Virus record (IMG/VR): IMGVR_UViG_3300023109_003600
Span: 57,650 to 121,649 of that record
Length of the DNA stretch: 64,000 nt
Reading direction: 5' to 3' (one strand)
DNA from: a virus
Part shown: piece after piece, positions 1-64,000 of the stretch
How the letters are laid out: the number at the start of each line of letters is the position of its first letter
How positions within the stretch are numbered: position 1 is the stretch's first letter
Notes under the pieces: model-generated
What the model was told of the DNA's origin: nothing
The model's input: only the letters and a program-made list of their open reading frames with translations
Databases searched by the model: none
Made by a program: the position numbers and the translations under genes

Positions 1-1355
1 AAGAAGGAGATCCAAATAAATCTAGAAGATTAAGGGATGCATCACGATCAGTGCAAGACATCCTACAAACAGGATTAGATAGTTTAGGTTCGGGAAAAAT
101 TAATTTACCGAAAGATTATCAATATGATAATGCGAAACCAAATGAGCAACTATCAGGCAAAACTATTTTTGGATTAGATGTAGAGATTAAAACTAAAGCT
201 CCAGAATCAGGCACTAGAGAAATCTACGCCAACTGGTTAGCTTCAGAATCTAACCCTAGATTTACAGCGGTAATAGTTAATAGACTATGGAAGGAAGTTT
301 TTGGGTTGGCATTAATTGAGCCGCTAGATAATATGTTTGATGACACGATACCTACAGATATAAAACTACAGCTACACCTCGAAAAAGTTATGATTGCCTT
401 AAATTATGATTTAAAAGAATTTTTAAGAATATTATATAATACAAAAACTTTTCAGAGAGCTTCTGTTATTAGAGATGTTATACCGCGAGATGAAAAAGAT
501 ACAGTCATGCCTATAGAAGTAAAGTGGATTATAGCGGGGCCAAATACTGAAAAGCAATCTCAAAATGCTGTACCATTCTTCTACCAAGGGCCTTTAGTTG
601 AAAGGATGAGTGGCGAACAAATTTGGGACTCTTTAGTTAATTTAACTTTTAATAATATAGATTCAAGAAAATTACAGCAGAACACAAAAGGATATGAAGA
701 CTTCGATAGATTCTCAAGCATGACTGGAGAAGAGCTTTTTGAAAATATTATGAATAAACTCAACAACAAAGAAAATGCAGGGTCAAAAATAGCGACAAAA
801 TTTACAGAACCTATTAATACAGAATGCCCTATAAAACCAGGCAGGGAAATCGACCCAACCTTATTAGCCTTAAATGAAGATGGTCAGACAGTAGCGTTTT
901 GTTGTGAATCTTGCCTAGACAAATTCAAATCTCAAAAGAAACAAAAAAAAGATGACTACAAACAAAACTACACTAAGGACAGGAATTCAGTCAGGGCGTC
1001 CGAACTAAGCTCTCCAGCACCCATAGGGCACCTCATAAGGGAGTTTGGCGGCTCAGACAGAGAACAGATAGAAAACTCGCACAAACAAGCTTCAGCAACC
1101 CAAGTACTTAATTTATTAAATGGTTTTGTAGAAACAAGGTTATTAAAAAACAAAAATTCAGAGATAGTAAAGCAAATCAAATCACAAAAAAATTTAGAAG
1201 ACAAAATTAAAGTTGCGTTCAAATCAATCCTAAATAGAGAAGCTTCAATATCAGAATTAAAATTATTTAAATCGTCACTTAAACAGGGTAAAGAGGTATA
1301 TAAAGAGATAGTATGGACGCTGGTAAACAGTCACGAATTTATATTTATTAAATAA
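1..1355 (+). CDS. DUF1553 (PSD1)-domain protein, PVC type, 5'-truncated by the window, with an internal YHS/TRASH-like Cys motif
   Basis: Frame open from base 3. Motifs LASESNPRFTAVIVNRLWKEVFGLAL, YDLKEFLRILYNTKTFQR, RMSGEQIWDSL, QVLNLLNG and C-terminal WTLVNSHEFIF are typical of DUF1553. Internal CP-x(19)-FCCESC. Confidence 0.85.
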   Translation, partial: EGDPNKSRRLRDASRSVQDILQTGLDSLGSGKINLPKDYQYDNAKPNEQLSGKTIFGLDVEIKTKAPESGTREIYANWLASESNPRFTAVIVNRLWKEVFGLALIEPLDNMFDDTIPTDIKLQLHLEKVMIALNYDLKEFLRILYNTKTFQRASVIRDVIPRDEKDTVMPIEVKWIIAGPNTEKQSQNAVPFFYQGPLVERMSGEQIWDSLVNLTFNNIDSRKLQQNTKGYEDFDRFSSMTGEELFENIMNKLNNKENAGSKIATKFTEPINTECPIKPGREIDPTLLALNEDGQTVAFCCESCLDKFKSQKKQKKDDYKQNYTKDRNSVRASELSSPAPIGHLIREFGGSDREQIENSHKQASATQVLNLLNGFVETRLLKNKNSEIVKQIKSQKNLEDKIKVAFKSILNREASISELKLFKSSLKQGKEVYKEIVWTLVNSHEFIFIK

Positions 1356-1367
1356 AAAAAAAGAAAA

Positions 1368-2651
1368 ATGAACATAAACGAATTAGGAAGAAGAGAATTT
1401 ATAGCTCAAGCAGCAAAAAGTTGCTTGGGAGTAGGCTTGATGCCAATGGCAGGAGCTTATATACATAATAGCGTCGAGGCACTACAGCCAGGAGTTAGAC
1501 CAGCAACAGCCCGTCATGTTATATATTTAAATATGGCAGGAGCAATGTCACACCTAGACACCTTTGGTCCAAAACCAGAAGTCCCAGATATTCAAGGTCC
1601 GACAAAATCAATCGCAACTACAGCAGATGGAATTCTATTATCGGAAAACTTACCGAATACTGCGCAGTTTATGCATAAAGCTTCCGTCATTAAAACTATG
1701 GTATCTAGCCAGGGAGCGCACGAACAAGCTAGCTATCTCATGCACACTAGCTATCTCAAGAGAGGTACAATTGTTCATCCTACTTTTGGAAGTTGGGTTT
1801 CAAAGCTGGCAGGCTCAATCAATACTACCGTACCTGCAAATATTAAAATTGGAGGTGGAGGAGGAGGAGCTGGTTTTCTTGAATCAAAATATGGTGCTCT
1901 GCCAATAAATAATCCTCGCTCTGGTTTGGCTAATAGTAAAATGGCTTCTTATTTAGATTTAGAAACCTTTCAAGGCAGAATTTCTTTGGCAGAGAAATTA
2001 AATCAAAACTTTTCTACAGATTTTCAATTAAAACAAGTAAGAGCTTATTCTGATTTATACAGGGATGCAGTTAAGCTAATGAATAGCGATGACTTAAATG
2101 CTTTTGATATAACTAAAGAGTCGCAGCAAACAAGCGAACTTTATGGTGCTACTAATTTTGGGCAAGGTTGCCTTTTAGCAAGAAGGTTAGTTGAAAATGG
2201 CGTTCGTTACGTTGAAGTTACAAGAGGTGGATGGGATACGCATGATAATAACTTTGAAAGAGTTGCGGCAAATTGCGCGGATATTGATCAAGCTTTAAGC
2301 GGTTTGCTTTACGATTTAGATAGACGAGGACTTTTAAGCGAAACGCTTGTAGTGTTGACTTCTGAATTTGGAAGGACTCCAAACATCAACGGTAGAGACG
2401 GAAGAGATCATTGGCCATATTGCTTTACGGCTTTTATGGCGGGAGGAGGAATCAAAGAAGGCTTCTCTTACGGAGAAAGTGACAAGGCAGGTCGAAGCCC
2501 AGTGGAAGGAAAAGGCATTAAGCCAGAAGACTTAAATGCTACTATAGCATACGCCTTAGGGTTGTCAATAAATAGTCAGCAGTACTCCCCCTCAGGAAGA
2601 CCTTTTACGATAGCGAATAAGGGAGAACCTTTACTTGACGTTATTTCTTAA
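1368..2651 (+). CDS. DUF1501 family protein with Tat signal peptide
   Basis: N-terminal GRREFI twin-arginine; VIYLNMAGAMSHLDTF, FGQGCLLARRLVENGVRYVEV, GGWDTH, SEFGRTP, GRDHWP motifs. Confidence 0.92.
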   Translation: MNINELGRREFIAQAAKSCLGVGLMPMAGAYIHNSVEALQPGVRPATARHVIYLNMAGAMSHLDTFGPKPEVPDIQGPTKSIATTADGILLSENLPNTAQFMHKASVIKTMVSSQGAHEQASYLMHTSYLKRGTIVHPTFGSWVSKLAGSINTTVPANIKIGGGGGGAGFLESKYGALPINNPRSGLANSKMASYLDLETFQGRISLAEKLNQNFSTDFQLKQVRAYSDLYRDAVKLMNSDDLNAFDITKESQQTSELYGATNFGQGCLLARRLVENGVRYVEVTRGGWDTHDNNFERVAANCADIDQALSGLLYDLDRRGLLSETLVVLTSEFGRTPNINGRDGRDHWPYCFTAFMAGGGIKEGFSYGESDKAGRSPVEGKGIKPEDLNATIAYALGLSINSQQYSPSGRPFTIANKGEPLLDVIS

Positions 2652-2662
2652 CTTATAATTAT

Positions 2663-3469
2663 TCATTCTGGGCGCTTACCCAAAGGTTTCCCATCTTGAC
2701 CAATTTGCCCATCTCTAATTTTTGTAGCAGAGACTTCTTGCAATTCTTTACTTAGTTCCAATTGTTCGATATTGTAACCAACACCTCTTCCATAAAATAC
2801 GTCCATAATATTTGGAAGCTCTACGACTTTAATTTTATTTCCAAACTCGATACAAGCAGAATGTATCTCTGCTTTTACCTTTTCAAAATTGTAGGGATTA
2901 CTATCATTAATTCCACCAACATCTCTTAATGCTATGCAACACTGACCTGTTCTTTTTATGGCTTCGGCAACAAGACTCTTGTGTCCAATGTGGAATGGTT
3001 GGTATCTACCTATTAGTAGTGCGGTAGGCGCCTGATTATCCCACACTTCGCTTTCGTTTAATTTTTCAATAACTTTATCGACCCACTCTTCTGGAGTTCC
3101 ATCAGTAAGTCTTACATCATAATTCATAGGACTTTCAAACAATTTGTTCGTATCTTCGTATCTACCCTCCAAGATTCTATCTACCCAAATTACAAAATCT
3201 GCATTAAAAGATTCTCTTGTTTTTTGAGTTGGGCAGATAAAGTCTGCGATAACATAACACCCTCCCATTTTCGCCCAATCACAAAGTTTGCCCATTCTCT
3301 TGGCATGAGACAATCTATCTTCAGGAGAAAAACCAAGTTCAGAATATATATCTTGCCTAACAGCATCAGCATTAAACCATGCAGCTTGCAATTTTGGAAC
3401 GAGCTTTTCAGCTAAAGTTGTCTTGCCAGAACCTGGCAGACCCATAATTAATATTTTTCTTTTCGTCAT
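2663..3469 (-). CDS. cysC: Adenylylsulfate (APS) kinase-like domain fused to an HxGH nucleotidyltransferase
   Basis: GLPGSGKTT P-loop, DAVR...LGFSPEDR and ADFICP (CysC-like); C-terminal GRYQPFHIGH...SATKIR. ATG 3469 lies 10 nt after a GTGTA motif. Confidence 0.8.
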   Translation of the reverse strand: MTKRKILIMGLPGSGKTTLAEKLVPKLQAAWFNADAVRQDIYSELGFSPEDRLSHAKRMGKLCDWAKMGGCYVIADFICPTQKTRESFNADFVIWVDRILEGRYEDTNKLFESPMNYDVRLTDGTPEEWVDKVIEKLNESEVWDNQAPTALLIGRYQPFHIGHKSLVAEAIKRTGQCCIALRDVGGINDSNPYNFEKVKAEIHSACIEFGNKIKVVELPNIMDVFYGRGVGYNIEQLELSKELQEVSATKIRDGQIGQDGKPLGKRPE

Positions 3470-3543
3470 AACCCTATTATACACTTTTATTTTTTTTATC
3501 CTTGACTTATTTTTTTAAAAATAGTAATATATACTTATATCAA

Positions 3544-4080
3544 ATGAATTTACTAGAAAACACAAAAACATATTTAGTAGGACACATGCAATATCTTAGC
3601 GGAAGAAATTGGCGCGAAGAAATAACAGGGCAATTAAGCTCCTTAAATATAACATGTTTTGATCCATACAAAAAACCATTCATGAAAGATGTTGAAGAAG
3701 ACGAAGCCTCTAGGCTTGAAATGGAAACATGGATGAAGACCAAACAGTATGATCGAGTTACGGATAGAATGAAAACCGTAAGAGCATACGACCTAAACTT
3801 AGTTGATCGTTCAGATTTTATTATTGCCCATCTTGTTCCAGATGTAGCTTCGTGGGGCAGTGCAGAAGAAATAGTTACAGCAGTACGAATGAAAAAACCT
3901 ATTTTTATTAGCATGGAAGGTGGAAAGTCAAAGACACCTTTATGGATGCTAGGAATGCTACCTCATAAATATATTTATAATAGTCTTGACGAAGTAGTAG
4001 AAATGTTGTATGCTATAGACAATGGAAACAAACCGATAGATTCAGATAGGTGGAGATTACTACAGAAACAATTCAGATAA
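3544..4080 (+). CDS. Nucleoside 2-deoxyribosyltransferase-like protein
   Basis: YLVGHM...NWRE...FDP, DLNLVDRSDFIIA, SWGSAEE...KKP pattern; follows a TTGACT/TAATAT promoter. Confidence 0.7.
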   Translation: MNLLENTKTYLVGHMQYLSGRNWREEITGQLSSLNITCFDPYKKPFMKDVEEDEASRLEMETWMKTKQYDRVTDRMKTVRAYDLNLVDRSDFIIAHLVPDVASWGSAEEIVTAVRMKKPIFISMEGGKSKTPLWMLGMLPHKYIYNSLDEVVEMLYAIDNGNKPIDSDRWRLLQKQFR

Positions 4081-4091
4081 TATAGAAAACA

Positions 4092-4166
4092 ATGACACTA
4101 GATTTAATATTATTCATAATTTTTAGTTACTTATTTTACCAAGTTATAGAAAAAGGAAGATTTTAA
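4092..4166 (+). CDS. 24-aa membrane micropeptide MTLDLILFIIFSYLFYQVIEKGRF
   Basis: Hand translation; fills the intergenic gap, stop 1 nt before the next ATG. Confidence 0.5.
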   Translation: MTLDLILFIIFSYLFYQVIEKGRF

Positions 4167-4167
4167 T

Positions 4168-4545
4168 ATGAGCGAAGACAAAAACAATAAAAATAAAAAC
4201 CCCCTCGAGGGAGCAACAAGAATGGGAGATTCCTTTACTCCCACTCCAGATCAACTTAACGCCTTATTGGGAGACGCGATGGGAACTCAAAGAGCAGCCC
4301 TACCAACGCAACAATACCTACAGTCAATATTCAATCAGTATGTAGGATTACGAGAGCAAAGTTTGGCAGACTTGTCTATGCTATTGCAACATGGAGTTGG
4401 AGTTGGAGATCATGCTGATGTAGGAGCAACAATCAAACAGAAAATTGAAGAGGCTGAGAAATACGACTCTTTAGTTTCTGCAATGGACAAGTGGTTCGCG
4501 GCAGGACAAGCGGCAGAACAATTCAAACAAGCAAAGCAAGAGTGA
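4168..4545 (+). CDS. Hypothetical phage protein
   Basis: 125-aa ORF with a GVGVGDH motif and normal packing. Confidence 0.7.
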   Translation: MSEDKNNKNKNPLEGATRMGDSFTPTPDQLNALLGDAMGTQRAALPTQQYLQSIFNQYVGLREQSLADLSMLLQHGVGVGDHADVGATIKQKIEEAEKYDSLVSAMDKWFAAGQAAEQFKQAKQE

Positions 4546-4717
4546 GGGGTAAGGCATGCAAGAGGTTAAAAACTTTATTTAACCCAAAAGAAGGAGACGA
4601 AACAAGTAAAAAAGCTTATCGACTAGCAAAAAAACAATACAAATCATTTAACGAAGACGAAAAAAAATCATTTATTAAAAATCTAGAAATTATTCACAAT
4701 TCAAAACAATAAAAACT

Positions 4718-5032
4718 ATGGAAAACGAAAATAATCAAACAAACGATTGGAAAGAACGCGAAATTGGAGCTCTCTGGAGACGCAGTGGCAAAAGTCAAAA
4801 GTATCTATCTGGATACATTAGAACTGGAGACGAGCTAGACCCGCAAGAAGTCAGGCTAGTAGTATTTAGTAATAAGTACAAGAGCGAAAACGAAAAAGCT
4901 CCAGATTTTGTAGTCTACAGGTCCGAACCTGCGCAAAAACAAGAAACGGTTGAAGCAAAATCTTCAAACAAAGCTCCAGCAAAAGCTGAAGAAGATGATT
5001 TAGAGCAAGAGCTAGAAGAATTATTAAAATAA
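4718..5032 (+). CDS. DUF736-like protein, possible ssDNA-binding protein with acidic tail
   Basis: IGALW...YLSG...N.YK....PDF pattern; acidic C-terminus EEDDLEQELEELLK. Confidence 0.55.
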   Translation: MENENNQTNDWKEREIGALWRRSGKSQKYLSGYIRTGDELDPQEVRLVVFSNKYKSENEKAPDFVVYRSEPAQKQETVEAKSSNKAPAKAEEDDLEQELEELLK

Positions 5033-5108
5033 TTAAAAGAAATCTAGAAAATCTTTTTTTTCTGTGTAATATTGGTTAACTACATTTTAACATTTAACTT
5101 TATATATT

Positions 5109-5495
5109 ATGGCAGGCAGAGATTTCGACATTCATCCATCAGGCGTTTTTGGCGCAGATTATTCAGTATTAACTGGCAGCACACCTTTTACCCCACCAGC
5201 AGATGGAATATTTTTACCTCTATCAACGCTAGTGGGTCAATCTGGAGCTCCAACCGACCACGAGCTTACTAAAGCAGAAGCGGGAGTAGACCACAGAAAA
5301 GTAGCTTGGGGCATACTCGAAGCATATTATGCTCATATGTCAGAATTAGATGTTGATAGCGCAATAGATAACTTTACTGTTACTAGAGGAGCTTTATCTT
5401 TTACTGGAGAAGCATCAAGTCGTAGAACTTATACCATTAGTTTTCAATATGGTGTGGGATCTATGGATATTGGTGACGAAACTGCAGCTCCTTAA
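5109..5495 (+). CDS. Hypothetical protein, possibly virion-associated
   Basis: Ala/Gly/Thr-rich 128 aa; upstream GTGTA motif at 5064. Confidence 0.6.
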   Translation: MAGRDFDIHPSGVFGADYSVLTGSTPFTPPADGIFLPLSTLVGQSGAPTDHELTKAEAGVDHRKVAWGILEAYYAHMSELDVDSAIDNFTVTRGALSFTGEASSRRTYTISFQYGVGSMDIGDETAAP

Positions 5496-6424
5496 TGGAA
5501 GTCGAATACGGGCTAATTACTAGCTCGGCGGTACCAGAACAGCTGAGAGCGTCTAAGTCCTTTATGGAGGTAGACAAAAATCAGTGGTACGATTTAGTGG
5601 ATTATGCAAAAAGTCTCGACCCAACCAAAGAGTCTGAAAAAGTTATGGTTTTAGTTGTTGCGCATGGAACTCCCGAAGAAGAAGCGGCAGAGCAAAAACG
5701 TCTTGAAAAAGAAGCGGCAGAAGTAGCAAGGTTAAAAGCTGAAGAACAGAAAAACATCCAACAAAAACAATCTGAACAAGAAAAACAAGAATCGGAGCAG
5801 AGGGAACAATCTAGGCTCAGAGCTCGATCAAAAGAAATACTCAATGCCTTATACGGAAGATAAGCAGTCGGTAATACACAAAGCTAATTTCATTATTAAA
5901 GCATGTAAGCTTTTAAAAACCGAGTTGCACTGTGATTTTATAGAAGAGCCCATATTTCACTGTGTTATATATAACACAAGAGGTGATATGGCAAGTATAT
6001 CGCAAGATCATAATTTATTTGAATCGGCAAAGTATGCCCCCGAGTGGTCAGAATCAATGACGAATTGGGCAAAAGAAGAAGGCTTCTCTGAATCACAGAT
6101 TAAAACTCAAAACCTTATGCATACAGCAACCTTAAATGAAATCTGCGCGCTTTTAACATGATCGAAAAAGGAAAAAATTTACAGTTTTATTCTTGGGTAA
6201 GAGAAGGTGAGTCAATTACTGTTGTGGGAACAAGGCTTCCAGAAAAACCCTTAACGTTTTCTTTTTTTTTAGGTAAAGAACAATTAAACGATACAGACAG
6301 CTCGATTGTCACAGACTTTGTAACAGAATTAAAAGAATCAATGTCAAAAACTAAAAGTAAAAATGCGAAAAACAACCCTAAAAAAGTCGCAAGAAGACCA
6401 AGAAGGGTGCCAAGAAGACGTTAA
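5495..6424 (+). CDS. Three coupled hypothetical ORFs (5495-5863 coiled-coil; 5844-6161; 6158-6424 with basic tail)
   Basis: Overlapping start/stop codons in the ORF track. Confidence 0.6.
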
Positions 6425-6463
6425 TTATTGACAACTCTAGCCAGCTATGTTATTATATTTTCT

Positions 6464-6883
6464 GTGGCAGATCAAAAAGATATAGATAAAACATATTTAA
6501 TTATGGCTAAAGCTTGGGCAAACCTATCAAAAGCCCAAAGAAAAAAAGTCGGATGCCTAATTGTTAAAGATGGGTGTATAATTTCAGATGGTTTTAACGG
6601 AACCCCTTCTGGTTTTGATAACTCTTGTGAAAACAGAGAAAATTTATTTTTAGTTACCAAGCCAGAAGTTTTACATGCAGAAAGTAACGCAATAACCAAG
6701 CTAGCTAAGTCAACCCAATCTAGTTTAGGTGCAACAATGTATATTACAATAAACCCATGTGTTGAATGTGCAAAATTAATAATTCAGTCAGGAATAACTA
6801 GGGTCGTTTATAAAGATTTTTATAAGGATTATAAAGGAATAAATCTGCTTCAACAAGCAAAAATTAAAACAGAAAACATATGA
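6464..6883 (+). CDS. dCMP deaminase
   Basis: VGCLIVKD, GFNGTP, HAESNAI, PCVECAK zinc motifs. GTG 6464 is 7 nt after the -10 box of TTGACA(6428)-N17-TATTAT. Confidence 0.93.
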   Translation: MADQKDIDKTYLIMAKAWANLSKAQRKKVGCLIVKDGCIISDGFNGTPSGFDNSCENRENLFLVTKPEVLHAESNAITKLAKSTQSSLGATMYITINPCVECAKLIIQSGITRVVYKDFYKDYKGINLLQQAKIKTENI

Positions 6884-7311
6884 AAGTAAAGTTTAAAAAA
6901 ATAGAACAATTCACTAAGGGGCCGACCAAAGCACATCAAGACGATGCTGGTTTTGATTTGTATGCATCAAGCAAACAAGAGCCAGTGTTTAATAGCGTGG
7001 GCCTTTATATTGAATACGGCACAGGGATTTGCTTTGAGATTCCAAAGGGTTACGTAGGATTATTATTTCCTCGTTCAAGTATTAGTGATACGAGGCACAA
7101 CTTAAGAAACTCTGTTGGAGTAATTGATTCTGGATATAGGGGAGAAGTAAAGTTTAGATTTTCCGAAGACAATACTTCTTCGGGTTATTCTGTAGGAGAT
7201 AAGATTGGGCAAGTTGTTTTTATAAAGTTGCCCAAAATAGACCTAGAAGAATCATTTAACCTCTCAGATTCAAGTAGGAATGAAGGAGGTTTTGGCTCCT
7301 CAGGAAAATAA
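6880..7311 (+). CDS. dut: Trimeric dUTPase
   Basis: AGFDL, PRSS, GVIDSGYRGE, Q and RNEGGFGSSG motifs. Confidence 0.96.
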   Translation: MKVKFKKIEQFTKGPTKAHQDDAGFDLYASSKQEPVFNSVGLYIEYGTGICFEIPKGYVGLLFPRSSISDTRHNLRNSVGVIDSGYRGEVKFRFSEDNTSSGYSVGDKIGQVVFIKLPKIDLEESFNLSDSSRNEGGFGSSGK

Positions 7312-7355
7312 GGCTTGACTTTTTCACACATAAACAGTATATTATATAAATCATC

Positions 7356-7892
7356 ATGACATACCAAAACAAATTTGACAAAAGTGGAGAATGCGCCATC
7401 CAAGGAGAAAGCGCGGAAGAACTATTTAGCAAACTTTCTGTAAAAAGAAATTACAAAGTGCGGAAAGCAGATAAAAATCAAAACATATATGACCACATAG
7501 ACTACTATTTAACAGGAGTTAATAAAGAAAGTAATAAAGATCAGACAATTACTGTAGACGTTAAAGCTCAAAAAAAGACAAACAGAAAAGATTCTTCATT
7601 TAACAACTCTTGGGTCTGGGTAGAGATTAAAAATGTACAAGGTAGAGATGGATGGCTTTACGGGAAGTCAAATTTTATAGCGTTCGAGCAGAAAGAATAC
7701 TTTTTGTTAGTACCAAGAAAGACTTTGATAGAGGTAGTTCTCTCAAACGTAAGGTTTGACCTAGACTATGTTCAAAGAGCCGCTCAAGCTAAGTACAGAA
7801 TTTATCAGAGGCCAGGCAGAAGGGACCAAATTACACAAATCAAAGTGCAAGATTTACTTGTGCTTCAAAACTCAACAAAATGGAAAAAATAA
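7356..7892 (+). CDS. PD-(D/E)XK restriction-endonuclease-like protein
   Basis: G..AE...HID...TVDVKA...WVE pattern. Confidence 0.6.
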   Translation: MTYQNKFDKSGECAIQGESAEELFSKLSVKRNYKVRKADKNQNIYDHIDYYLTGVNKESNKDQTITVDVKAQKKTNRKDSSFNNSWVWVEIKNVQGRDGWLYGKSNFIAFEQKEYFLLVPRKTLIEVVLSNVRFDLDYVQRAAQAKYRIYQRPGRRDQITQIKVQDLLVLQNSTKWKK

Positions 7893-8296
7893 TATGAGCA
7901 TCAATACAGAATACGTTTATGTAGTAACTCGCAATAAAAGACGGGTAGAACCAGTAAGTTATAAAACTATATCAGAAGCTCAAGATAGGGCAACAGGTTT
8001 AGTAGAAACCCTTAAAAAGTGGAAAGATCCAGATTACAACAAGGTCTCAATAACAAAGACTAGGCATCCGCACACCATCACCTAATTAATCATGATAAAT
8101 TATATTTTAAATAAATTTATGCCAATTTTAATTATAACCTTTTTACTCTTCTTAAATTTTGGGTTTTATAAGATCGAACCGTACATAATACTAGGGCTAG
8201 TAGCCTTTATTACTAACTTTAATTACAAGGTTGGTTACTCTATGGGAATTTGCGAAGCAAAAGGAATAAACTTAAAGTAAAAGTGTATATTTATAT

Positions 8297-9007
8297 ATGC
8301 CACCAAACAATAAAAAAAACTTCAAAATACCGCAGCTCGAACAAACAATAAAAGTTAACTGCCTTAAATTAGACGAAAAACAATTATCATTTTTAGAAAA
8401 ATCTCTATCTGAAGATACAAAAGTTATGATAATTGCTGGTCCCGCAGGAACTAGCAAAACCTACATGTCTGTCTACTCAGCGATGAGATTGCTGTCTTCA
8501 GACCCTAAAAAAGATTTAATTTATATTAGAACTGTAATTGAGAGCGCAGACAAGGGAATGGGTGCCCTGCCAGGAGATCTAGATGAAAAATTCAACCCGT
8601 ACATACTCCCATTACTAGATAAACTTGAAGAAATTTTGCCCAAAAACTCTACATTAAAGAGAGATTTACTAGACAAAGGCCGAGTTTCGGCATTACCTGT
8701 AAATTTCCTAAGAGGGGCAAGCTGGAATAATAAAATTATAGTTGCTGATGAAGCGCAAAACTTCTCCTTCAAAGAGTTAACGACACTAATTACTAGAATA
8801 GGCGAGAACTGTACCCTATTTATATGTGGAGACCCAATGCAAAGCGATATCAACGGCAAGAGTGGCTTCGGAGATTTAATTAACATTTTTAACGACGAAG
8901 AAAGCCAGGAAAAAGGCATTCATAGTTTTTTCTTTAACCATGCAGACATAAAGAGAAGCAAAATATTAAAATTCATAATACAAAAAATCCAAAAATATGG
9001 GGGCTAA
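8297..9007 (+). CDS. phoH: PhoH family ATPase
   Basis: GPAGTSKT, LPGDLDEK, FLRGASW, DEAQN, TRIG and GDPMQSD motifs. Confidence 0.95.
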   Translation: MPPNNKKNFKIPQLEQTIKVNCLKLDEKQLSFLEKSLSEDTKVMIIAGPAGTSKTYMSVYSAMRLLSSDPKKDLIYIRTVIESADKGMGALPGDLDEKFNPYILPLLDKLEEILPKNSTLKRDLLDKGRVSALPVNFLRGASWNNKIIVADEAQNFSFKELTTLITRIGENCTLFICGDPMQSDINGKSGFGDLINIFNDEESQEKGIHSFFFNHADIKRSKILKFIIQKIQKYGG

Positions 9008-9757
9008 ATACAGAACTAAATACTCAGAAAACATTTATGACAGAAATTGGGGCAAAAATGGAGCAATGTTTATCAGCAATCTTGTCAGAGCTTCTATTTT
9101 TAACGAGTTTGAATTGGTTAAGCAGGGTTTTTCCCCAAGTGCTACTTTTGATATTACGTTTCCGCATGCTTTAGTTGGTCTTAATGTAAATGGCAAAGAT
9201 TATCTTTCATATAAAGAGGGTAATAAAGATCAACAAATAAAATACAAAGCAAAAGATGGCATGAAAGAGATAGCTACTTTTTTAAAGCGAAAAAAAATAC
9301 TAAATAAATCAAATTACAAAAACTTTCGAACGAAAGTTTTCATTCTTTTCGAACAAAAAACTGGTGGAAATTTCTTAGAAATTATAAATGGGGGAGGTAT
9401 AAATTTCCTTGAAAAAATCGAAGATCAACAGAAAAATTCAAGGTTATTTACTTATGATTATTACGAATCTATTTGCGTCAACAATATAGTGCATTGTTAC
9501 GCCAGTCTACATTGAATACTATCTATCAAGAATCAGGTTGCTGGTTTACATACGACTATGCGCATAAAAAAATATTCTTAAGCGTTGATCAGGTTAAGGC
9601 GCTCTGCCCTGCTGTAGATAAATTTACTGAAGACTCGGTAAAAAGATTCTCAAAAATTAAACTTAGTAACAATTTTCATAATTGCACTTTGATACCAACA
9701 AAAAACATAAAGGATATATATAATAGCTTGTTTAAAATAAAACAAAAAAAGTGTTGA
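8997..9757 (+). CDS. Two hypothetical ORFs (8997-9515; ~9512-9757)
   Basis: Coupled ORFs, no recognisable motif. Confidence 0.55.
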
Positions 9758-9782
9758 CAAAACCATACTACTGATGTAATAT
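9754..9782 (+). promoter_or_regulatory. Sigma70-like promoter upstream of the ncRNA candidate
   Basis: TTGACA(9754-59)-N17-TAATAT(9777-82). Confidence 0.75.
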
Positions 9783-9789
9783 ATATACA

Positions 9790-10128
9790 TAATCAAAATT
9801 GAGAATCAAACTCAAGCAAATAAAATAATTGATCTTTAACATTTTAATTTGAGGTTTAACCCAATCTTGCAAGAGAAGGGAATCATCGTTTAACTGCCTA
9901 AAGTTAATCCTCAAAAAACTTTGGAAGGGCTTATAATCCTTCCTGTGGGTGACTGAAATAGCCTGTTGTGAGCGGGCTAAGGTATACAATTCTCTGTGGT
10001 AGAGTGCCAATGGACAAATGTCTGAGGCAGGGTTCCCAACCCTAATTGTAGTGCGAGTAGGAAAATTATGAACTGATGTTCACACCAAAAGTTGAGAGTA
10101 TACAGTAATCTCTCCCCACACTTATTTT
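9790..10128 (+). ncRNA. Highly structured ncRNA or long leader; 3' core 9944-10120 resembles the phage manA-type RNA motif (recalled, not searched)
   Basis: No + strand ORF. GC-enriched, with at least 10 pairings, e.g. TTTGAGG/CCTCAAA, GGAAGG/CCTTCC, TGTGGG(9944)/CCCACA(10115), TAGCCTG/CGGGCTA, TACAATT/AATTGTA, AGGGTT/AACCCT, TGAAC/GTTCA, GAGAG/CTCTC; followed by a T-run. Confidence 0.72.
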
Positions 10129-10137
10129 TTAAACCCC

Positions 10138-11356
10138 ATGATCTTTATAAAAAAAGACGAACAATCAAGAAACGCACTAAAACTAATTAAGCAGGTTCTA
10201 CAAGCTCATCAAGACATGTTAGAACAAAAAGAGTCTGAACTAGTATGCATTGCCTCAGAAGAAATTAAAAATGAAATTAACAGCATCCTAAAAAACAAGG
10301 CCCCGCAAGAAGAAACGTTTTCTAAAGCAGATCTAATTTCTCAAGAGATAGAAGTTATAGATATAAAGATAGCTGCTATACAATATACGTACGATTACGT
10401 AAAGTTGATGTTAAAACAATGCGAAAAATTGGAAAAGAATACATAAAGTATCATCTCGAAAATACCTTTCGAGAGCAATCAAAAGAAAGACGGTTACTAA
10501 AAATTGACTGGTACGACGAAAAAGGAATACGGGCAGCGGCTTATATGTCAAAAGTAAATCCCAACCATGAGGATGTAGACAATTTTCTGCAAAACAAAAG
10601 TTTAACAGACTTAATTTTACTTTTTCCACCCCTGGAGGTAGAATAAATAAGATTAATTATTTATATACGAAAATCCAAGTGTAATAAAATTCATGGACCC
10701 AACCTTTAAAAATATAATGTTTATCCTTATCTCTGTCTTTATTACATGGGAGTACTATTCAAGAGGAAAAGAGGTTGAGGAGTTAAAAGAAACAATATTC
10801 GTTCAACATCAAGCGATAGATTCTCAGAATTTATTAATTAATTTTTATAAAAATAAATTTCACGAAGAATCCTACAACCCTCCTTTCTATGAAAGCCAAC
10901 AAAAAATAAACAAATATGAAAGTAAGTGAATTAGTAAAAAAATGCAACTATAAAAAAGTTTTTAATATAGTTTACAAGAAATATTTAATAAATAAATCTC
11001 CCGAACATGTAATCAGAGTAGATCTGGAAATTCAAAAAGCTTATAACTTCATAAGTAAAGTGTCATGTTCCCCAGAAGTCGCAAAAGATAGTCACTCGGT
11101 ATACGTACTCTTTACAGAGGGTGAACAAGTAGATATATGTATTCATGATGAAGAATCAGACGAATTATGCTCTTTAGATCTTTATGACTGGACTCAGCTA
11201 GCATGTCTTGAATTTAAAAAGGGTTGCGAGTTATCCAGTTCAGAAATTGCTGCAGAAATACTCTGGGAAATAACCCATTGGGGAAACAATGAAGATATTA
11301 AAAAGTTACTAAAAGACATTGACGACACAATTAACAACTTGACAAAAGACGATTAA
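10138..11356 (+). CDS. Four hypothetical ORFs (10138-10446, 10419-10646, 10693-10929 with N-terminal TM segment, 10916-11356)
   Basis: ORF track; 10693 is preceded by GTGTA-N9. Confidence 0.6.
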
Positions 11357-11376
11357 TAAGTTAACATTGCTAGTCA

Positions 11377-12189
11377 ATGAAACTAGCTATAGTTATACCA
11401 TATAGGTCAAGGAAAGATTATTTAGATATTTTCCTAAAATCTACCGCAAAGTATATTGAATCTAAAAATAGAATCAATAAAAAAGATTACAATTTTATCC
11501 TTGCAGAACAGCTAGATAATAAATTATTTAATCGAGGGCTGGCTATTAACATAGGCGCAGAATACGCAAATAAATATAATCTTGGAGAATATTTCATATT
11601 TCATGACGTAGACACAATTCCACTGAGCGGCATTGATTATAAATACAATCAACTAACAGAATGGTGGTTTTTGTGCGCGGGAGGATTTAAAATACACTCT
11701 CGAGACTTTGAGTCAGTCAATGGGTTTAGCAATAATTATAAAGGGTGGGGTTTTGAAGATACAGATTTTCAAAATAGATTATTTCACTTCAATAAAGACC
11801 CTTTCTTTTGGCCAAAATTAGGCAAAGAAAAAAAATCAACCATGCTTGATCTAGAAATCAAAGATTTAGAATCAAATCAAGAAAGCAAGAGGTATTTTGA
11901 AGAAACAATGCTTCGAAAAGGCCTTGGAAAATACCAAGGCTTCCCAAGATATATGTCATTAAAAGACCTAGGAATTGAACATGAAAGAGCAGACAAATCA
12001 AAATTATGGTACCAAGAGGATTTAATTAAAGAAAACAAAGCTTTATTAGATAAAATTCAAGAACAATTTAGCTCAGAAGAAAAAACAAAACTTTATAATT
12101 CAGATGGTTTTTCGCAATCAAAATTTTACCCAACCCAAGAATGCAAAGACTTTGGGAACTTTCACAGAATAGGATTCTATACGGAATGA
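11377..12189 (+). CDS. GT7-like galactosyltransferase (GT-A fold)
   Basis: IVIPYR.R, FNRG..INIG, IFHDVD and VNGFSNNYKGWGFED motifs. Confidence 0.88.
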   Translation: MKLAIVIPYRSRKDYLDIFLKSTAKYIESKNRINKKDYNFILAEQLDNKLFNRGLAINIGAEYANKYNLGEYFIFHDVDTIPLSGIDYKYNQLTEWWFLCAGGFKIHSRDFESVNGFSNNYKGWGFEDTDFQNRLFHFNKDPFFWPKLGKEKKSTMLDLEIKDLESNQESKRYFEETMLRKGLGKYQGFPRYMSLKDLGIEHERADKSKLWYQEDLIKENKALLDKIQEQFSSEEKTKLYNSDGFSQSKFYPTQECKDFGNFHRIGFYTE

Positions 12190-12226
12190 ACTTGACTTTA
12201 ATTAATAAATAATGTATCATCATACT

Positions 12227-12475
12227 ATGAAAAATAAAAAAGAAAACACAATTAAAAATCTATATCGCACGTTTTTTTCTTCAAGGTTTTTGCTAGTTTA
12301 TAAAAACAATGCTGGCAAGATTAAAACATACGAAATCTCAAAACCAGAACTAGATCACTCTTTCGGCAATAAGAATGAACATAGAAACAATGCTGGGTTT
12401 AGAGCTTTTTGTTTTGGCAGAAAAGAATTTAGGTCTTTTCGGCATGACAGAATCGTTTCTTTAACGAAATCATAA
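12227..12475 (+). CDS. Stand-alone WYL-like domain protein
   Basis: Y.N..G...Y.I.P and FRAFCFGRKEFRSFRHDRI match the WYL C-terminal motif; has its own promoter TTGACT(12192)/TATCAT. Confidence 0.6.
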   Translation: MKNKKENTIKNLYRTFFSSRFLLVYKNNAGKIKTYEISKPELDHSFGNKNEHRNNAGFRAFCFGRKEFRSFRHDRIVSLTKS

Positions 12476-12705
12476 AATATGGCAGAGTTCTACCAAAAGT
12501 ATAGCTTAAACGCTGAAAGTTGCGAAAAGCTTGTTAAAAAAAATGAATATACCTTCTATAAGGTTGTAGAAACTAAACTTAAAATACCCCTAAAGCAATT
12601 AAATACATTTGTTATCGAGTGCGAAGCAAGCGGATATATTATCAACCAACTACAAAAAGATAATCAAAATAATTCGTGTACAATTTGGTTGCATCATAAA
12701 ATTTT

Positions 12706-12840
12706 ATGAACAGCGCAGGCAATGGCAAAGGAGATTCTCCAAGAAATATTTTTTCTCAGAATTATACAAAAAATTACGAAAGCATAAATTGGAAAAAGCC
12801 GAAGGTCAAAAAAAAAATAAAAACAAAAAACAAAAAATAG
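12706..12840 (+). CDS. 44-aa basic phage peptide (GKGDSPR...NYESINW)
   Basis: Hand translation; ATG overlaps the stop of 12479-12709. Confidence 0.55.
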   Translation: MNSAGNGKGDSPRNIFSQNYTKNYESINWKKPKVKKKIKTKNKK

Positions 12841-12875
12841 TGGACGATATACATTAACATGTGTATATATATTAC

Positions 12876-13286
12876 ATGAAAGTAGTAGCAGTCAGCGGGT
12901 ACTTTGACCCAATACATGTCGGACACCTAGAATATCTAGAGCAAGCAAAAAAATTAGGAGATAAACTTGTTGTAATCGTAAACAATGATTATCAATGTAC
13001 CTTAAAAAAGGATAGACCCTTCATGAAAGAAAATGATAGGTTAAAAATTGTTTCAGCATTAAAAGTTGTAGATGAAGCTTTTTTGTCTATAGATCAAGAT
13101 AAAAGCGTATGCCTTTCTTTAGAGCATATCAAGCCTAATATTTTTGCAAATGGAGGAGATAGGACCTTAGGAGAAATTCCAGAGTCGAAAATTATGAAAA
13201 AATTTAATATAGACATGGTGGACGGATTAGGAGACAAGATTAGAAGCTCTTCAGATCTTACGGGATTGAAGCAAAAAAACGCCTAG
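12876..13286 (+). CDS. Cytidylyl/adenylyltransferase (TagD/RfaE-II family)
   Basis: SGYFDPIHVGH, FANGGDR, KIRSSS. Confidence 0.9.
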   Translation: MKVVAVSGYFDPIHVGHLEYLEQAKKLGDKLVVIVNNDYQCTLKKDRPFMKENDRLKIVSALKVVDEAFLSIDQDKSVCLSLEHIKPNIFANGGDRTLGEIPESKIMKKFNIDMVDGLGDKIRSSSDLTGLKQKNA

Positions 13287-13320
13287 CCCGATAAAAAAAT
13301 TAAAAAAGATTCAAACCAAA

Positions 13321-13488
13321 GTGGACGATAGACAAAAAAAATACCTTTCCTCAGAAAAAGGAAAAAATGCCGCAATGAAGGCTAAAAAAAAGTACGACGA
13401 GAAAGATAAAGAAAAAAGAAAAGCGCAAAAAAGAGATTACATGAGGAGAAAGAGGTTAGAAAACCCAAACTATTGCAAATGGAAGTAA
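13321..13488 (+). CDS. 55-aa highly basic helical peptide
   Basis: Hand translation from GTG: MDDRQKKYLSSEKGK...RDYMRRKRLENPNYCKWK; stop overlaps the next gene. Confidence 0.55.
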   Translation: MDDRQKKYLSSEKGKNAAMKAKKKYDEKDKEKRKAQKRDYMRRKRLENPNYCKWK

Positions 13489-14189
13489 GGGCATTTCAGA
13501 TATATTATGAAGATAGTCAGGCAGAAAATCTACTTCCAGGATTTATTCCTTATTTCAATACACATACTGATATTTTTTTAGAAAGCTCTGTTATTTCAAG
13601 AATTGAAAAAGAGAATCGACACCTAAATTATAATTGGTTAGGAGTTTTTTCTCACAAAGTTAACAAAAAACTGATTCAAGATTCAATGTATGGAGATTTT
13701 AACTTTAAAAGAATTGAATATATGTGCAACCATAGATCGGCACAAGATTATGATATTCTTGCGCCAAAACCCTCTAGATATCCCTGGAAAAACGTTCGCA
13801 AACACCATCAACCGAGAGAACAGCATGCTGCGAAACACTTATGGCGCGGCTTCGATGTACTTTTACAGAAATTAAAAATACCAAACCTTAACAACGGAAA
13901 CTACCTCGATAAAGAATTAAACATGATTTATACAAACTCTTTTATGGCAAAAAAACAAGTAATGAGAGATTTTATAGAGTCTATGCTTGATCCAGCAATA
14001 AAACTCATTGAGACCGACGAAGAGTTGCACCGACTATGCCGAAATAATGCGAATTATAATCGCCCTGTTCCAGAAAATTTTACAAAATTTACTGGCATGA
14101 CATATTGGCCAGTAGCGCCATTCATCCTAGAAAGAATGATAAACACATATATCTTAACGCACAGCAAAAAAGTTCTTTACTCTTTATGA
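13479..14189 (+). CDS. Putative glycosyltransferase-like protein
   Basis: FQIYY, LES..I, GVFSHK and PFILER pattern; lies in the glycan cluster. Confidence 0.5.
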   Translation: MEVRAFQIYYEDSQAENLLPGFIPYFNTHTDIFLESSVISRIEKENRHLNYNWLGVFSHKVNKKLIQDSMYGDFNFKRIEYMCNHRSAQDYDILAPKPSRYPWKNVRKHHQPREQHAAKHLWRGFDVLLQKLKIPNLNNGNYLDKELNMIYTNSFMAKKQVMRDFIESMLDPAIKLIETDEELHRLCRNNANYNRPVPENFTKFTGMTYWPVAPFILERMINTYILTHSKKVLYSL

Positions 14190-14923
14190 AAATTTTAAAT
14201 ATTATTACTCCATGTTCCAGACCAGAGAACTTAAAATCTTTATTTAAAAGTATACAGAAACCAGACGATACGGAGGTTTACTGGTATATAGTATATGACC
14301 TCGGAATTAAGCCTGAGTTAGGACTGCCCAAGCAATATAATGGCATAAATATAATTGAACACTTGGCTGATAAAAAATCTGTATCAGGAAACAATTTAAG
14401 AAACTGGGCTTTAGATCAAATAACAGAAGGCTTTGTTTATTTATTGGACGATGACAATATATTCAATCCAAATTTTTGGTTATTTTTTAATTCTTTTAAA
14501 AAAAATTATTTTCACAGTTTTTTAACTGAATTTATTGCTCCAGATAATATAGTTATACGAAAATTCAGAAACGAATGGCATGTCTTTACGTCAGGAAGAA
14601 TAAGAGGCGCAAGAAATGTGAAAATTACTAGGGGGGCGGGCATGCCAACTTTTGAATTGGCTATGGAACGTTACCCAGAGCTTTTAAAAAAAGTGCCAAA
14701 CTACAGAGTTTATCTTTATCCCTGTATGCCTAAAGTTGACCATATAGATAGCTCTATGTGTTGCGTAGATCGGAGTCTTATTGGAGATTCTCGTTTTCAA
14801 GAAAACGCTTACAACGCAGATAGCATATTTCTTGAAGAAGTATTCTTAAAATCTAGACAAAATTTTTCTTACATAGATGAATATCTTGGATACTACAACT
14901 ATTTAGAACGATCCAAAACCTAG
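14186..14923 (+). CDS. GT2-like glycosyltransferase
   Basis: IITPCSRPENL, RNWALD, YLLDDDN. Confidence 0.8.
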   Translation: MKILNIITPCSRPENLKSLFKSIQKPDDTEVYWYIVYDLGIKPELGLPKQYNGINIIEHLADKKSVSGNNLRNWALDQITEGFVYLLDDDNIFNPNFWLFFNSFKKNYFHSFLTEFIAPDNIVIRKFRNEWHVFTSGRIRGARNVKITRGAGMPTFELAMERYPELLKKVPNYRVYLYPCMPKVDHIDSSMCCVDRSLIGDSRFQENAYNADSIFLEEVFLKSRQNFSYIDEYLGYYNYLERSKT

Positions 14924-14924
14924 T

Positions 14925-15503
14925 ATGGCCAGAGTGTTTCAAATAGGTTTTAATAAGTGCGGGACAAGATCGCTTTACAAGCTTTTCGCAGACAACTCAA
15001 TTCCTGCCCTGCACTGGCATACAGACCAAGGAAGAATTGCAAAAAAAATGCTTAAAAATTTTTTAAACGGAGAAAATATTATCCCAAAAGATTACGATAA
15101 GATTATTTTTTTTTCTGACTTAGAAGATGTTTACGGCTCAAATTATTTGCCTATATTTGCTTACAGGTTTTATCGAGAGATATTTTATCAATTTCCAGAT
15201 GCAAAATTTATCCTCAACATAAGACCTTTAAATGAGTGGCTCAACTCAAGGGTAAGCCATGACGACGGCAAATACCTAAATCATTGTTTAAGTATGCTTA
15301 AAATATCAAAAACGGAACTAATAAAACATTGGGAGTCCCATTTTTTAAATCATGCAGCAGAGGTTCAAAATTTTTTCAAAGATAAACAAGAAAAGCTTTT
15401 AACTTTTAATATTTCTACGGACAATGTAAGTAAAGTGATTGACTTTTTTCCAGAATTTAATCTTCAAGCAAAACATTGGCAAAAAATTTCTAAAGGTATA
15501 TAA
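14925..15503 (+). CDS. Sulfotransferase (Sulfotransfer_4-like)
   Basis: FQIGFNKCGTRSL PAPS loop; PDAKFILNIR....WLNS. Confidence 0.82.
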   Translation: MARVFQIGFNKCGTRSLYKLFADNSIPALHWHTDQGRIAKKMLKNFLNGENIIPKDYDKIIFFSDLEDVYGSNYLPIFAYRFYREIFYQFPDAKFILNIRPLNEWLNSRVSHDDGKYLNHCLSMLKISKTELIKHWESHFLNHAAEVQNFFKDKQEKLLTFNISTDNVSKVIDFFPEFNLQAKHWQKISKGI

Positions 15504-15508
15504 TAGGT

Positions 15509-16150
15509 ATGATACAAAAAAACTTCTTTCAAACCTGGAGAGAAGAAGAACTTTCTTCTTATTCAGACGGGAAAATAGGCCTGCAATCAAAGAATTCTAT
15601 ACTTAAATTTTTTAAAGATTACAGATACAGATTATGGACAGACGAGAAAATGCATTCTTATATGAATACGCAGCCTTCTTTGTGGAAAAACACCTTTAAT
15701 TGCTTAGATCACCACATAAAAAAGGTAGATTTTTTTCGCTATGTTTTAATTTATAATTTTGGAGGTTTTTACGCCGACTTAGATTTTATTTTTTTACAGC
15801 CTTTACCAGACAAAGTTAACTCTTGCGATTTTGTTTCTTATAAAGCAAATAGAAACATTGAATTACGAACCGCATGCTTTGAAGAAGACCCTGAAGGCAA
15901 GTGGGTTGTCGGGCAGGCGTTTTTTGGAGCGCCAAAGCAATCCTATTTTTTGAAATGTATTTTAAACGAGATTTCTTCCGCTTTTAATGTTCACGATAGC
16001 CCTCTTCTGGATACTGGGCCAGAAAGACTAAACGAAATTTTCCGAAAAAAAGATTTATTTAAAAGAAATATACATATTTTTAATATGTCTGAGTTTGCAA
16101 ATGGCTCTGGAACTCATGCAAACCATTATACTCACTCGATATGGGCTTAA
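15509..16150 (+). CDS. GT32 (OCH1-like) DXD glycosyltransferase
   Basis: FFQTW, LWTDE, DFFRY, GGFYADLD, TGP. Confidence 0.9.
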   Translation: MIQKNFFQTWREEELSSYSDGKIGLQSKNSILKFFKDYRYRLWTDEKMHSYMNTQPSLWKNTFNCLDHHIKKVDFFRYVLIYNFGGFYADLDFIFLQPLPDKVNSCDFVSYKANRNIELRTACFEEDPEGKWVVGQAFFGAPKQSYFLKCILNEISSAFNVHDSPLLDTGPERLNEIFRKKDLFKRNIHIFNMSEFANGSGTHANHYTHSIWA

Positions 16151-17115
16151 TGGGCATTAATTATGGCTCAGGCCTTGGAACTCAACTATATGTAGCTTTT
16201 TTTCAAAAGCAGGCAAAGTTACGTGGGGCGACAGTTAAAACAAATCCTTCTTTAAAAGAAGGAGAAGGTCTAGATGTTTGCTTGCATTTAGAATCATTAA
16301 ATATAAATTTATTAAAAAGATCAAAAATTAATGTACTACTACCTTATCCAGAGCATTTTTTTAGTATAGACAATCTTGATAAAATTCATTATATTCTTTG
16401 TGCTTCAGAACTATGCAGGAATTTGTTTTTAGATTTAAAATACGTATATAATTTTACCTACGAAGTTGTATATATTAGTTCAACAAGCTTAGTCCCACCC
16501 AAAATAGATCTTAAAAATTTAAATTATGAAAAATTCTTACATTTATCTGGAGTTTCGCCATTAAAGAATACTCGAATAGTTTTAGAAACCTGGTTATCTG
16601 AACCAAATTTCCCAGAACTTAATTTAGTTTGCTTAGATAGGCCAGAATATAGAAGTTGCTTCAGGGAGTGCGAACATTTAATAGTAAAAGCTCAAAAATC
16701 AAAAAATATAAAAATCTTTTCTAAGAAGTTGAAGGAATCAGATAAATTCAGCCTGCAGTCAAATTGTGGTTTTGCCATTTGCCCCAGCGAAGCAGAATCT
16801 TTTGGGCACTACATAAACGAAGCGAAAGGTTTTGGGTCAATTGTTATATCCACAGATTATCCTCCTATGAATGAGCTAATTCGTTCAGACTTTGGCTTTT
16901 TACTTAACTCGACAAGCAAAACAGAAAGAGGATTTTTTTCTATTCCCCTGCAAACCTTTAAGCATGCAGAGTTAAAACGATCAGTAAATTTTTTAACTAA
17001 TTTGTCGCTAGAAAATAAATTACAAATGTCTCAAATTGCTAGAGATAGTTTTATTAAAAATGATTTATTTTGCAAATACGAGTTTAACAAGTTCCTGAAT
17101 AAGGTTTCCAAATAA
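16150..17115 (+). CDS. GT4-like glycosyltransferase
   Basis: LHLSGVSPLKNT, CPSEAESFGHYINEA, TDYPPMNEL. Confidence 0.82.
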   Translation: MGINYGSGLGTQLYVAFFQKQAKLRGATVKTNPSLKEGEGLDVCLHLESLNINLLKRSKINVLLPYPEHFFSIDNLDKIHYILCASELCRNLFLDLKYVYNFTYEVVYISSTSLVPPKIDLKNLNYEKFLHLSGVSPLKNTRIVLETWLSEPNFPELNLVCLDRPEYRSCFRECEHLIVKAQKSKNIKIFSKKLKESDKFSLQSNCGFAICPSEAESFGHYINEAKGFGSIVISTDYPPMNELIRSDFGFLLNSTSKTERGFFSIPLQTFKHAELKRSVNFLTNLSLENKLQMSQIARDSFIKNDLFCKYEFNKFLNKVSK

Positions 17116-17119
17116 TATA

Positions 17120-17980
17120 ATGAATCTTGAACTTCAAAATTATGCCCAATACAAAAATGCATCACTAAAGTTTTTGTCAAAAGATTTGTATTTGAAGACT
17201 AGCTTAATCAACGATTATCAATTTTATAAAGAGAATTGTATTAAAAAGTGTATATCCTTAATAGGGTTATGGGATTGTGAGTTTTTTCATTTTTTATTTA
17301 ATTATTTAATTTATTTTAAAGATTTAGAGCAGTTAGATACGGACGATTACAAGATATTATTAAGACAACATGAAAGAAACTCTTGGCAATCGGGGTGGAT
17401 TAAAAAAATTGCTCCGAAATTACATTCAAATATTCTTTATCTTAATGAGGGCGAAGAAATTTATTTCGAACATCTTATAATGCTTGGGCCAAACCATCAA
17501 TTATTTCACAGAGAGCTCGATAAATATAGAATCTTATGGTTGAAGAACAAAATATTTTCAGACACTAAAAATGATAAAAGAACATTAATTTTGATTAAGC
17601 GATCTTTTAGCAGAGTCTTAAAAAATTGGGATAAAGTATTTGAACTATGCAGAAGTTATTGTCGAAAACACAATTTAACGCTTGATATCTTTGACGATTC
17701 TTCTAACTTAGGCTCTATAGAACATCAAGCCTTAAGGTTTAAAAAAGCAAAATTGATCATCGGTAGCCATGGAGCGGGATTCATCAATCTTATTGCCTGC
17801 GACAGTGATGCAAGCTTAATTGAGTTTTTATATTTTAGAAAACCAAGAAATAGTTATGACGGACAATGCTATAAAAAATTATGCGAAATATTAAAAATTC
17901 GGCATCATTCTATATTAGTAAACAAAGACCTGCAAACAATATCAATCAAAGAACTTTCAAACGAGTTAAAATCATTATGA
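17120..17980 (+). CDS. GT61 (DUF563) glycosyltransferase
   Basis: FFHF, IKR..SR.L.N, Q...F..A.LIIGSHGAGFIN, LIEF. Confidence 0.85.
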   Translation: MNLELQNYAQYKNASLKFLSKDLYLKTSLINDYQFYKENCIKKCISLIGLWDCEFFHFLFNYLIYFKDLEQLDTDDYKILLRQHERNSWQSGWIKKIAPKLHSNILYLNEGEEIYFEHLIMLGPNHQLFHRELDKYRILWLKNKIFSDTKNDKRTLILIKRSFSRVLKNWDKVFELCRSYCRKHNLTLDIFDDSSNLGSIEHQALRFKKAKLIIGSHGAGFINLIACDSDASLIEFLYFRKPRNSYDGQCYKKLCEILKIRHHSILVNKDLQTISIKELSNELKSL

Positions 17981-18639
17981 AAATATACTATTATTACGAC
18001 GAGAAATTCAAATCACTTAAAAATAATTTCGAAAAGTCGCTTAAAGATAATTTCGAGAAACACCCAATTCAAACAAATAATTTTGATGTTAAGTCAGAAA
18101 AATTTTGCAGAGAAGAAATTGGAGGAGGCAGAGATTCTTGGCTAATGAGGTTCGACGTTATACTAAAAGGTATTAGAGAGAGCATGGGAGAGATAATTTT
18201 ATTATCTGATGTAGATATAATTTTCTTCAGGCCAGCCACCGAAGCAATACTTACATGCATGAACCATTCAGACCTCGTATTCCAAAGAGAATCATTTGAT
18301 CATGGTTTAAATGTAGGCTTTATTGCAATCAAATGCAACAAAGAGACTGAAAATTTCTGGCAAACAGCTAGAGATATTTGTTATCAAAAAAAATCCTGGG
18401 ATCAACAAGTAGTAAACGATTTAATCTATAAAGAAAATTATAAAATTAAATGGAGTCGCTTTCCTCAGCAATTCTATAATGGGAGCCAATCAAAAGTTTT
18501 ATCTAAAAACGGACAGCCTTTTTGGGATTTACAAGGTAAAACTCCTAGCGATTCTATATTATATCATGCGAACGCGGGAAAAACTTTAAAAGAGAAATTT
18601 GCTCAATTTGATATTGTATCTAAACTTATTAGAGTTTGA
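17977..18639 (+). CDS. Nucleotide-diphospho-sugar transferase (GT77-like)
   Basis: LLSDVDIIFF, LNVGF, WDQQVVN, YHAN. Confidence 0.8.
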   Translation: MKIYYYYDEKFKSLKNNFEKSLKDNFEKHPIQTNNFDVKSEKFCREEIGGGRDSWLMRFDVILKGIRESMGEIILLSDVDIIFFRPATEAILTCMNHSDLVFQRESFDHGLNVGFIAIKCNKETENFWQTARDICYQKKSWDQQVVNDLIYKENYKIKWSRFPQQFYNGSQSKVLSKNGQPFWDLQGKTPSDSILYHANAGKTLKEKFAQFDIVSKLIRV

Positions 18640-19250
18640 TGATAGATCACAGGACTAAATCTATTTTTATTCATATGCCTTGTACTGGAGGAACAAGCAT
18701 CGAATCAGCTTTACTTAACGATCCGAGTGGCGGGAGATCAGTAGATATTAAAGAAAAGCATATAAACTCCTTGACGGCCAAAATAATTTACAAACAATAC
18801 TGGAATGATTATTTTAAATTCAGTTTTGTAAGAAACCCCTGGGGACGCATGCTTTCTATGATGAAGTTTAGAGATAAAAGCCTATACGGCATAAAAGAAT
18901 TAGACGGGAAAATTAATCTTGATGAATACTTAAAAATTCACCCATTTATTGAAGTAGACCCAAGAGCTAGGAATTATAGTAAAAATTGCTACATTAAAGG
19001 ATCTGTTTATCAAAATTTTTTAAGTGAAGACCTTGATTTTGTCGGCAAATTTGAAAACCTGCAAGATGATTTTAATAAAGTATGCCGAGAGTTAAACATT
19101 GAGTCAAAAGAATTGCCAATTATTAATTCTAGCAACTATAAAACTCCTATCAAAAATTACTTCAACGAAAGATCTAACAATCAAATTCGAAAAATGTTCG
19201 AAAAAGATATATTATATTACAAATACAATGAACCTTGGAAAAATCAGTAA
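18639..19250 (+). CDS. Sulfotransferase (Sulfotransfer_2, HNK-1/CHST-like)
   Basis: FIHMPCTGGTSI (Cys in place of the usual Lys), FSFVRNPWGRMLS, FVGKFENL. Confidence 0.82.
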   Translation: MIDHRTKSIFIHMPCTGGTSIESALLNDPSGGRSVDIKEKHINSLTAKIIYKQYWNDYFKFSFVRNPWGRMLSMMKFRDKSLYGIKELDGKINLDEYLKIHPFIEVDPRARNYSKNCYIKGSVYQNFLSEDLDFVGKFENLQDDFNKVCRELNIESKELPIINSSNYKTPIKNYFNERSNNQIRKMFEKDILYYKYNEPWKNQ

Positions 19251-19863
19251 ACAGTTAAAACACGGAGCTCAACTTGGTCAAGACCACTGGGTTTTAGAGT
19301 TTTTTAATTATAAAACAAAAGGATATTTTGTAGAGGTTGGAGCTTACGATGGAATAGAGTACTCAAACACCTATTTAATGGAATCGAGCTATGACTGGGA
19401 CGGAATTTGTGTTGAAGCAAACCCTTTGACATATAATTATTTAATAAGCAATAGAAAATGCCGCATAAGCAACGCTTGCATATATAAAGAATCAGGGAAA
19501 ACAGTACCATTTTTTAATACCCCGCTTCTCGGAGGGATTGAAGACCACCTAAACAAAGAACGAATTTCTAAACATAATCTTGAGGGGAACTTGATCAACT
19601 TAAAGACTTTATCCCTAAATGATCTTTTAGAAAAATTCAAAGCTCCAGAATATATAGATTATATAAGCATAGATACTGAAGGTTCTGAATTAGAAATTAT
19701 CAAAAATTTTAATTTTAAAAAATATACAGTAAATTTGTGGACAATAGAGCATAACGACGAATTTCAAAGCAAAAACCAATCGGGGGAAATTATTAGTTTT
19801 TTTCTATCAATGGGATATAACTATAAATTAGTAGAACATGATATATGGCTTTTTAAGGAATGA
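19228..19863 (+). CDS. FkbM family methyltransferase
   Basis: QLGQD, FVEVGAYDG..SNT, WDGICVEAN, IDYISIDTEGSE. Confidence 0.9.
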   Translation: MNLGKISKQLKHGAQLGQDHWVLEFFNYKTKGYFVEVGAYDGIEYSNTYLMESSYDWDGICVEANPLTYNYLISNRKCRISNACIYKESGKTVPFFNTPLLGGIEDHLNKERISKHNLEGNLINLKTLSLNDLLEKFKAPEYIDYISIDTEGSELEIIKNFNFKKYTVNLWTIEHNDEFQSKNQSGEIISFFLSMGYNYKLVEHDIWLFKE

Positions 19864-20837
19864 AACCTCTATTTAAAAGCGGGCCAAGATGCGAGCACCT
19901 TCAATTTACTCCGTGCGGAAAATTTCTTTTAATCTTGGATTTTAAAAATAATTGCATATATGCTAATGAAGTTAACGGGCGCGAGATAGTTAAATCTTAT
20001 ATCATTTATTCCCATCAACTTAAGGCTCCGCATAGTTTATTTTTTATAAATGAAAAAGATTTTTTTGTAGCAAATCGATGGGGAAATATCGAGCTATTTA
20101 CCTTGCCATCTTTTGTAAGCAATGTTTCTTCATACAAAATGCAAAGCAAATTTACATTAGCAGATGAGCTTATTGATGCGCCGACTTGCATTATTGCCAA
20201 AGAAGAGCCAACATGTTTTATATTATTTATAGGCAATGTTTTTAAGCATTCCATATCAAGATTTAAAATATCTAAACAAAACTATCAAATCATTAGTAAA
20301 AATATTTCAGTTTCGGGCGGTGGAGAGCTAATGTTCCCAGATAGTCTTTTGCTATCTCCTTGCAAAGATTATTTCTTTGTAGCATCTCATGGAACTGGAG
20401 AATGCTTAATGTATTCTGCTGAAAAATTTAATCAGCAAGACTCTTTAGCAAGATTTACAGACATTTTATTCCCGCATGACGTAAGAATTGATAAAGAAGG
20501 AAAATTATTTGTAACAGATGCTGGAAGTCCATATGTTTTTGTTTTTGAAAAGACTTCTGAGCAATGGTTTGGCACTTATAGACCTCATAAATTTTTTAGA
20601 GGGGTTGATGTAGGTAATTTTGTTCAAGAAAACTGTGAAGAAGGAGGAATCAAAGGTATAGATTTCCTTGGAGACTGGATTGCCTTAACATCAGAGCATC
20701 AACCTCTAAAAATTATCCATAAAAACGAAATTGAGCTTTCTGACCCATTAATAATACGAGATCAGTTACTGGGATTATCAAAGGGCTTAAAAGAAAACCC
20801 GAAGTTTTCTCATTCCAAAAAAAATATTTTAATATAA
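19860..20837 (+). CDS. Beta-propeller (NHL/lactonase-like) protein
   Basis: Repeated P-H/D-x-hydrophobic blades: APHSL, FPDSL, FPHDV..D.EGKLFVTDAG. Confidence 0.55.
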   Translation: MKPLFKSGPRCEHLQFTPCGKFLLILDFKNNCIYANEVNGREIVKSYIIYSHQLKAPHSLFFINEKDFFVANRWGNIELFTLPSFVSNVSSYKMQSKFTLADELIDAPTCIIAKEEPTCFILFIGNVFKHSISRFKISKQNYQIISKNISVSGGGELMFPDSLLLSPCKDYFFVASHGTGECLMYSAEKFNQQDSLARFTDILFPHDVRIDKEGKLFVTDAGSPYVFVFEKTSEQWFGTYRPHKFFRGVDVGNFVQENCEEGGIKGIDFLGDWIALTSEHQPLKIIHKNEIELSDPLIIRDQLLGLSKGLKENPKFSHSKKNILI

Positions 20838-21916
20838 TGCAAAAAATTGTTTCGAACTTGCCTTTCAGCAATGAAGCGCTGCACTATATTCCTAAATTTA
20901 ATAGAGCGACTACAGATTATACTTTTTTGCCGACAGATTCTCTTTCGCTAAATTCGCACTCCAACCTCAATCCAATACCTCAAAATGGAGATATTTTTAT
21001 TTATTTTCCGTATTCCAAAAATGAGTGTCTTCTATCGAACAGCCTTGAAGAGAAAAGAAGAGTTGGAAACTTTAACAAGATTATAATAAATACTTTTAAC
21101 GAAGGAGGAATAGGGGTCAAAAATGTCTATCATCCTGAATTTTTAAAAGGGTTTGTTCAAGAGGTTTCTCAGAGATTTCAAGCTAAAACAGTTTTATTGA
21201 CTCAAAACCAATTAGCAGAGAACGGCCAAGATATATTATATTCTAATATGGCGTGGGGAGATTATAGGTTTGGCTCAAGTCCGCCAATTAAGGGTCAGTA
21301 TAAATTTTTGTATTTAAATGGTTACGCAAGAGAAGAAAAAGTTAGGATGATAAACGCATTATATTCAAGAGGCTTATTAAACCAATCATTGTGGTCGCTT
21401 TTAGATATTAAAGATCAATCTTGCAATCTTGATATCCGTTTAAGAAACCAAATTCCAAAAAAAATTCCAGGAGATATCATTGCCAGTAGACCAGCAGGCG
21501 AAAATTATCCATTAATTAATTTTATAAATCAAATGCTTTATAAAAGCACCGATTTTTCTTTAGTTCAAGAATCGGAAATGCAATCATTTACTAATCGTTA
21601 TACAGAAAAAACCGTCAAGGCCATTTTACAGAAACACCCATTTATTATAGCAGGTAATTTTAATACTCTTAAGACCCTAAAGCACGACGGGTTTAAAACA
21701 TTCAGCCCATATATTAACGAAGAGTATGACGGCATTATAGATTTAGATAATAGAATAGACGCAATAACTAGAGAAGTAGAAAGACTTTGCACAATGGCAA
21801 AATCATCTTGGTCAGAGCTGAAAGAACGAGTAAAAGAAATATTAGATTATAATTACGATCACTTCTTTAAAAAAAACCAATTACATAAAAAAACTTTTAA
21901 AGATTTGATTATATGA
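20837..21916 (+). CDS. Putative GT-B glycosyltransferase-like protein
   Basis: FLYLNG..R, FSLVQES, TEKT.K.I....PFII.G, GFKTFSPYINEEYD. Confidence 0.6.
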   Translation: MQKIVSNLPFSNEALHYIPKFNRATTDYTFLPTDSLSLNSHSNLNPIPQNGDIFIYFPYSKNECLLSNSLEEKRRVGNFNKIIINTFNEGGIGVKNVYHPEFLKGFVQEVSQRFQAKTVLLTQNQLAENGQDILYSNMAWGDYRFGSSPPIKGQYKFLYLNGYAREEKVRMINALYSRGLLNQSLWSLLDIKDQSCNLDIRLRNQIPKKIPGDIIASRPAGENYPLINFINQMLYKSTDFSLVQESEMQSFTNRYTEKTVKAILQKHPFIIAGNFNTLKTLKHDGFKTFSPYINEEYDGIIDLDNRIDAITREVERLCTMAKSSWSELKERVKEILDYNYDHFFKKNQLHKKTFKDLII

Positions 21917-21938
21917 TCTTATATAGCAAGCGTAAAGA

Positions 21939-22571
21939 ATGAAACTAAAAATATTCAATTTTGGTCTACCGAGGACGGGGACAACGAGTTTTCATTTTTT
22001 TATGAAAAAACTAGGCTTTAAATCCTTACATTCGGGCAACGGTGTCATAAACGATATTTTTCCATCAAATTATTTCAATTTTGTTAAAAATCAAAATGAC
22101 CCTAGAAATATTTTAAATAAATTAATATACAGAAATGAAGTATTTTCTGACTTACCTTGGTATTCTAATGCGTTAATGAACGTGTTGATAAAAAAATATG
22201 AAAACGATCCTAACGTAAAATTTGTTGCAACAATTCGAAATAAAGAATCCTGGCTAAATAGTATAAAAAAACTCAATTCCCCCAATTGGATAAATGGTGC
22301 TGGATCTGTAGAATTTCACAAATATGAATACAATGGTATATTTGACAAGTATAGCGAATTTTGCGAGACAGAGCTGAACCAATTATTAGGAGATTACTAT
22401 AACAAACACTACGAACTACTAAAAGAATTATGCGCGGACTATTTGTTATTAAATATAGATAATATAAATGAGCTAAAAAGCAATATTACTATACTGCTCC
22501 CTGAAAAAGAATCTGATATTAATAATATTGAATATCCACACAAGGGCGCACATATTACAAGTTTTTCTTGA
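21939..22571 (+). CDS. Sulfotransferase (Sulfotransfer_4-like)
   Basis: FNFGLPRTGTTS, SDLP, KFVATIR....WLNS. Confidence 0.82.
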   Translation: MKLKIFNFGLPRTGTTSFHFFMKKLGFKSLHSGNGVINDIFPSNYFNFVKNQNDPRNILNKLIYRNEVFSDLPWYSNALMNVLIKKYENDPNVKFVATIRNKESWLNSIKKLNSPNWINGAGSVEFHKYEYNGIFDKYSEFCETELNQLLGDYYNKHYELLKELCADYLLLNIDNINELKSNITILLPEKESDINNIEYPHKGAHITSFS

Positions 22572-22602
22572 TTTAAGTTATTATCTAATATATAATGAAT
22601 AA

Positions 22603-23307
22603 ATGGAAGATGATGATAATTTTTCAGAAGAATACTTAGAAGGCTTCAATGCAGGTTACTCAGAAGCTGAAGAAGACCTTATATCTTCTAATTTTAGCGC
22701 AGAACTTAACGAGGAGGAATTGAATCTTAAATTCGACAAAGGCAAACAAGAAGGTATAAAATTTTGCCAAGGAGCGTTAGGCGAAGTATTGAACAAGTTC
22801 TCAGAAATAGAAAGTTCAGACGAAGGAAAGCAACTTTTAATTAGAAATCAAATTCTAGCAATTAAGTATGCTATCGATTACATTCACTCGCTAAAAACGA
22901 ATAAAAAGTTTACCCAACAGCCATGGCTTTAGAAGAATACAGAATTCGATATAGGCATGACCATGCGGTAAAAACAAGCTTTCACTACTATATGGCTGAG
23001 AGTGCAGAAGAAGCAAAATCTTTTCATGATTACATGGCAGACAAAAAACACTTAGATTTACAAACGCTTTCAATAGAATACTTTGATAGATATGCAGAAA
23101 AATGGAAGAGCGTAATTATAGAATACAATTATGAAAACTGATTTTATAGTTCTTACAGACCTCTGGCAAGATGGTTTTTTTTCTGAAGTTGGAGATATTA
23201 TTTCTTCGGAGAAGTGGACTCAATCAAGGACAGCAGAGTTCTGCCTATATTTCTCTAAATATTTAGGCCTTAGAGAATTCGAGGTATTATATAAATTTTT
23301 AAAATGA
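22603..23307 (+). CDS. Three small hypothetical ORFs (22603-22932, 22923-23141, 23131-23307)
   Basis: Coupled overlaps; the last was hand-translated (58 aa); promoter TTGATT(22568)-N17-TATAAT. Confidence 0.6.
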
Positions 23308-24455
23308 ATAAAATCACTATTTCTTATTGTGATGGCGCAAAAATTTCTATCGAAAATAAACACGAGGCCTCTTATGAAGTCAAATTCTTTAATCATGCTA
23401 CTAATAAATTAATCTATCAATCAGTCATACAAAATGGAATGTGGTCTAAAGCTAATATCAAGTATTATACAAAATGGAGGTTGGAGATATGGCAATCTAA
23501 AGAAAAGATCGTTGAAGATATATTAGACTTAACAAATAAAAAAGTCCATATATCTATTTCGAGTAAAGCCATGGGAGATACAATAGCTTGGCTTCCTTAT
23601 ATAGAACAATTCAGACAAAAACATAATTGCGAACTAATATGTTCTACTTACCACAATCATTTATTTGAATCAATATATTCTAATATTAATTTTTTGCCCC
23701 CCAAAAGCCACATAGATAACTTGTATGCATCATACTCCATTGGCTGGCATTACAAAGGCAACGAACACGACAAAGAGTACCATTTAAGTGATTTCAAGCA
23801 TCAACCCCTTCAGAAAACTGCGGCGGATATCTTGGGTTTACAATTTTCAGAAACTGCGCCCAAATTAAAAAAAACTCCTAAAAGCTCGATCAAAGAAAAA
23901 TATGTAACAATTTCAACGCAGTCAACGCTACAAGCGAAATACTGGAATCATGCTGGAGGATGGAAAGAAGTAATAAAATACTTACACAGCAAAGGTTATA
24001 AAGTGGCAGTGGTAGATAAACATAAAACTTTTGGTGTTCCTGGATTCATGAACTCTTCTCCTGAATGTGATTATCATTTTCACGAAAAACCCTTGAGCGA
24101 AGTAATGTCAATTATTAGCGGGGCAGAATTTCATATTGGGCTAGGATCAGGTTTGTCGTGGTTAGCTTGGGCTTTAAATACTTCTGTAGTATTAATATCA
24201 TCATTTTCTAAACCTTGGTGCGAGTTTCAAACTAATTGTTCTAGAATTTACAAAGAAACCTCTACTTCTGGATATTTTAACACGCACAAAATGTCTCGAT
24301 CAGATTGGAACTGGAACCCTTTTCAAAAAATAGAATCAATGCAAGATTGGAATAATATAGAGACCATCAGTCCTAATTTAGTCATTCAAGAGATTGATCG
24401 TGTATTTAATCATAAAGAATACTTAAAACAGCAGACAAATTTCCAAAATGGATAA
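23304..24455 (+). CDS. Autotransporter heptosyltransferase-like (Aah/TibC; GT9-related) protein
   Basis: SKAMGDTIAW.PY...F..KH.C, PLQKTAADILGL, QST.QAKYWN..GW, HIGLGSGLSWLAWA...VVLISSFS. Confidence 0.85.
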   Translation: MNKITISYCDGAKISIENKHEASYEVKFFNHATNKLIYQSVIQNGMWSKANIKYYTKWRLEIWQSKEKIVEDILDLTNKKVHISISSKAMGDTIAWLPYIEQFRQKHNCELICSTYHNHLFESIYSNINFLPPKSHIDNLYASYSIGWHYKGNEHDKEYHLSDFKHQPLQKTAADILGLQFSETAPKLKKTPKSSIKEKYVTISTQSTLQAKYWNHAGGWKEVIKYLHSKGYKVAVVDKHKTFGVPGFMNSSPECDYHFHEKPLSEVMSIISGAEFHIGLGSGLSWLAWALNTSVVLISSFSKPWCEFQTNCSRIYKETSTSGYFNTHKMSRSDWNWNPFQKIESMQDWNNIETISPNLVIQEIDRVFNHKEYLKQQTNFQNG

Positions 24456-25057
24456 AAATCAAATTCAAACAATCTGGGATACATTTGACTTCACCATGAA
24501 TAATATCTCAGTGCTTGAAGATCAAGTTGCTTTTTTCGTATCTCAAGTAGACAAGAAAGCCGCGCTGGTAGAAGCAGATGTGATAACAGAAGAAAAATTT
24601 ATTGATTTTTGCGAAGAATCTTTAATCAACCACAAAAACCTTATTTCTTTTTATGAAAAGCAAATACATACAGTGAGAGATATTCTGAGTATAGACCTAA
24701 AACTGCAACCTATTGAGCGAGAAGTTTCAGTCTCTACGCTAAAAGAGTTATTAAACTTAACTGCCACATTAAGGCTGGCAATTGAAGACTCTGCTCTAAA
24801 TTTAGACCAAATGATTCGAGACTTAAAGTCTATATAAAAAGATGAACCTAGCAGAGCAGATTAACGAAAAACTCGACGAAATTAATAAGCTCAGAACAGA
24901 ACAAAAACAATTAATAGGTGAGTTAAATTCGGAAGAGTACGAAGAAACCGCAGAATTATTAATTAAATATGCCCACGACGACCTAGAATCTTTAGTCTTT
25001 AATCAGAAAATATCAGGCTTATTTACTAATGAAATTTACATCAACTCGACCACTTAA
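24448..25057 (+). CDS. Two hypothetical ORFs (24448-24837, 24842-25057)
   Basis: ORF track; helical character. Confidence 0.55.
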
Positions 25058-25413
25058 TGGTCAACAAAAACTATATTCAACTTTTCGCATATAGCGCACA
25101 TTTCTAATGGAGACATTTGGTTGTAGTAATGAGAAACATATTCCTTCAACCTCATCTCTCTTTTTTTTGGAGTACCGTTTACCCAATACATAAACATAGA
25201 TTTATCTAAATTTTGGTATAAGTAATCAAGAATAGACTTCTTAATATTATATTTATACATTTCTAAAATATCAAGCTCACTCAACTTTTTGTATATTTTT
25301 ATTGCTGCAAACTTTATTTGGTTGCAGTCAACTTCACAAGGGTTTTCATATTTTTGAATCAAATCTTCATGAATCAACCCGAAAACAATCTTTCGAATTT
25401 CTTTTTTAAGCAT
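25054..25413 (-). CDS. Hypothetical protein on the minus strand
   Basis: Fills a + strand gap; GTGTA motif 13 nt upstream of the ATG. Confidence 0.7.
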   Translation of the reverse strand: MLKKEIRKIVFGLIHEDLIQKYENPCEVDCNQIKFAAIKIYKKLSELDILEMYKYNIKKSILDYLYQNLDKSMFMYWVNGTPKKREMRLKEYVSHYYNQMSPLEMCAICEKLNIVFVDH

Positions 25414-25474
25414 ATCTAAAAGAACTTACACTTTTTTCTTGCAAAAAAAATAAATTTATAATATAATAATTACC

Positions 25475-26167
25475 ATGAACCAAGAAACACAAGAAAAAAT
25501 CGCAGACCTTAAAAGCAAAAATCTATTAAGCGATGAGTTTGCCAGAACAGTCCAATCATGGAAAGCTGAAGAAGGTTCTATGAGGATTACAACAATTAAA
25601 AACTTTATATCAAAACAAGATTGTGAAAAAATAATTGATTTCTTCGGTAAACAAGAATTCCAAAACTTTAATGGAGCTTCGAAGTTTGTTGGAAAAACTT
25701 TTCCGTGGCTTCAATGCAGAAGCCTGCCTCATAATCATGAAGATGAAGATATTGTAAAGATAATGTCTAGTTATCGTTTCAACGCAACCATGCATGCCAG
25801 AAAATTTTTCGAAAAAGAGCTTTATCCAGAGTATACAGATTTAGTAGTTTGGAAAAATGGCGAAGACATGGCGGTTCACGCAGATTCTTGCGAAATGGAT
25901 GGAACACCTAGAGACTCAAGGGGGAGTAGTCACGACTGGAGGTTTGGAGGAGGAGTTCTTTATTTAAACGATGACTATGCAGGTGGAGAAACCTATTTTC
26001 CTAAATACAGTATCCAGGTTAGGCCAGAAGTAGGTAAATTATCTTTGTTTATGGCCGACTGGAATCATATGCACGGAGTTAGAGAAATTAGCCAAGGCAA
26101 AGAACCTATAGCGAGATACACTATGCCTATATGGTTCACAGAAGACTATACAAAATCAGAAATTTAA
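25475..26167 (+). CDS. 2OG-Fe(II) oxygenase (prolyl 4-hydroxylase-like)
   Basis: HAD, LYLNDDYAGGE..F, HGV and RY facial-triad/2OG motifs. Confidence 0.9.
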   Translation: MNQETQEKIADLKSKNLLSDEFARTVQSWKAEEGSMRITTIKNFISKQDCEKIIDFFGKQEFQNFNGASKFVGKTFPWLQCRSLPHNHEDEDIVKIMSSYRFNATMHARKFFEKELYPEYTDLVVWKNGEDMAVHADSCEMDGTPRDSRGSSHDWRFGGGVLYLNDDYAGGETYFPKYSIQVRPEVGKLSLFMADWNHMHGVREISQGKEPIARYTMPIWFTEDYTKSEI

Positions 26168-26170
26168 ATC

Positions 26171-26956
26171 ATGAAGATAGGCTTCGCGTTCCTGACTTAT
26201 CGGAATATTCATAACCAACAAGTTTATAAAAAACTTTTTGAAGAACTCTCTGCGGATGGGCACGAAGTTATCTCAGCGATACATTCGAAGAAGCGCTTTG
26301 AGTCAACCATTTTGCCAGATCTTGATTTTATAAACACTGTACAAACGAGGTGGGCAACACCCTCCTTGATAGAGGCTCAGATATTATTATTTTCTCATTT
26401 ATTCTCGCAGGAATCAGACATTGTTTATTTTCTTAGCGGAGATACTTTGCCGCTAAGAAGGTCAAAAGGCTTTATTTCCTTAAATCAAGAGACTACATTT
26501 TGCTTACAAAGCAAGGAGGCACTAGGAGGGAACAATGAAGACTACCAATACGATCAAAGCAAAGTATTTTCAGGAATAAACCAGAACAAGTGGAACTGTG
26601 AGATATTTAGGGTCAATGGTTTAGATATTGACTTCCAAAATTTCGAAAAGCAACAAATGTTTTTCTGCATAAACAAGAGGGACTTCAATACATTTTTTCA
26701 AAAAACGTTAGAAAACAATTATTTCAATAAATTGCAAAGGCTATCGCCGATGGATGAATATTTTTGGGTAAACATATTTAATTTATTAGATATTTCCTAT
26801 AGAGGAATGGACTCCTACATATACAGCAACAGAAGAAATAACGTTAATACTCAAGCGGAAGACTTTAGGTTGTGTGTAATTAATAAAGACATTAAAGATA
26901 AATATATTTTCCTTCGAAAACTTAGACAAGAAAACGCAGAAATTAATTTTATTTAA
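26171..26956 (+). CDS. GT14 core-2/I-branching-like glycosyltransferase
   Basis: FAFLT, T.WATPSLIEA, FLSGD.LPL, DEYFW, FLRK. Confidence 0.75.
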   Translation: MKIGFAFLTYRNIHNQQVYKKLFEELSADGHEVISAIHSKKRFESTILPDLDFINTVQTRWATPSLIEAQILLFSHLFSQESDIVYFLSGDTLPLRRSKGFISLNQETTFCLQSKEALGGNNEDYQYDQSKVFSGINQNKWNCEIFRVNGLDIDFQNFEKQQMFFCINKRDFNTFFQKTLENNYFNKLQRLSPMDEYFWVNIFNLLDISYRGMDSYIYSNRRNNVNTQAEDFRLCVINKDIKDKYIFLRKLRQENAEINFI

Positions 26957-26998
26957 TAAAAGCTTGACTTAACAATACTTAAATAGTAACATAAACCT

Positions 26999-27256
26999 AT
27001 GCCATATATACCACAATTAGAAAAAAACCAAGTAGATTCCCATAACCTAATTTCCACAGCAGGGCAGTTTAATTATGCACTTAATCAGTTGATTGCAAAT
27101 TTTATCGACCAGAATGATTTTAATTATCAAACAGCTAATGATATTGTAGGAGCAATGGAATGCGCAAAAATGGAGCTCTATCGAAGGTTAATATCGCCAT
27201 ATGAAGATAAAAAAATCTCGGAAAACGGAGATGTCAAACCATATAATTCTTTTTAA
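26999..27256 (+). CDS. Conserved phage hypothetical protein
   Basis: MPYI...GQFNY...GAMECAKMELYRR...PYED.KI..NGDV; leaderless promoter. Confidence 0.7.
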   Translation: MPYIPQLEKNQVDSHNLISTAGQFNYALNQLIANFIDQNDFNYQTANDIVGAMECAKMELYRRLISPYEDKKISENGDVKPYNSF

Positions 27257-27798
27257 TGAAAAACTTATTTTTATTTTTATTTTTGCTAACCCCTTTATAT
27301 TCGCAAGAATTTAGAGTATTCTACTCTTCCGACTACGAAACAAGGACAGAAGCGAAATACATAAAATACTGCCCAGACTCATTATTCCTTTTATTGCAAA
27401 ACAGAGATGACTCAATGTTTGAAGAAAAACTTACAACATTTTCTATAGAAGATAGAATTTACGTAACAAAAGAACATAAAAAATGGGCAGCAAAGAAACA
27501 TAAAGCTCAGTCATACTTCGGAAGCTATAGGGGTTCTAGACGCAATCCAAAAAAAGTTTACCAAGCGAGACCAACAAGCTTTAAAGAAGGTTATCTAGGG
27601 GCTTTGTTTGAAGACCATTGGACAAACCCGAACGCCAAATTCAAAAAAGATCATTGGGTCATTATAAACCATTTAAATTTACAAAAAAGAAACTATAACT
27701 CCCCTATAGAGATGAGGCCAGACGAAATTACTGGACAAAGAATAATTATAGACTTTAAAACAAAAAAGAGGTTATGTCCTCCCAGTGGCTGCAAATGA
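27256..27798 (+). CDS. Secreted hypothetical protein
   Basis: Signal peptide MKNLFLFLFLLTPLYS. Confidence 0.6.
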   Translation: MKNLFLFLFLLTPLYSQEFRVFYSSDYETRTEAKYIKYCPDSLFLLLQNRDDSMFEEKLTTFSIEDRIYVTKEHKKWAAKKHKAQSYFGSYRGSRRNPKKVYQARPTSFKEGYLGALFEDHWTNPNAKFKKDHWVIINHLNLQKRNYNSPIEMRPDEITGQRIIIDFKTKKRLCPPSGCK

Positions 27799-29495
27799 AT
27801 ATAAAAGTTAGAACAGGTACAAATATTAAAACAGTACTAAAGTCTACTGTAAACATTCCTCAGGCATTTACCGAATTAGTAAAAAATTCCGTACAGAACG
27901 AAGCGAGTGAATGCGAAATTTTACTCAACGAAAGCGAAGCAGTAATAGTAGATAATGGTATTGGTTTATCGATCGATGCAGAACCAGGAGAATTAAATTC
28001 TTTTGAGAAATATTTTACTTACGGAAATTCTTACGAACAAACAGGTGGAACGAATTTGAATTTGGGACAAATGGGAATAGGGGGGAAAGTTGCAAATGAC
28101 CGCCTTTCGGACCCACAAAATACTCATTGGCAGATAGAATCCAAAGACCTATCAGGCAAGTGCTACTTATTAAATTACCAACCGACAGAAACCAACTTTT
28201 TAGACGAATACTCTCCAACTATTGAAGAAATTCCTCCAGAATCATGCTCAATAAAACATAATTCAGGAGTAAAAATCATAATAAAAAGCCTAACAAAAGA
28301 AGTTGAAGAAGGTTGGGATTTGCAAGCAATAAAGCTAGAGCTACAGACTTTTTTCGGCGTTTTAGTTAAAGAATTAAAAGAAGAGGGAGTATCCTTTGAT
28401 TTATCATTTCAAAAAGAAAAAATAAATTTCGATTATAAACTCCCAGGAATAGAGATAAAATTCCAAGAGGTGTTTAACTATAATCTATTAAATATTAACT
28501 CTCAAACAGAGACAATGCTGTCAGAAGTCAAATTTAATCTTGCTTACATAAAAGATCCTATGGAGTTAAATAATTTTCACCAAAAAACGATAGATATTAT
28601 CTCAGGAGTCAAGGTTTGTTCTTTGATCTTTTCTGATCTACCTTGTCGAGAAGAATGTATTAAGATAGCAAAAACATTAGGTCACAAAAACTTTGATTAT
28701 AGCATTATAAATAGATACTTTCATTCAATAATTGGATTCATTTCCTGCAAAAATATATCTAAAGATATTGACAGCACAGGAAATAACGCAAAGGATATTT
28801 CCCATCATGGCTTAAGAACAGACCATGCGCTTACTGAACCTTTTTATAAATTGTTAGGAAATTCTATAGTTACTTGGATTATTGCGTTTGATTTATCCAA
28901 CGAATCAACATCGTCCTCTGTAGTAGAGCAATTGGTTCTACATGCAAGCGCTATGGTCATGGAATCTCTTAATATAGAAGATTTGGCGGAGTTAATATCA
29001 GACTTAGGAATTGAATATGAAACATATGACTACGTTACAATAGACAAGTTAGCTGAATTGGGTTCAGCTCCAGTAGAATCAGCGCTAAAAACTCAAAAAT
29101 CTTTATTCTCTGATGACGAATCGGGGCCACCGAAAGAATATAATCCATTTTCAAACGATTCGGTTGCCTGGCAAGATACAGTTCTGCAATTAGCAAAAAT
29201 CAAAAAAACAATACCTTTTGAAATTGTAGATTTTAGCGAAGGGCAAGAGTACATAATGTCAAAGCTAGATCCTTTTTTCAAGTTCAAGGTGTTAATCAAC
29301 AGCTCGAATCCAAAATATAAATCATTCATGAAAGAAACAACTCCTACGTTAATGACGCTCTTCTTGTCAGAATTACTCATTAGAGAAATTATTTTCTTTA
29401 CAGAGTCGACCAACGTTCGAGAGGCTTTAGATGAAAAAATCAGCAAATTTTACGAAGAGTCCTACGAAAACATTAAATTAATCTCTCAAGCGTAA
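27795..29495 (+). CDS. GHKL (HATPase_c; MORC/Hsp90-like) ATPase
   Basis: ELVKNS, DNGIGL, GQMGIGGK and GVKI Bergerat-fold motifs. Confidence 0.82.
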   Translation: MNIKVRTGTNIKTVLKSTVNIPQAFTELVKNSVQNEASECEILLNESEAVIVDNGIGLSIDAEPGELNSFEKYFTYGNSYEQTGGTNLNLGQMGIGGKVANDRLSDPQNTHWQIESKDLSGKCYLLNYQPTETNFLDEYSPTIEEIPPESCSIKHNSGVKIIIKSLTKEVEEGWDLQAIKLELQTFFGVLVKELKEEGVSFDLSFQKEKINFDYKLPGIEIKFQEVFNYNLLNINSQTETMLSEVKFNLAYIKDPMELNNFHQKTIDIISGVKVCSLIFSDLPCREECIKIAKTLGHKNFDYSIINRYFHSIIGFISCKNISKDIDSTGNNAKDISHHGLRTDHALTEPFYKLLGNSIVTWIIAFDLSNESTSSSVVEQLVLHASAMVMESLNIEDLAELISDLGIEYETYDYVTIDKLAELGSAPVESALKTQKSLFSDDESGPPKEYNPFSNDSVAWQDTVLQLAKIKKTIPFEIVDFSEGQEYIMSKLDPFFKFKVLINSSNPKYKSFMKETTPTLMTLFLSELLIREIIFFTESTNVREALDEKISKFYEESYENIKLISQA

Positions 29496-29915
29496 TGAAA
29501 AATAGAGACATACCTACAGAAATGGCAGAAGATCTACTTAATTTGTTTTACGAAAAAACATACCAAATCAAAAAAGGAATAAATTTTGGAGGTTGCCATT
29601 TAGATGAAGCGTCGGACATAATAAGCAGGTCTTTATTTTTAGCGGGCCACGAATCTATTACATTAAAGATTTCAAAAGCTAAAGACAAACATCACATCAA
29701 CATCAAGATAGAAGAAGTTAAAGAAATACAATGATACTCATAGAAGACGCAAATAATGAAAATTATTATATCAACTCAAAAAACGTTGTTTATATAAAAG
29801 AACGTCAGGACGCATTCAAGAAAGAGCGTTGGTGGAAAATAACCTTCGTTAATGGAGAACAACTTCATACAAAAAATGAAGCAGGAGTAAAGTCGATTAT
29901 ATCGAGGTTAAACAC

Positions 29916-30548
29916 ATGAGTAACGCTTATATTCTCTCATTAGATGATTCTGCAGAAAGAGCAGTAAACGCAAAACAAATTCTAGATAGGCTTTCATTTA
30001 AAGTATTTCATTGTGAGGTCATACCTCACGAAGAAAAAAGTTTCTCAAATAGATTGAGCATGTTAAATATCATGAAACTTATTACCTCTAAAAGAAATAA
30101 GTGGTCATACGTATTTGAAGATGACATTCAATTTTGGGAATATATTGGCCCAAAAAAACTAAAACATTTCGAGAAAGCTTCTAAAAATTTCTTTTACCTA
30201 GGAGCTTGTTCAGAAACTCCTCCCACAAAAACAAAAGAAAAAATATTGGACATATCAGCTTATAGATTCCAAACTAATAAAGTAGGATGCAGTCACGCTT
30301 TTGCAATCTCAAGAGAAGGAGCAAAGCTTGTTTTAGAAAAAGCAAAAGATTTTGACGAAAGTGTTAATTTTGATGAAATACTATCTACGCTCTTTGCTTC
30401 CGAGAAACCTTTGGTCGTAATGAATGAAGAATCTGGAAATGTTTCGTATCAGAACAAAGATCACTACGGGCTTGTTTTTCAAGATAAGTTTGCATTTTCA
30501 TCTAACCCTCCCAAGGATATCCCTAACGTAAGCATTCATATTAATTAA
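29916..30548 (+). CDS. GT25-like glycosyltransferase
   Basis: YILSLD....R, YVFEDD, FYLG, HAFAISREGAK. Confidence 0.78.
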   Translation: MSNAYILSLDDSAERAVNAKQILDRLSFKVFHCEVIPHEEKSFSNRLSMLNIMKLITSKRNKWSYVFEDDIQFWEYIGPKKLKHFEKASKNFFYLGACSETPPTKTKEKILDISAYRFQTNKVGCSHAFAISREGAKLVLEKAKDFDESVNFDEILSTLFASEKPLVVMNEESGNVSYQNKDHYGLVFQDKFAFSSNPPKDIPNVSIHIN

Positions 30549-31302
30549 TTAAAGATCGCAAATTATATTGTTGATTAAGGTTTTTTAATGGGTGATATAA
30601 ATTATTTTTGTCAATAAAAGCTCCATCAAAACAATTCTTTGGAAGCTGGTGGTTAAAAAACATAATATATTTCAATTCTTCAATATATTTGGCGCGCAAA
30701 TTATTTTTCAGAGCAATATTAGCAAATAAAATTTCATCCATCTCTAAATATTTTTTATTATTTGCAGAGATCTTCAACGCTTTAAAGAAATCCTTCGAGC
30801 ATCTTATAGCGCACGACATGCTAGTATATACCTCTTGATCAGGAAGCTCCTCTAAAGCGTTTTTATACCAATGCCAACCAGGTTCTAAGGGTTTTATTTT
30901 AGGACACAGAAGGTCTTCGGATGGGTATTTAGCATCTATTTTTAATAAAGTCTCTGAGCTAGGTATAAAAACATCCTCTTCCACCATCCAGACATTTTCA
31001 TACTCGGTCATCTCTTCAGAAAAAAAATATAAACATCTATCTCTTGTAGAAAAATCTATAATGCCTGATTTGCCATATGTCGAACCATTGTAGCCCAAGG
31101 ATTCACATTTTTTTTCGCAAGGACTTATTATTGACATCATTCGAACAAGTTTAGAATTAACTTTCGAAATAAGGTTTTTGTCCTGCACTAACACATACAA
31201 ATCATAATTATTACGCATAGAACAAATAAATCTCAATTGATTAAAATCGAGATTCAAACTCAACAAACACAAAGCATTTTTATGTTGACTTTTGTAAATC
31301 AT
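30541..31302 (-). CDS. Putative glycosyltransferase-like protein
   Basis: YENVWMVEEDV, W.W, SMSCAIR.S, E..F and LYHPLK pattern. Confidence 0.55.
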   Translation of the reverse strand: MIYKSQHKNALCLLSLNLDFNQLRFICSMRNNYDLYVLVQDKNLISKVNSKLVRMMSIISPCEKKCESLGYNGSTYGKSGIIDFSTRDRCLYFFSEEMTEYENVWMVEEDVFIPSSETLLKIDAKYPSEDLLCPKIKPLEPGWHWYKNALEELPDQEVYTSMSCAIRCSKDFFKALKISANNKKYLEMDEILFANIALKNNLRAKYIEELKYIMFFNHQLPKNCFDGAFIDKNNLYHPLKNLNQQYNLRSLIN

Positions 31303-31321
31303 TTACATATAATAACCAATA

Positions 31322-31639
31322 ATGATCGAAAGTATAGCAGAAAATATTTTTTTTGAAAAAGGTTACGATAAAGGGTACGCAGATTGTCAAGAAAACATGG
31401 CCAAAGAATATGATAAACTGTCTAAGTGGAACTGCATCTTAAATAAAGTGCCAAGCATGGATGATTTTTTATTTCTATATGTACAAGGAGATAATTGGCA
31501 GGGAACAGGTTTTTATTTTGGCAAGGACAAAGAGCTAAAAGAAGAAAACAATCATATTTTTGGTGGTTGTGCTGGCATGATTACGGGAGAGATTAGTCAT
31601 TGGATGATTGCGCCTAAACCGCCGAAAAAACAATCATGA
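31322..31639 (+). CDS. DUF551-like protein
   Basis: W...P and C-terminal ISHWM..PKPP. Confidence 0.6.
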   Translation: MIESIAENIFFEKGYDKGYADCQENMAKEYDKLSKWNCILNKVPSMDDFLFLYVQGDNWQGTGFYFGKDKELKEENNHIFGGCAGMITGEISHWMIAPKPPKKQS

Positions 31640-31778
31640 AATCAATCTTAAGTTTCATTGCTTACATCATTGGAAACTTAATTAGTAAATTACTATATTT
31701 TAATTGCTGCTCTTTTCTTTATAAACCATACAGTAAAATAATGCTAATCAGCAGTAAATTAGACATCCGTCAAAAATT

Positions 31779-32510
31779 ATGGAAACGGCCCAAAAATTAA
31801 AATTATACAAATCAAAAACAGTAAAATTTGACGTAGATCGCCACTACTACTCTTTTTATTTTTGCGGACATAGCCCTCAATTACATAAAAAAGGTCTACA
31901 AAGAGACGGTAAAAATCCACTACAATTCTTCATGAGAGACATGACTCGTCAAAAATATGAATCTTTACCTAATGGCAGATATTACGAGTACAACTTAAAC
32001 TCATTAAGCGCGTTCAAGAATCAACCTTGCAAAAAGTACTATATTTTGGACGCGAATAAATCAAAAGTTTTCGTAGGATTCGAATTATACGAAGATATTC
32101 CTAGTAGCACAATAAATACCGACCAATTATATTTTGACGTAAAGGGTGGTAAATTAAATTATCTCAAAAAACCCAAAAAAAAAAGTGCAGAAGCTCATAA
32201 ACAGAATATAAATAAGGCAATCGATTCAGCGCCAACTGCTCATCGTGATGCGTTTGCCGAGAATTACATTAAATTCATTTTAGGTCATAAAAAAATGGGT
32301 CATATAAGTCACGAAGTTTATTGTCATGCTATGCTTATTCTTCGCAAATGTGCGGGTCTAAATCTCATTATACCACACAAGTTTAAAGAATTACTATATA
32401 ATATATATGGTCAAGATTCAAAGGTAAATAAATCAACTGCTGAATCAGAATTTATATTGTATGCTTTAAAAGCATTTAAAAGAACAGGAAAAGAAAGTAT
32501 TTATAAATAA
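31779..32510 (+). CDS. Hypothetical basic protein
   Basis: 243-aa ORF abutting the next gene. Confidence 0.6.
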   Translation: METAQKLKLYKSKTVKFDVDRHYYSFYFCGHSPQLHKKGLQRDGKNPLQFFMRDMTRQKYESLPNGRYYEYNLNSLSAFKNQPCKKYYILDANKSKVFVGFELYEDIPSSTINTDQLYFDVKGGKLNYLKKPKKKSAEAHKQNINKAIDSAPTAHRDAFAENYIKFILGHKKMGHISHEVYCHAMLILRKCAGLNLIIPHKFKELLYNIYGQDSKVNKSTAESEFILYALKAFKRTGKESIYK

Positions 32511-32945
32511 ATGAATAAAATAAAAACAGGAATTACATTTAGCACATTTGATTTACTTCACACAGGACATATTGCTATGTTAGCTGAAGCAAAATCTGTT
32601 TGTAATTATTTAATATGTGGACTTCATGTTGATCCACAAGTTGAGCGACCAAATAAAAATAAACCTATACAAAGTGTTGTTGAGCGTTATATTCAATTAT
32701 CTTCGGTGCAATATGTTGATGAAGTGATTCCATATAATCTTGAAAAAGATTTGCATGATATTTTATTGACTTACCCTATTAACGTAAGAATTATTGGTGC
32801 AGACTATAAAGGTGTTGAATTTTCGGGCAAAGATATTTGCTTGACAAAAGGCATAGAGATTTATTACAATAAACGCTCTCACAATTTCTCCAGTACAGAG
32901 TTAAGAAAAAGAATACAACAAGCAGAAGATGAAAAACAAACTTAA
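32511..32945 (+). CDS. tagD: Glycerol-3-phosphate cytidylyltransferase-like protein
   Basis: STFDLLHTGH, YVDEVIPY, RSHNFSSTELR. Confidence 0.88.
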   Translation: MNKIKTGITFSTFDLLHTGHIAMLAEAKSVCNYLICGLHVDPQVERPNKNKPIQSVVERYIQLSSVQYVDEVIPYNLEKDLHDILLTYPINVRIIGADYKGVEFSGKDICLTKGIEIYYNKRSHNFSSTELRKRIQQAEDEKQT

Positions 32946-33025
32946 ACAAATTAAAGAATTATTCTTGGGCGTTGGAACGCTTTTTATCTTGATATTCTTG
33001 CAAATATGGTATATAATTACAGGCA

Positions 33026-33859
33026 ATGAGTAAAATATTAGTAACAGGTCACAAAGGTTACATAGGTTCACACCTATATTCTGAAATAAAAAAAGATTCT
33101 TCTCACGATGTCTACGGAATAGACTTAAAAGATGGAGATGATGCCCTATACTGCTTGCCAGACGAGCAATTTGATACCGTATTTCATTTCTGCGCATACC
33201 CAAGGGTAGAATATTCCGTCCTCAATCCAAGTTATACATTACAACAAAATGTACTGGTTACATCTAAACTTTTAGAATGGAGTAAAAACCACGGAGTTAA
33301 AAAATTTATATTCTCGTCTTCGTCTGCAATTATGGGAGATGGAGATGGAGCCCCAAAATCTCCTTATGGCTTGCATAAACTCATGTCGGAAATGGAATGT
33401 AAATTATACAAAGAACTGTATGGGGTACATTGTGTTTGCCTCCGTTATTTTAACGCTTACTCAGAAGATCAGCCTTACGGGGGCGCATATACCACAGCAA
33501 TTTCTGCATGGATGGAAATGATTCGTCAAAATAAACCTTTGCGATTAGATGGAGATGGGGAGCAAACTAGAGATTTTGTTCATGTTGAGGATATCGTATC
33601 AGCAAATATACTAGCGATGAATAACAGCGAAATGGATGATGACTACTATAACGTTGGCTACGGTTTTTCATTTTCCTTAAATTATATAAAAGATTTTATC
33701 GACAGGCATCAAAAAGTAGAATGGGACTTTGCCTCTCCAAGAAAAGGAGATGCGAGAAATACCCTTGCAAATAATCAGTCCCTGATTGATTGTGGTTGGA
33801 AGCCAAAAGTTCATTTTAATGAAGGACTAGAGAGGTGCTTCGGGAAGGCTTTAGTATAA
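33026..33859 (+). CDS. NAD-dependent epimerase/dehydratase (extended SDR)
   Basis: TGHKGYIG, FSSSS, SPYGLHK, LRYFN, GDGEQTRDF. Confidence 0.93.
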   Translation: MSKILVTGHKGYIGSHLYSEIKKDSSHDVYGIDLKDGDDALYCLPDEQFDTVFHFCAYPRVEYSVLNPSYTLQQNVLVTSKLLEWSKNHGVKKFIFSSSSAIMGDGDGAPKSPYGLHKLMSEMECKLYKELYGVHCVCLRYFNAYSEDQPYGGAYTTAISAWMEMIRQNKPLRLDGDGEQTRDFVHVEDIVSANILAMNNSEMDDDYYNVGYGFSFSLNYIKDFIDRHQKVEWDFASPRKGDARNTLANNQSLIDCGWKPKVHFNEGLERCFGKALV

Positions 33860-33928
33860 AAATGGAAATGATGATTGTATTTATAATCTTAATGATATTC
33901 ATTATTACTGCAGACTGGTTATTGTAAT

Positions 33929-34661
33929 ATGGCTATATCAAATTTTCAGCATCCTTATTTCGAAGAGTTAAAAGCCCTCAGGGCAGAAGTTCCGCAAAAT
34001 ATTGAGTTTTGCGAGTCAAAGGAGATTGAAAAATACCCTCAAGAAACCAAAATCATACTAAAATCTTTAGATCTCATAGAAGAAGGTTGGGGCCTAAGCA
34101 TGCTAACAGACGAAAGCAGGATTTCAGATTTTAATTTAACAGAAAAAGAGTTAAATTTTCTTTCGAGTACATTAGGTTTTAAAGTTAAAGATGACCAATT
34201 AATTTTACTCATATCTAAACAGATTCATGATAACAAGAAATAGCTGGATTCAAGATGATATCAAAAATATAACAATCTACCTAAAAAAAGATCAAATCTT
34301 AATAGATGAAGGAGTAGATAAACTTAATAATAAGTTAAATTCGCATAAAGGCCTTAATAAAAATTTTGCCTTTATAGATACCTCAGATTACACATTTGAA
34401 GATCAAGATTATTTTTTAGATTTCTTTTATTTGTTGTCGCACAAAGCCAACAAAGGCTTAGCAGTAATAACAAATCATCAAAATTTAACCCAGCAAAAAA
34501 CTTTAAATTTGCAGTTTATTTATTTCAATGGGGTCGAGAGTCAAGAAAGTTTTGAGTCTAAGAAAAAATTTAGACACGCAAGTCTTAGACTTCAAGAAAC
34601 TCTGGAAATGGTTATGCCAATGCCAGCCGATGAGTACTTATTCAACCCATTTAGTGTATAG
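33929..34661 (+). CDS. Two hypothetical ORFs (33929-34243, 34227-34661)
   Basis: ORF track. Confidence 0.55.
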
Positions 34662-34667
34662 ATTAGT

Positions 34668-35528
34668 ATGATTGACCCTCAACAACATAGAAATATCCCC
34701 TGCTTTTATCATGTACCTAAAAATGCTGGAACATATACAATTAGTTTAATGATATTATTTTTTAGATTATTAAGGCGGGATCGCACAACCTGGCAGTCTC
34801 GAGTATCAGGGCCTAGTGCAAGAAATATTGTAATACATCTTAATAATCTAGAAATTGCTCGTCTAATTGCGGGAGACCCTAATGATATATGCAACCAAGC
34901 CCCAATTTTCAAACGCGGATCAGAAGACAAAACACATTATACAATCAATTTAAGCGATTGCTCTGCAGAGACATTTAGTTGTTTGAATATTTTTTCAATA
35001 GTTATTGAGTCGGATGGATTCATATACCACGATCAAATTAAAAAGTCTTTTGAAAAATATAATTTAATTGACTTTATGATATTGCGAGAACCCATCAAGA
35101 GAGTAATATCTTTCTTTGACTACATCAATTCAGACAAAGCAAAACACGAACCAACTTATGGAATTATTCCTAATAAATTTGCAGAATATGCAAAAAGTCA
35201 ATACACAGAAGATAGCTGGTTAATTCGTCAATTTGCAAATGTAGATAACTCCAAGGGAATTACTCTAGAAAACTATAATACAGCCCTCAATATTTTAAAA
35301 AAGTTTAAATCATGCGACATCAAAGATACAGATTCCTTTGTAAGAAATATATTTAAAGAATCTTTAAATTTAAAACTAACGCAACAGGACATGCAAGCCA
35401 AGGGTTGGAGTACAATTCGCAACTCAAAATCAGAAAATCCCACAATCATCGACGAAGAATCACGTAAAATATTACAACAAAGAATGAAATACGACATTGA
35501 TTTATACAACAAATTACTATCATGCTAA
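34668..35528 (+). CDS. Sulfotransferase (Sulfotransfer_2-like)
   Basis: FYHVPKNAGT, ILREPIKRVISFFDY, DIDLY. Confidence 0.82.
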   Translation: MIDPQQHRNIPCFYHVPKNAGTYTISLMILFFRLLRRDRTTWQSRVSGPSARNIVIHLNNLEIARLIAGDPNDICNQAPIFKRGSEDKTHYTINLSDCSAETFSCLNIFSIVIESDGFIYHDQIKKSFEKYNLIDFMILREPIKRVISFFDYINSDKAKHEPTYGIIPNKFAEYAKSQYTEDSWLIRQFANVDNSKGITLENYNTALNILKKFKSCDIKDTDSFVRNIFKESLNLKLTQQDMQAKGWSTIRNSKSENPTIIDEESRKILQQRMKYDIDLYNKLLSC

Positions 35529-36172
35529 TATCACACTCGCATAAATTCATAACAATTGATATTCCAAAAACTGGCTCAAGATCCTTGCGAGAAACTTTTG
35601 TACCCCAAAATGTAATTGATATAATTGGCCTACCACAGCCAGACTCAGAGTATTATCAACACGGAACTGCTCAACAATGCTCTAATTCTCTATACAACTT
35701 AATGAAAGACTTTGCAGACTATTTTTCATTTACCATTGTTCGAAATCCTTGGGATCGTTATTATAGTTTCTTTAAATATTTTAAAGAATATGCCGAGAAA
35801 TATAAAAACAAAGACTCAAGCATCACATGGAATGCTCCTGAAATTAACCAAGGAAAAATGTGCGAACAATTATTTGCAAATAAAACAGATGAAACTGTAT
35901 TTCGAAATATTATCATAAATAATGTATGCCAAAGTGATTATTATACGAATAAAAATGGCGAAATTATGGTCTCCCATATAGCAAAATTTGAAAACATCAA
36001 CCAAGAATTTGAATCGCTCTGCAACAAAGTGAATGTAAAATATTCGCCATTATTTCACGGAAATAAAAGTGCATCAAAAACTAGATATACAGATGCTTAT
36101 ACCCAGCTGACCATTGATTTAGTCGCAGAAAAAGAAAAAAGTGTAATAAAATTAAAAGGATATGAATATTAA
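35522..36172 (+). CDS. Sulfotransferase (Sulfotransfer_2-like)
   Basis: FITIDIPKTGSRS, FTIVRNPWDRYYS, KFENI. Confidence 0.85.
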   Translation: MLISHSHKFITIDIPKTGSRSLRETFVPQNVIDIIGLPQPDSEYYQHGTAQQCSNSLYNLMKDFADYFSFTIVRNPWDRYYSFFKYFKEYAEKYKNKDSSITWNAPEINQGKMCEQLFANKTDETVFRNIIINNVCQSDYYTNKNGEIMVSHIAKFENINQEFESLCNKVNVKYSPLFHGNKSASKTRYTDAYTQLTIDLVAEKEKSVIKLKGYEY

Positions 36173-36818
36173 CGCTAATACTTCAAAAGACCTTCTTAAT
36201 TACATAAAAGAAATAGAATCAACAAATTCATCTTTTTGCAAAATTGGTGACTCTGCTGAAACTTTAATTGTAAGTTTTGGGCATATTGTCCACGGAGGCT
36301 TTGCGAGTAAAACTAGTTTAGTAAATCAAAAATGTGAAAATAACAATTTTGATATCTTGTATATTCGAGACGTTGAAAAGAATTTTTATCTTGATGCTTT
36401 GCCCAAAATAGGAAACTCGCTTGCAGAGACAATAAACTTTCTAGAATCAGCGACATCAAAATATAAAACTACAATTTATATAGGAAGTAGTATGGGAGGA
36501 TATGCAAGTATTTTATTCGCAAGTATATTAAAAGGTACTACCGCAATTGCCCAGATGCCACAAACTGATCTTGAATATGTTTATAATCATTGCATAGACA
36601 TATTTAAGCCAATCAAAAATAAATATCCAGACGTATGGAATTCGTATAAAAACTTAAATTCTGTCATCAATGATTCCACACAATATATCGTTGGTGGATT
36701 TGATCCAAATGCAAATGTTTTGCACGATTTACATCACTATAAAAATATCAAATCTCACGCAAATGTAAAAATGCCAAACAACTTTGATTTTGTAAACGAG
36801 GTGAAAACGCACATGTAG
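36162..36818 (+). CDS. Alpha/beta-hydrolase-fold protein
   Basis: LIVSFG, YIRD and GSSMGGY nucleophile elbow. Confidence 0.75.
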   Translation: MNINANTSKDLLNYIKEIESTNSSFCKIGDSAETLIVSFGHIVHGGFASKTSLVNQKCENNNFDILYIRDVEKNFYLDALPKIGNSLAETINFLESATSKYKTTIYIGSSMGGYASILFASILKGTTAIAQMPQTDLEYVYNHCIDIFKPIKNKYPDVWNSYKNLNSVINDSTQYIVGGFDPNANVLHDLHHYKNIKSHANVKMPNNFDFVNEVKTHM

Positions 36819-36828
36819 TAAATCTAAA

Positions 36829-37587
36829 ATGAAAATATACACCTACTATCAGAATATAAATCACAATAACCAATCCGAACTAATTGACTTATGGAAAATT
36901 AGTTGGTCACGACAAGGTTACGAACCAATCGTGCTAAATTTACAAGACGCAAAAAGACATTCGTATTTCGATACACTAAACACAGAAATGCGTAGAATTT
37001 TCAAAGAAATTACAAACAAAGAAATTTCTGATTACGGAATGAGTTGTTGGTTTCGTTGGTTGGCATATGCAACGCAAGCAGATGAAAAATTTTATGTGAG
37101 TGATTATGATGCAATCAATGTTAATTTTCCGATCACAGAGCCAAACGATAAACTTCATTTAATGGATGGTGGTTGCCCTTTTTTAGCAAGTGGAACACCA
37201 AAACAATTTGAAAATTTATGCAAAGCATTCGTGGAAGCTAGCAATCAAAGAATTGATATTTTAAAACAACAAACAGATCATTATCATGATCAAGAATTTT
37301 TTCAATATAACTTCATGCCACAACAAAATGATTCTGCTGAAGATCTAAGAAAGCAACACGACATTTTAATGACGAGAAATAGGCATGAAATTGGTGGATA
37401 TATAGATCCTGTGGAAAACAAAATACTTGCAGGTCCAAACATTGGATACATTGAAAACGAAAACTGTAAAGTGGTTCATGTGTCACATCACAGTATCGGA
37501 ACTTTACAAGAAAAATATGCTCAATATAAAAACCTTAATGCTAGTCAATTGAGAATCGACTTAGTTAAACAATTTCTTGGGATTTAA
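36829..37587 (+). CDS. Putative GT-A glycosyltransferase-like protein
   Basis: W..SW...G, C..RWLA, SDYD (DXD), HDQ. Confidence 0.55.
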   Translation: MKIYTYYQNINHNNQSELIDLWKISWSRQGYEPIVLNLQDAKRHSYFDTLNTEMRRIFKEITNKEISDYGMSCWFRWLAYATQADEKFYVSDYDAINVNFPITEPNDKLHLMDGGCPFLASGTPKQFENLCKAFVEASNQRIDILKQQTDHYHDQEFFQYNFMPQQNDSAEDLRKQHDILMTRNRHEIGGYIDPVENKILAGPNIGYIENENCKVVHVSHHSIGTLQEKYAQYKNLNASQLRIDLVKQFLGI

Positions 37588-37588
37588 G

Positions 37589-37678
37589 ATGAAAAAACCA
37601 TTATTCATACATGTTCCAAAGGCAGGAGGAAGTTCCATTAAAAGCATCATCAACAAGAACAATAAAGACAATGACTGA
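37589..37678 (+). pseudogene. Truncated sulfotransferase N-terminus (29 aa)
   Basis: MKKPLFIHVPKAGGSSIKSIINKNNKDND*: PAPS 5'-binding loop followed by an immediate stop overlapping the next gene. Confidence 0.75.
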
Positions 37679-38429
37679 TACAAAAGAATATAATAATATA
37701 ATATATTATCACTATTTTTGCACAGAACGTTCGGCTAAAATATTCGATAACATTTTCAACAAAATAGTTGAATCTGAATTATACCACCATATTAACGCAC
37801 TGTTTGTTAATGTAATTGGTGTTGATTGCGGTCAACACTTACATGATCTGGAAATAAAATACAAAGTCAACAAAAAAATAGTATTTACATCGCATAGAAG
37901 TGATAAGCTTAAAAAAATTCAAGATTCATACACACATGACCAAATATCTAAAAACCCGAAATTATCCATTGGCAGAAATGGCATGGAGGGGGATACATTA
38001 GAATTGTTGCACACTAACACAATCAATTCTACCATGAACACCAATATTTTGTATATACACTCTAAAGGCGCAACTAATGAGGGTGAATTTTGTAATTGGA
38101 AATCACGTGAAGAGTGGCGTAATAACTTAGTAGATGGTACAATTAACGACTGGAGGGAGTGTTTAAATAATCTCACGGATAATCCCCACATTGGACCTAA
38201 TTATCATAAAAATTACCAAGCAAATAGTATACCGCATTATTCTGGAAACTACTGGTGGGCCACATCTAAGCATATAAAAAAACTAGTACCATTCGATGTA
38301 TTCTGTGGTGATGGTTTTCTTGTAAATAAGATACTAAACAAAATTAATCAACACCAAGGACATAAAGACTATTTGAGATTCCTGTCTTCCCCTTTTTATT
38401 TAGCGGAATACTGGATAACACATGGATAA
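37671..38429 (+). CDS. Putative glycan-modifying protein
   Basis: E..TL, ILYIHSKG, WR and HYSGNYWWA, AE.WI pattern; context of the glycan cluster. Confidence 0.55.
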   Translation: MTDTKEYNNIIYYHYFCTERSAKIFDNIFNKIVESELYHHINALFVNVIGVDCGQHLHDLEIKYKVNKKIVFTSHRSDKLKKIQDSYTHDQISKNPKLSIGRNGMEGDTLELLHTNTINSTMNTNILYIHSKGATNEGEFCNWKSREEWRNNLVDGTINDWRECLNNLTDNPHIGPNYHKNYQANSIPHYSGNYWWATSKHIKKLVPFDVFCGDGFLVNKILNKINQHQGHKDYLRFLSSPFYLAEYWITHG

Positions 38430-38437
38430 GTAATTAA

Positions 38438-39220
38438 ATGAGTGAAATAAAAGAAAATAAAACAATTTTTCAAATTTGTATAAATTTAAATGATGATATT
38501 GAGGAATTAAAAAAATCAAGAAAAAGATTTTTAGATTTAAATCCATCCTGGAATTATTTGTGTATTGAAAGCCAAGATCATTTGGATCAAATAATGATTG
38601 ATAATTTTCAAAAATCAAACGATGAATTTGAAAATAATATATACAAACTATATTCCGAAATCCCAAATCTTAATAATGGAGGCAGTAAGGCACGTAGGAT
38701 CGCCGACGCAAGCGAGAAAGAACGAATTCGTTTAATTTGTGTGTTGGTTTCACGCACAGATATATTTCGTCTTGGGATGATTTATAAGTTCGGCGGTCTT
38801 TACCTTGATTTAAGTTCAAAACTTGAAATTAACATAGATTCTGAACTTGCTCGTTATGATTGTGCCTTTGTTCGTTCTCCTGCGGAAATTCGTAGTAGTT
38901 TTATTTACGCAAAAAAAGGGCATTTTGTTATAAAGCAAATACTCGATGTTGCAATTCAAAGAGGGCTTGTTGAAAAGTGTAGCAGTCAGATGCAATTGGC
39001 AGGTCCAGGTTGCATTACAGACATAGTTACAAAAATTGCAAATCTCTCGCTCGAAAGCCTAGATGAATTAGTTGAATATAAAACTAAAATTTTTAGAGGG
39101 GGTGATTTGAGTAGAAAAGTAGGTTGGACCATGAATGCAATCTGGAAACGTGATCTTCATAAACAACCAGATAATAATCCTAATAAAAAAATTAACAATC
39201 ATTGGCATTTTGATTACTAA
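38438..39220 (+). CDS. GT32-like glycosyltransferase
   Basis: NPSW.Y, RTDIFR, GGLYLD, AGP. Confidence 0.8.
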   Translation: MSEIKENKTIFQICINLNDDIEELKKSRKRFLDLNPSWNYLCIESQDHLDQIMIDNFQKSNDEFENNIYKLYSEIPNLNNGGSKARRIADASEKERIRLICVLVSRTDIFRLGMIYKFGGLYLDLSSKLEINIDSELARYDCAFVRSPAEIRSSFIYAKKGHFVIKQILDVAIQRGLVEKCSSQMQLAGPGCITDIVTKIANLSLESLDELVEYKTKIFRGGDLSRKVGWTMNAIWKRDLHKQPDNNPNKKINNHWHFDY

Positions 39221-39221
39221 A

Positions 39222-40154
39222 ATGAAAAATATATTAATAACAGGCGGACTTGGTTTTATTGGAAGCAATTTCATAAAACACATATTCAATAAATACAACT
39301 ACAACATATTTAATGTTGACCTAAAAACATATGCAGCAAGCTACGATAACATCAGCGACGAGATTAACAATTCGGGTCGATACAGTTTATCCATTTGTGA
39401 TATTAATGACACAGATCGTATTCGCAATTTAATACAAAAGAATGATATAAATTATATTGTTAATTTTGCCGCAGAAAGTCATGTAGATAATAGCATAAAT
39501 GACTCGACTCCTTTTGTTCAGACTAACATAAATGGGACGCATTCCCTGTTAAGTTTGCTTCGAGATTGCTCAACCATCGAGAGGTATCTTCAAGTGTCCA
39601 CAGACGAGGTTTATGGGGCTTTAAGCGAAGAAGATGATGCTTTTACTGAAAATACTTCAATACAAGCAAATAGCCCTTATTCTGCGAGCAAGGCTAGCGC
39701 AGATTTACTTTGTCGAAGTTTTTATGAGACTTTCGATTATCCTATTTTAATTACTCGCTGTTCAAACAATTATGGACCAAATCAACATGAAGAGAAACTG
39801 ATCCCTCTAATGATTAAAAAGGTCAAGGCTGGTGAGAAATTACCTGTATATGGTGATGGCAGAAACATTCGGGATTGGATACATGTAGCTGATCATTGCT
39901 CTGGTATCGATGCAGTTCTACACGGTGGTAAAATTGGCGAAGTTTACAATATCGGCGGCAAAAATGAAGTTCGCAACATTAACATCGTTAAAACTATTCT
40001 AAAGCTACTAGACAAAGATGAAGATCAAATAGAATATGTAAAAGATCGCTTAGGCCACGATTGGCGTTATGCAATTGACAATAGCAAAATTCAAGAGGAG
40101 TTAAATTGGTTTCCTAGTGTAAAATTTAAAGACGGACTAAAAGAATTATTATGA
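39222..40154 (+). CDS. rmlB: dTDP-glucose 4,6-dehydratase
   Basis: TGGLGFIGSNF, AAESHVDNS, STDEVYG, SPYSASK, SNNYGP, DR.GHD.RY. Confidence 0.96.
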   Translation: MKNILITGGLGFIGSNFIKHIFNKYNYNIFNVDLKTYAASYDNISDEINNSGRYSLSICDINDTDRIRNLIQKNDINYIVNFAAESHVDNSINDSTPFVQTNINGTHSLLSLLRDCSTIERYLQVSTDEVYGALSEEDDAFTENTSIQANSPYSASKASADLLCRSFYETFDYPILITRCSNNYGPNQHEEKLIPLMIKKVKAGEKLPVYGDGRNIRDWIHVADHCSGIDAVLHGGKIGEVYNIGGKNEVRNINIVKTILKLLDKDEDQIEYVKDRLGHDWRYAIDNSKIQEELNWFPSVKFKDGLKELL

Positions 40155-40594
40155 ACAAAGAAATAACAGGATTTACAGCAGGTAACTTTGACTTACTGCA
40201 CCCAGGCTATATTTATACTTTTGAAGAAGCTAAGCGGCATTGTGATCGTTTTTTAGTTTTTCTTCAAAAAGATCCGAGTGCAACACGTTTCACTAAATAT
40301 AAACCCGTAATACCATATTACGAACGCTACAAAGCTCTAATGGCTATAAAATATATAGACGAAGTATATATGTACCAAACAGAAGAAGAGCTTGTTGACT
40401 TAATTAAATTTTGGAAACCAGATATTCGTATACTTGGTGAAGATTATATTGGAAAGAGTTTTACGGGTGATGACCTTCCTCCTCGTGTAATATATACTAC
40501 TCGTTCACATGAGTGGTCAACTACTCGATTAAAAGATTTAATTACAAAACAAACAATAAAACAAAACCGAGACATATTAAAAAATGAGAAATAA
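40151..40594 (+). CDS. Cytidylyltransferase (TagD-like)
   Basis: AGNFDLLHPGY, RILGEDY, RSHEWSTT. Confidence 0.85.
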   Translation: MNKEITGFTAGNFDLLHPGYIYTFEEAKRHCDRFLVFLQKDPSATRFTKYKPVIPYYERYKALMAIKYIDEVYMYQTEEELVDLIKFWKPDIRILGEDYIGKSFTGDDLPPRVIYTTRSHEWSTTRLKDLITKQTIKQNRDILKNEK

Positions 40595-40982
40595 ACTGCG
40601 ACTGGCAGAATGCGAAGAACAATATTGGGAATTTGTTCGCTCATTACGCTTAGATGAAAGAGTGCTTGATGGTTTCATAGAGAAAATGGAAATTACTCCC
40701 GAGCAACAAACGGCTTATATGACCAAACACTCCGAATGCTTCAGAATTGCATTGTTGGGTAATGAACCAGTCGGATACTTCGGTGTTATAGAGGATGACA
40801 TCAGAGTCTGCGTCCACCCCGACCATCAGAAAAAGGGTATTGGCAAGTTTCTTGTAAATAGTTGCTTTGAGATTTGGCCAACTGCACTTGCTAAAATCAA
40901 GGCAACAAACGAATCAAGTCAGAAATTATTTGAGTCATGTGGCTACAAGTTAGAATACTATTTGTATAGGAAGCGCCTTTAA
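40584..40982 (+). CDS. GNAT N-acetyltransferase
   Basis: VHPDHQKKGIG, N..S..LFE..GY. Confidence 0.88.
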   Translation: MRNKLRLAECEEQYWEFVRSLRLDERVLDGFIEKMEITPEQQTAYMTKHSECFRIALLGNEPVGYFGVIEDDIRVCVHPDHQKKGIGKFLVNSCFEIWPTALAKIKATNESSQKLFESCGYKLEYYLYRKRL

Positions 40983-41677
40983 TGAAAAAATGTAATTTTA
41001 ACGAAGTAAAAATATTAAAAGAAAATAGATTTTATCGTATAAGTGATTTATTTAATGCTACATTTCCAGTGCAAAAATCTATGTGGATGGATAGTCGTGA
41101 GGAAATATTAAATAACAAAGAGTTTTCAAATACAATACTATACGATTACTTAAAAAATAAAAAACACGAAGAGGATGTTGTTACATTAAAAAAAATAGTA
41201 TCAGAGCATACATTAAAAAATAAATATGATATTCCCCACAAAGATGAACTCGTATTTCATATTCGTCTTGGGGATGCTTTGCGAATTGATTATAATAATG
41301 GTGAATTTTTAAGAAGACTGAAAAAAACATATTGTAATGAATTATATCAAAAAATTGATATTGATTATAAAAAAATAAAAAAAATAACATTCGTAACTGC
41401 ACTTCATTACGGAGGATACACGTGCACCTTTCGTGGTAGGCATTTTGATTTTACAATCAATGAACAAAGTGTGAAAAATTCTTTTGAGACACTTGAAGAA
41501 ATAGAAAAGCAAACAAATATATTAGGTTTTGAATTAAATATAAAGTCAAGTGAAACTGTTGATGACGATTTTTGCTATATGTCAAACGCAAAATATTTCG
41601 TAGAAAGTGAGTCGAGGTTTTCTCGACTAATTTCAAATATATTACATGAAGATGCAATTAAATTAAAAATAAAATGA
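40982..41677 (+). CDS. GT11-like (fucosyltransferase-type) protein
   Basis: FHIRLGD, DDDF.YM....YF....S.FS. Confidence 0.6.
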   Translation: MKKCNFNEVKILKENRFYRISDLFNATFPVQKSMWMDSREEILNNKEFSNTILYDYLKNKKHEEDVVTLKKIVSEHTLKNKYDIPHKDELVFHIRLGDALRIDYNNGEFLRRLKKTYCNELYQKIDIDYKKIKKITFVTALHYGGYTCTFRGRHFDFTINEQSVKNSFETLEEIEKQTNILGFELNIKSSETVDDDFCYMSNAKYFVESESRFSRLISNILHEDAIKLKIK

Positions 41678-42240
41678 TAAACCAAGATCATAAATTCATA
41701 TTCATACATATCCCACGAACAGGTGGGACAAGTATTGAGAAAAACTTTTCTTATATTGGAGATGAAATAAAACATTGGAATTTGCGTGATTACAAAAATT
41801 ATTTAAACGAGAGAGAATTTAATGAGTATTTTAAATTTACTTTTGTTAGAAACCCGTGGGATATTGTAGTATCTAAGTATGTTACTATTTGGTATAATAG
41901 TTCAAGTAGAGGTCATGGTGGAAAAATAGGATATCTATGTGGGAAAAGTTTAAAATATTTTTTAACCTACTATCAGCCAGCTAAACATGAACACGGAGAT
42001 AGTTTTTTTGATTATTTTGATCCAGAGGAAATGGATTTTATTGGTCGTTTTGAGAACCGAAAAAACGACCTCGATTTCATTTCTTCCAAGGTCGGAGCAA
42101 CTATTGATCAACAAATAATGGAAAATCCACACCCACACAAAAAACACTATACCGAATACTACGATGACGAAGCAAGAGAAATCGTTGCGGAAAAATACGC
42201 AAAGGACATTGAGTATTTCGGTTATAAATTTGGAGAATAA
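41674..42240 (+). CDS. Sulfotransferase (Sulfotransfer_2-like)
   Basis: FIHIPRTGGTSI, FTFVRNPWD..VS, FIGRFEN. Confidence 0.88.
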   Translation: MINQDHKFIFIHIPRTGGTSIEKNFSYIGDEIKHWNLRDYKNYLNEREFNEYFKFTFVRNPWDIVVSKYVTIWYNSSSRGHGGKIGYLCGKSLKYFLTYYQPAKHEHGDSFFDYFDPEEMDFIGRFENRKNDLDFISSKVGATIDQQIMENPHPHKKHYTEYYDDEAREIVAEKYAKDIEYFGYKFGE

Positions 42241-42242
42241 AA

Positions 42243-42869
42243 ATGAAACATAATCCATTTAAAATAGTAAGAATGTTTGAAGAGGAAATTGCAGAATACG
42301 CAGGTTCCAAATACGCAGTATCAGTTGATAGTTGCACCAACGCATTGTTTTTGTGTTGCAAGTATTTGAATGTGAAGGAAGTCACGATTCCTTGCAGGAC
42401 ATATTTGTCAGTTCCTATGAGTATTATTCATTCAGGTGCGGAAGTTGTTTTTGATAAAACGCCAACTACAAACCACTGGAACGGAGTCTATCAACTCAAA
42501 CCATATCCTATATACGATTCTGCAAAAAGACTCACATCTAATATGTACATCAAAGATAGTTTCATGTGCTTGTCTTTCCACATTAAAAAACAACTTCCGA
42601 TTGGAAAAGGAGGAATGATTTTAACAGACGATGCAGATGCGGTAGATTGGTTTAAAAGAGCAAGGTATGAGGGTCGCAGCGAAGTTTATTACAAAGAAGA
42701 TAATGTTAAAACTCTCGGTTGGAATATGTATATGACTCCGCAAGAAGCTGCAACTGGTCTAGCTTTGTTTCAAAACTACCCAGATCACAGCATTGACCTA
42801 GAAGAAAAAAATGGATATCGAGACTTAACAGAGTTTGATGTATTTAAAGAATGTAAGATTATTAAATGA
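42243..42869 (+). CDS. DegT/DnrJ/EryC1/StrS-like PLP aminotransferase, short form
   Basis: FEE..A.Y.G..YAV.V.SCT.AL, DSA, SFHIKK, GGMILTDD. Confidence 0.85.
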   Translation: MKHNPFKIVRMFEEEIAEYAGSKYAVSVDSCTNALFLCCKYLNVKEVTIPCRTYLSVPMSIIHSGAEVVFDKTPTTNHWNGVYQLKPYPIYDSAKRLTSNMYIKDSFMCLSFHIKKQLPIGKGGMILTDDADAVDWFKRARYEGRSEVYYKEDNVKTLGWNMYMTPQEAATGLALFQNYPDHSIDLEEKNGYRDLTEFDVFKECKIIK

Positions 42870-43714
42870 AAAAATTTATATATGTGATACATTGGGGTCA
42901 ATGTGGTATCAAACCTATAGATTCAGGAGGTCTAATTGTTTTATATTCATTGTGTCATTTTCTGAATAGCATAGGAGAAAAGTCTTATATGAGTGCTGGC
43001 GTCGGCAAGGTTCCCAATACGCTTAACTTAAATTGTCCGATAAAACCTGAAGAATTAAATCTTGAAAGTGAAGATGTTGTTGTTATTTATCCAGAAGTTA
43101 CTAATGGAAACCCTTTAAACGCTAAAAATGTTGCGAGGTGGATGCTTTACCCAATTGGAATTAATGGGGGAAATATTGAAACCCATAACAAAAAGGACTT
43201 GATCATCGGTTGGGGCAAGGAATGTTCTGGTGGGGGTTATATAATCAATGAAGACAATTGCGTTATTGTTAAACATATCATGTCGGACATTTACAAAGAT
43301 TCAAACTCTGTGTCTAGAAGCAAAACTTGCTATATGAAGAGAAAAGGGAAAAAGTGGGGTCAATCTTTCGATCAGCACCCACAAGACTCGATTTGCGTAG
43401 ATGGCAAAAATCATAAAGAATTATCTGAAATATTTAATTTATGTCATACATTTTATTGCTATGACCCACATACATATTATTCTACCTATGCATCAATGTG
43501 CGGTTGCGACAGTATAGTTTTGCCGCCTAAAACTCTAACCAAGGAAGATTGGAAAAATTCAATAAAAGATACATACGGAATTGCTTATGGTAAAGATGAC
43601 TTAGGGAGGGCTAGAAAAACTCGCTCATTAATGCTTGATTATATTAAAAATCAAGACAACTTAAATGTTGAAAACACTTGCAAATTCGTTAAATTATGTG
43701 AATCTCATTTTTAA
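42866..43714 (+). CDS. Putative glycosyltransferase-like (WavQ-like) protein
   Basis: SGG..VL..LC..L, VIYPE...GNPLNA..V.RW.L, F..YD..T......A.MCGC.S. Confidence 0.6.
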   Translation: MKKFIYVIHWGQCGIKPIDSGGLIVLYSLCHFLNSIGEKSYMSAGVGKVPNTLNLNCPIKPEELNLESEDVVVIYPEVTNGNPLNAKNVARWMLYPIGINGGNIETHNKKDLIIGWGKECSGGGYIINEDNCVIVKHIMSDIYKDSNSVSRSKTCYMKRKGKKWGQSFDQHPQDSICVDGKNHKELSEIFNLCHTFYCYDPHTYYSTYASMCGCDSIVLPPKTLTKEDWKNSIKDTYGIAYGKDDLGRARKTRSLMLDYIKNQDNLNVENTCKFVKLCESHF

Positions 43715-43716
43715 TT

Positions 43717-44583
43717 ATGTACATTATATTAGGAAAAAACGGCTATATAGCAGAAGCTATAATAAAAGAATTAACGTCACGCGATTTACCTCATATCGCT
43801 CTTAGTCGCACAGACATAGACTATACGAATATGAGTCTGTTAGATTTATGGATTTCGCAGAATTATTATAGCAAAATCGTCAAAAATCATAATGTTTCAA
43901 TTATAAACGCTGCGGGATACATTGGAAAGCCAAACGTAGACGCTTGCGAATTAGCCAAAGCAGATTGTACAGAGGGGAACGTTGTATTTCCAGCTTTACT
44001 AGCTGAGCTCTGCGCAAGAAAAAATTATCAATATATACATATATCTTCTGGTTGTATATATGGCGGTTATGAGAAGGATTTTACAGAAGAAGATCCTTCT
44101 AATTTTGATTTTCAAAACGGAAGTTTTTATAGTGGCACAAAAGCCTTAGCAGAAACAATTGTTCTTAAAAATAATCCTAAAAGTTATATTTTTAGACTCA
44201 GAATTCCCTTTGACGAATATTCTTCTCCGAGAAATTATATTACAAAAATGTTAAATTATTCAAATTTGCTTGATGTAAGAAACTCATTCTCCCACAGGTC
44301 AGATTTTGCCAAGTATTCATTAGATTTGCTTGAAAAAGCACCTTCGGGAATTTACAATGTTACTAATAAAGGAAGTATGACAACAAAAGAAGTAATCAAT
44401 ATGGTGCAAGATTATAAAATCAGCAATAAAGAATTTTCTTTTTTTACCAATTTAGATAAATTTATGCAAGAAATAAGTGCTCCTCGCTCGAACTGCGTTT
44501 TAGATACTAAAAAAATAGAGCAATATATTAAAATAAGAACAGTATCAGAAGCTATGGAAGATGCTATTTCAAAATACAAATAA
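43717..44583 (+). CDS. NDP-4-keto-6-deoxyglucose 3,5-epimerase/4-reductase (RmlD-like, NRS/ER type)
   Basis: G.NGYI, NAAGYIGKPNVDACE, SSGCIY, SFYSGTK, LRIP, PRSNC.LD. Confidence 0.85.
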   Translation: MYIILGKNGYIAEAIIKELTSRDLPHIALSRTDIDYTNMSLLDLWISQNYYSKIVKNHNVSIINAAGYIGKPNVDACELAKADCTEGNVVFPALLAELCARKNYQYIHISSGCIYGGYEKDFTEEDPSNFDFQNGSFYSGTKALAETIVLKNNPKSYIFRLRIPFDEYSSPRNYITKMLNYSNLLDVRNSFSHRSDFAKYSLDLLEKAPSGIYNVTNKGSMTTKEVINMVQDYKISNKEFSFFTNLDKFMQEISAPRSNCVLDTKKIEQYIKIRTVSEAMEDAISKYK

Positions 44584-44627
44584 TTTTATACTATAAAAAA
44601 AAACAATAATTAATAATATACATTATA

Positions 44628-45160
44628 ATGTACGACGACGGAATAAATAATGATTTCGAGGCAGCCCACCAAAAAGGATTAAGGCGGGGTTTTGATTTAG
44701 GTTGGAGCTACAAAGGTAGATTTGATAGAATATTAATTGAAGACGAGATCGCTAAATTGCAAAAAGAATTAAAAACAAATAAAGCAAAACAAACATTGCG
44801 AATCAAAATTAGGACATTGCAAGAAATATTAATTTTGTTAAAAAACCACAAAAGCAACAAAGAAAACGTCACAATCGGAAGTTGGTAATGTGGAATTACA
44901 GAATAATTAAATCGCCAGATAATAGCTATGGACTTTATGAAGTTTTTTATAATGATGCTGGGGAGATATCAGCTCATGCCGAGAACGAGGAAATAATAGG
45001 AGAGTCTCCAGAAGATATTGTAAAATGTTTAAAGTTAATGCTATCGGACGCAAATAAGCATATTTCTCAAGAAAAAAAGATCTTAAACCTCAATGAGATT
45101 AAATTTGCTCCGCTTTGCGATGAAAAGCAAATGTCATTCCCCTTTGATTGCGAAGATTAA
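44628..45160 (+). CDS. Two hypothetical ORFs (44628-44888; 44888-45160 MWNYRII-type)
   Basis: ORF track, coupled. Confidence 0.6.
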
Positions 45161-45804
45161 TGCCAGTAGAAAAATACTATTTTAAGCGTCAAGAACCTTG
45201 GAGAATCATTAAAGGAGCTAAGGCAAGTCAAAAAAAAGCCATCTTCATTCATGTTCCAAAATGCGGAGGTCTGTCCATGGAACATGTGTGCAACAATAAT
45301 AATATAAATATTGACCCAATCAACATGACTCCTGAATGGCTAAAAGCAAACCAAAATTATAAAAATATTGAAAGCGAAGACTTTGAGTATTCGTTTTCCT
45401 TCGTAAGGAATCCTTTTGACAGAATCGTTTCTGCTTGGAAAACTTGGTGGGTTTCACAACATGAGTTTGATGAATTCCCTAAATTCGTGAAAGATTTTTG
45501 TATAAACCCGTCAAATTACGACTTTTTTAGGTGGAGTCATGTAATGTCCACCTTCGATCCTAGAATGAAACTATTTAATGATCAAGGTGATCAATTAATA
45601 AATTTTATAGGAAAAATGGAATCGTATCAGTCAGACTTTAATACAGTTTGCGAAAAAATTGGAATTCAAAAACGACAACTTCCACATGAAAACAAAAGTG
45701 AACACAAACATTATACTGAATACTATGATGACGAAATCCGTCAAATCGTTGCTGAGAAGTACGCAAAGGACATCGAGTATTTTGGATATGAATTTGGAGA
45801 TTAA
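45160..45804 (+). CDS. Sulfotransferase (Sulfotransfer_2-like)
   Basis: FIHVPKCGG.S, FSFVRNPFDRIVS, FIGKME. Confidence 0.88.
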   Translation: MPVEKYYFKRQEPWRIIKGAKASQKKAIFIHVPKCGGLSMEHVCNNNNINIDPINMTPEWLKANQNYKNIESEDFEYSFSFVRNPFDRIVSAWKTWWVSQHEFDEFPKFVKDFCINPSNYDFFRWSHVMSTFDPRMKLFNDQGDQLINFIGKMESYQSDFNTVCEKIGIQKRQLPHENKSEHKHYTEYYDDEIRQIVAEKYAKDIEYFGYEFGD

Positions 45805-45857
45805 TTTAACCAAATGAATGTATCAAGATTGCAAATAATAAAAGAAAATAATAGAAC

Positions 45858-46589
45858 ATGATACACATAATCACAGTTCATTTTGAAACCGAGAAGTGGA
45901 TTGACCTACAATTGATGCAAATTGATAAGTACATTTCCGACTACAAAGTGTGGGCATACTGTGATGGTTTTGACCACCTTCCTCATAAAGACAAATTTTA
46001 CTTCTGTAAACAGCATACATCAAAGTGCAACGAGGGATACTTAAACCATATGGAAAAATTGAATAGTTTGACGAACGTTGTACTGAATGATAAAAAAACC
46101 AAAGATACCGATATACTTGTTTGGTTAGACAGTGATGCATTTCCAATTCGGGATGTAAATGATTATATAAATGAAAAACTATTAAAGCATCCTTTAATTG
46201 CAGTTAATCGTCCCGAAAATGCTGGTGATGTAATACCACATCCAAGTTTTACCTGCGCATTTGTTTCTTTTTGGAAAAAACATAAATTAAACTGGGATGG
46301 TGTTCCGAGCGACAACGGACCTCTGAATAAGCAAGGTTTGCATGATCCTGGCGGAAAAATATATAAATCCCTCTTAGAAAAAAATATCGAGTGGTATAAA
46401 CTATTGAGAACGCACTCATTGACAAAACATAAAGTATTTTTTACAATTTATGATGATGTAATATATCATCATGGAGCAGGATCACGAGAGTCGAAAGATT
46501 GTAGAGGTGGCAATTTTGGCGTTTCATATTTGGAGCTCTCGAGAATGTCTCAAAATCTTTTAGAAAAATCTTTCAAAAATATTGCTTAA
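45858..46589 (+). CDS. Putative GT-A glycosyltransferase-like protein
   Basis: WLDSDAFP (DXD), PHPSF, D.GG, IYHHGAGSR. Confidence 0.6.
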   Translation: MIHIITVHFETEKWIDLQLMQIDKYISDYKVWAYCDGFDHLPHKDKFYFCKQHTSKCNEGYLNHMEKLNSLTNVVLNDKKTKDTDILVWLDSDAFPIRDVNDYINEKLLKHPLIAVNRPENAGDVIPHPSFTCAFVSFWKKHKLNWDGVPSDNGPLNKQGLHDPGGKIYKSLLEKNIEWYKLLRTHSLTKHKVFFTIYDDVIYHHGAGSRESKDCRGGNFGVSYLELSRMSQNLLEKSFKNIA

Positions 46590-46660
46590 TAATAAACATA
46601 AACCAATGCAATAAAGATTGATGAATAAATTAACACATCCCAAATTTCAAAAACATTCAT
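46586..46660 (-). CDS. 24-aa membrane micropeptide MNVFEIWDVLIYSSIFIALVYVYY
   Basis: Hand translation of the minus strand; ATG exactly 9 nt after a GTGTA motif (46670-74); stop overlaps the convergent gene. Confidence 0.6.
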   Translation of the reverse strand: MNVFEIWDVLIYSSIFIALVYVYY

Positions 46661-46717
46661 TACAAATAATACACAAAAACACTTGACACAAATAAGATTA
46701 TATAGTAATGTTTAGTC

Positions 46718-47713
46718 ATGACACAAATATTAGGATTAACCTGCATCAGCGAAGAACTCAAAGAAAAAGATAAAAAAAGATATTCATTTCGGACAATGAC
46801 GCGCAAAAGATTCAACGATTTGTGTAATACAGAAGGTAGAGATGAAGCGGTTAAACAATTGTCTGAAAGAATTTTGCACAATGTTATTGTTACTCAATAT
46901 ATTCTCAATCATTGTAATTCCTCAAATATTAGGCATTACCGCCTTAGTTCTGCTCTTTTTCCTCTACTTACCGATTCAACTCTGCAAATTTCTCTGCAAG
47001 AACTTAATGATTACAAGCGAATCGAAGAAGAATTACGATTAGCAGGTTTAATAGCCTTAACATTCAATATTTCTATTGGCTCGCACCCCGACCAATTTAA
47101 TGTACTTGCATCAAATAATAAAGATGCAGTAAAACGAACTATAAACGAACTGAATTTTCAAGCTAGTATTCTTGACAAGTTGGGTCTAGCTCAAGACCAT
47201 ACTGCTCCAATGAATATTCATATTAATTACACTCCACAAGAAGATGAAACCTTAGAGTTTGTAGCGACAAGATTTTTTCGCAACCTTTCTCTATGCAGTA
47301 AAGGAGTTTATAAGCGTCTCACTATAGAGAACGAAGACAAAGGTTTTTTTAATGTAGATAATTGCCTTAAATTTAGCGATCATTTATATGATACATTTGC
47401 AGTGCAAATACCTGTTTGTTATGACAATCTTCATGATTTCTGCAATCCCTCAAAAACAAAAAATGTAGCTTTTCAAGCAGAGCGTTGTGCTTATACATGG
47501 ATTGATAATCGACGCGATTCAATCGTAGATTTCTTTGCTCCTGTATTTCATTGGTCAGAAGGTAGACCCGACAAACCAAGAGCTCATGCAGATTACTTTG
47601 CGCTAGGTCATGTACCCCCTTATATTGCCATAGATCGACATAAACCCGCAAAGTGGGAGTGCGAAGTTAAAGCTAAAGATAAAGCTATTAAACTCTTAAA
47701 GACCTACTTGTGA
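46718..47713 (+). CDS. uvsE: UV damage endonuclease UvsE/UVDE
   Basis: YRLSSALFP, HPDQF.VL.S, NIH, RLTIENED, YDNLH, HWSE, AHAD, EVKAKD. Confidence 0.93.
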   Translation: MTQILGLTCISEELKEKDKKRYSFRTMTRKRFNDLCNTEGRDEAVKQLSERILHNVIVTQYILNHCNSSNIRHYRLSSALFPLLTDSTLQISLQELNDYKRIEEELRLAGLIALTFNISIGSHPDQFNVLASNNKDAVKRTINELNFQASILDKLGLAQDHTAPMNIHINYTPQEDETLEFVATRFFRNLSLCSKGVYKRLTIENEDKGFFNVDNCLKFSDHLYDTFAVQIPVCYDNLHDFCNPSKTKNVAFQAERCAYTWIDNRRDSIVDFFAPVFHWSEGRPDKPRAHADYFALGHVPPYIAIDRHKPAKWECEVKAKDKAIKLLKTYL

Positions 47714-48007
47714 AAAATAAAAGGTATTAAATAATGATAAAACTAGGTATAAGAGGTAATTCAGATTCAATTAATCACATTTTAATTAAAGTAGATGATT
47801 TAACTTTAATGACTACCGAAAATTTATTTCTTGGAGGACAGGAATATAGCACTAAAACAGGGAAAAATTTAGCCCAACTATTAGATTCTCTATCAAAAGA
47901 TCATGAAATATCTGTTAGTGAAAATGTTGCCAAAGAAATCGAAAGAGAATTAAACTTAAATGGAGAAATAATCAAATATGTCGATTAGATTTTTTTAGAA
48001 ATAATAA

Positions 48008-48769
48008 ATGAAGACATTAGTAACCTTTGTACACTTTAAGCAACAGCCTCACGCAGAAACAAATCTAAAATTTTTCTTAAGCCAAGGCTTGTTAAAAAAC
48101 GAAGACATTAAATATAATTTTGTCATTAATGGACAGGGTTGTTCAGCAAAAATACCAAAATATAAAAATGTTAAAATAATAAAAGGTCACAATCGAGGCT
48201 ATGATTGGGGAGGTTACAAACAGTCCCTTGACTCCGAAAAACTTTCGGATTTCGACTATTTTATTTTTATTAATGATACCTGTCGAGGTCCATTTTTACC
48301 CAAATATATCCCAAAAAGCATTAATTGGGTAGATCTTTTTTTAGGCGGTCTGTCAGATAAAGTAAAAATGGTTGGGGCAACCTCTTTTACTGCAGATTAT
48401 GCAGAATGGTTGCAAGAACATTTATTTATTGAAGCTGGAAAAAATAAACACATTCAAAGTTATTGCTTCGGAGTAGACAAAACAGCATTAAATATTTTAT
48501 TAACTCATCAAAAATTCAGTTGTATTGGGAAGCCAAAAAATGACATAATTAAAGAACACGAAATAGGTGCTAGTCAACTTTTGCTTGATAAAGGGTTCGA
48601 CATTTCAAGCATGCAATTATCCGAGCTATCGGGCGAAAAAACCAAAGATGTTAATTATGAAAAAGCGTATTTTGAAACGACAATTAACCCATTAGAAGTT
48701 ATGTTTGTTAAAACTAACAGAATAAATAATCGTGTAGTAAAAAACTACACGAAATGGATTCTATCTTAA
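48008..48769 (+). CDS. Putative glycosyltransferase-like protein
   Basis: NL.FF, N.GYDWG, FIFINDT.RGPFLP, HIQSY, E..FVK. Confidence 0.55.
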   Translation: MKTLVTFVHFKQQPHAETNLKFFLSQGLLKNEDIKYNFVINGQGCSAKIPKYKNVKIIKGHNRGYDWGGYKQSLDSEKLSDFDYFIFINDTCRGPFLPKYIPKSINWVDLFLGGLSDKVKMVGATSFTADYAEWLQEHLFIEAGKNKHIQSYCFGVDKTALNILLTHQKFSCIGKPKNDIIKEHEIGASQLLLDKGFDISSMQLSELSGEKTKDVNYEKAYFETTINPLEVMFVKTNRINNRVVKNYTKWILS

Positions 48770-49102
48770 TCAATCCCAATTTCCTTGAGCAACATTACGA
48801 CCATCTAAATTAGACCAATCTATGGCAAATGGGTCTTCTTTTTGGTTTTGCTCGATATTTTCTTGATCAACTCGTTCCTTTTGATCATCGTATAATTTAT
48901 CATGCATTCTTTGCCCCATCCATAAAGCCTCTAATAGTAAAGCTTGAACAGCCTGAAGGTTGTAACTCTCTTCTTTGCTACAGCGATAACCCTGCTTCAA
49001 TACATTGCATAGGGTTCTCTTGGAGTCAAGCGGTGCATTAATATCCTCCCGCATTTTATCATGAATTTCTTTCGTAAATGGTTTTGGTTTATATTCGCTC
49101 AT
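48770..49102 (-). CDS. Hypothetical protein on the minus strand
   Basis: Fills a gap; GTGTA-N9-ATG upstream. Confidence 0.72.
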   Translation of the reverse strand: MSEYKPKPFTKEIHDKMREDINAPLDSKRTLCNVLKQGYRCSKEESYNLQAVQALLLEALWMGQRMHDKLYDDQKERVDQENIEQNQKEDPFAIDWSNLDGRNVAQGNWD

Positions 49103-49167
49103 ATAAATATATACACGAAATTTTTCTTGACAAATAAATCTTACTTAACTATAATATGCTTCATACT

Positions 49168-49653
49168 ATGAGTGATATAGAAATACTTAACGCAAACTTG
49201 CTTAATTTTCCTAGCGATATTGACTTTATCGCACATTCTTGCAATACGCATAATGTTATGGGTGCAGGTATCGCATTAAGTATCAAGCATACTTACCCCG
49301 AAGCATACGCGGCTGATTGTCATGCGATGATGAAAAATGACAATCAATTAGGTTGGTATAGCTTTGCGTGGACTGACGCGACTCAAAGCAAGGGAATATA
49401 TAATATGTATACTCAAAGCTCTATTGGTGAGGGCAGACAAGTCAACTATGAAGGATTCTATTCTGCGTTAAGTGATGTGGCAGAACACATTGAATGGCAA
49501 GATAAACACGATGACAAAAATTCTACTTTCGGTTTGCCTTATGGAATTTCTTGTGGTCTTGCGGGAGGCAGTTGGGAAATTATTTATTCAATGATAAATG
49601 AGATTTTAGTTGACAAAAAATTCAAAACCTATATAGTTAAATACGATGAATAA
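49168..49653 (+). CDS. Macrodomain (ADP-ribose processing) protein
   Basis: AHSCN...MGAGIA..I...YP, NMYTQ, LPYGISCGLAGGSW; promoter TTGACA(49127)-N17-TATAAT. Confidence 0.9.
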   Translation: MSDIEILNANLLNFPSDIDFIAHSCNTHNVMGAGIALSIKHTYPEAYAADCHAMMKNDNQLGWYSFAWTDATQSKGIYNMYTQSSIGEGRQVNYEGFYSALSDVAEHIEWQDKHDDKNSTFGLPYGISCGLAGGSWEIIYSMINEILVDKKFKTYIVKYDE

Positions 49654-51752
49654 ATTAGAAGATGCAATGAGTAACATGAGTAACATTCAAGATAGCCTTG
49701 ATACACTTATCTATGCGGTTGGAGACGCTCCTCGCAAATATACTGAGGATGAATTACTTAATATGCTAATGGGCACGAGTCAATTGCATCAAACTTGCTA
49801 TGATAATCTATGGATGGAATACGAAAACTTCAAGCGAGAGCACCAAACTTTTGATGAAGACGATATTTTTAACCAAAATTCAAAAACCTTAAAGAACAAA
49901 TAACAACAATGAAGAACTTTACTATTAATGTATTATTTTTTGCATTAATTTTATTAGTTAGTTGCTTCTTAGTATACCAACTATGAAAAACAATTACATT
50001 TCATTGAAATCCGAAATATACAAATTGCAAATAATAAATAAAGCAAATAAGCAAGTAAAAAAATTTTCTAGTAGAGTTTTGCAAGACTTACTAGACATTA
50101 AAAGTGAATACGATAGAAGCAAATATACCACAATAATAGAAGGGTCAGAAATTTATTTATATGAATCATAAAACATGGGAAGTAGAAGAACGCAAAAACG
50201 GAGCAGAAATTTATGTCTCCTCTGAATGGAAATCAATTTTTATCGGAGAAGGATATTCCAACCAAGAACAAGGAGAATCTCTATGTTTGGCAAATGTTAT
50301 TTCAGATGCATTAAATCAACACGAAGAAGAATATCAATGCCATGATAGAGGAAGGAATACGCACTTTAATACTTAAAATAGATTTACAGATAATAATTTA
50401 ACAAATAATAAATAAATAAATAAATAAATGAGCAATACTGAAGAGCAAACCTTAAATCATTTTAGAGAACTGCAACAACAAATAAAAGAGCTTGAGATGG
50501 AGCTAGAATGGGCAGAAAACCAAGAACCCGAAGACTATAAATTTATCACAAAACTAGATAAACAAATAGAGTCTTTGTATAGAGAATTAGATGAAATCGA
50601 TTAAGTTAAAATTATACGGACATTTAGAGGAAGTTAATCTAAAATACTCGCCAAAACAAATAAAGAAAAGGCAATCTTATAATTTTTGGAAACCAATCAT
50701 TCAAGAAACAAAAAATTTGCCGATCAAATATAGAGAAAAAATAAGCACTCAAATATGGCAACAAATGAATGACGCACACAAGTTTGGAACTGAGAAGCAA
50801 TCAGAATACGAGCTTGAAAGTTTAGCTTTTTGTCTGCTCGAAATAGAAGGAAAAATATAATGGACAATTATTCAATAATTGAAGGTATGATTCGGCAAAG
50901 CACAAATAATCCAATCGAGAGGGATACGACAGATGATAGTCTTGTTCCAACTCCTCAATCCGAAACTCAAAAAGGAGAACCTCGCAACGCTTTTTTATTT
51001 GCAGAAGGAGAAGATTTAAGGAAGGAGATGATGAAAAGAATATACGAAGGGGCAGGATACCATAATGAAGACCAAGAGTTTTTTAAGAAGTTAATTGATC
51101 TCATGCACTATGTTAATTTTCTTGAACATAGATTAGAAAAAATAAAGCAAGAAGCAAATGACGCTTGCAAACATTTATGAGTGAGCTTTCTATATTCACA
51201 AATATAATGATAACAATGGGAGTCTTTGCTTTTATTATGTATTTATTTATTATTCTTTTCAGCCAAGACAAATAATGAATTCCCTAAACTTAAATGAAAA
51301 AGTTTTTTCGTACATTAGGATAGATTACTCAAAACCTCCTCCCCACCCTCTTCTTTCCTGTAATCCTGTAAAAATGACAGAATTTGAGGCTCATTCCAGA
51401 AATCAAAGCTTTTCACTTAATGGTCTGACCGAGCGATATATAAAATGCGAGGGATAAATAATAAATAAGGCTTGACAGAAATACTCTTTTATACTAAATT
51501 CTAGTTATGGCAAATAAAAGAGGACGCAAGAAAGGCTATACTCCTTATGTAGATATTACATACGAAGACCTAGGAGAATACTTAGGTCGCAAAGGTATAG
51601 TTAAAGTTAGCAAAGCATGGTTAGAATCTTTAGGTTATCTTATTGAAGGAGATAATGAAATCATTATTCCAAATATAACCTTAAAAGAAATACAATCAAA
51701 CCAAATAGAAAGCGAGGCAGAAATTGAATACAAACTTACACACTTTGAATAG
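49646..51752 (+). CDS. Run of small hypothetical ORFs (about 10, 25-116 aa)
   Basis: Tightly coupled short ORFs typical of phage early regions. Confidence 0.55.
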
Positions 51753-52704
51753 ACATAAACGATACTTTCCCGAATTGATAGGTCAGACGGCTGTCAAAAA
51801 GAAGCTATCTTTTTATCTTGACGCTTTTGAAGCGACAAGGTTATCTCCATTCTTATGTTTAGTTGGTGCAAAAGGTCTAGGAAAAACAGAATTTGCTAAA
51901 GCTTACGCAAGCAATTTGCATAACAACGATGGCAAAGGTAGAGCTTTTCTTGAGTTAAATTGTTCTACCATTAAGAACAACGAACAATTTTTTGAGCAAA
52001 TATTTATGCCAATTATACATGATAACGAAGTTACTATTTTGTTTGACGAGGCTCATGCTTTGCCAAAAGATTTGACTATGGCTTTCTTGACTATTTTCAA
52101 TACAGAAAAGAATGACAAAAAAACATTTGCTTGGGACGGAATGGACTTTGAGTTTGACTTCAAGCGTCAGACATTTATATTTGCAACAACAGAAAGTGAC
52201 AAGATTTTTCCTCCACTTAAAGATCGCTTAACAACCATTGACTTTGAACCATATACTCGAAATGAATTAGCAGAAATAATGAAGGTTGTTTTGCCCGATA
52301 TTTCTTTTGACGATGAAGCTCTTGAGAATGTCTCAAAATCTGTTAGAAGTAACCCTCGTAGTGCAGTTATGCGTTCTAAAGAGATTGGTTTGTATTGTGC
52401 AAGCAAAATGAAGTCAAAGTTCACGCAAGAAGATTTTGTTGAGTTATCAGATGCAGTAGGAATTTTACCTCATGGAATTTCATATACTGAGAGGCAAATA
52501 CTAAGTATCCTTAAAGAGCATGGAAGTTGCACATTAACTGCTTTATGTGCAAAGTTAGGTTTAAGTAAAACATCCGTTCAAAAAGATCACGAAATGTATC
52601 TGTTAAACAAAAATTTTATTGAAATTGACGGAAAGCGTAAGATTACTGCTGACGGCATAAGAATATGCGATCTAGCCAACGCAACCACAAAAGAAAAAGT
52701 ATGA
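51745..52704 (+). CDS. ruvB: RuvB-like AAA+ Holliday-junction branch-migration ATPase
   Basis: LIGQ, GAKGLGKT, LFDEAH, FATT, PLKDR, PR and a C-terminal winged-helix HE.YL....I...G.R.IT..G. Confidence 0.85.
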   Translation: MNRHKRYFPELIGQTAVKKKLSFYLDAFEATRLSPFLCLVGAKGLGKTEFAKAYASNLHNNDGKGRAFLELNCSTIKNNEQFFEQIFMPIIHDNEVTILFDEAHALPKDLTMAFLTIFNTEKNDKKTFAWDGMDFEFDFKRQTFIFATTESDKIFPPLKDRLTTIDFEPYTRNELAEIMKVVLPDISFDDEALENVSKSVRSNPRSAVMRSKEIGLYCASKMKSKFTQEDFVELSDAVGILPHGISYTERQILSILKEHGSCTLTALCAKLGLSKTSVQKDHEMYLLNKNFIEIDGKRKITADGIRICDLANATTKEKV

Positions 52705-55700
52705 GAGATAACGATCCGAGAGAAGATATAGTTTGGAGATTAAGAGATTTACTAAAAGCCAAAGAAATAGATAGAGAAAAAGCATATCAAATATTGATTT
52801 TGTTTGACAAAGGGGTTGAGAAAGGTCAGAATAAAGAAGAATTATATAAAGTGGCAGACGAAGAAATAAAATCATTAACAACAAAAGGAGAAAAGTAATG
52901 CAAGAAATAATAGAAAAAATATATGAGCGTATGCAATTCTGTGCGGACGCACAAGCAACAAGCCAACAAGATGAACATAATTACATTCTTGAGCTAACTT
53001 GCCTGAATGAAGTTTTGGATCAAATAGAAACATTTCCTTGGGGGCATTTTGAAAATGAGTGTGAGTAATTCTTATAGTATATCAATACCATTTTCAGCAG
53101 AAGAGTTGGAAGAAATTTTGCATGAAGATAAGTCATTTGAGTGGGTTTTTCCTACAAATGAAAACGAGAACATCAATATAACAATACATATACATAAGGA
53201 AGAATAAATTATGATAGAATATACAGATGATAATATAGAGTTAGTTGCACAAAAAATTGTAGACGATATGGACTTAGATGATCTTATGTCTTATGTCTAT
53301 GATGACCTTTGTGCAATTATGAATAAAGATGAAGAATTATTTCATACAAATATAGAAAATTTCGGCTATGAGAGCATATCTAATTGAACATTTAAGAGAG
53401 TTAGTTAAGCGAGAGCAAATACCTAAACATCATGCACAAGATGTACTTGAACTTTATGATGATGAATGTGATGACACAAGCGAATATACTGCTTATGATA
53501 AAGCAATGCAAGATGTAGACAACATTATAGCAGGAGAGTGGGATTTATAAAAGGTAATAAAAGGCTTGACGCATCGCAACAATCTGTCATCATAGAAGCA
53601 TGAAGATAAAAAATAAATGGGACGAAGAGTTTGAAGTGAGCGTTGGAGACTATGTAGGATTCAAATGTGACATTGAACAAATTGGGAGAGTAAAAGAGAT
53701 TCAAAGAAGAGGAGCAATGATAGTTGAAAACAAAAATGGATTCGATGGAGACTATATTGGTGGAGATACTGAAGCGTTGGTTGGTTTCGATGAAATATGG
53801 CATGAAGGTTAAAGAATATATTATTAGTATCCCTCTCGATGCCGATCAATTTTGGACTCTGCATTCGGGAGAGTCTTTAACCTTAAAATATAAAACAAAA
53901 GAAGATGAAGATGTGTCAGTAATAGCAAACATATCTTTTGAAGATGAGGATTGGAAGGATTTTGAAAATGAATAATTACTTGAAAGAATTAGAAATAAAA
54001 GAAAATGATAATGGAGATTTATACTTCACTCTGCCTGACGATGTACTCAATCGTTTGGATTGGAAAGAGGGTGATGATCTAAAATTTATAGAGCAAGACG
54101 AAGGCTTTATGATAAAAAAAGTTAGATACGAGAATATAGAATTAGAATTAGATGATGAAGATTTATTCCAACTTATGCAAGACGCACATAAAAACAATGT
54201 AAGCTTTAATGATTATGTTGAACAAATCCTTCAAGAATTCATAAACGAAAATAAAAATGACGCATAAAGATGAAATCTTAGTTTCAAAAAAATACATATC
54301 AAATAAAGCAGACCCTCTGTATATTGTTCGCTCTTGGCATTCAGATCATCTCAATCTATTAACAAAGAAAAAATCTTTAGATGGGGTGGATATTCAATCG
54401 CTTAACTCTTTGGGCTTTGCGTTTGCACTAAATGAGCTTGACAAATATGGAAACAAAGTCTACATTAAGCATAACTTCCGAACAAAAATGGAAAATAGAA
54501 AGACTAAATAACACATTATGAAAATATCAGTAACGCATTATGAAAAAACACATACCTTTGAGGCGACTCAAGATGATTTACCAATAGGCGAAGTTCTTGA
54601 AGCAATGAAAGGCTTATTGGTTAGCATGGGGTTTCATCCTCATAATGTAGACGAGCATTTCAATACAGAATTTCAATGGTTTACGGAAGCAGAACAAAAC
54701 TTGTGTCAAGCGTGGAAAGATATGCAAATTGATGAATCGCTTGCCTCTGAATCAAGAGCGTATGAGTCTCATGTTCAAGCAGAGAGAGATAAGTTGGTTG
54801 AGGAGTATCAAAATAATTTATACAAAGAAGATATAGATATAGAAGCGTTAAATAAAAATAAATTCGAGGGAAATAAATAATGAAACTAACAGAAGATCAA
54901 AAAACGCTATTGGCAAAACACGATTGGAACTTGGTTGAGAACGATGAGGGGAATTGTTCTTGGGTAAGTATTTCCTCTGAAGATGGTTCAATTTATGGCG
55001 AAGTTTGCGATAATTTCGGCTTGACAGGAGACACAGGAGAACTTAAACTATTAGTTATAGGAACAATAGAAGAATGAAACTAAACTTAAATCAAATAATT
55101 TCAATACAAAATATACTAGATTGCATGGAACATTATATGTTAATTGACCACATAAAAGATGAGTACGGAGAAAACGAATGGAGTCAGTTAGGACAAAATG
55201 TACGAGAGTTGCAAAAATTACTAGACAATAACACAACAAAATCAATACCAAATGTTCTTAATAGACCATTTGAAAGAATTGGTTTTTCACACCCTTCTTG
55301 GGAAAAATAATATGAGAACTACGAAACAACAACAGAGAGATGAAGAACCCGATATTGATGATATGCGTTACGATCTCGCAGAAAGAGAAGCAATGAATAT
55401 GGGAGTTTCGCAAATAATAGATATTCTAATATACGGATGCGAAGCGTTAGAAGATATGCCTGATATAGAAATAAAAGATGAGTGGAACAACATTTTCAAA
55501 AATGAATCTTGACAGAGCAATAAGTTTAGTCTTAAATGAAGCAGAAATCTCCTCTTTAGGGAATAAAGATGATAGCCAATCAGAAGTGGTAGAAGCAGTA
55601 GAGCTAGTCAAACAATTTTATGATGAATATGGATTAGTATTTTCAGATTACACGAAAAATTATAACAATAAACAACACAAGGAGATAACGATAAATAAAT

Positions 55701-57584
55701 ATGAATAACATTAACTTTGAATTATTAAGAAAGCAACGAGAACAACTATTGTCTTCAATTTTTGAAGATGAAAATAATGTGCTTTGGACATTGGTAGACG
55801 AGCTTGACAAGGTAATCGAGCTAGAAAACGGATAAAATAAAATGAGTGGAGAGGGTATATGTGTAAGTTTCAAAAGATCAAAAAATACTATTGATTCAAA
55901 TAGTAACCTTCTGAAAAAATTCCAAAGAATTATTTACAATAGCTCTGTAACCAAATATATGAAATGGTACGGAGAGGAGCATAGCGTAGAACTTTTGGAG
56001 TATGGAGATACAGATCAACCAAGGTGGAGGCAAGAATATGTGGCGATAAAAGATACTTTTCAATTTTATATTAGCGTATATGAATCTTGGTCTGAAGATG
56101 CTGATCTTTACGAGTCGCACGAAAGAGAAGATAGTTTTGTTTCTCTCGCTATGAAATTCGCACAAGATAATAATTTGATGTATTTTCCCGAAGGTTTTCC
56201 TAGCGAGTGGATCGAGCAAGAGATTATTGACGGAGAAAAGCATTGGAATCATTTTGTAGTTAAACCCAACGATAAAAATATAGACAAAATATGCGATTTA
56301 TGGAGAGAATATGGTATGTTTAGAGTAACAATTCCAAGGTCAGATGATTCTTTTGTTTGGTCTGAAACAAAAGGTAAAATCAAACTACTTATGGAAAAAA
56401 CTTGACAACATTTTCTTTTTCTGCATTATGGTTGATATGAACGAAATAAATAAAGAAAGTCATAGAGTTGCTGATCTTGGTTTCGATGCAGAGCTTTTGG
56501 TAGCAGATCAAGGAATGCAAATAAACTCTACTCTTAAAAAATTAACAGAACAAACATCAATAAATAATGGCTATACAGACGATGTGAGAATTGAGTTGGG
56601 TAAAATCAATGAAACATTGATTCTTATAGCTCAAATATTAAGGAATAAATAATGGTACTAACAATTATAATGTTAATGGGGATAATTGCACCAAGTTTTA
56701 CATTAGGTTATTATTGGAATTTCTTAATGAGAACGGAAAAGCCACTACCTAAAATAAAAAAGAAAACTGCGTCTACTGAATTAACTCCACCACCTTATTG
56801 AAAAAACTTGACATAAGATAAAAATCTGTCATGCTATGAATTATAAACAGAATAACCCAAACTATAAAATGAAAAATAATACAATCTCAGTTGATGCAGT
56901 TCATGCAAGCGTTGAAGAAGAATTCTACTATATTGATACAGACCTTCCTGTTACACAAGGAGATCATATTGGTTATGATGTAGAATTTGAAAATAGCGTT
57001 GAACTTGTCTTAAATCAAGATGTCTATTGGAGTCCAATAGAATAAGATAAATATAATAAAAATTGAATAAAATAAAAAAAAAGGATAATACCATGTACTT
57101 TGATAAAGAACCAATTTGTTGGAACAACTTCGACCCAAGCGTTATATACTTCAAGAAAGGCTTAGTAACTAAGGGTCTTGATAGCGAGTTAAACTTAATT
57201 TCTTGGAAAACTAAAACTGAATTTTATAAAAACTACGAAAAAGGTGTTTTTGTGCAGTTTGTCAATACTAAAGACGATTATCCCACTGCTCATATAAATT
57301 TTCACAAAAAAGAAAGTGATAGAAGTATAGACAACTTAGTTTATCTTTACTCTCACCATCAAGCATATCACTTTCAACCCAATGCCCAAGGCAGTTGGGT
57401 GAGCATACCCAAAGGAAGTGCAAAACCAACAGACGAAGGTTATGGTATAGAAATGTTTTCAATGACATCTCGTACCCCGATTGAGTTTCAAGAACAAGTT
57501 CAAATCGTTTTATCAGTTCGCAAGTGCTTGGTAGATATGATTTTACCACACAACCAAAAAAAGATGTTGACAAGGGTAGCCTAA
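52701..57584 (+). CDS. Array of about 20 small, mostly acidic hypothetical ORFs
   Basis: Coupled ORFs interspersed with TTGAC promoters (53566, 56402, 56808). Confidence 0.55.
53968..54267 (+). CDS. AbrB/MazE/SpoVT-like DNA-binding protein
   Basis: NGDLYFTLPDDVL..LDWKEGDDL.F swapped-hairpin pattern plus a C-terminal AH..NVSFN.YV..IL segment. Confidence 0.7.
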   Translation: MNNYLKELEIKENDNGDLYFTLPDDVLNRLDWKEGDDLKFIEQDEGFMIKKVRYENIELELDDEDLFQLMQDAHKNNVSFNDYVEQILQEFINENKNDA

Positions 57585-57628
57585 TAACTTACTATGATTG
57601 AATAACAAAAATTCAAACCTTAAAAAAA

Positions 57629-59908
57629 ATGATTATTGCAAAAGAAAAAAGTAAACGAGTTGTACAAAGCCATGACTTCGAGTCAGTCAACTGCACTATT
57701 GATGCAGAAGATATGCGTTATGTTGCATCATTATTGAGAAACAATTATTCAAATCCACCTCTTGCAGTTGTAAGAGAGATTACTGCAAATGGTCTTGATG
57801 CCAACCTAGAAGCAGAATCAAGCAGACCTATTGAGGTGTCTATTCCAACCAAGTTTAGTCCAAGCTTTCGAGTGCGTGATTTTGGTGGTGGGCTATCGCA
57901 AGAAGATGTTTTTGGATTATATTCTAAGTATGGGAAATCCACCAAAAGAGATTCCAATAATTATATTGGTGCTTTTGGCATTGGTAAATTTGCCCCATTA
58001 TCTTATGGAGATAGCTTTACTTGCGTTTCGTATCATGGTGGGAATAAATCCTCTTACAATGTTTTCGTAGATGATAATGATGACACACAAATTGTAAAGT
58101 TGCACGAAGAACCAACCAATGAACCAACAGGTTTGTCGGTCGAGGTTGCTATTGCAGATTCAGATGTAAACAAATTTCGTGAGATTTGCCAAGCATTTTT
58201 TCGCTTTTTCTCTAAAAATGAAATGCCAAAATTTTTAGGTGTTGCAGATGATGAAGAATTTTTGAAAGAATTCAAGATTGCCCTCAAAGATAAGAAAGAT
58301 TCTTGGTTCATGGTTGACGATGAGCAAGATTACTATTCTCGCTCTCATGGGCAAGCTCATGCTTTTATGGGTAGAGTACATTACCCAATCAATGCCTCTT
58401 CAATCAATTTTGATGCGTACCTTGACGAAAAAGATGTCAATGCAATCAGAGAGATATGTCAACAAAGCAATCTTTATATTAGGTTTGATATTGGAGAGTT
58501 GAAATTACATCATAGTAGGGAATCTCTAGAATATAATAAGCCTACGCAAAAGGCAATTATACAAAAAATTGTATCAATTTATAAAGACATTCAAGAATTA
58601 GCTAAAGAAAAATTAGCAAATGCAGAGTGCTTGTGGGATGCGAAATCTAAGTACGCACAGGTCGTTAATGCCCTACCACACTCCTTAAAAGATGTTTTCA
58701 AAAATTGTTTTTCTTGGAATGGTAATTCTATTACCTCATCAGCTTTTTCAAGACCTTATGGTATGCACGAAAACCTTATCATTACTGAATATTCAAAAAG
58801 TAAAGACTCTAATGTTTCGGATGGTTACAAGGTCACTTCTCAAAAGTCAAGCAGAATATTAGCTTATGATTCTAGTGTGCTTGTTTATCAAGATCTGAAA
58901 AGTTCACATGGAAATGCTTTGAGAGCTAGAACATTATTCAATCAAGATGCCGATTTAAGCTCAGTTTTTATAGTTCATGCAACAGATGGAGAGGGAGAAG
59001 ATTATCTCTTCAAGCAAACAGATGGTTTTCGCCTTGACTTAATCTCAAAAGAAAACTTGTTGAATACTTCTGATGTTGAAAAAGCAAAACTGCAAGTAGG
59101 TACTAGAGCTTCGGGAGAGAGTCGTCAAAGCGTTCCAACATTTGTATTTACGGATCATGGTTATAATAATGCAGATAAATGGGCAAACGGAGAGGAGCGT
59201 TCCAATCTTGAGAAAAACCTTAAAAAGGGTGAAAAGTTAGTATATATCGCCATATCAAATTATAAGCCTTCAGATTCAGAATATAGTCTCGATGGGCTAT
59301 CTCGCCAACACAGACATCTTGAAAAATTAGTAAAAGACCTTAAAAAAGATTCTATATCAGTTCTTTATGGTGTTCGTAAAGCAGATGTTTCTAAGCTAGA
59401 CGAAGCAAAATGGATTCATTGGGATCAATACAGAACAGACTTAGCTAAACAACTTTTATTAAGCAATAAAAAAGTTTTGGCTCAATCAGAGATAGAAATG
59501 GCTTTCCTTGAGCATAGGTCAGACATGGAGCATTTTCATCAGATAGATTCTTTGATGACAAATCAATATATCTCAACCTTATTGAGTGAGCTAGATAGCG
59601 ACCATAATGTTCGCTTTGTGCATAACATTGCAAAGAAACAAGGCAAGACAGGTGAATCTAACACTCAAATGCTTTACCAACTAAAAACAATGGTAAATCA
59701 GACTGATAAGCAATGGGTGAAAGATAATTTAGGAAAACCTTATAATTGGAAATCTTTTGACAAATCTTGCAAGCAAATTACTGAAGATTATCCCTTACTA
59801 GAAGTCTTATCTCGCCACCTTTATGGTTGGCACAACATCAAGCAAAGTGGAGAAGGTGAAAAGATAATCGCTTACATTTTACAATGCGACAAACTAAAAA
59901 ACTCTTAA
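57629..59908 (+). CDS. rIIA: rIIA-like protein (N-terminal GHKL domain)
   Basis: YSNP..AVVREI.AN..DA, RDFG.GLS, Y..STK.D, IGAFGIG.F.P.SY, F.IGEL....SRE.L.Y; directly upstream of rIIB. Confidence 0.88.
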   Translation: MIIAKEKSKRVVQSHDFESVNCTIDAEDMRYVASLLRNNYSNPPLAVVREITANGLDANLEAESSRPIEVSIPTKFSPSFRVRDFGGGLSQEDVFGLYSKYGKSTKRDSNNYIGAFGIGKFAPLSYGDSFTCVSYHGGNKSSYNVFVDDNDDTQIVKLHEEPTNEPTGLSVEVAIADSDVNKFREICQAFFRFFSKNEMPKFLGVADDEEFLKEFKIALKDKKDSWFMVDDEQDYYSRSHGQAHAFMGRVHYPINASSINFDAYLDEKDVNAIREICQQSNLYIRFDIGELKLHHSRESLEYNKPTQKAIIQKIVSIYKDIQELAKEKLANAECLWDAKSKYAQVVNALPHSLKDVFKNCFSWNGNSITSSAFSRPYGMHENLIITEYSKSKDSNVSDGYKVTSQKSSRILAYDSSVLVYQDLKSSHGNALRARTLFNQDADLSSVFIVHATDGEGEDYLFKQTDGFRLDLISKENLLNTSDVEKAKLQVGTRASGESRQSVPTFVFTDHGYNNADKWANGEERSNLEKNLKKGEKLVYIAISNYKPSDSEYSLDGLSRQHRHLEKLVKDLKKDSISVLYGVRKADVSKLDEAKWIHWDQYRTDLAKQLLLSNKKVLAQSEIEMAFLEHRSDMEHFHQIDSLMTNQYISTLLSELDSDHNVRFVHNIAKKQGKTGESNTQMLYQLKTMVNQTDKQWVKDNLGKPYNWKSFDKSCKQITEDYPLLEVLSRHLYGWHNIKQSGEGEKIIAYILQCDKLKNS

Positions 59909-59953
59909 AAAAAAAGAGTTGACTTATAATAACTAATATAATACTATATATAA

Positions 59954-61039
59954 ATGATTGAGAAAAATAATATGAAATTACCATACAACATAAGCGAGGA
60001 TTCCATTACTATCTTTTACGATGGACAACCTCATACAATAAGAAAAGACAATGCAAACTTTCCTCATGCAAGAAAAGCTTTGATAGAAGCAAGATATGAT
60101 GATGTAGTTGGCTTGCTAGATGTGAAGAGTGCAGTAGAGAACTTTGTTCAAGGCGATATTGAAGTCAAGGACGAGGTAGTTTATTACAAAGGAAATCGTT
60201 TGCATGGAGTAGTGGTAGACAAACTGCTCTCAATGCTTCAGCAAGGAATGAAAGATTCTACTCCTCTTGTTAGTTTTATTACAAGATTGCAAGCCAATCC
60301 TTCGGCTAATTCTGTAAATGAGCTTTATTCCTTTATGGATTACAAAGAGCTTCCAAGCACTCCCGAAGGTAAAGTCTTGGGGTACAAAGGAGTTCAGCAT
60401 GACTTTTGGAGTAGCACAGGTAATGCAGATACGATTGTCGTTCAAGGCGAAACCAATGATAGGCATCAGATTCTTAATGAGGTCGGAGAAACTATCGAGG
60501 TTGCTCGCAGATGCGTAGACGACAACAAAGATCACCATTGCTCTTTTGGTCTTCATGTCGGTTCATACGATTACGCTAATCAATGGGCGGGAGAAGATGG
60601 TCGTTTATTAGTTGTAGAGTTTGATCCCTCAGACGCAGTTTCAGTACCAACTGATTGTAATTTTCAAAAATTAAGGGTCTGCAAGTACAAGGTAGTGTCT
60701 GACATTACTGATACTCGCAAAGAGCTAACCAAGCCTGTCTACGAGGCTAATAAGCCCATCTACGGATCAAACGAGATAGATTTGCATGATGACTACGATT
60801 ATGATGAAGATTTCTACGAGCAAGAAGATTGGGAATCAGATTCTCTTAACCTCTCAATTAGGAATTATATCGAGAATAAGTTAGAAGAAGGTGTCTTACC
60901 AAGTCTCAAACAAGTTCAGAGTAGGTTGAAAGGTGAAAAAATATCTTGCAGAGAAATCGCACAAGTGGCAGAAAAATTAGGTTACTTCGTTAATACAGAT
61001 GAAGATATTGCTTTTTCTCAGTCAAAAATTTCTGAATAA
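59954..61039 (+). CDS. rIIB: rIIB-like protein
   Basis: NPS......LY.F, TPEG..LGYKGV, R..VDD.....CSFGLHVG..DYA, P.D.VSVP.D....K.RVC.Y. Confidence 0.9.
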   Translation: MIEKNNMKLPYNISEDSITIFYDGQPHTIRKDNANFPHARKALIEARYDDVVGLLDVKSAVENFVQGDIEVKDEVVYYKGNRLHGVVVDKLLSMLQQGMKDSTPLVSFITRLQANPSANSVNELYSFMDYKELPSTPEGKVLGYKGVQHDFWSSTGNADTIVVQGETNDRHQILNEVGETIEVARRCVDDNKDHHCSFGLHVGSYDYANQWAGEDGRLLVVEFDPSDAVSVPTDCNFQKLRVCKYKVVSDITDTRKELTKPVYEANKPIYGSNEIDLHDDYDYDEDFYEQEDWESDSLNLSIRNYIENKLEEGVLPSLKQVQSRLKGEKISCREIAQVAEKLGYFVNTDEDIAFSQSKISE

Positions 61040-61062
61040 ATAAAACTTACAAATATAAAATT

Positions 61063-61329
61063 ATGGAAACAACAACACAAACAAGCGAAGCATTACAAAA
61101 TGCAGTTCAACAAGCAAACGATGCACAATTAGATGCAACATGGGCAATTCTTAAATATAGAGAAATTGGAATTTATCGAAAGGTTGCTTCAATCAGCGAG
61201 GTACTTAACTTAGATTTTGATGAAATTGTGGCAAGTTTACCTTCTGATGAAGATGGTCGCATTCTTGACCATAAAACTAGGCATTTGATCCACGATGCGT
61301 TAATGACGCAAGTAGATCATAGGGAATAA
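61063..61329 (+). CDS. Hypothetical protein
   Basis: 88-aa ORF after rIIB. Confidence 0.7.
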   Translation: METTTQTSEALQNAVQQANDAQLDATWAILKYREIGIYRKVASISEVLNLDFDEIVASLPSDEDGRILDHKTRHLIHDALMTQVDHRE

Positions 61330-61392
61330 AGAAAGAGCCGATTGTAAGATTGGGGTTTTTTTAGGATTGGACTCTCTTATTCGTCATAACTG

Positions 61393-61430
61393 CTCCTCAC
61401 CATGTTATATGTGGTGGGGAGTTTTTTTTT
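61393..61430 (+). terminator. Rho-independent terminator
   Basis: CTCCTCACCATG-ttata-TGTGGTGGGGAG stem (with G-U pairs) followed by T9. Confidence 0.85.
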
Positions 61431-61491
61431 ATTTGAACTAAAGTAAAATTGACTTTCTAATCGTTAGCACTCATAGAAAATCATTACTTAC

Positions 61492-61543
61492 TTATATACA
61501 AAATTATATACAAAAAGAAATAATTCAAAATATAATTCAAAAT
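61492..61543. repeat. Two adjacent 12-bp tandem duplications
   Basis: TTATATACAAAA x2 (61492-61515) and ATAATTCAAAAT x2 (61520-61543). Confidence 0.8.
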
Positions 61544-61877
61544 AAATTTGTTTTTTATTATAAACCATTAGTTTTGTACTTGTTTGCTATAATTTGAAAT
61601 ACTTTCCACTTATTCATTTATAACTAATCATATACAAACTTAATACAAAGAACATATAAGGATAGAATATATAAGATTTATATAGGGAATAATACAAATA
61701 CAAGATAAGATAATAATAATGAATATGTGTTTACAACCTCCACGAATTTTCTCTTTCAATTAAGTGTGTCGCAGATTTCATTCAAAATTATATAAAATAA
61801 TATATTGAAATTTTTTCCTTTTATTTGTTCTTGACTTACTAATCATATAATGTATTATATAAAACAATATAACTGAA

Positions 61878-62042
61878 ATGATAAAAACAATAATTAACTT
61901 AATTCAAAATAAAATAAAATTCATGCGAAATAAATGCAATGGATGTGAATGTGGTGGATGTGAAAAAGAAAAGAAGCAAATAAGAAATAAATATGGATTT
62001 CCAACATATCAATCAAAATCAAGCCAACTTAATAATAAATAA
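61878..62042 (+). CDS. 54-aa peptide with a CNGCECGGC cluster
   Basis: Hand translation; promoter TTGACT(61831)/TATTAT; stop 2 nt before the oxygenase ATG. Confidence 0.6.
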   Translation: MIKTIINLIQNKIKFMRNKCNGCECGGCEKEKKQIRNKYGFPTYQSKSSQLNNK

Positions 62043-62044
62043 AA

Positions 62045-62668
62045 ATGAGTACAATAGTAAAAAATAAAAGTGCAGATCCATTTAGTGAGCAGTTTACGAC
62101 TCTAGCAAATAATAGAGATACATGGCGAGTTTTTCCTAGTGCCTTAACTGAATACGAATTAGAAGCTATTCAAGCTCATGCAGATCAACTAAATATAAAT
62201 AGAGGGGAAGTATTTAGTGATAAAGATTCAAATCTTAAAAAATCACAAGGAAGAATTAGTGATGTTGGTTGGTTGACAAGCAATAATGAAGTAGAAAATA
62301 TTATTTGGAAATATGTAAGTGAAGCAAATAAGACATTTCAAGTGAATGTTGTAAAATTGATGGAAATTCAATATACATTATATCATGGTCACCAAAAAGG
62401 TCATTATGATACTCACTCTGATGTGAATTGGGTTTCGGCAAATCCACTTGACAGAAAATTGAGCGTGACTATCCAACTTTCTGATGGAACAGATTACGAA
62501 GGTGGCAAATTTGACATGATAGACGGCAAGGACATCCCCGAAAGCATTAGTAAAGGGTTGGGTTCAGTCGTTATCTTTCCATCGTATCTTAGGCATCGTG
62601 TTCAGCCTGTAACTAAGGGTACAAGGAAGACAATCGTCGCTTGGGTGCATGGTCAGAGATGGCGTTAA
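62045..62668 (+). CDS. 2OG-Fe(II) oxygenase (PKHD-type)
   Basis: Q.T.Y......YDTHSD, RKLS.TIQLS....YEGG, FPSY..HRV.PVTKG.R..IV.W..G. Confidence 0.92.
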   Translation: MSTIVKNKSADPFSEQFTTLANNRDTWRVFPSALTEYELEAIQAHADQLNINRGEVFSDKDSNLKKSQGRISDVGWLTSNNEVENIIWKYVSEANKTFQVNVVKLMEIQYTLYHGHQKGHYDTHSDVNWVSANPLDRKLSVTIQLSDGTDYEGGKFDMIDGKDIPESISKGLGSVVIFPSYLRHRVQPVTKGTRKTIVAWVHGQRWR

Positions 62669-62749
62669 TTTCATCATTTTTCGCATCAAATAATAATCAT
62701 TGAATCTTTTTGATTGACTTTCGTAAATAATCAGCGTAGTATAATATAC

Positions 62750-63907
62750 ATGAAAACAGAAGAATTATTGAAACAACAAATTGTAGAATCTCGAATGGAG
62801 CTTGCATTGCTTATGAATCAAGCTTCCAAGAAAATGAATCACAACGCTTTCAGCGAATTAGAATCTAGGGTAAGGCAAATACACTTGTATGATCTTAATA
62901 AAGATTTTGAAATGTCTTTATCTGAAACGCAAAAATTAGTAAACGAGTTGAATCAATAATGAATATAAATAAATTTGTAAATAATCTTGAATCATTTGCT
63001 AACACTATGGAGAATTTAGAGAATGAACATAAAGAATGGTTTAGTATAGAAGAGAGTAAAGAATTAGAAAATAAGAAAACAGATTTCGCAAATAATGTTA
63101 TATTTTGGATTGATGCAAAATGTAATGAAAAAGAAAAAGTCGAAAGAATAAAATGGGAATATAGTAATATGTTTGATTATTTAGTTCAAACTATAAATAA
63201 CAATGTCGACAATCACGAAGAGTCCTAAGCTAAATAAGCGAATACTAGCCCTTTCAGAATCGGCAGTATTCAAAAATATACTAGAAAATTTAGGGGATCA
63301 TGAGATATTAACTATTGGTGTAGAAGGAAAATACAAAGAAGAAGATGTCAAATATCTACAAAGTCGAGGTCATAAAGCATCAATAGTTAAAGATGATAAT
63401 AAACAAAAATTTGATTTGTTAATCTGTTATCCACAAATAAATAAAAATACTAGCGTTTGGGAGAAAGATGATTTGATGTACGAGATCGGACAAATAAGTA
63501 ATTTCTGGTCATTCGTATGCGTACCGAAGGATCATAAACTTTTTGATGGTTTAGAGCCTGAAGAACCAAGGGGTGACAACTTTGATTGGTATTTGATATA
63601 AAAAAATTTATAATTAGGTCGATAAATATATATTGACTTTTATCTTAATTCAGTCATACTAATCATTATGAACTATTGCAAAGAAGAACAAGAATATGCC
63701 GAATATCAAAGTCAAGTTAGTAGAGAACGCCAAATGAATCCGTGCGATGTAAGTGACGGAGTTTATATGTTGGTTGACGACGCTTCTCCAAGCGAGGGTG
63801 GTCTTTATTTTCGGTCTTTAAGAGGTGCGTACACATGGGCACAAAACACTAACGACTTCTCTCATGGAGAATGGTCTGTATATGAAATAGGAGGAAAAGT
63901 ATTATGA
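62750..63907 (+). CDS. Four small hypothetical ORFs (62750-62959, 62959-63228, 63203-63601, 63668-63907)
   Basis: ORF track; promoters at 62714 and 63633. Confidence 0.55.
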
Positions 63908-64000
63908 GCGATGATCTAACTGAAGTAATGTTATATTTAAGAGATAGATTAGATAAAGTTGAATCTTTATTGAATGAAATTTTAAGTAAAGTTGACGCAG

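Follow-up and report, generated by a model that had tools for sequence, protein, structure and literature searches.

The locus analysed here lies in a 64,000-nucleotide stretch of viral DNA (hereafter the window), and its closest described relatives are the manA RNAs. These were rated as a riboswitch candidate in 5' UTRs in the available text of Weinberg et al. 2010 (PMC2864571), which gives marine metagenomes, T4-like cyanophages and two gamma-proteobacteria as sources. Later papers restate the candidate status, with no new data in their accessible parts (PMC9964418, PMC12197685), and the accessible part of the Rfam 14 paper (PMC7779021) credits the source alignment of manA with 48 pairs that covary significantly. 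Despite its name, the 'manA-II' motif of 2024 has no relation to manA (PMC11109978). In a preprint of 1 July 2026 (10.64898/2026.07.01.735769), as far as its available text goes, several manA RNAs of less than 200 nt were analysed by cryo-EM and were found to self-assemble in vitro via kissing loops into pentamer-based octamers, decamers and one 60-subunit icosahedral-like cage. Assembly took place at high RNA concentration, 10 mM Mg2+ and 50 C, in vitro only and with other members of the family, and the same text still terms manA putatively cis-regulatory. Since 2010 manA has remained an orphan among riboswitch candidates, with these in vitro cages as the only recent advance found, and neither a ligand nor a biological role is reported for it in the literature searched.

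RNA-only cages are also formed by GOLLD and ROOL, large phage-associated RNAs that often lie near tRNA genes and act as RNA products. Both are unrelated to manA in sequence and fold and are several times longer, and the window has no Rfam match to either. A tRNA is likewise located beside manA in two of the relatives compared below, L035 and L066. A parallel of another kind is offered by the PeSL cassettes of T4-like phages, in which, according to the accessible text of two papers (PMC2839356, PMC4122927), a terminator stem-loop and an early sigma-70 promoter are placed around protein genes. The manA unit is likewise flanked by a terminator and an early promoter, and its mosaic spread suggests shuffled units, but PeSL is regulatory DNA around protein genes, whereas the manA unit is a structured RNA.

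When the whole window was scanned against Rfam with curated thresholds, manA (RF01745) was the sole family matched, at 9923-10124 on the plus strand, with 77.1 bits (gathering score 55.2, E = 7e-18) and over model positions 1-192 of 192. No second copy turned up when the complete record, 121,649 bases, was scanned. The conserved strings of the family are all present, namely GUGACUGAA (9947-9955), UAAGGU (9978-9983), the GUGGU loop (9996-10000) and GUAUACAGUAAUC (10098-10110). A resemblance to manA had been proposed in the original prediction, which was made from the letters of the window, and it is borne out by this independent model with a full-length match above the curated cut-off, so that the call of an RNA stands. 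As was also foreseen there, a match obtained directly removes most of the novelty of that call, which is ordinary as such since Rfam finds manA and the family was already known. The region is, on this evidence, a predicted manA-family RNA gene in a marine phage, with the following core features:

9923-10124, plus strand: full-length manA RNA (RF01745), recognised by the Rfam model match, covariation and identical metatranscriptome contigs
9923-9929 / 9937-9943, plus strand: P1 hairpin GGAAGGG / TCCTTCC, manA's own first hairpin
9944-9949 / 10115-10120, plus strand: closing helix TGTGGG / CCCACA, confirmed by a sequence check
9985-9991 / 10044-10050, plus strand: junction helix TACAATT / AATTGTA, supported by covariation

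The RNA region occupies a non-coding gap (9758-10137) between a small ORF at 9473-9757 and a 102-aa ORF at 10138-10446, both on the plus strand, as is nearly every gene of the record. To describe this gap as the only long GC-enriched non-coding one, as had been done, was an overstatement: its GC content is 0.366, the window as a whole having 0.33, and a second gap, 38736-39134, comes close to it with 0.363. Clear enrichment is confined to the manA part (0.446), and the leader in front of it is AT-rich (0.278). Long stretches at the beginning of the record that looked non-coding belong to an open-ended 948-aa ORF on the minus strand and were rejected as gaps. Folding-energy z-scores were -2.15 for 9923-10124, -1.0 for 9790-9922 and -1.4 for the whole, and because folding energy alone is weak the support for structure is comparative.

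The carrier of the window is an IMG/VR virus record with a GC content of 0.335, and the presence of its sequence in seawater metatranscriptomes points to a marine source. Genes for dCMP deaminase, dUTPase and PhoH are located closely upstream of the manA RNA, glycan genes with a promoter of their own (11339) begin 1.2 kb downstream, and the record also encodes rIIA, rIIB, a clamp loader, NrdA/B, a UvsX-like recombinase and a DnaB-like helicase. Its DnaE-type polymerase shows at most 34% identity to any GenBank phage; no capsid or tail genes were seen in the record, and no cyanophage marker among its PHROG hits. A blastn search with 9400-10500 gave no match among GenBank phages, which means only that there is no close cultured relative within that collection. 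For a manA RNA, a marine gamma-proteobacterium or a T4-like cyanophage would be the expected carrier; the marine source, rIIA/rIIB and the clamp loader are in line with this, but the polymerase is of the DnaE type and a close cultured relative is missing.

Two sets of relatives were compared with the window. A window-type pattern (GUGGG closing helix) was found at 5 IMG/VR loci and in 86 stretches of metagenome contigs, 80 of which were taken as loci; five (L076, L083, L092, L109 and L110) fell below the Rfam manA cut-off, and the terminator and alignment counts do not include them. This set is referred to below as the sublineage. The second set, of the cyanomyovirus type, consists of 22 loci from an exact-pattern scan of IMG/VR. 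A blastn search with one cyanomyovirus-type manA (L008) matched 37 GenBank phage records. Each of these is either a myovirus of Prochlorococcus or Synechococcus or a marine single-cell virus, and among them are the Prochlorococcus phages P-HM1, P-HM2, P-SSM2, P-SSM3, P-SSM4 and P-SSM7 as well as the Synechococcus phages S-SSM5 and S-TIM4.

Across 56 distinct core sequences of the sublineage the full structure was 93.2% paired, with 25 of 57 pairs changed on both sides. Not one of 500 shuffles was as high as the observed pairing, and slid controls with the same 56 sequences were 35-50% paired. The core helices are thus kept by compensatory changes, and the stem, closing-helix, junction-helix and promoter coordinates proposed from the single sequence all agree with its letters. 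The junction helix was 90.6% paired, and four of its seven pairs exhibited changes on both sides. The closing helix is invariant inside the sublineage; compared with the cyanomyovirus type it differs by two compensatory double changes (GUGGG/CCCAC in the window, GGGAG/CUCCC in the other type). Two helices of the model contain non-canonical pairs in the window as cmscan aligns them, and one of these is replaced by a longer hairpin, which likewise distinguishes the window from the cyanomyovirus type. The hairpin at 10029-10043 was only 52-61% paired in the sublineage alignment, but this low score is due to alignment gaps and is no evidence against the hairpin. RNAalifold recovered only 24 pairs from a mixed MAFFT alignment of cyanomyovirus and window types, because the middle was misaligned there, and the sublineage alignment was used instead.

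A pseudoknot between ACUG (9952-9955) and CAGU (10103-10106) had also been suggested, and here the comparison gave a negative answer. No covariation was observed among the 56 sequences, in which the 5' side never varies, one pair shows no change other than from GC to GU, and 14 have a broken outer A-U; furthermore, the Rfam model contains an invariant ACU/GGU pairing with which the pseudoknot competes. On the other hand, a post-hoc scan of unpaired columns yielded two long-range contacts that were Watson-Crick or wobble in 56 of 56 sequences and that covary. One joins 9967-9968, in the loop of the second hairpin, with 10083-10084 (CG 26, UA 26 and GC 4 for one pair; GC 52 and AU 4 for the other), and the other joins 10074-10075, also in a loop, with 10103-10104 (UA 56; GC 39 and AU 17), so that CAGU covaries with this loop in place of ACUG. 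Picked from the data as they were, both may serve as leads, and the changes in the second possibly go back to one evolutionary event. The RNAs of the cryo-EM preprint belong to the same Rfam family, and the window variant has loops that could kiss in addition to these two post-hoc contacts. Being shorter than 200 nt according to the preprint's available text, the constructs used there are leaderless, unlike the window variant.

Cyanomyovirus-type manA resembles the window in having the same core fold, the four conserved strings listed above and a full-length model match, with a sigma-70-type promoter ahead and a U-rich stretch behind the closing helix. It differs in its carrier, that of the window having a DnaE-type polymerase and no cyanophage marker among its PHROG hits, and in its 5' end: cyanomyovirus manA begins at P1 with neither leader nor block, whereas the window has a 133-nt leader (9790-9922) outside the manA model, in which a hairpin is followed by a conserved 20-nt block that stays unpaired and then by a module closed by a stem. 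The features of this part, with the promoter preceding it, are:

9754-9759 and 9777-9782, plus strand: predicted sigma-70-type promoter TTGACA-17 nt-TAATAT, 10 of 12 consensus matches
9799-9803 / 9811-9815, plus strand: 5' hairpin TTGAG / CTCAA with a 7-nt loop, shared by 56 of the 67 distinct upstream sequences of the sublineage
9827-9846, plus strand: 20-nt conserved block AATTGATCTTTAACATTTTA, single-stranded by prediction and shared by 57 of the 67 distinct upstream sequences
9848-9854 / 9909-9915, plus strand: outer stem TTTGAGG / CCTCAAA of an accessory stem-closed module, found in 5 distinct sequences

The predicted promoter overlaps the stop codon of ORF 9473-9757 and would start transcription near 9789-9791. 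Of 59 distinct upstream sequences in the sublineage, 43 contain a match to TTGAC-N16-19-TAnnnT that ends 10-16 nt ahead of the leader, L186 and L002 have a promoter in the equivalent place, and within the record the strict motif was found 13 times on the plus (coding) strand versus once on the minus strand. That the RNA would be promoter-driven, as originally proposed, is supported by this conservation of the consensus match. A second promoter within the leader (TTGAGA-16-TAAAAT, 9799-9826) was rejected as a general feature: its -10 element is not kept in relatives (TCAAAT, TAAATA) and the hairpin stem is. For the cyanomyovirus type, 13 of 18 distinct upstream sequences carry TTG[AT]C-N16-19-TAnnnT 22-36 nt before GUGACUGAA, just ahead of P1, and the remaining five carry TTGACA-17-TATAAA.

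In the 67 distinct upstream sequences of the sublineage that are 300 nt or longer, the hairpin was present in 56, the block in 57 and both in 51, and the five with neither were non-manA pattern matches. The order of elements is constant, with the promoter followed after 10-16 nt by the hairpin, an A-rich linker, the block, a variable insert and finally ACUUUGG and P1. The hairpin has a nearly invariant stem and a variable loop, and is absent from L186, L002 and L097. Identity of the block to the window is 20 of 20 positions in L186 and L002 and 19 of 20 in L037, L036 and L100. Inserts of 0 to more than 300 nt are located at one site, between the block and P1 of manA, and consist of stem-closed modules recurring between contigs, with a tandem duplication in L053. 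The distance from block to core accordingly spans 46-355 nt, with clusters at about 46-49 (no insert), 71, 98-116, 137-158 and more. The module of the window (9848-9915) recurs in L100, L043, L080 (the same sequence as in L037) and L129, with a conserved inner part and an outer stem kept through differing sequences, and the other relatives have different modules or none at this site. In the gapless module alignment, which was shifted by one column, the counts of double changes in the module stem are inflated by the offset. The block and the first part of ORF 10138 have a 9-nt direct repeat, TGATCTTTA, in common; L186 lacks it, and the repeat was taken as chance.

The region had been described as an extended variant of manA. 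This is correct for 9790-9922, a true extension in that hairpin and block recur across the sublineage and the module in five distinct sequences, but not for the stem at 9923-9943, which is manA's own P1. Could the leader nevertheless be mere spacer or recombination debris between promoter-terminator cassettes, with only the manA core of importance? Its folding energy is not unusual (z = -1.0), unrelated modules from 0 to more than 300 nt long, and in L053 a tandem duplication, occupy the insertion site, and hairpin and module are absent from the closest syntenic relatives, L186 and L002, which share only the block with the window as far as leader parts are concerned. Conservation of the hairpin in 56 and of the block in 57 of 67 distinct sequences speaks against such an origin, as does the outer stem of the module, kept in five differing versions (with double-change counts inflated by the one-column offset), and we regard it as rather unlikely. 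As judged from the sequences compared, the leader is not due to chance and is specific to one marine manA sublineage.

The block is unpaired, with no pairing partner, in the consensus fold of 14 minimal units, and it would form the 5' end of the RNA in L097, L002 and L186, since these lack the hairpin and have the promoter -10 element about 10 nt before the block. It might therefore be asked whether the RNA regulates in trans or acts as a decoy, with 9827-9846 as a seed for host or phage RNA or as a protein-bound segment and with the core as a stabilising or protein-binding scaffold. Such a role would suit the best-conserved part of the leader (19-20 of 20 positions across phages with differing flanking genes), its unpaired state, its location at the extreme 5' end in these three loci and the free-standing nature of the RNA unit. 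However, neither a second copy nor a complementary target was found within the window, allowing up to 3 mismatches, and cyanomyovirus-type manA RNAs have no leader or block, so that the block cannot be the core function of the manA family. Regulation in trans by the block is in our opinion quite doubtful.

At the 3' end of the window RNA two further features were recorded:

10122-10130, plus strand: U-run TTATTTTTT, candidate weak or leaky terminator, 2 nt past the closing helix, same in L186 and L066
10138-10446, plus strand: ORF 10138, 102 aa, beginning 13 nt past the manA match and without its own promoter

The closing-helix strand CCCACA is followed by CTTATTTTTTAAACCCC and then by the ATG of ORF 10138, and neither a terminator hairpin nor a TTGAC promoter was found between manA and this ORF in the window. 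The downstream gene had been called unrelated, correctly so: ORF 10138 encodes a conserved protein (11 homologues of 102-104 aa with 51-96% identity) with no Pfam or PHROG hit. The neighbour genes usual for manA are accordingly not seen here, the next ORF, 13 nt downstream, being without a family hit; this is a tendency of the family and no structural criterion. Related loci were identified via an alignment of the homologues, a single-sequence search having returned nothing. L186, on the same contig as L151, exhibits an upstream small ORF, the promoter, the block, manA (76.7 bits), the U-run and a 64%-identical homologue of the ORF, and the distance between manA and the ORF is 13-15 nt in the window and L186. 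L002 has upstream genes in common with the window, and its contig stops inside manA.

Transcript data were available as assembled contigs, which carry no strand information, whose ends are not RNA ends and for which carry-over of DNA is possible. Two seawater metatranscriptomes from two studies each contained one contig identical to the core (9944-10116 and 9945-10111), flanks being absent. From run X1, contigs cover 9639-9898, 10004-10304 (spanning manA, the U-run and the start of the ORF) and 10293-10699. No weight was given to uncovered parts of 9300-10800 in runs X1-X4 or to the adapter-flanked end at 10004. The contigs fit an RNA that is more abundant than its neighbours, together with some read-through.

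With no terminator hairpin or promoter before ORF 10138, and the same situation in L186, the window has the look of a cis-acting leader. The sublineage as a whole is organised differently. A T-run followed by TTGAC within 25 nt was observed in all 63 sublineage loci with enough downstream sequence (56 loci with the 3' motif and at least 200 nt downstream, plus 7 further manA loci missed by the 3' pattern), and by folding, 45 of 48 distinct downstream sequences have a hairpin of -17 to -27 kcal/mol abutting the T-run. The other three are L066, with U7 directly after the closing helix and a tRNA gene next, and L057 and L111, with weaker hairpins. An earlier terminator scan, replaced by this folding count, had detected none in L037 because the loops are longer than its 8-nt limit. 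Since a T-run or terminator is followed by a fresh TTGAC promoter for the next gene, the sublineage RNA appears to be a self-contained transcription unit. From this layout the window and the syntenic L186 depart, the U-run being followed directly by the conserved 102-aa ORF. The genes next to sublineage manA fall into 7 unrelated groups, with 36 of 55 in one family of 84-98 aa that has no PHROG hit, and none of these groups has a relative in the record of the window. With 88% identity in the core, 85% in promoter plus hairpin and 80% in the module, the RNA of the non-syntenic L037 is nearer to that of the window than is the RNA of the syntenic L186 (core 81%). This suggests that the RNA unit is exchanged between phages, in a manner reminiscent of the shuffling of PeSL cassettes in T4-like phages. 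In the cyanomyovirus type a T-run comes right after the closing helix in 14 of 15 distinct downstream sequences, a gene follows within 32-68 nt in most, and this next gene encodes a gp32-like SSB at 16 and a transaldolase at 2 of the 22 loci. Such an arrangement would also suit an attenuator that depends on structure.

The status under which manA was described by Weinberg et al. 2010 (PMC2864571), a riboswitch candidate in 5' UTRs in the available text, would correspond to a cis-acting riboswitch or attenuator, in which the core binds a metabolite or factor, the closing helix is stabilised or destabilised by the binding, and this helix with the U-run at 10122-10130 forms a conditional intrinsic terminator. 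Its target would be read-through into ORF 10138 in the window, and gp32, talC and other genes in cyanomyoviruses. As in terminating riboswitches, a structured 5' element with a closing helix and a U-run precedes an ORF in the window and L186, located 13-15 nt downstream without its own promoter; the U-run directly follows the closing helix also in L066 and in 14 of 15 distinct cyanomyovirus-type loci, and the contig 10004-10304 spans both manA and ORF 10138. In contrast to terminating riboswitches, no ligand is reported for manA in the literature searched, the downstream genes have no metabolic theme, and a separate terminator and a new promoter precede the next gene in 63 of 63 sublineage loci, making that gene independent of read-through. 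Conserved alternative pairing between core and terminator arm was looked for and not found; one candidate, GAGCGGG of the P2 hairpin with the terminator arm of L037, was rejected because, by eye, it is not kept in L035. Of an expression platform combined with a consistent class of downstream genes, only the former has a candidate, in that the U-run of the window and L186 could be such a platform. A riboswitch or attenuator is thus considered unlikely. For the genome of the window a riboswitch-like leader and a free RNA, the two options originally named, are both possible, and the relatives favour the free RNA.

With moderate confidence we instead interpret the RNA as a free-standing early phage product, most likely a self-assembling particle or scaffold, which in the clade of the window would also be co-transcribed with ORF 10138. 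Host sigma-70 RNA polymerase would initiate at the promoter at 9754-9782 early in infection and produce about 335 nt of RNA, from roughly 9790 to 10125-10130, ending leakily at the U-run past the closing helix. The manA RNA would then be functional as a product in its own right, not a switch responding to a metabolite, and a self-assembling scaffold or particle RNA made early is the most likely mode of action, based on the closed transcription unit in nearly all relatives and on the in vitro assembly of manA cores in the available text of the preprint (10.64898/2026.07.01.735769). In the clade of the window, which has no separate terminator or next promoter, read-through would make manA the 5' leader of ORF 10138. 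Pairs of a terminator and a subsequent promoter flank many early genes of T4-like phages, and the layout alone is therefore no proof of function in trans. This interpretation and the alternatives discussed above are not all mutually exclusive.

A bolder version of the free-standing RNA product is that the core is a shell-forming RNA made early, with the variable 5' modules and 3' trailers and the invariant single-stranded block as displayed or enclosed payload arms. We regard this as improbable; if true, the sublineage would represent phage-encoded modular RNA nanoparticles with accessory modules swapped between phages like cassettes. What the present comparison adds to manA is an abundant marine sublineage in which the RNA is nearly always a closed unit, with a conserved unpaired 5' block and with structured inserts tolerated, or recruited, at a single fixed site. 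The leader with its fixed insertion site, the promoter-RNA-terminator-promoter layout seen almost throughout the sublineage and the carrier with a DnaE-type polymerase are undescribed in the literature searched, albeit supplements of Weinberg et al. 2010 or of the preprint may show some of them. The genomic context points experiments towards a trans-acting or self-assembling RNA and away from ligand screens, and natural length variants could show where extra domains sit on the assembly.

Over the whole 121.6-kb record, the strict promoter motif TTGACA-N17-TAnnnT was found at 13 sites on the + strand but at only 1 site on the - strand, and 10 of the 13 + strand sites are located inside the window:

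6428, 9754, 11339, 46419, 46683, 49127, 51472, 54438, 55021 and 57567 (+ strand): TTGACA-N17-TAnnnT sites

This distribution fits early promoters of host type that lie along the coding strand. The site at 11339 precedes, as its own TTGACA promoter, a block of about 35 kb that starts 1.2 kb downstream of the manA RNA and in which glycan and nucleotide-sugar genes are abundant:

11377-47713: glycan gene block, including the following
12861, 32511 and 40151: three cytidylyltransferase or heptose-adenylyltransferase-like paralogues
within the block: one GT7-like glycosyltransferase
within the block: several nucleotide-sugar epimerases
within the block: three sulfotransferase-like proteins
within the block: one acetyltransferase and one aminotransferase

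Two further long stretches of the window are devoid of + strand ORFs of at least 45 aa, and the Rfam scan of the window at the curated threshold gave no match in either of them:

17981-19098: stretch without such ORFs, 1118 nt, GC 0.323
61330-61877: stretch without such ORFs, 548 nt, GC 0.234

Among the other loci with related manA RNAs, a subgroup of eight (L046, L050, L056, L079, L091, L104, L119 and L120) stands out by its conserved upstream region, in which more than 300 nt lie between the 5' hairpin and P1, the first hairpin of manA. This region is far longer than its counterpart in the window, and it looks structured. The accessory parts of manA are sometimes repetitive, as observed in two metagenome loci: the 5' module is duplicated in tandem in L053, and a 12-nt unit is present in four tandem copies in the 3' trailer of L079.

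The relative that shares the manA-ORF layout of the window (L186, the same IMG/VR phage contig as L151) carries a full-length tmRNA match (RF00023, 102.6 bits vs a cut-off of 47), and in two other relatives, L035 and L066, the manA unit adjoins tRNA genes:

L151, 10941-11374 (- strand): tmRNA match
L035, 8026-8099: tRNA, Rfam match with 69.4 bits
L066, just downstream of manA and directly behind the next promoter: tRNA-like sequence, recognized by eye
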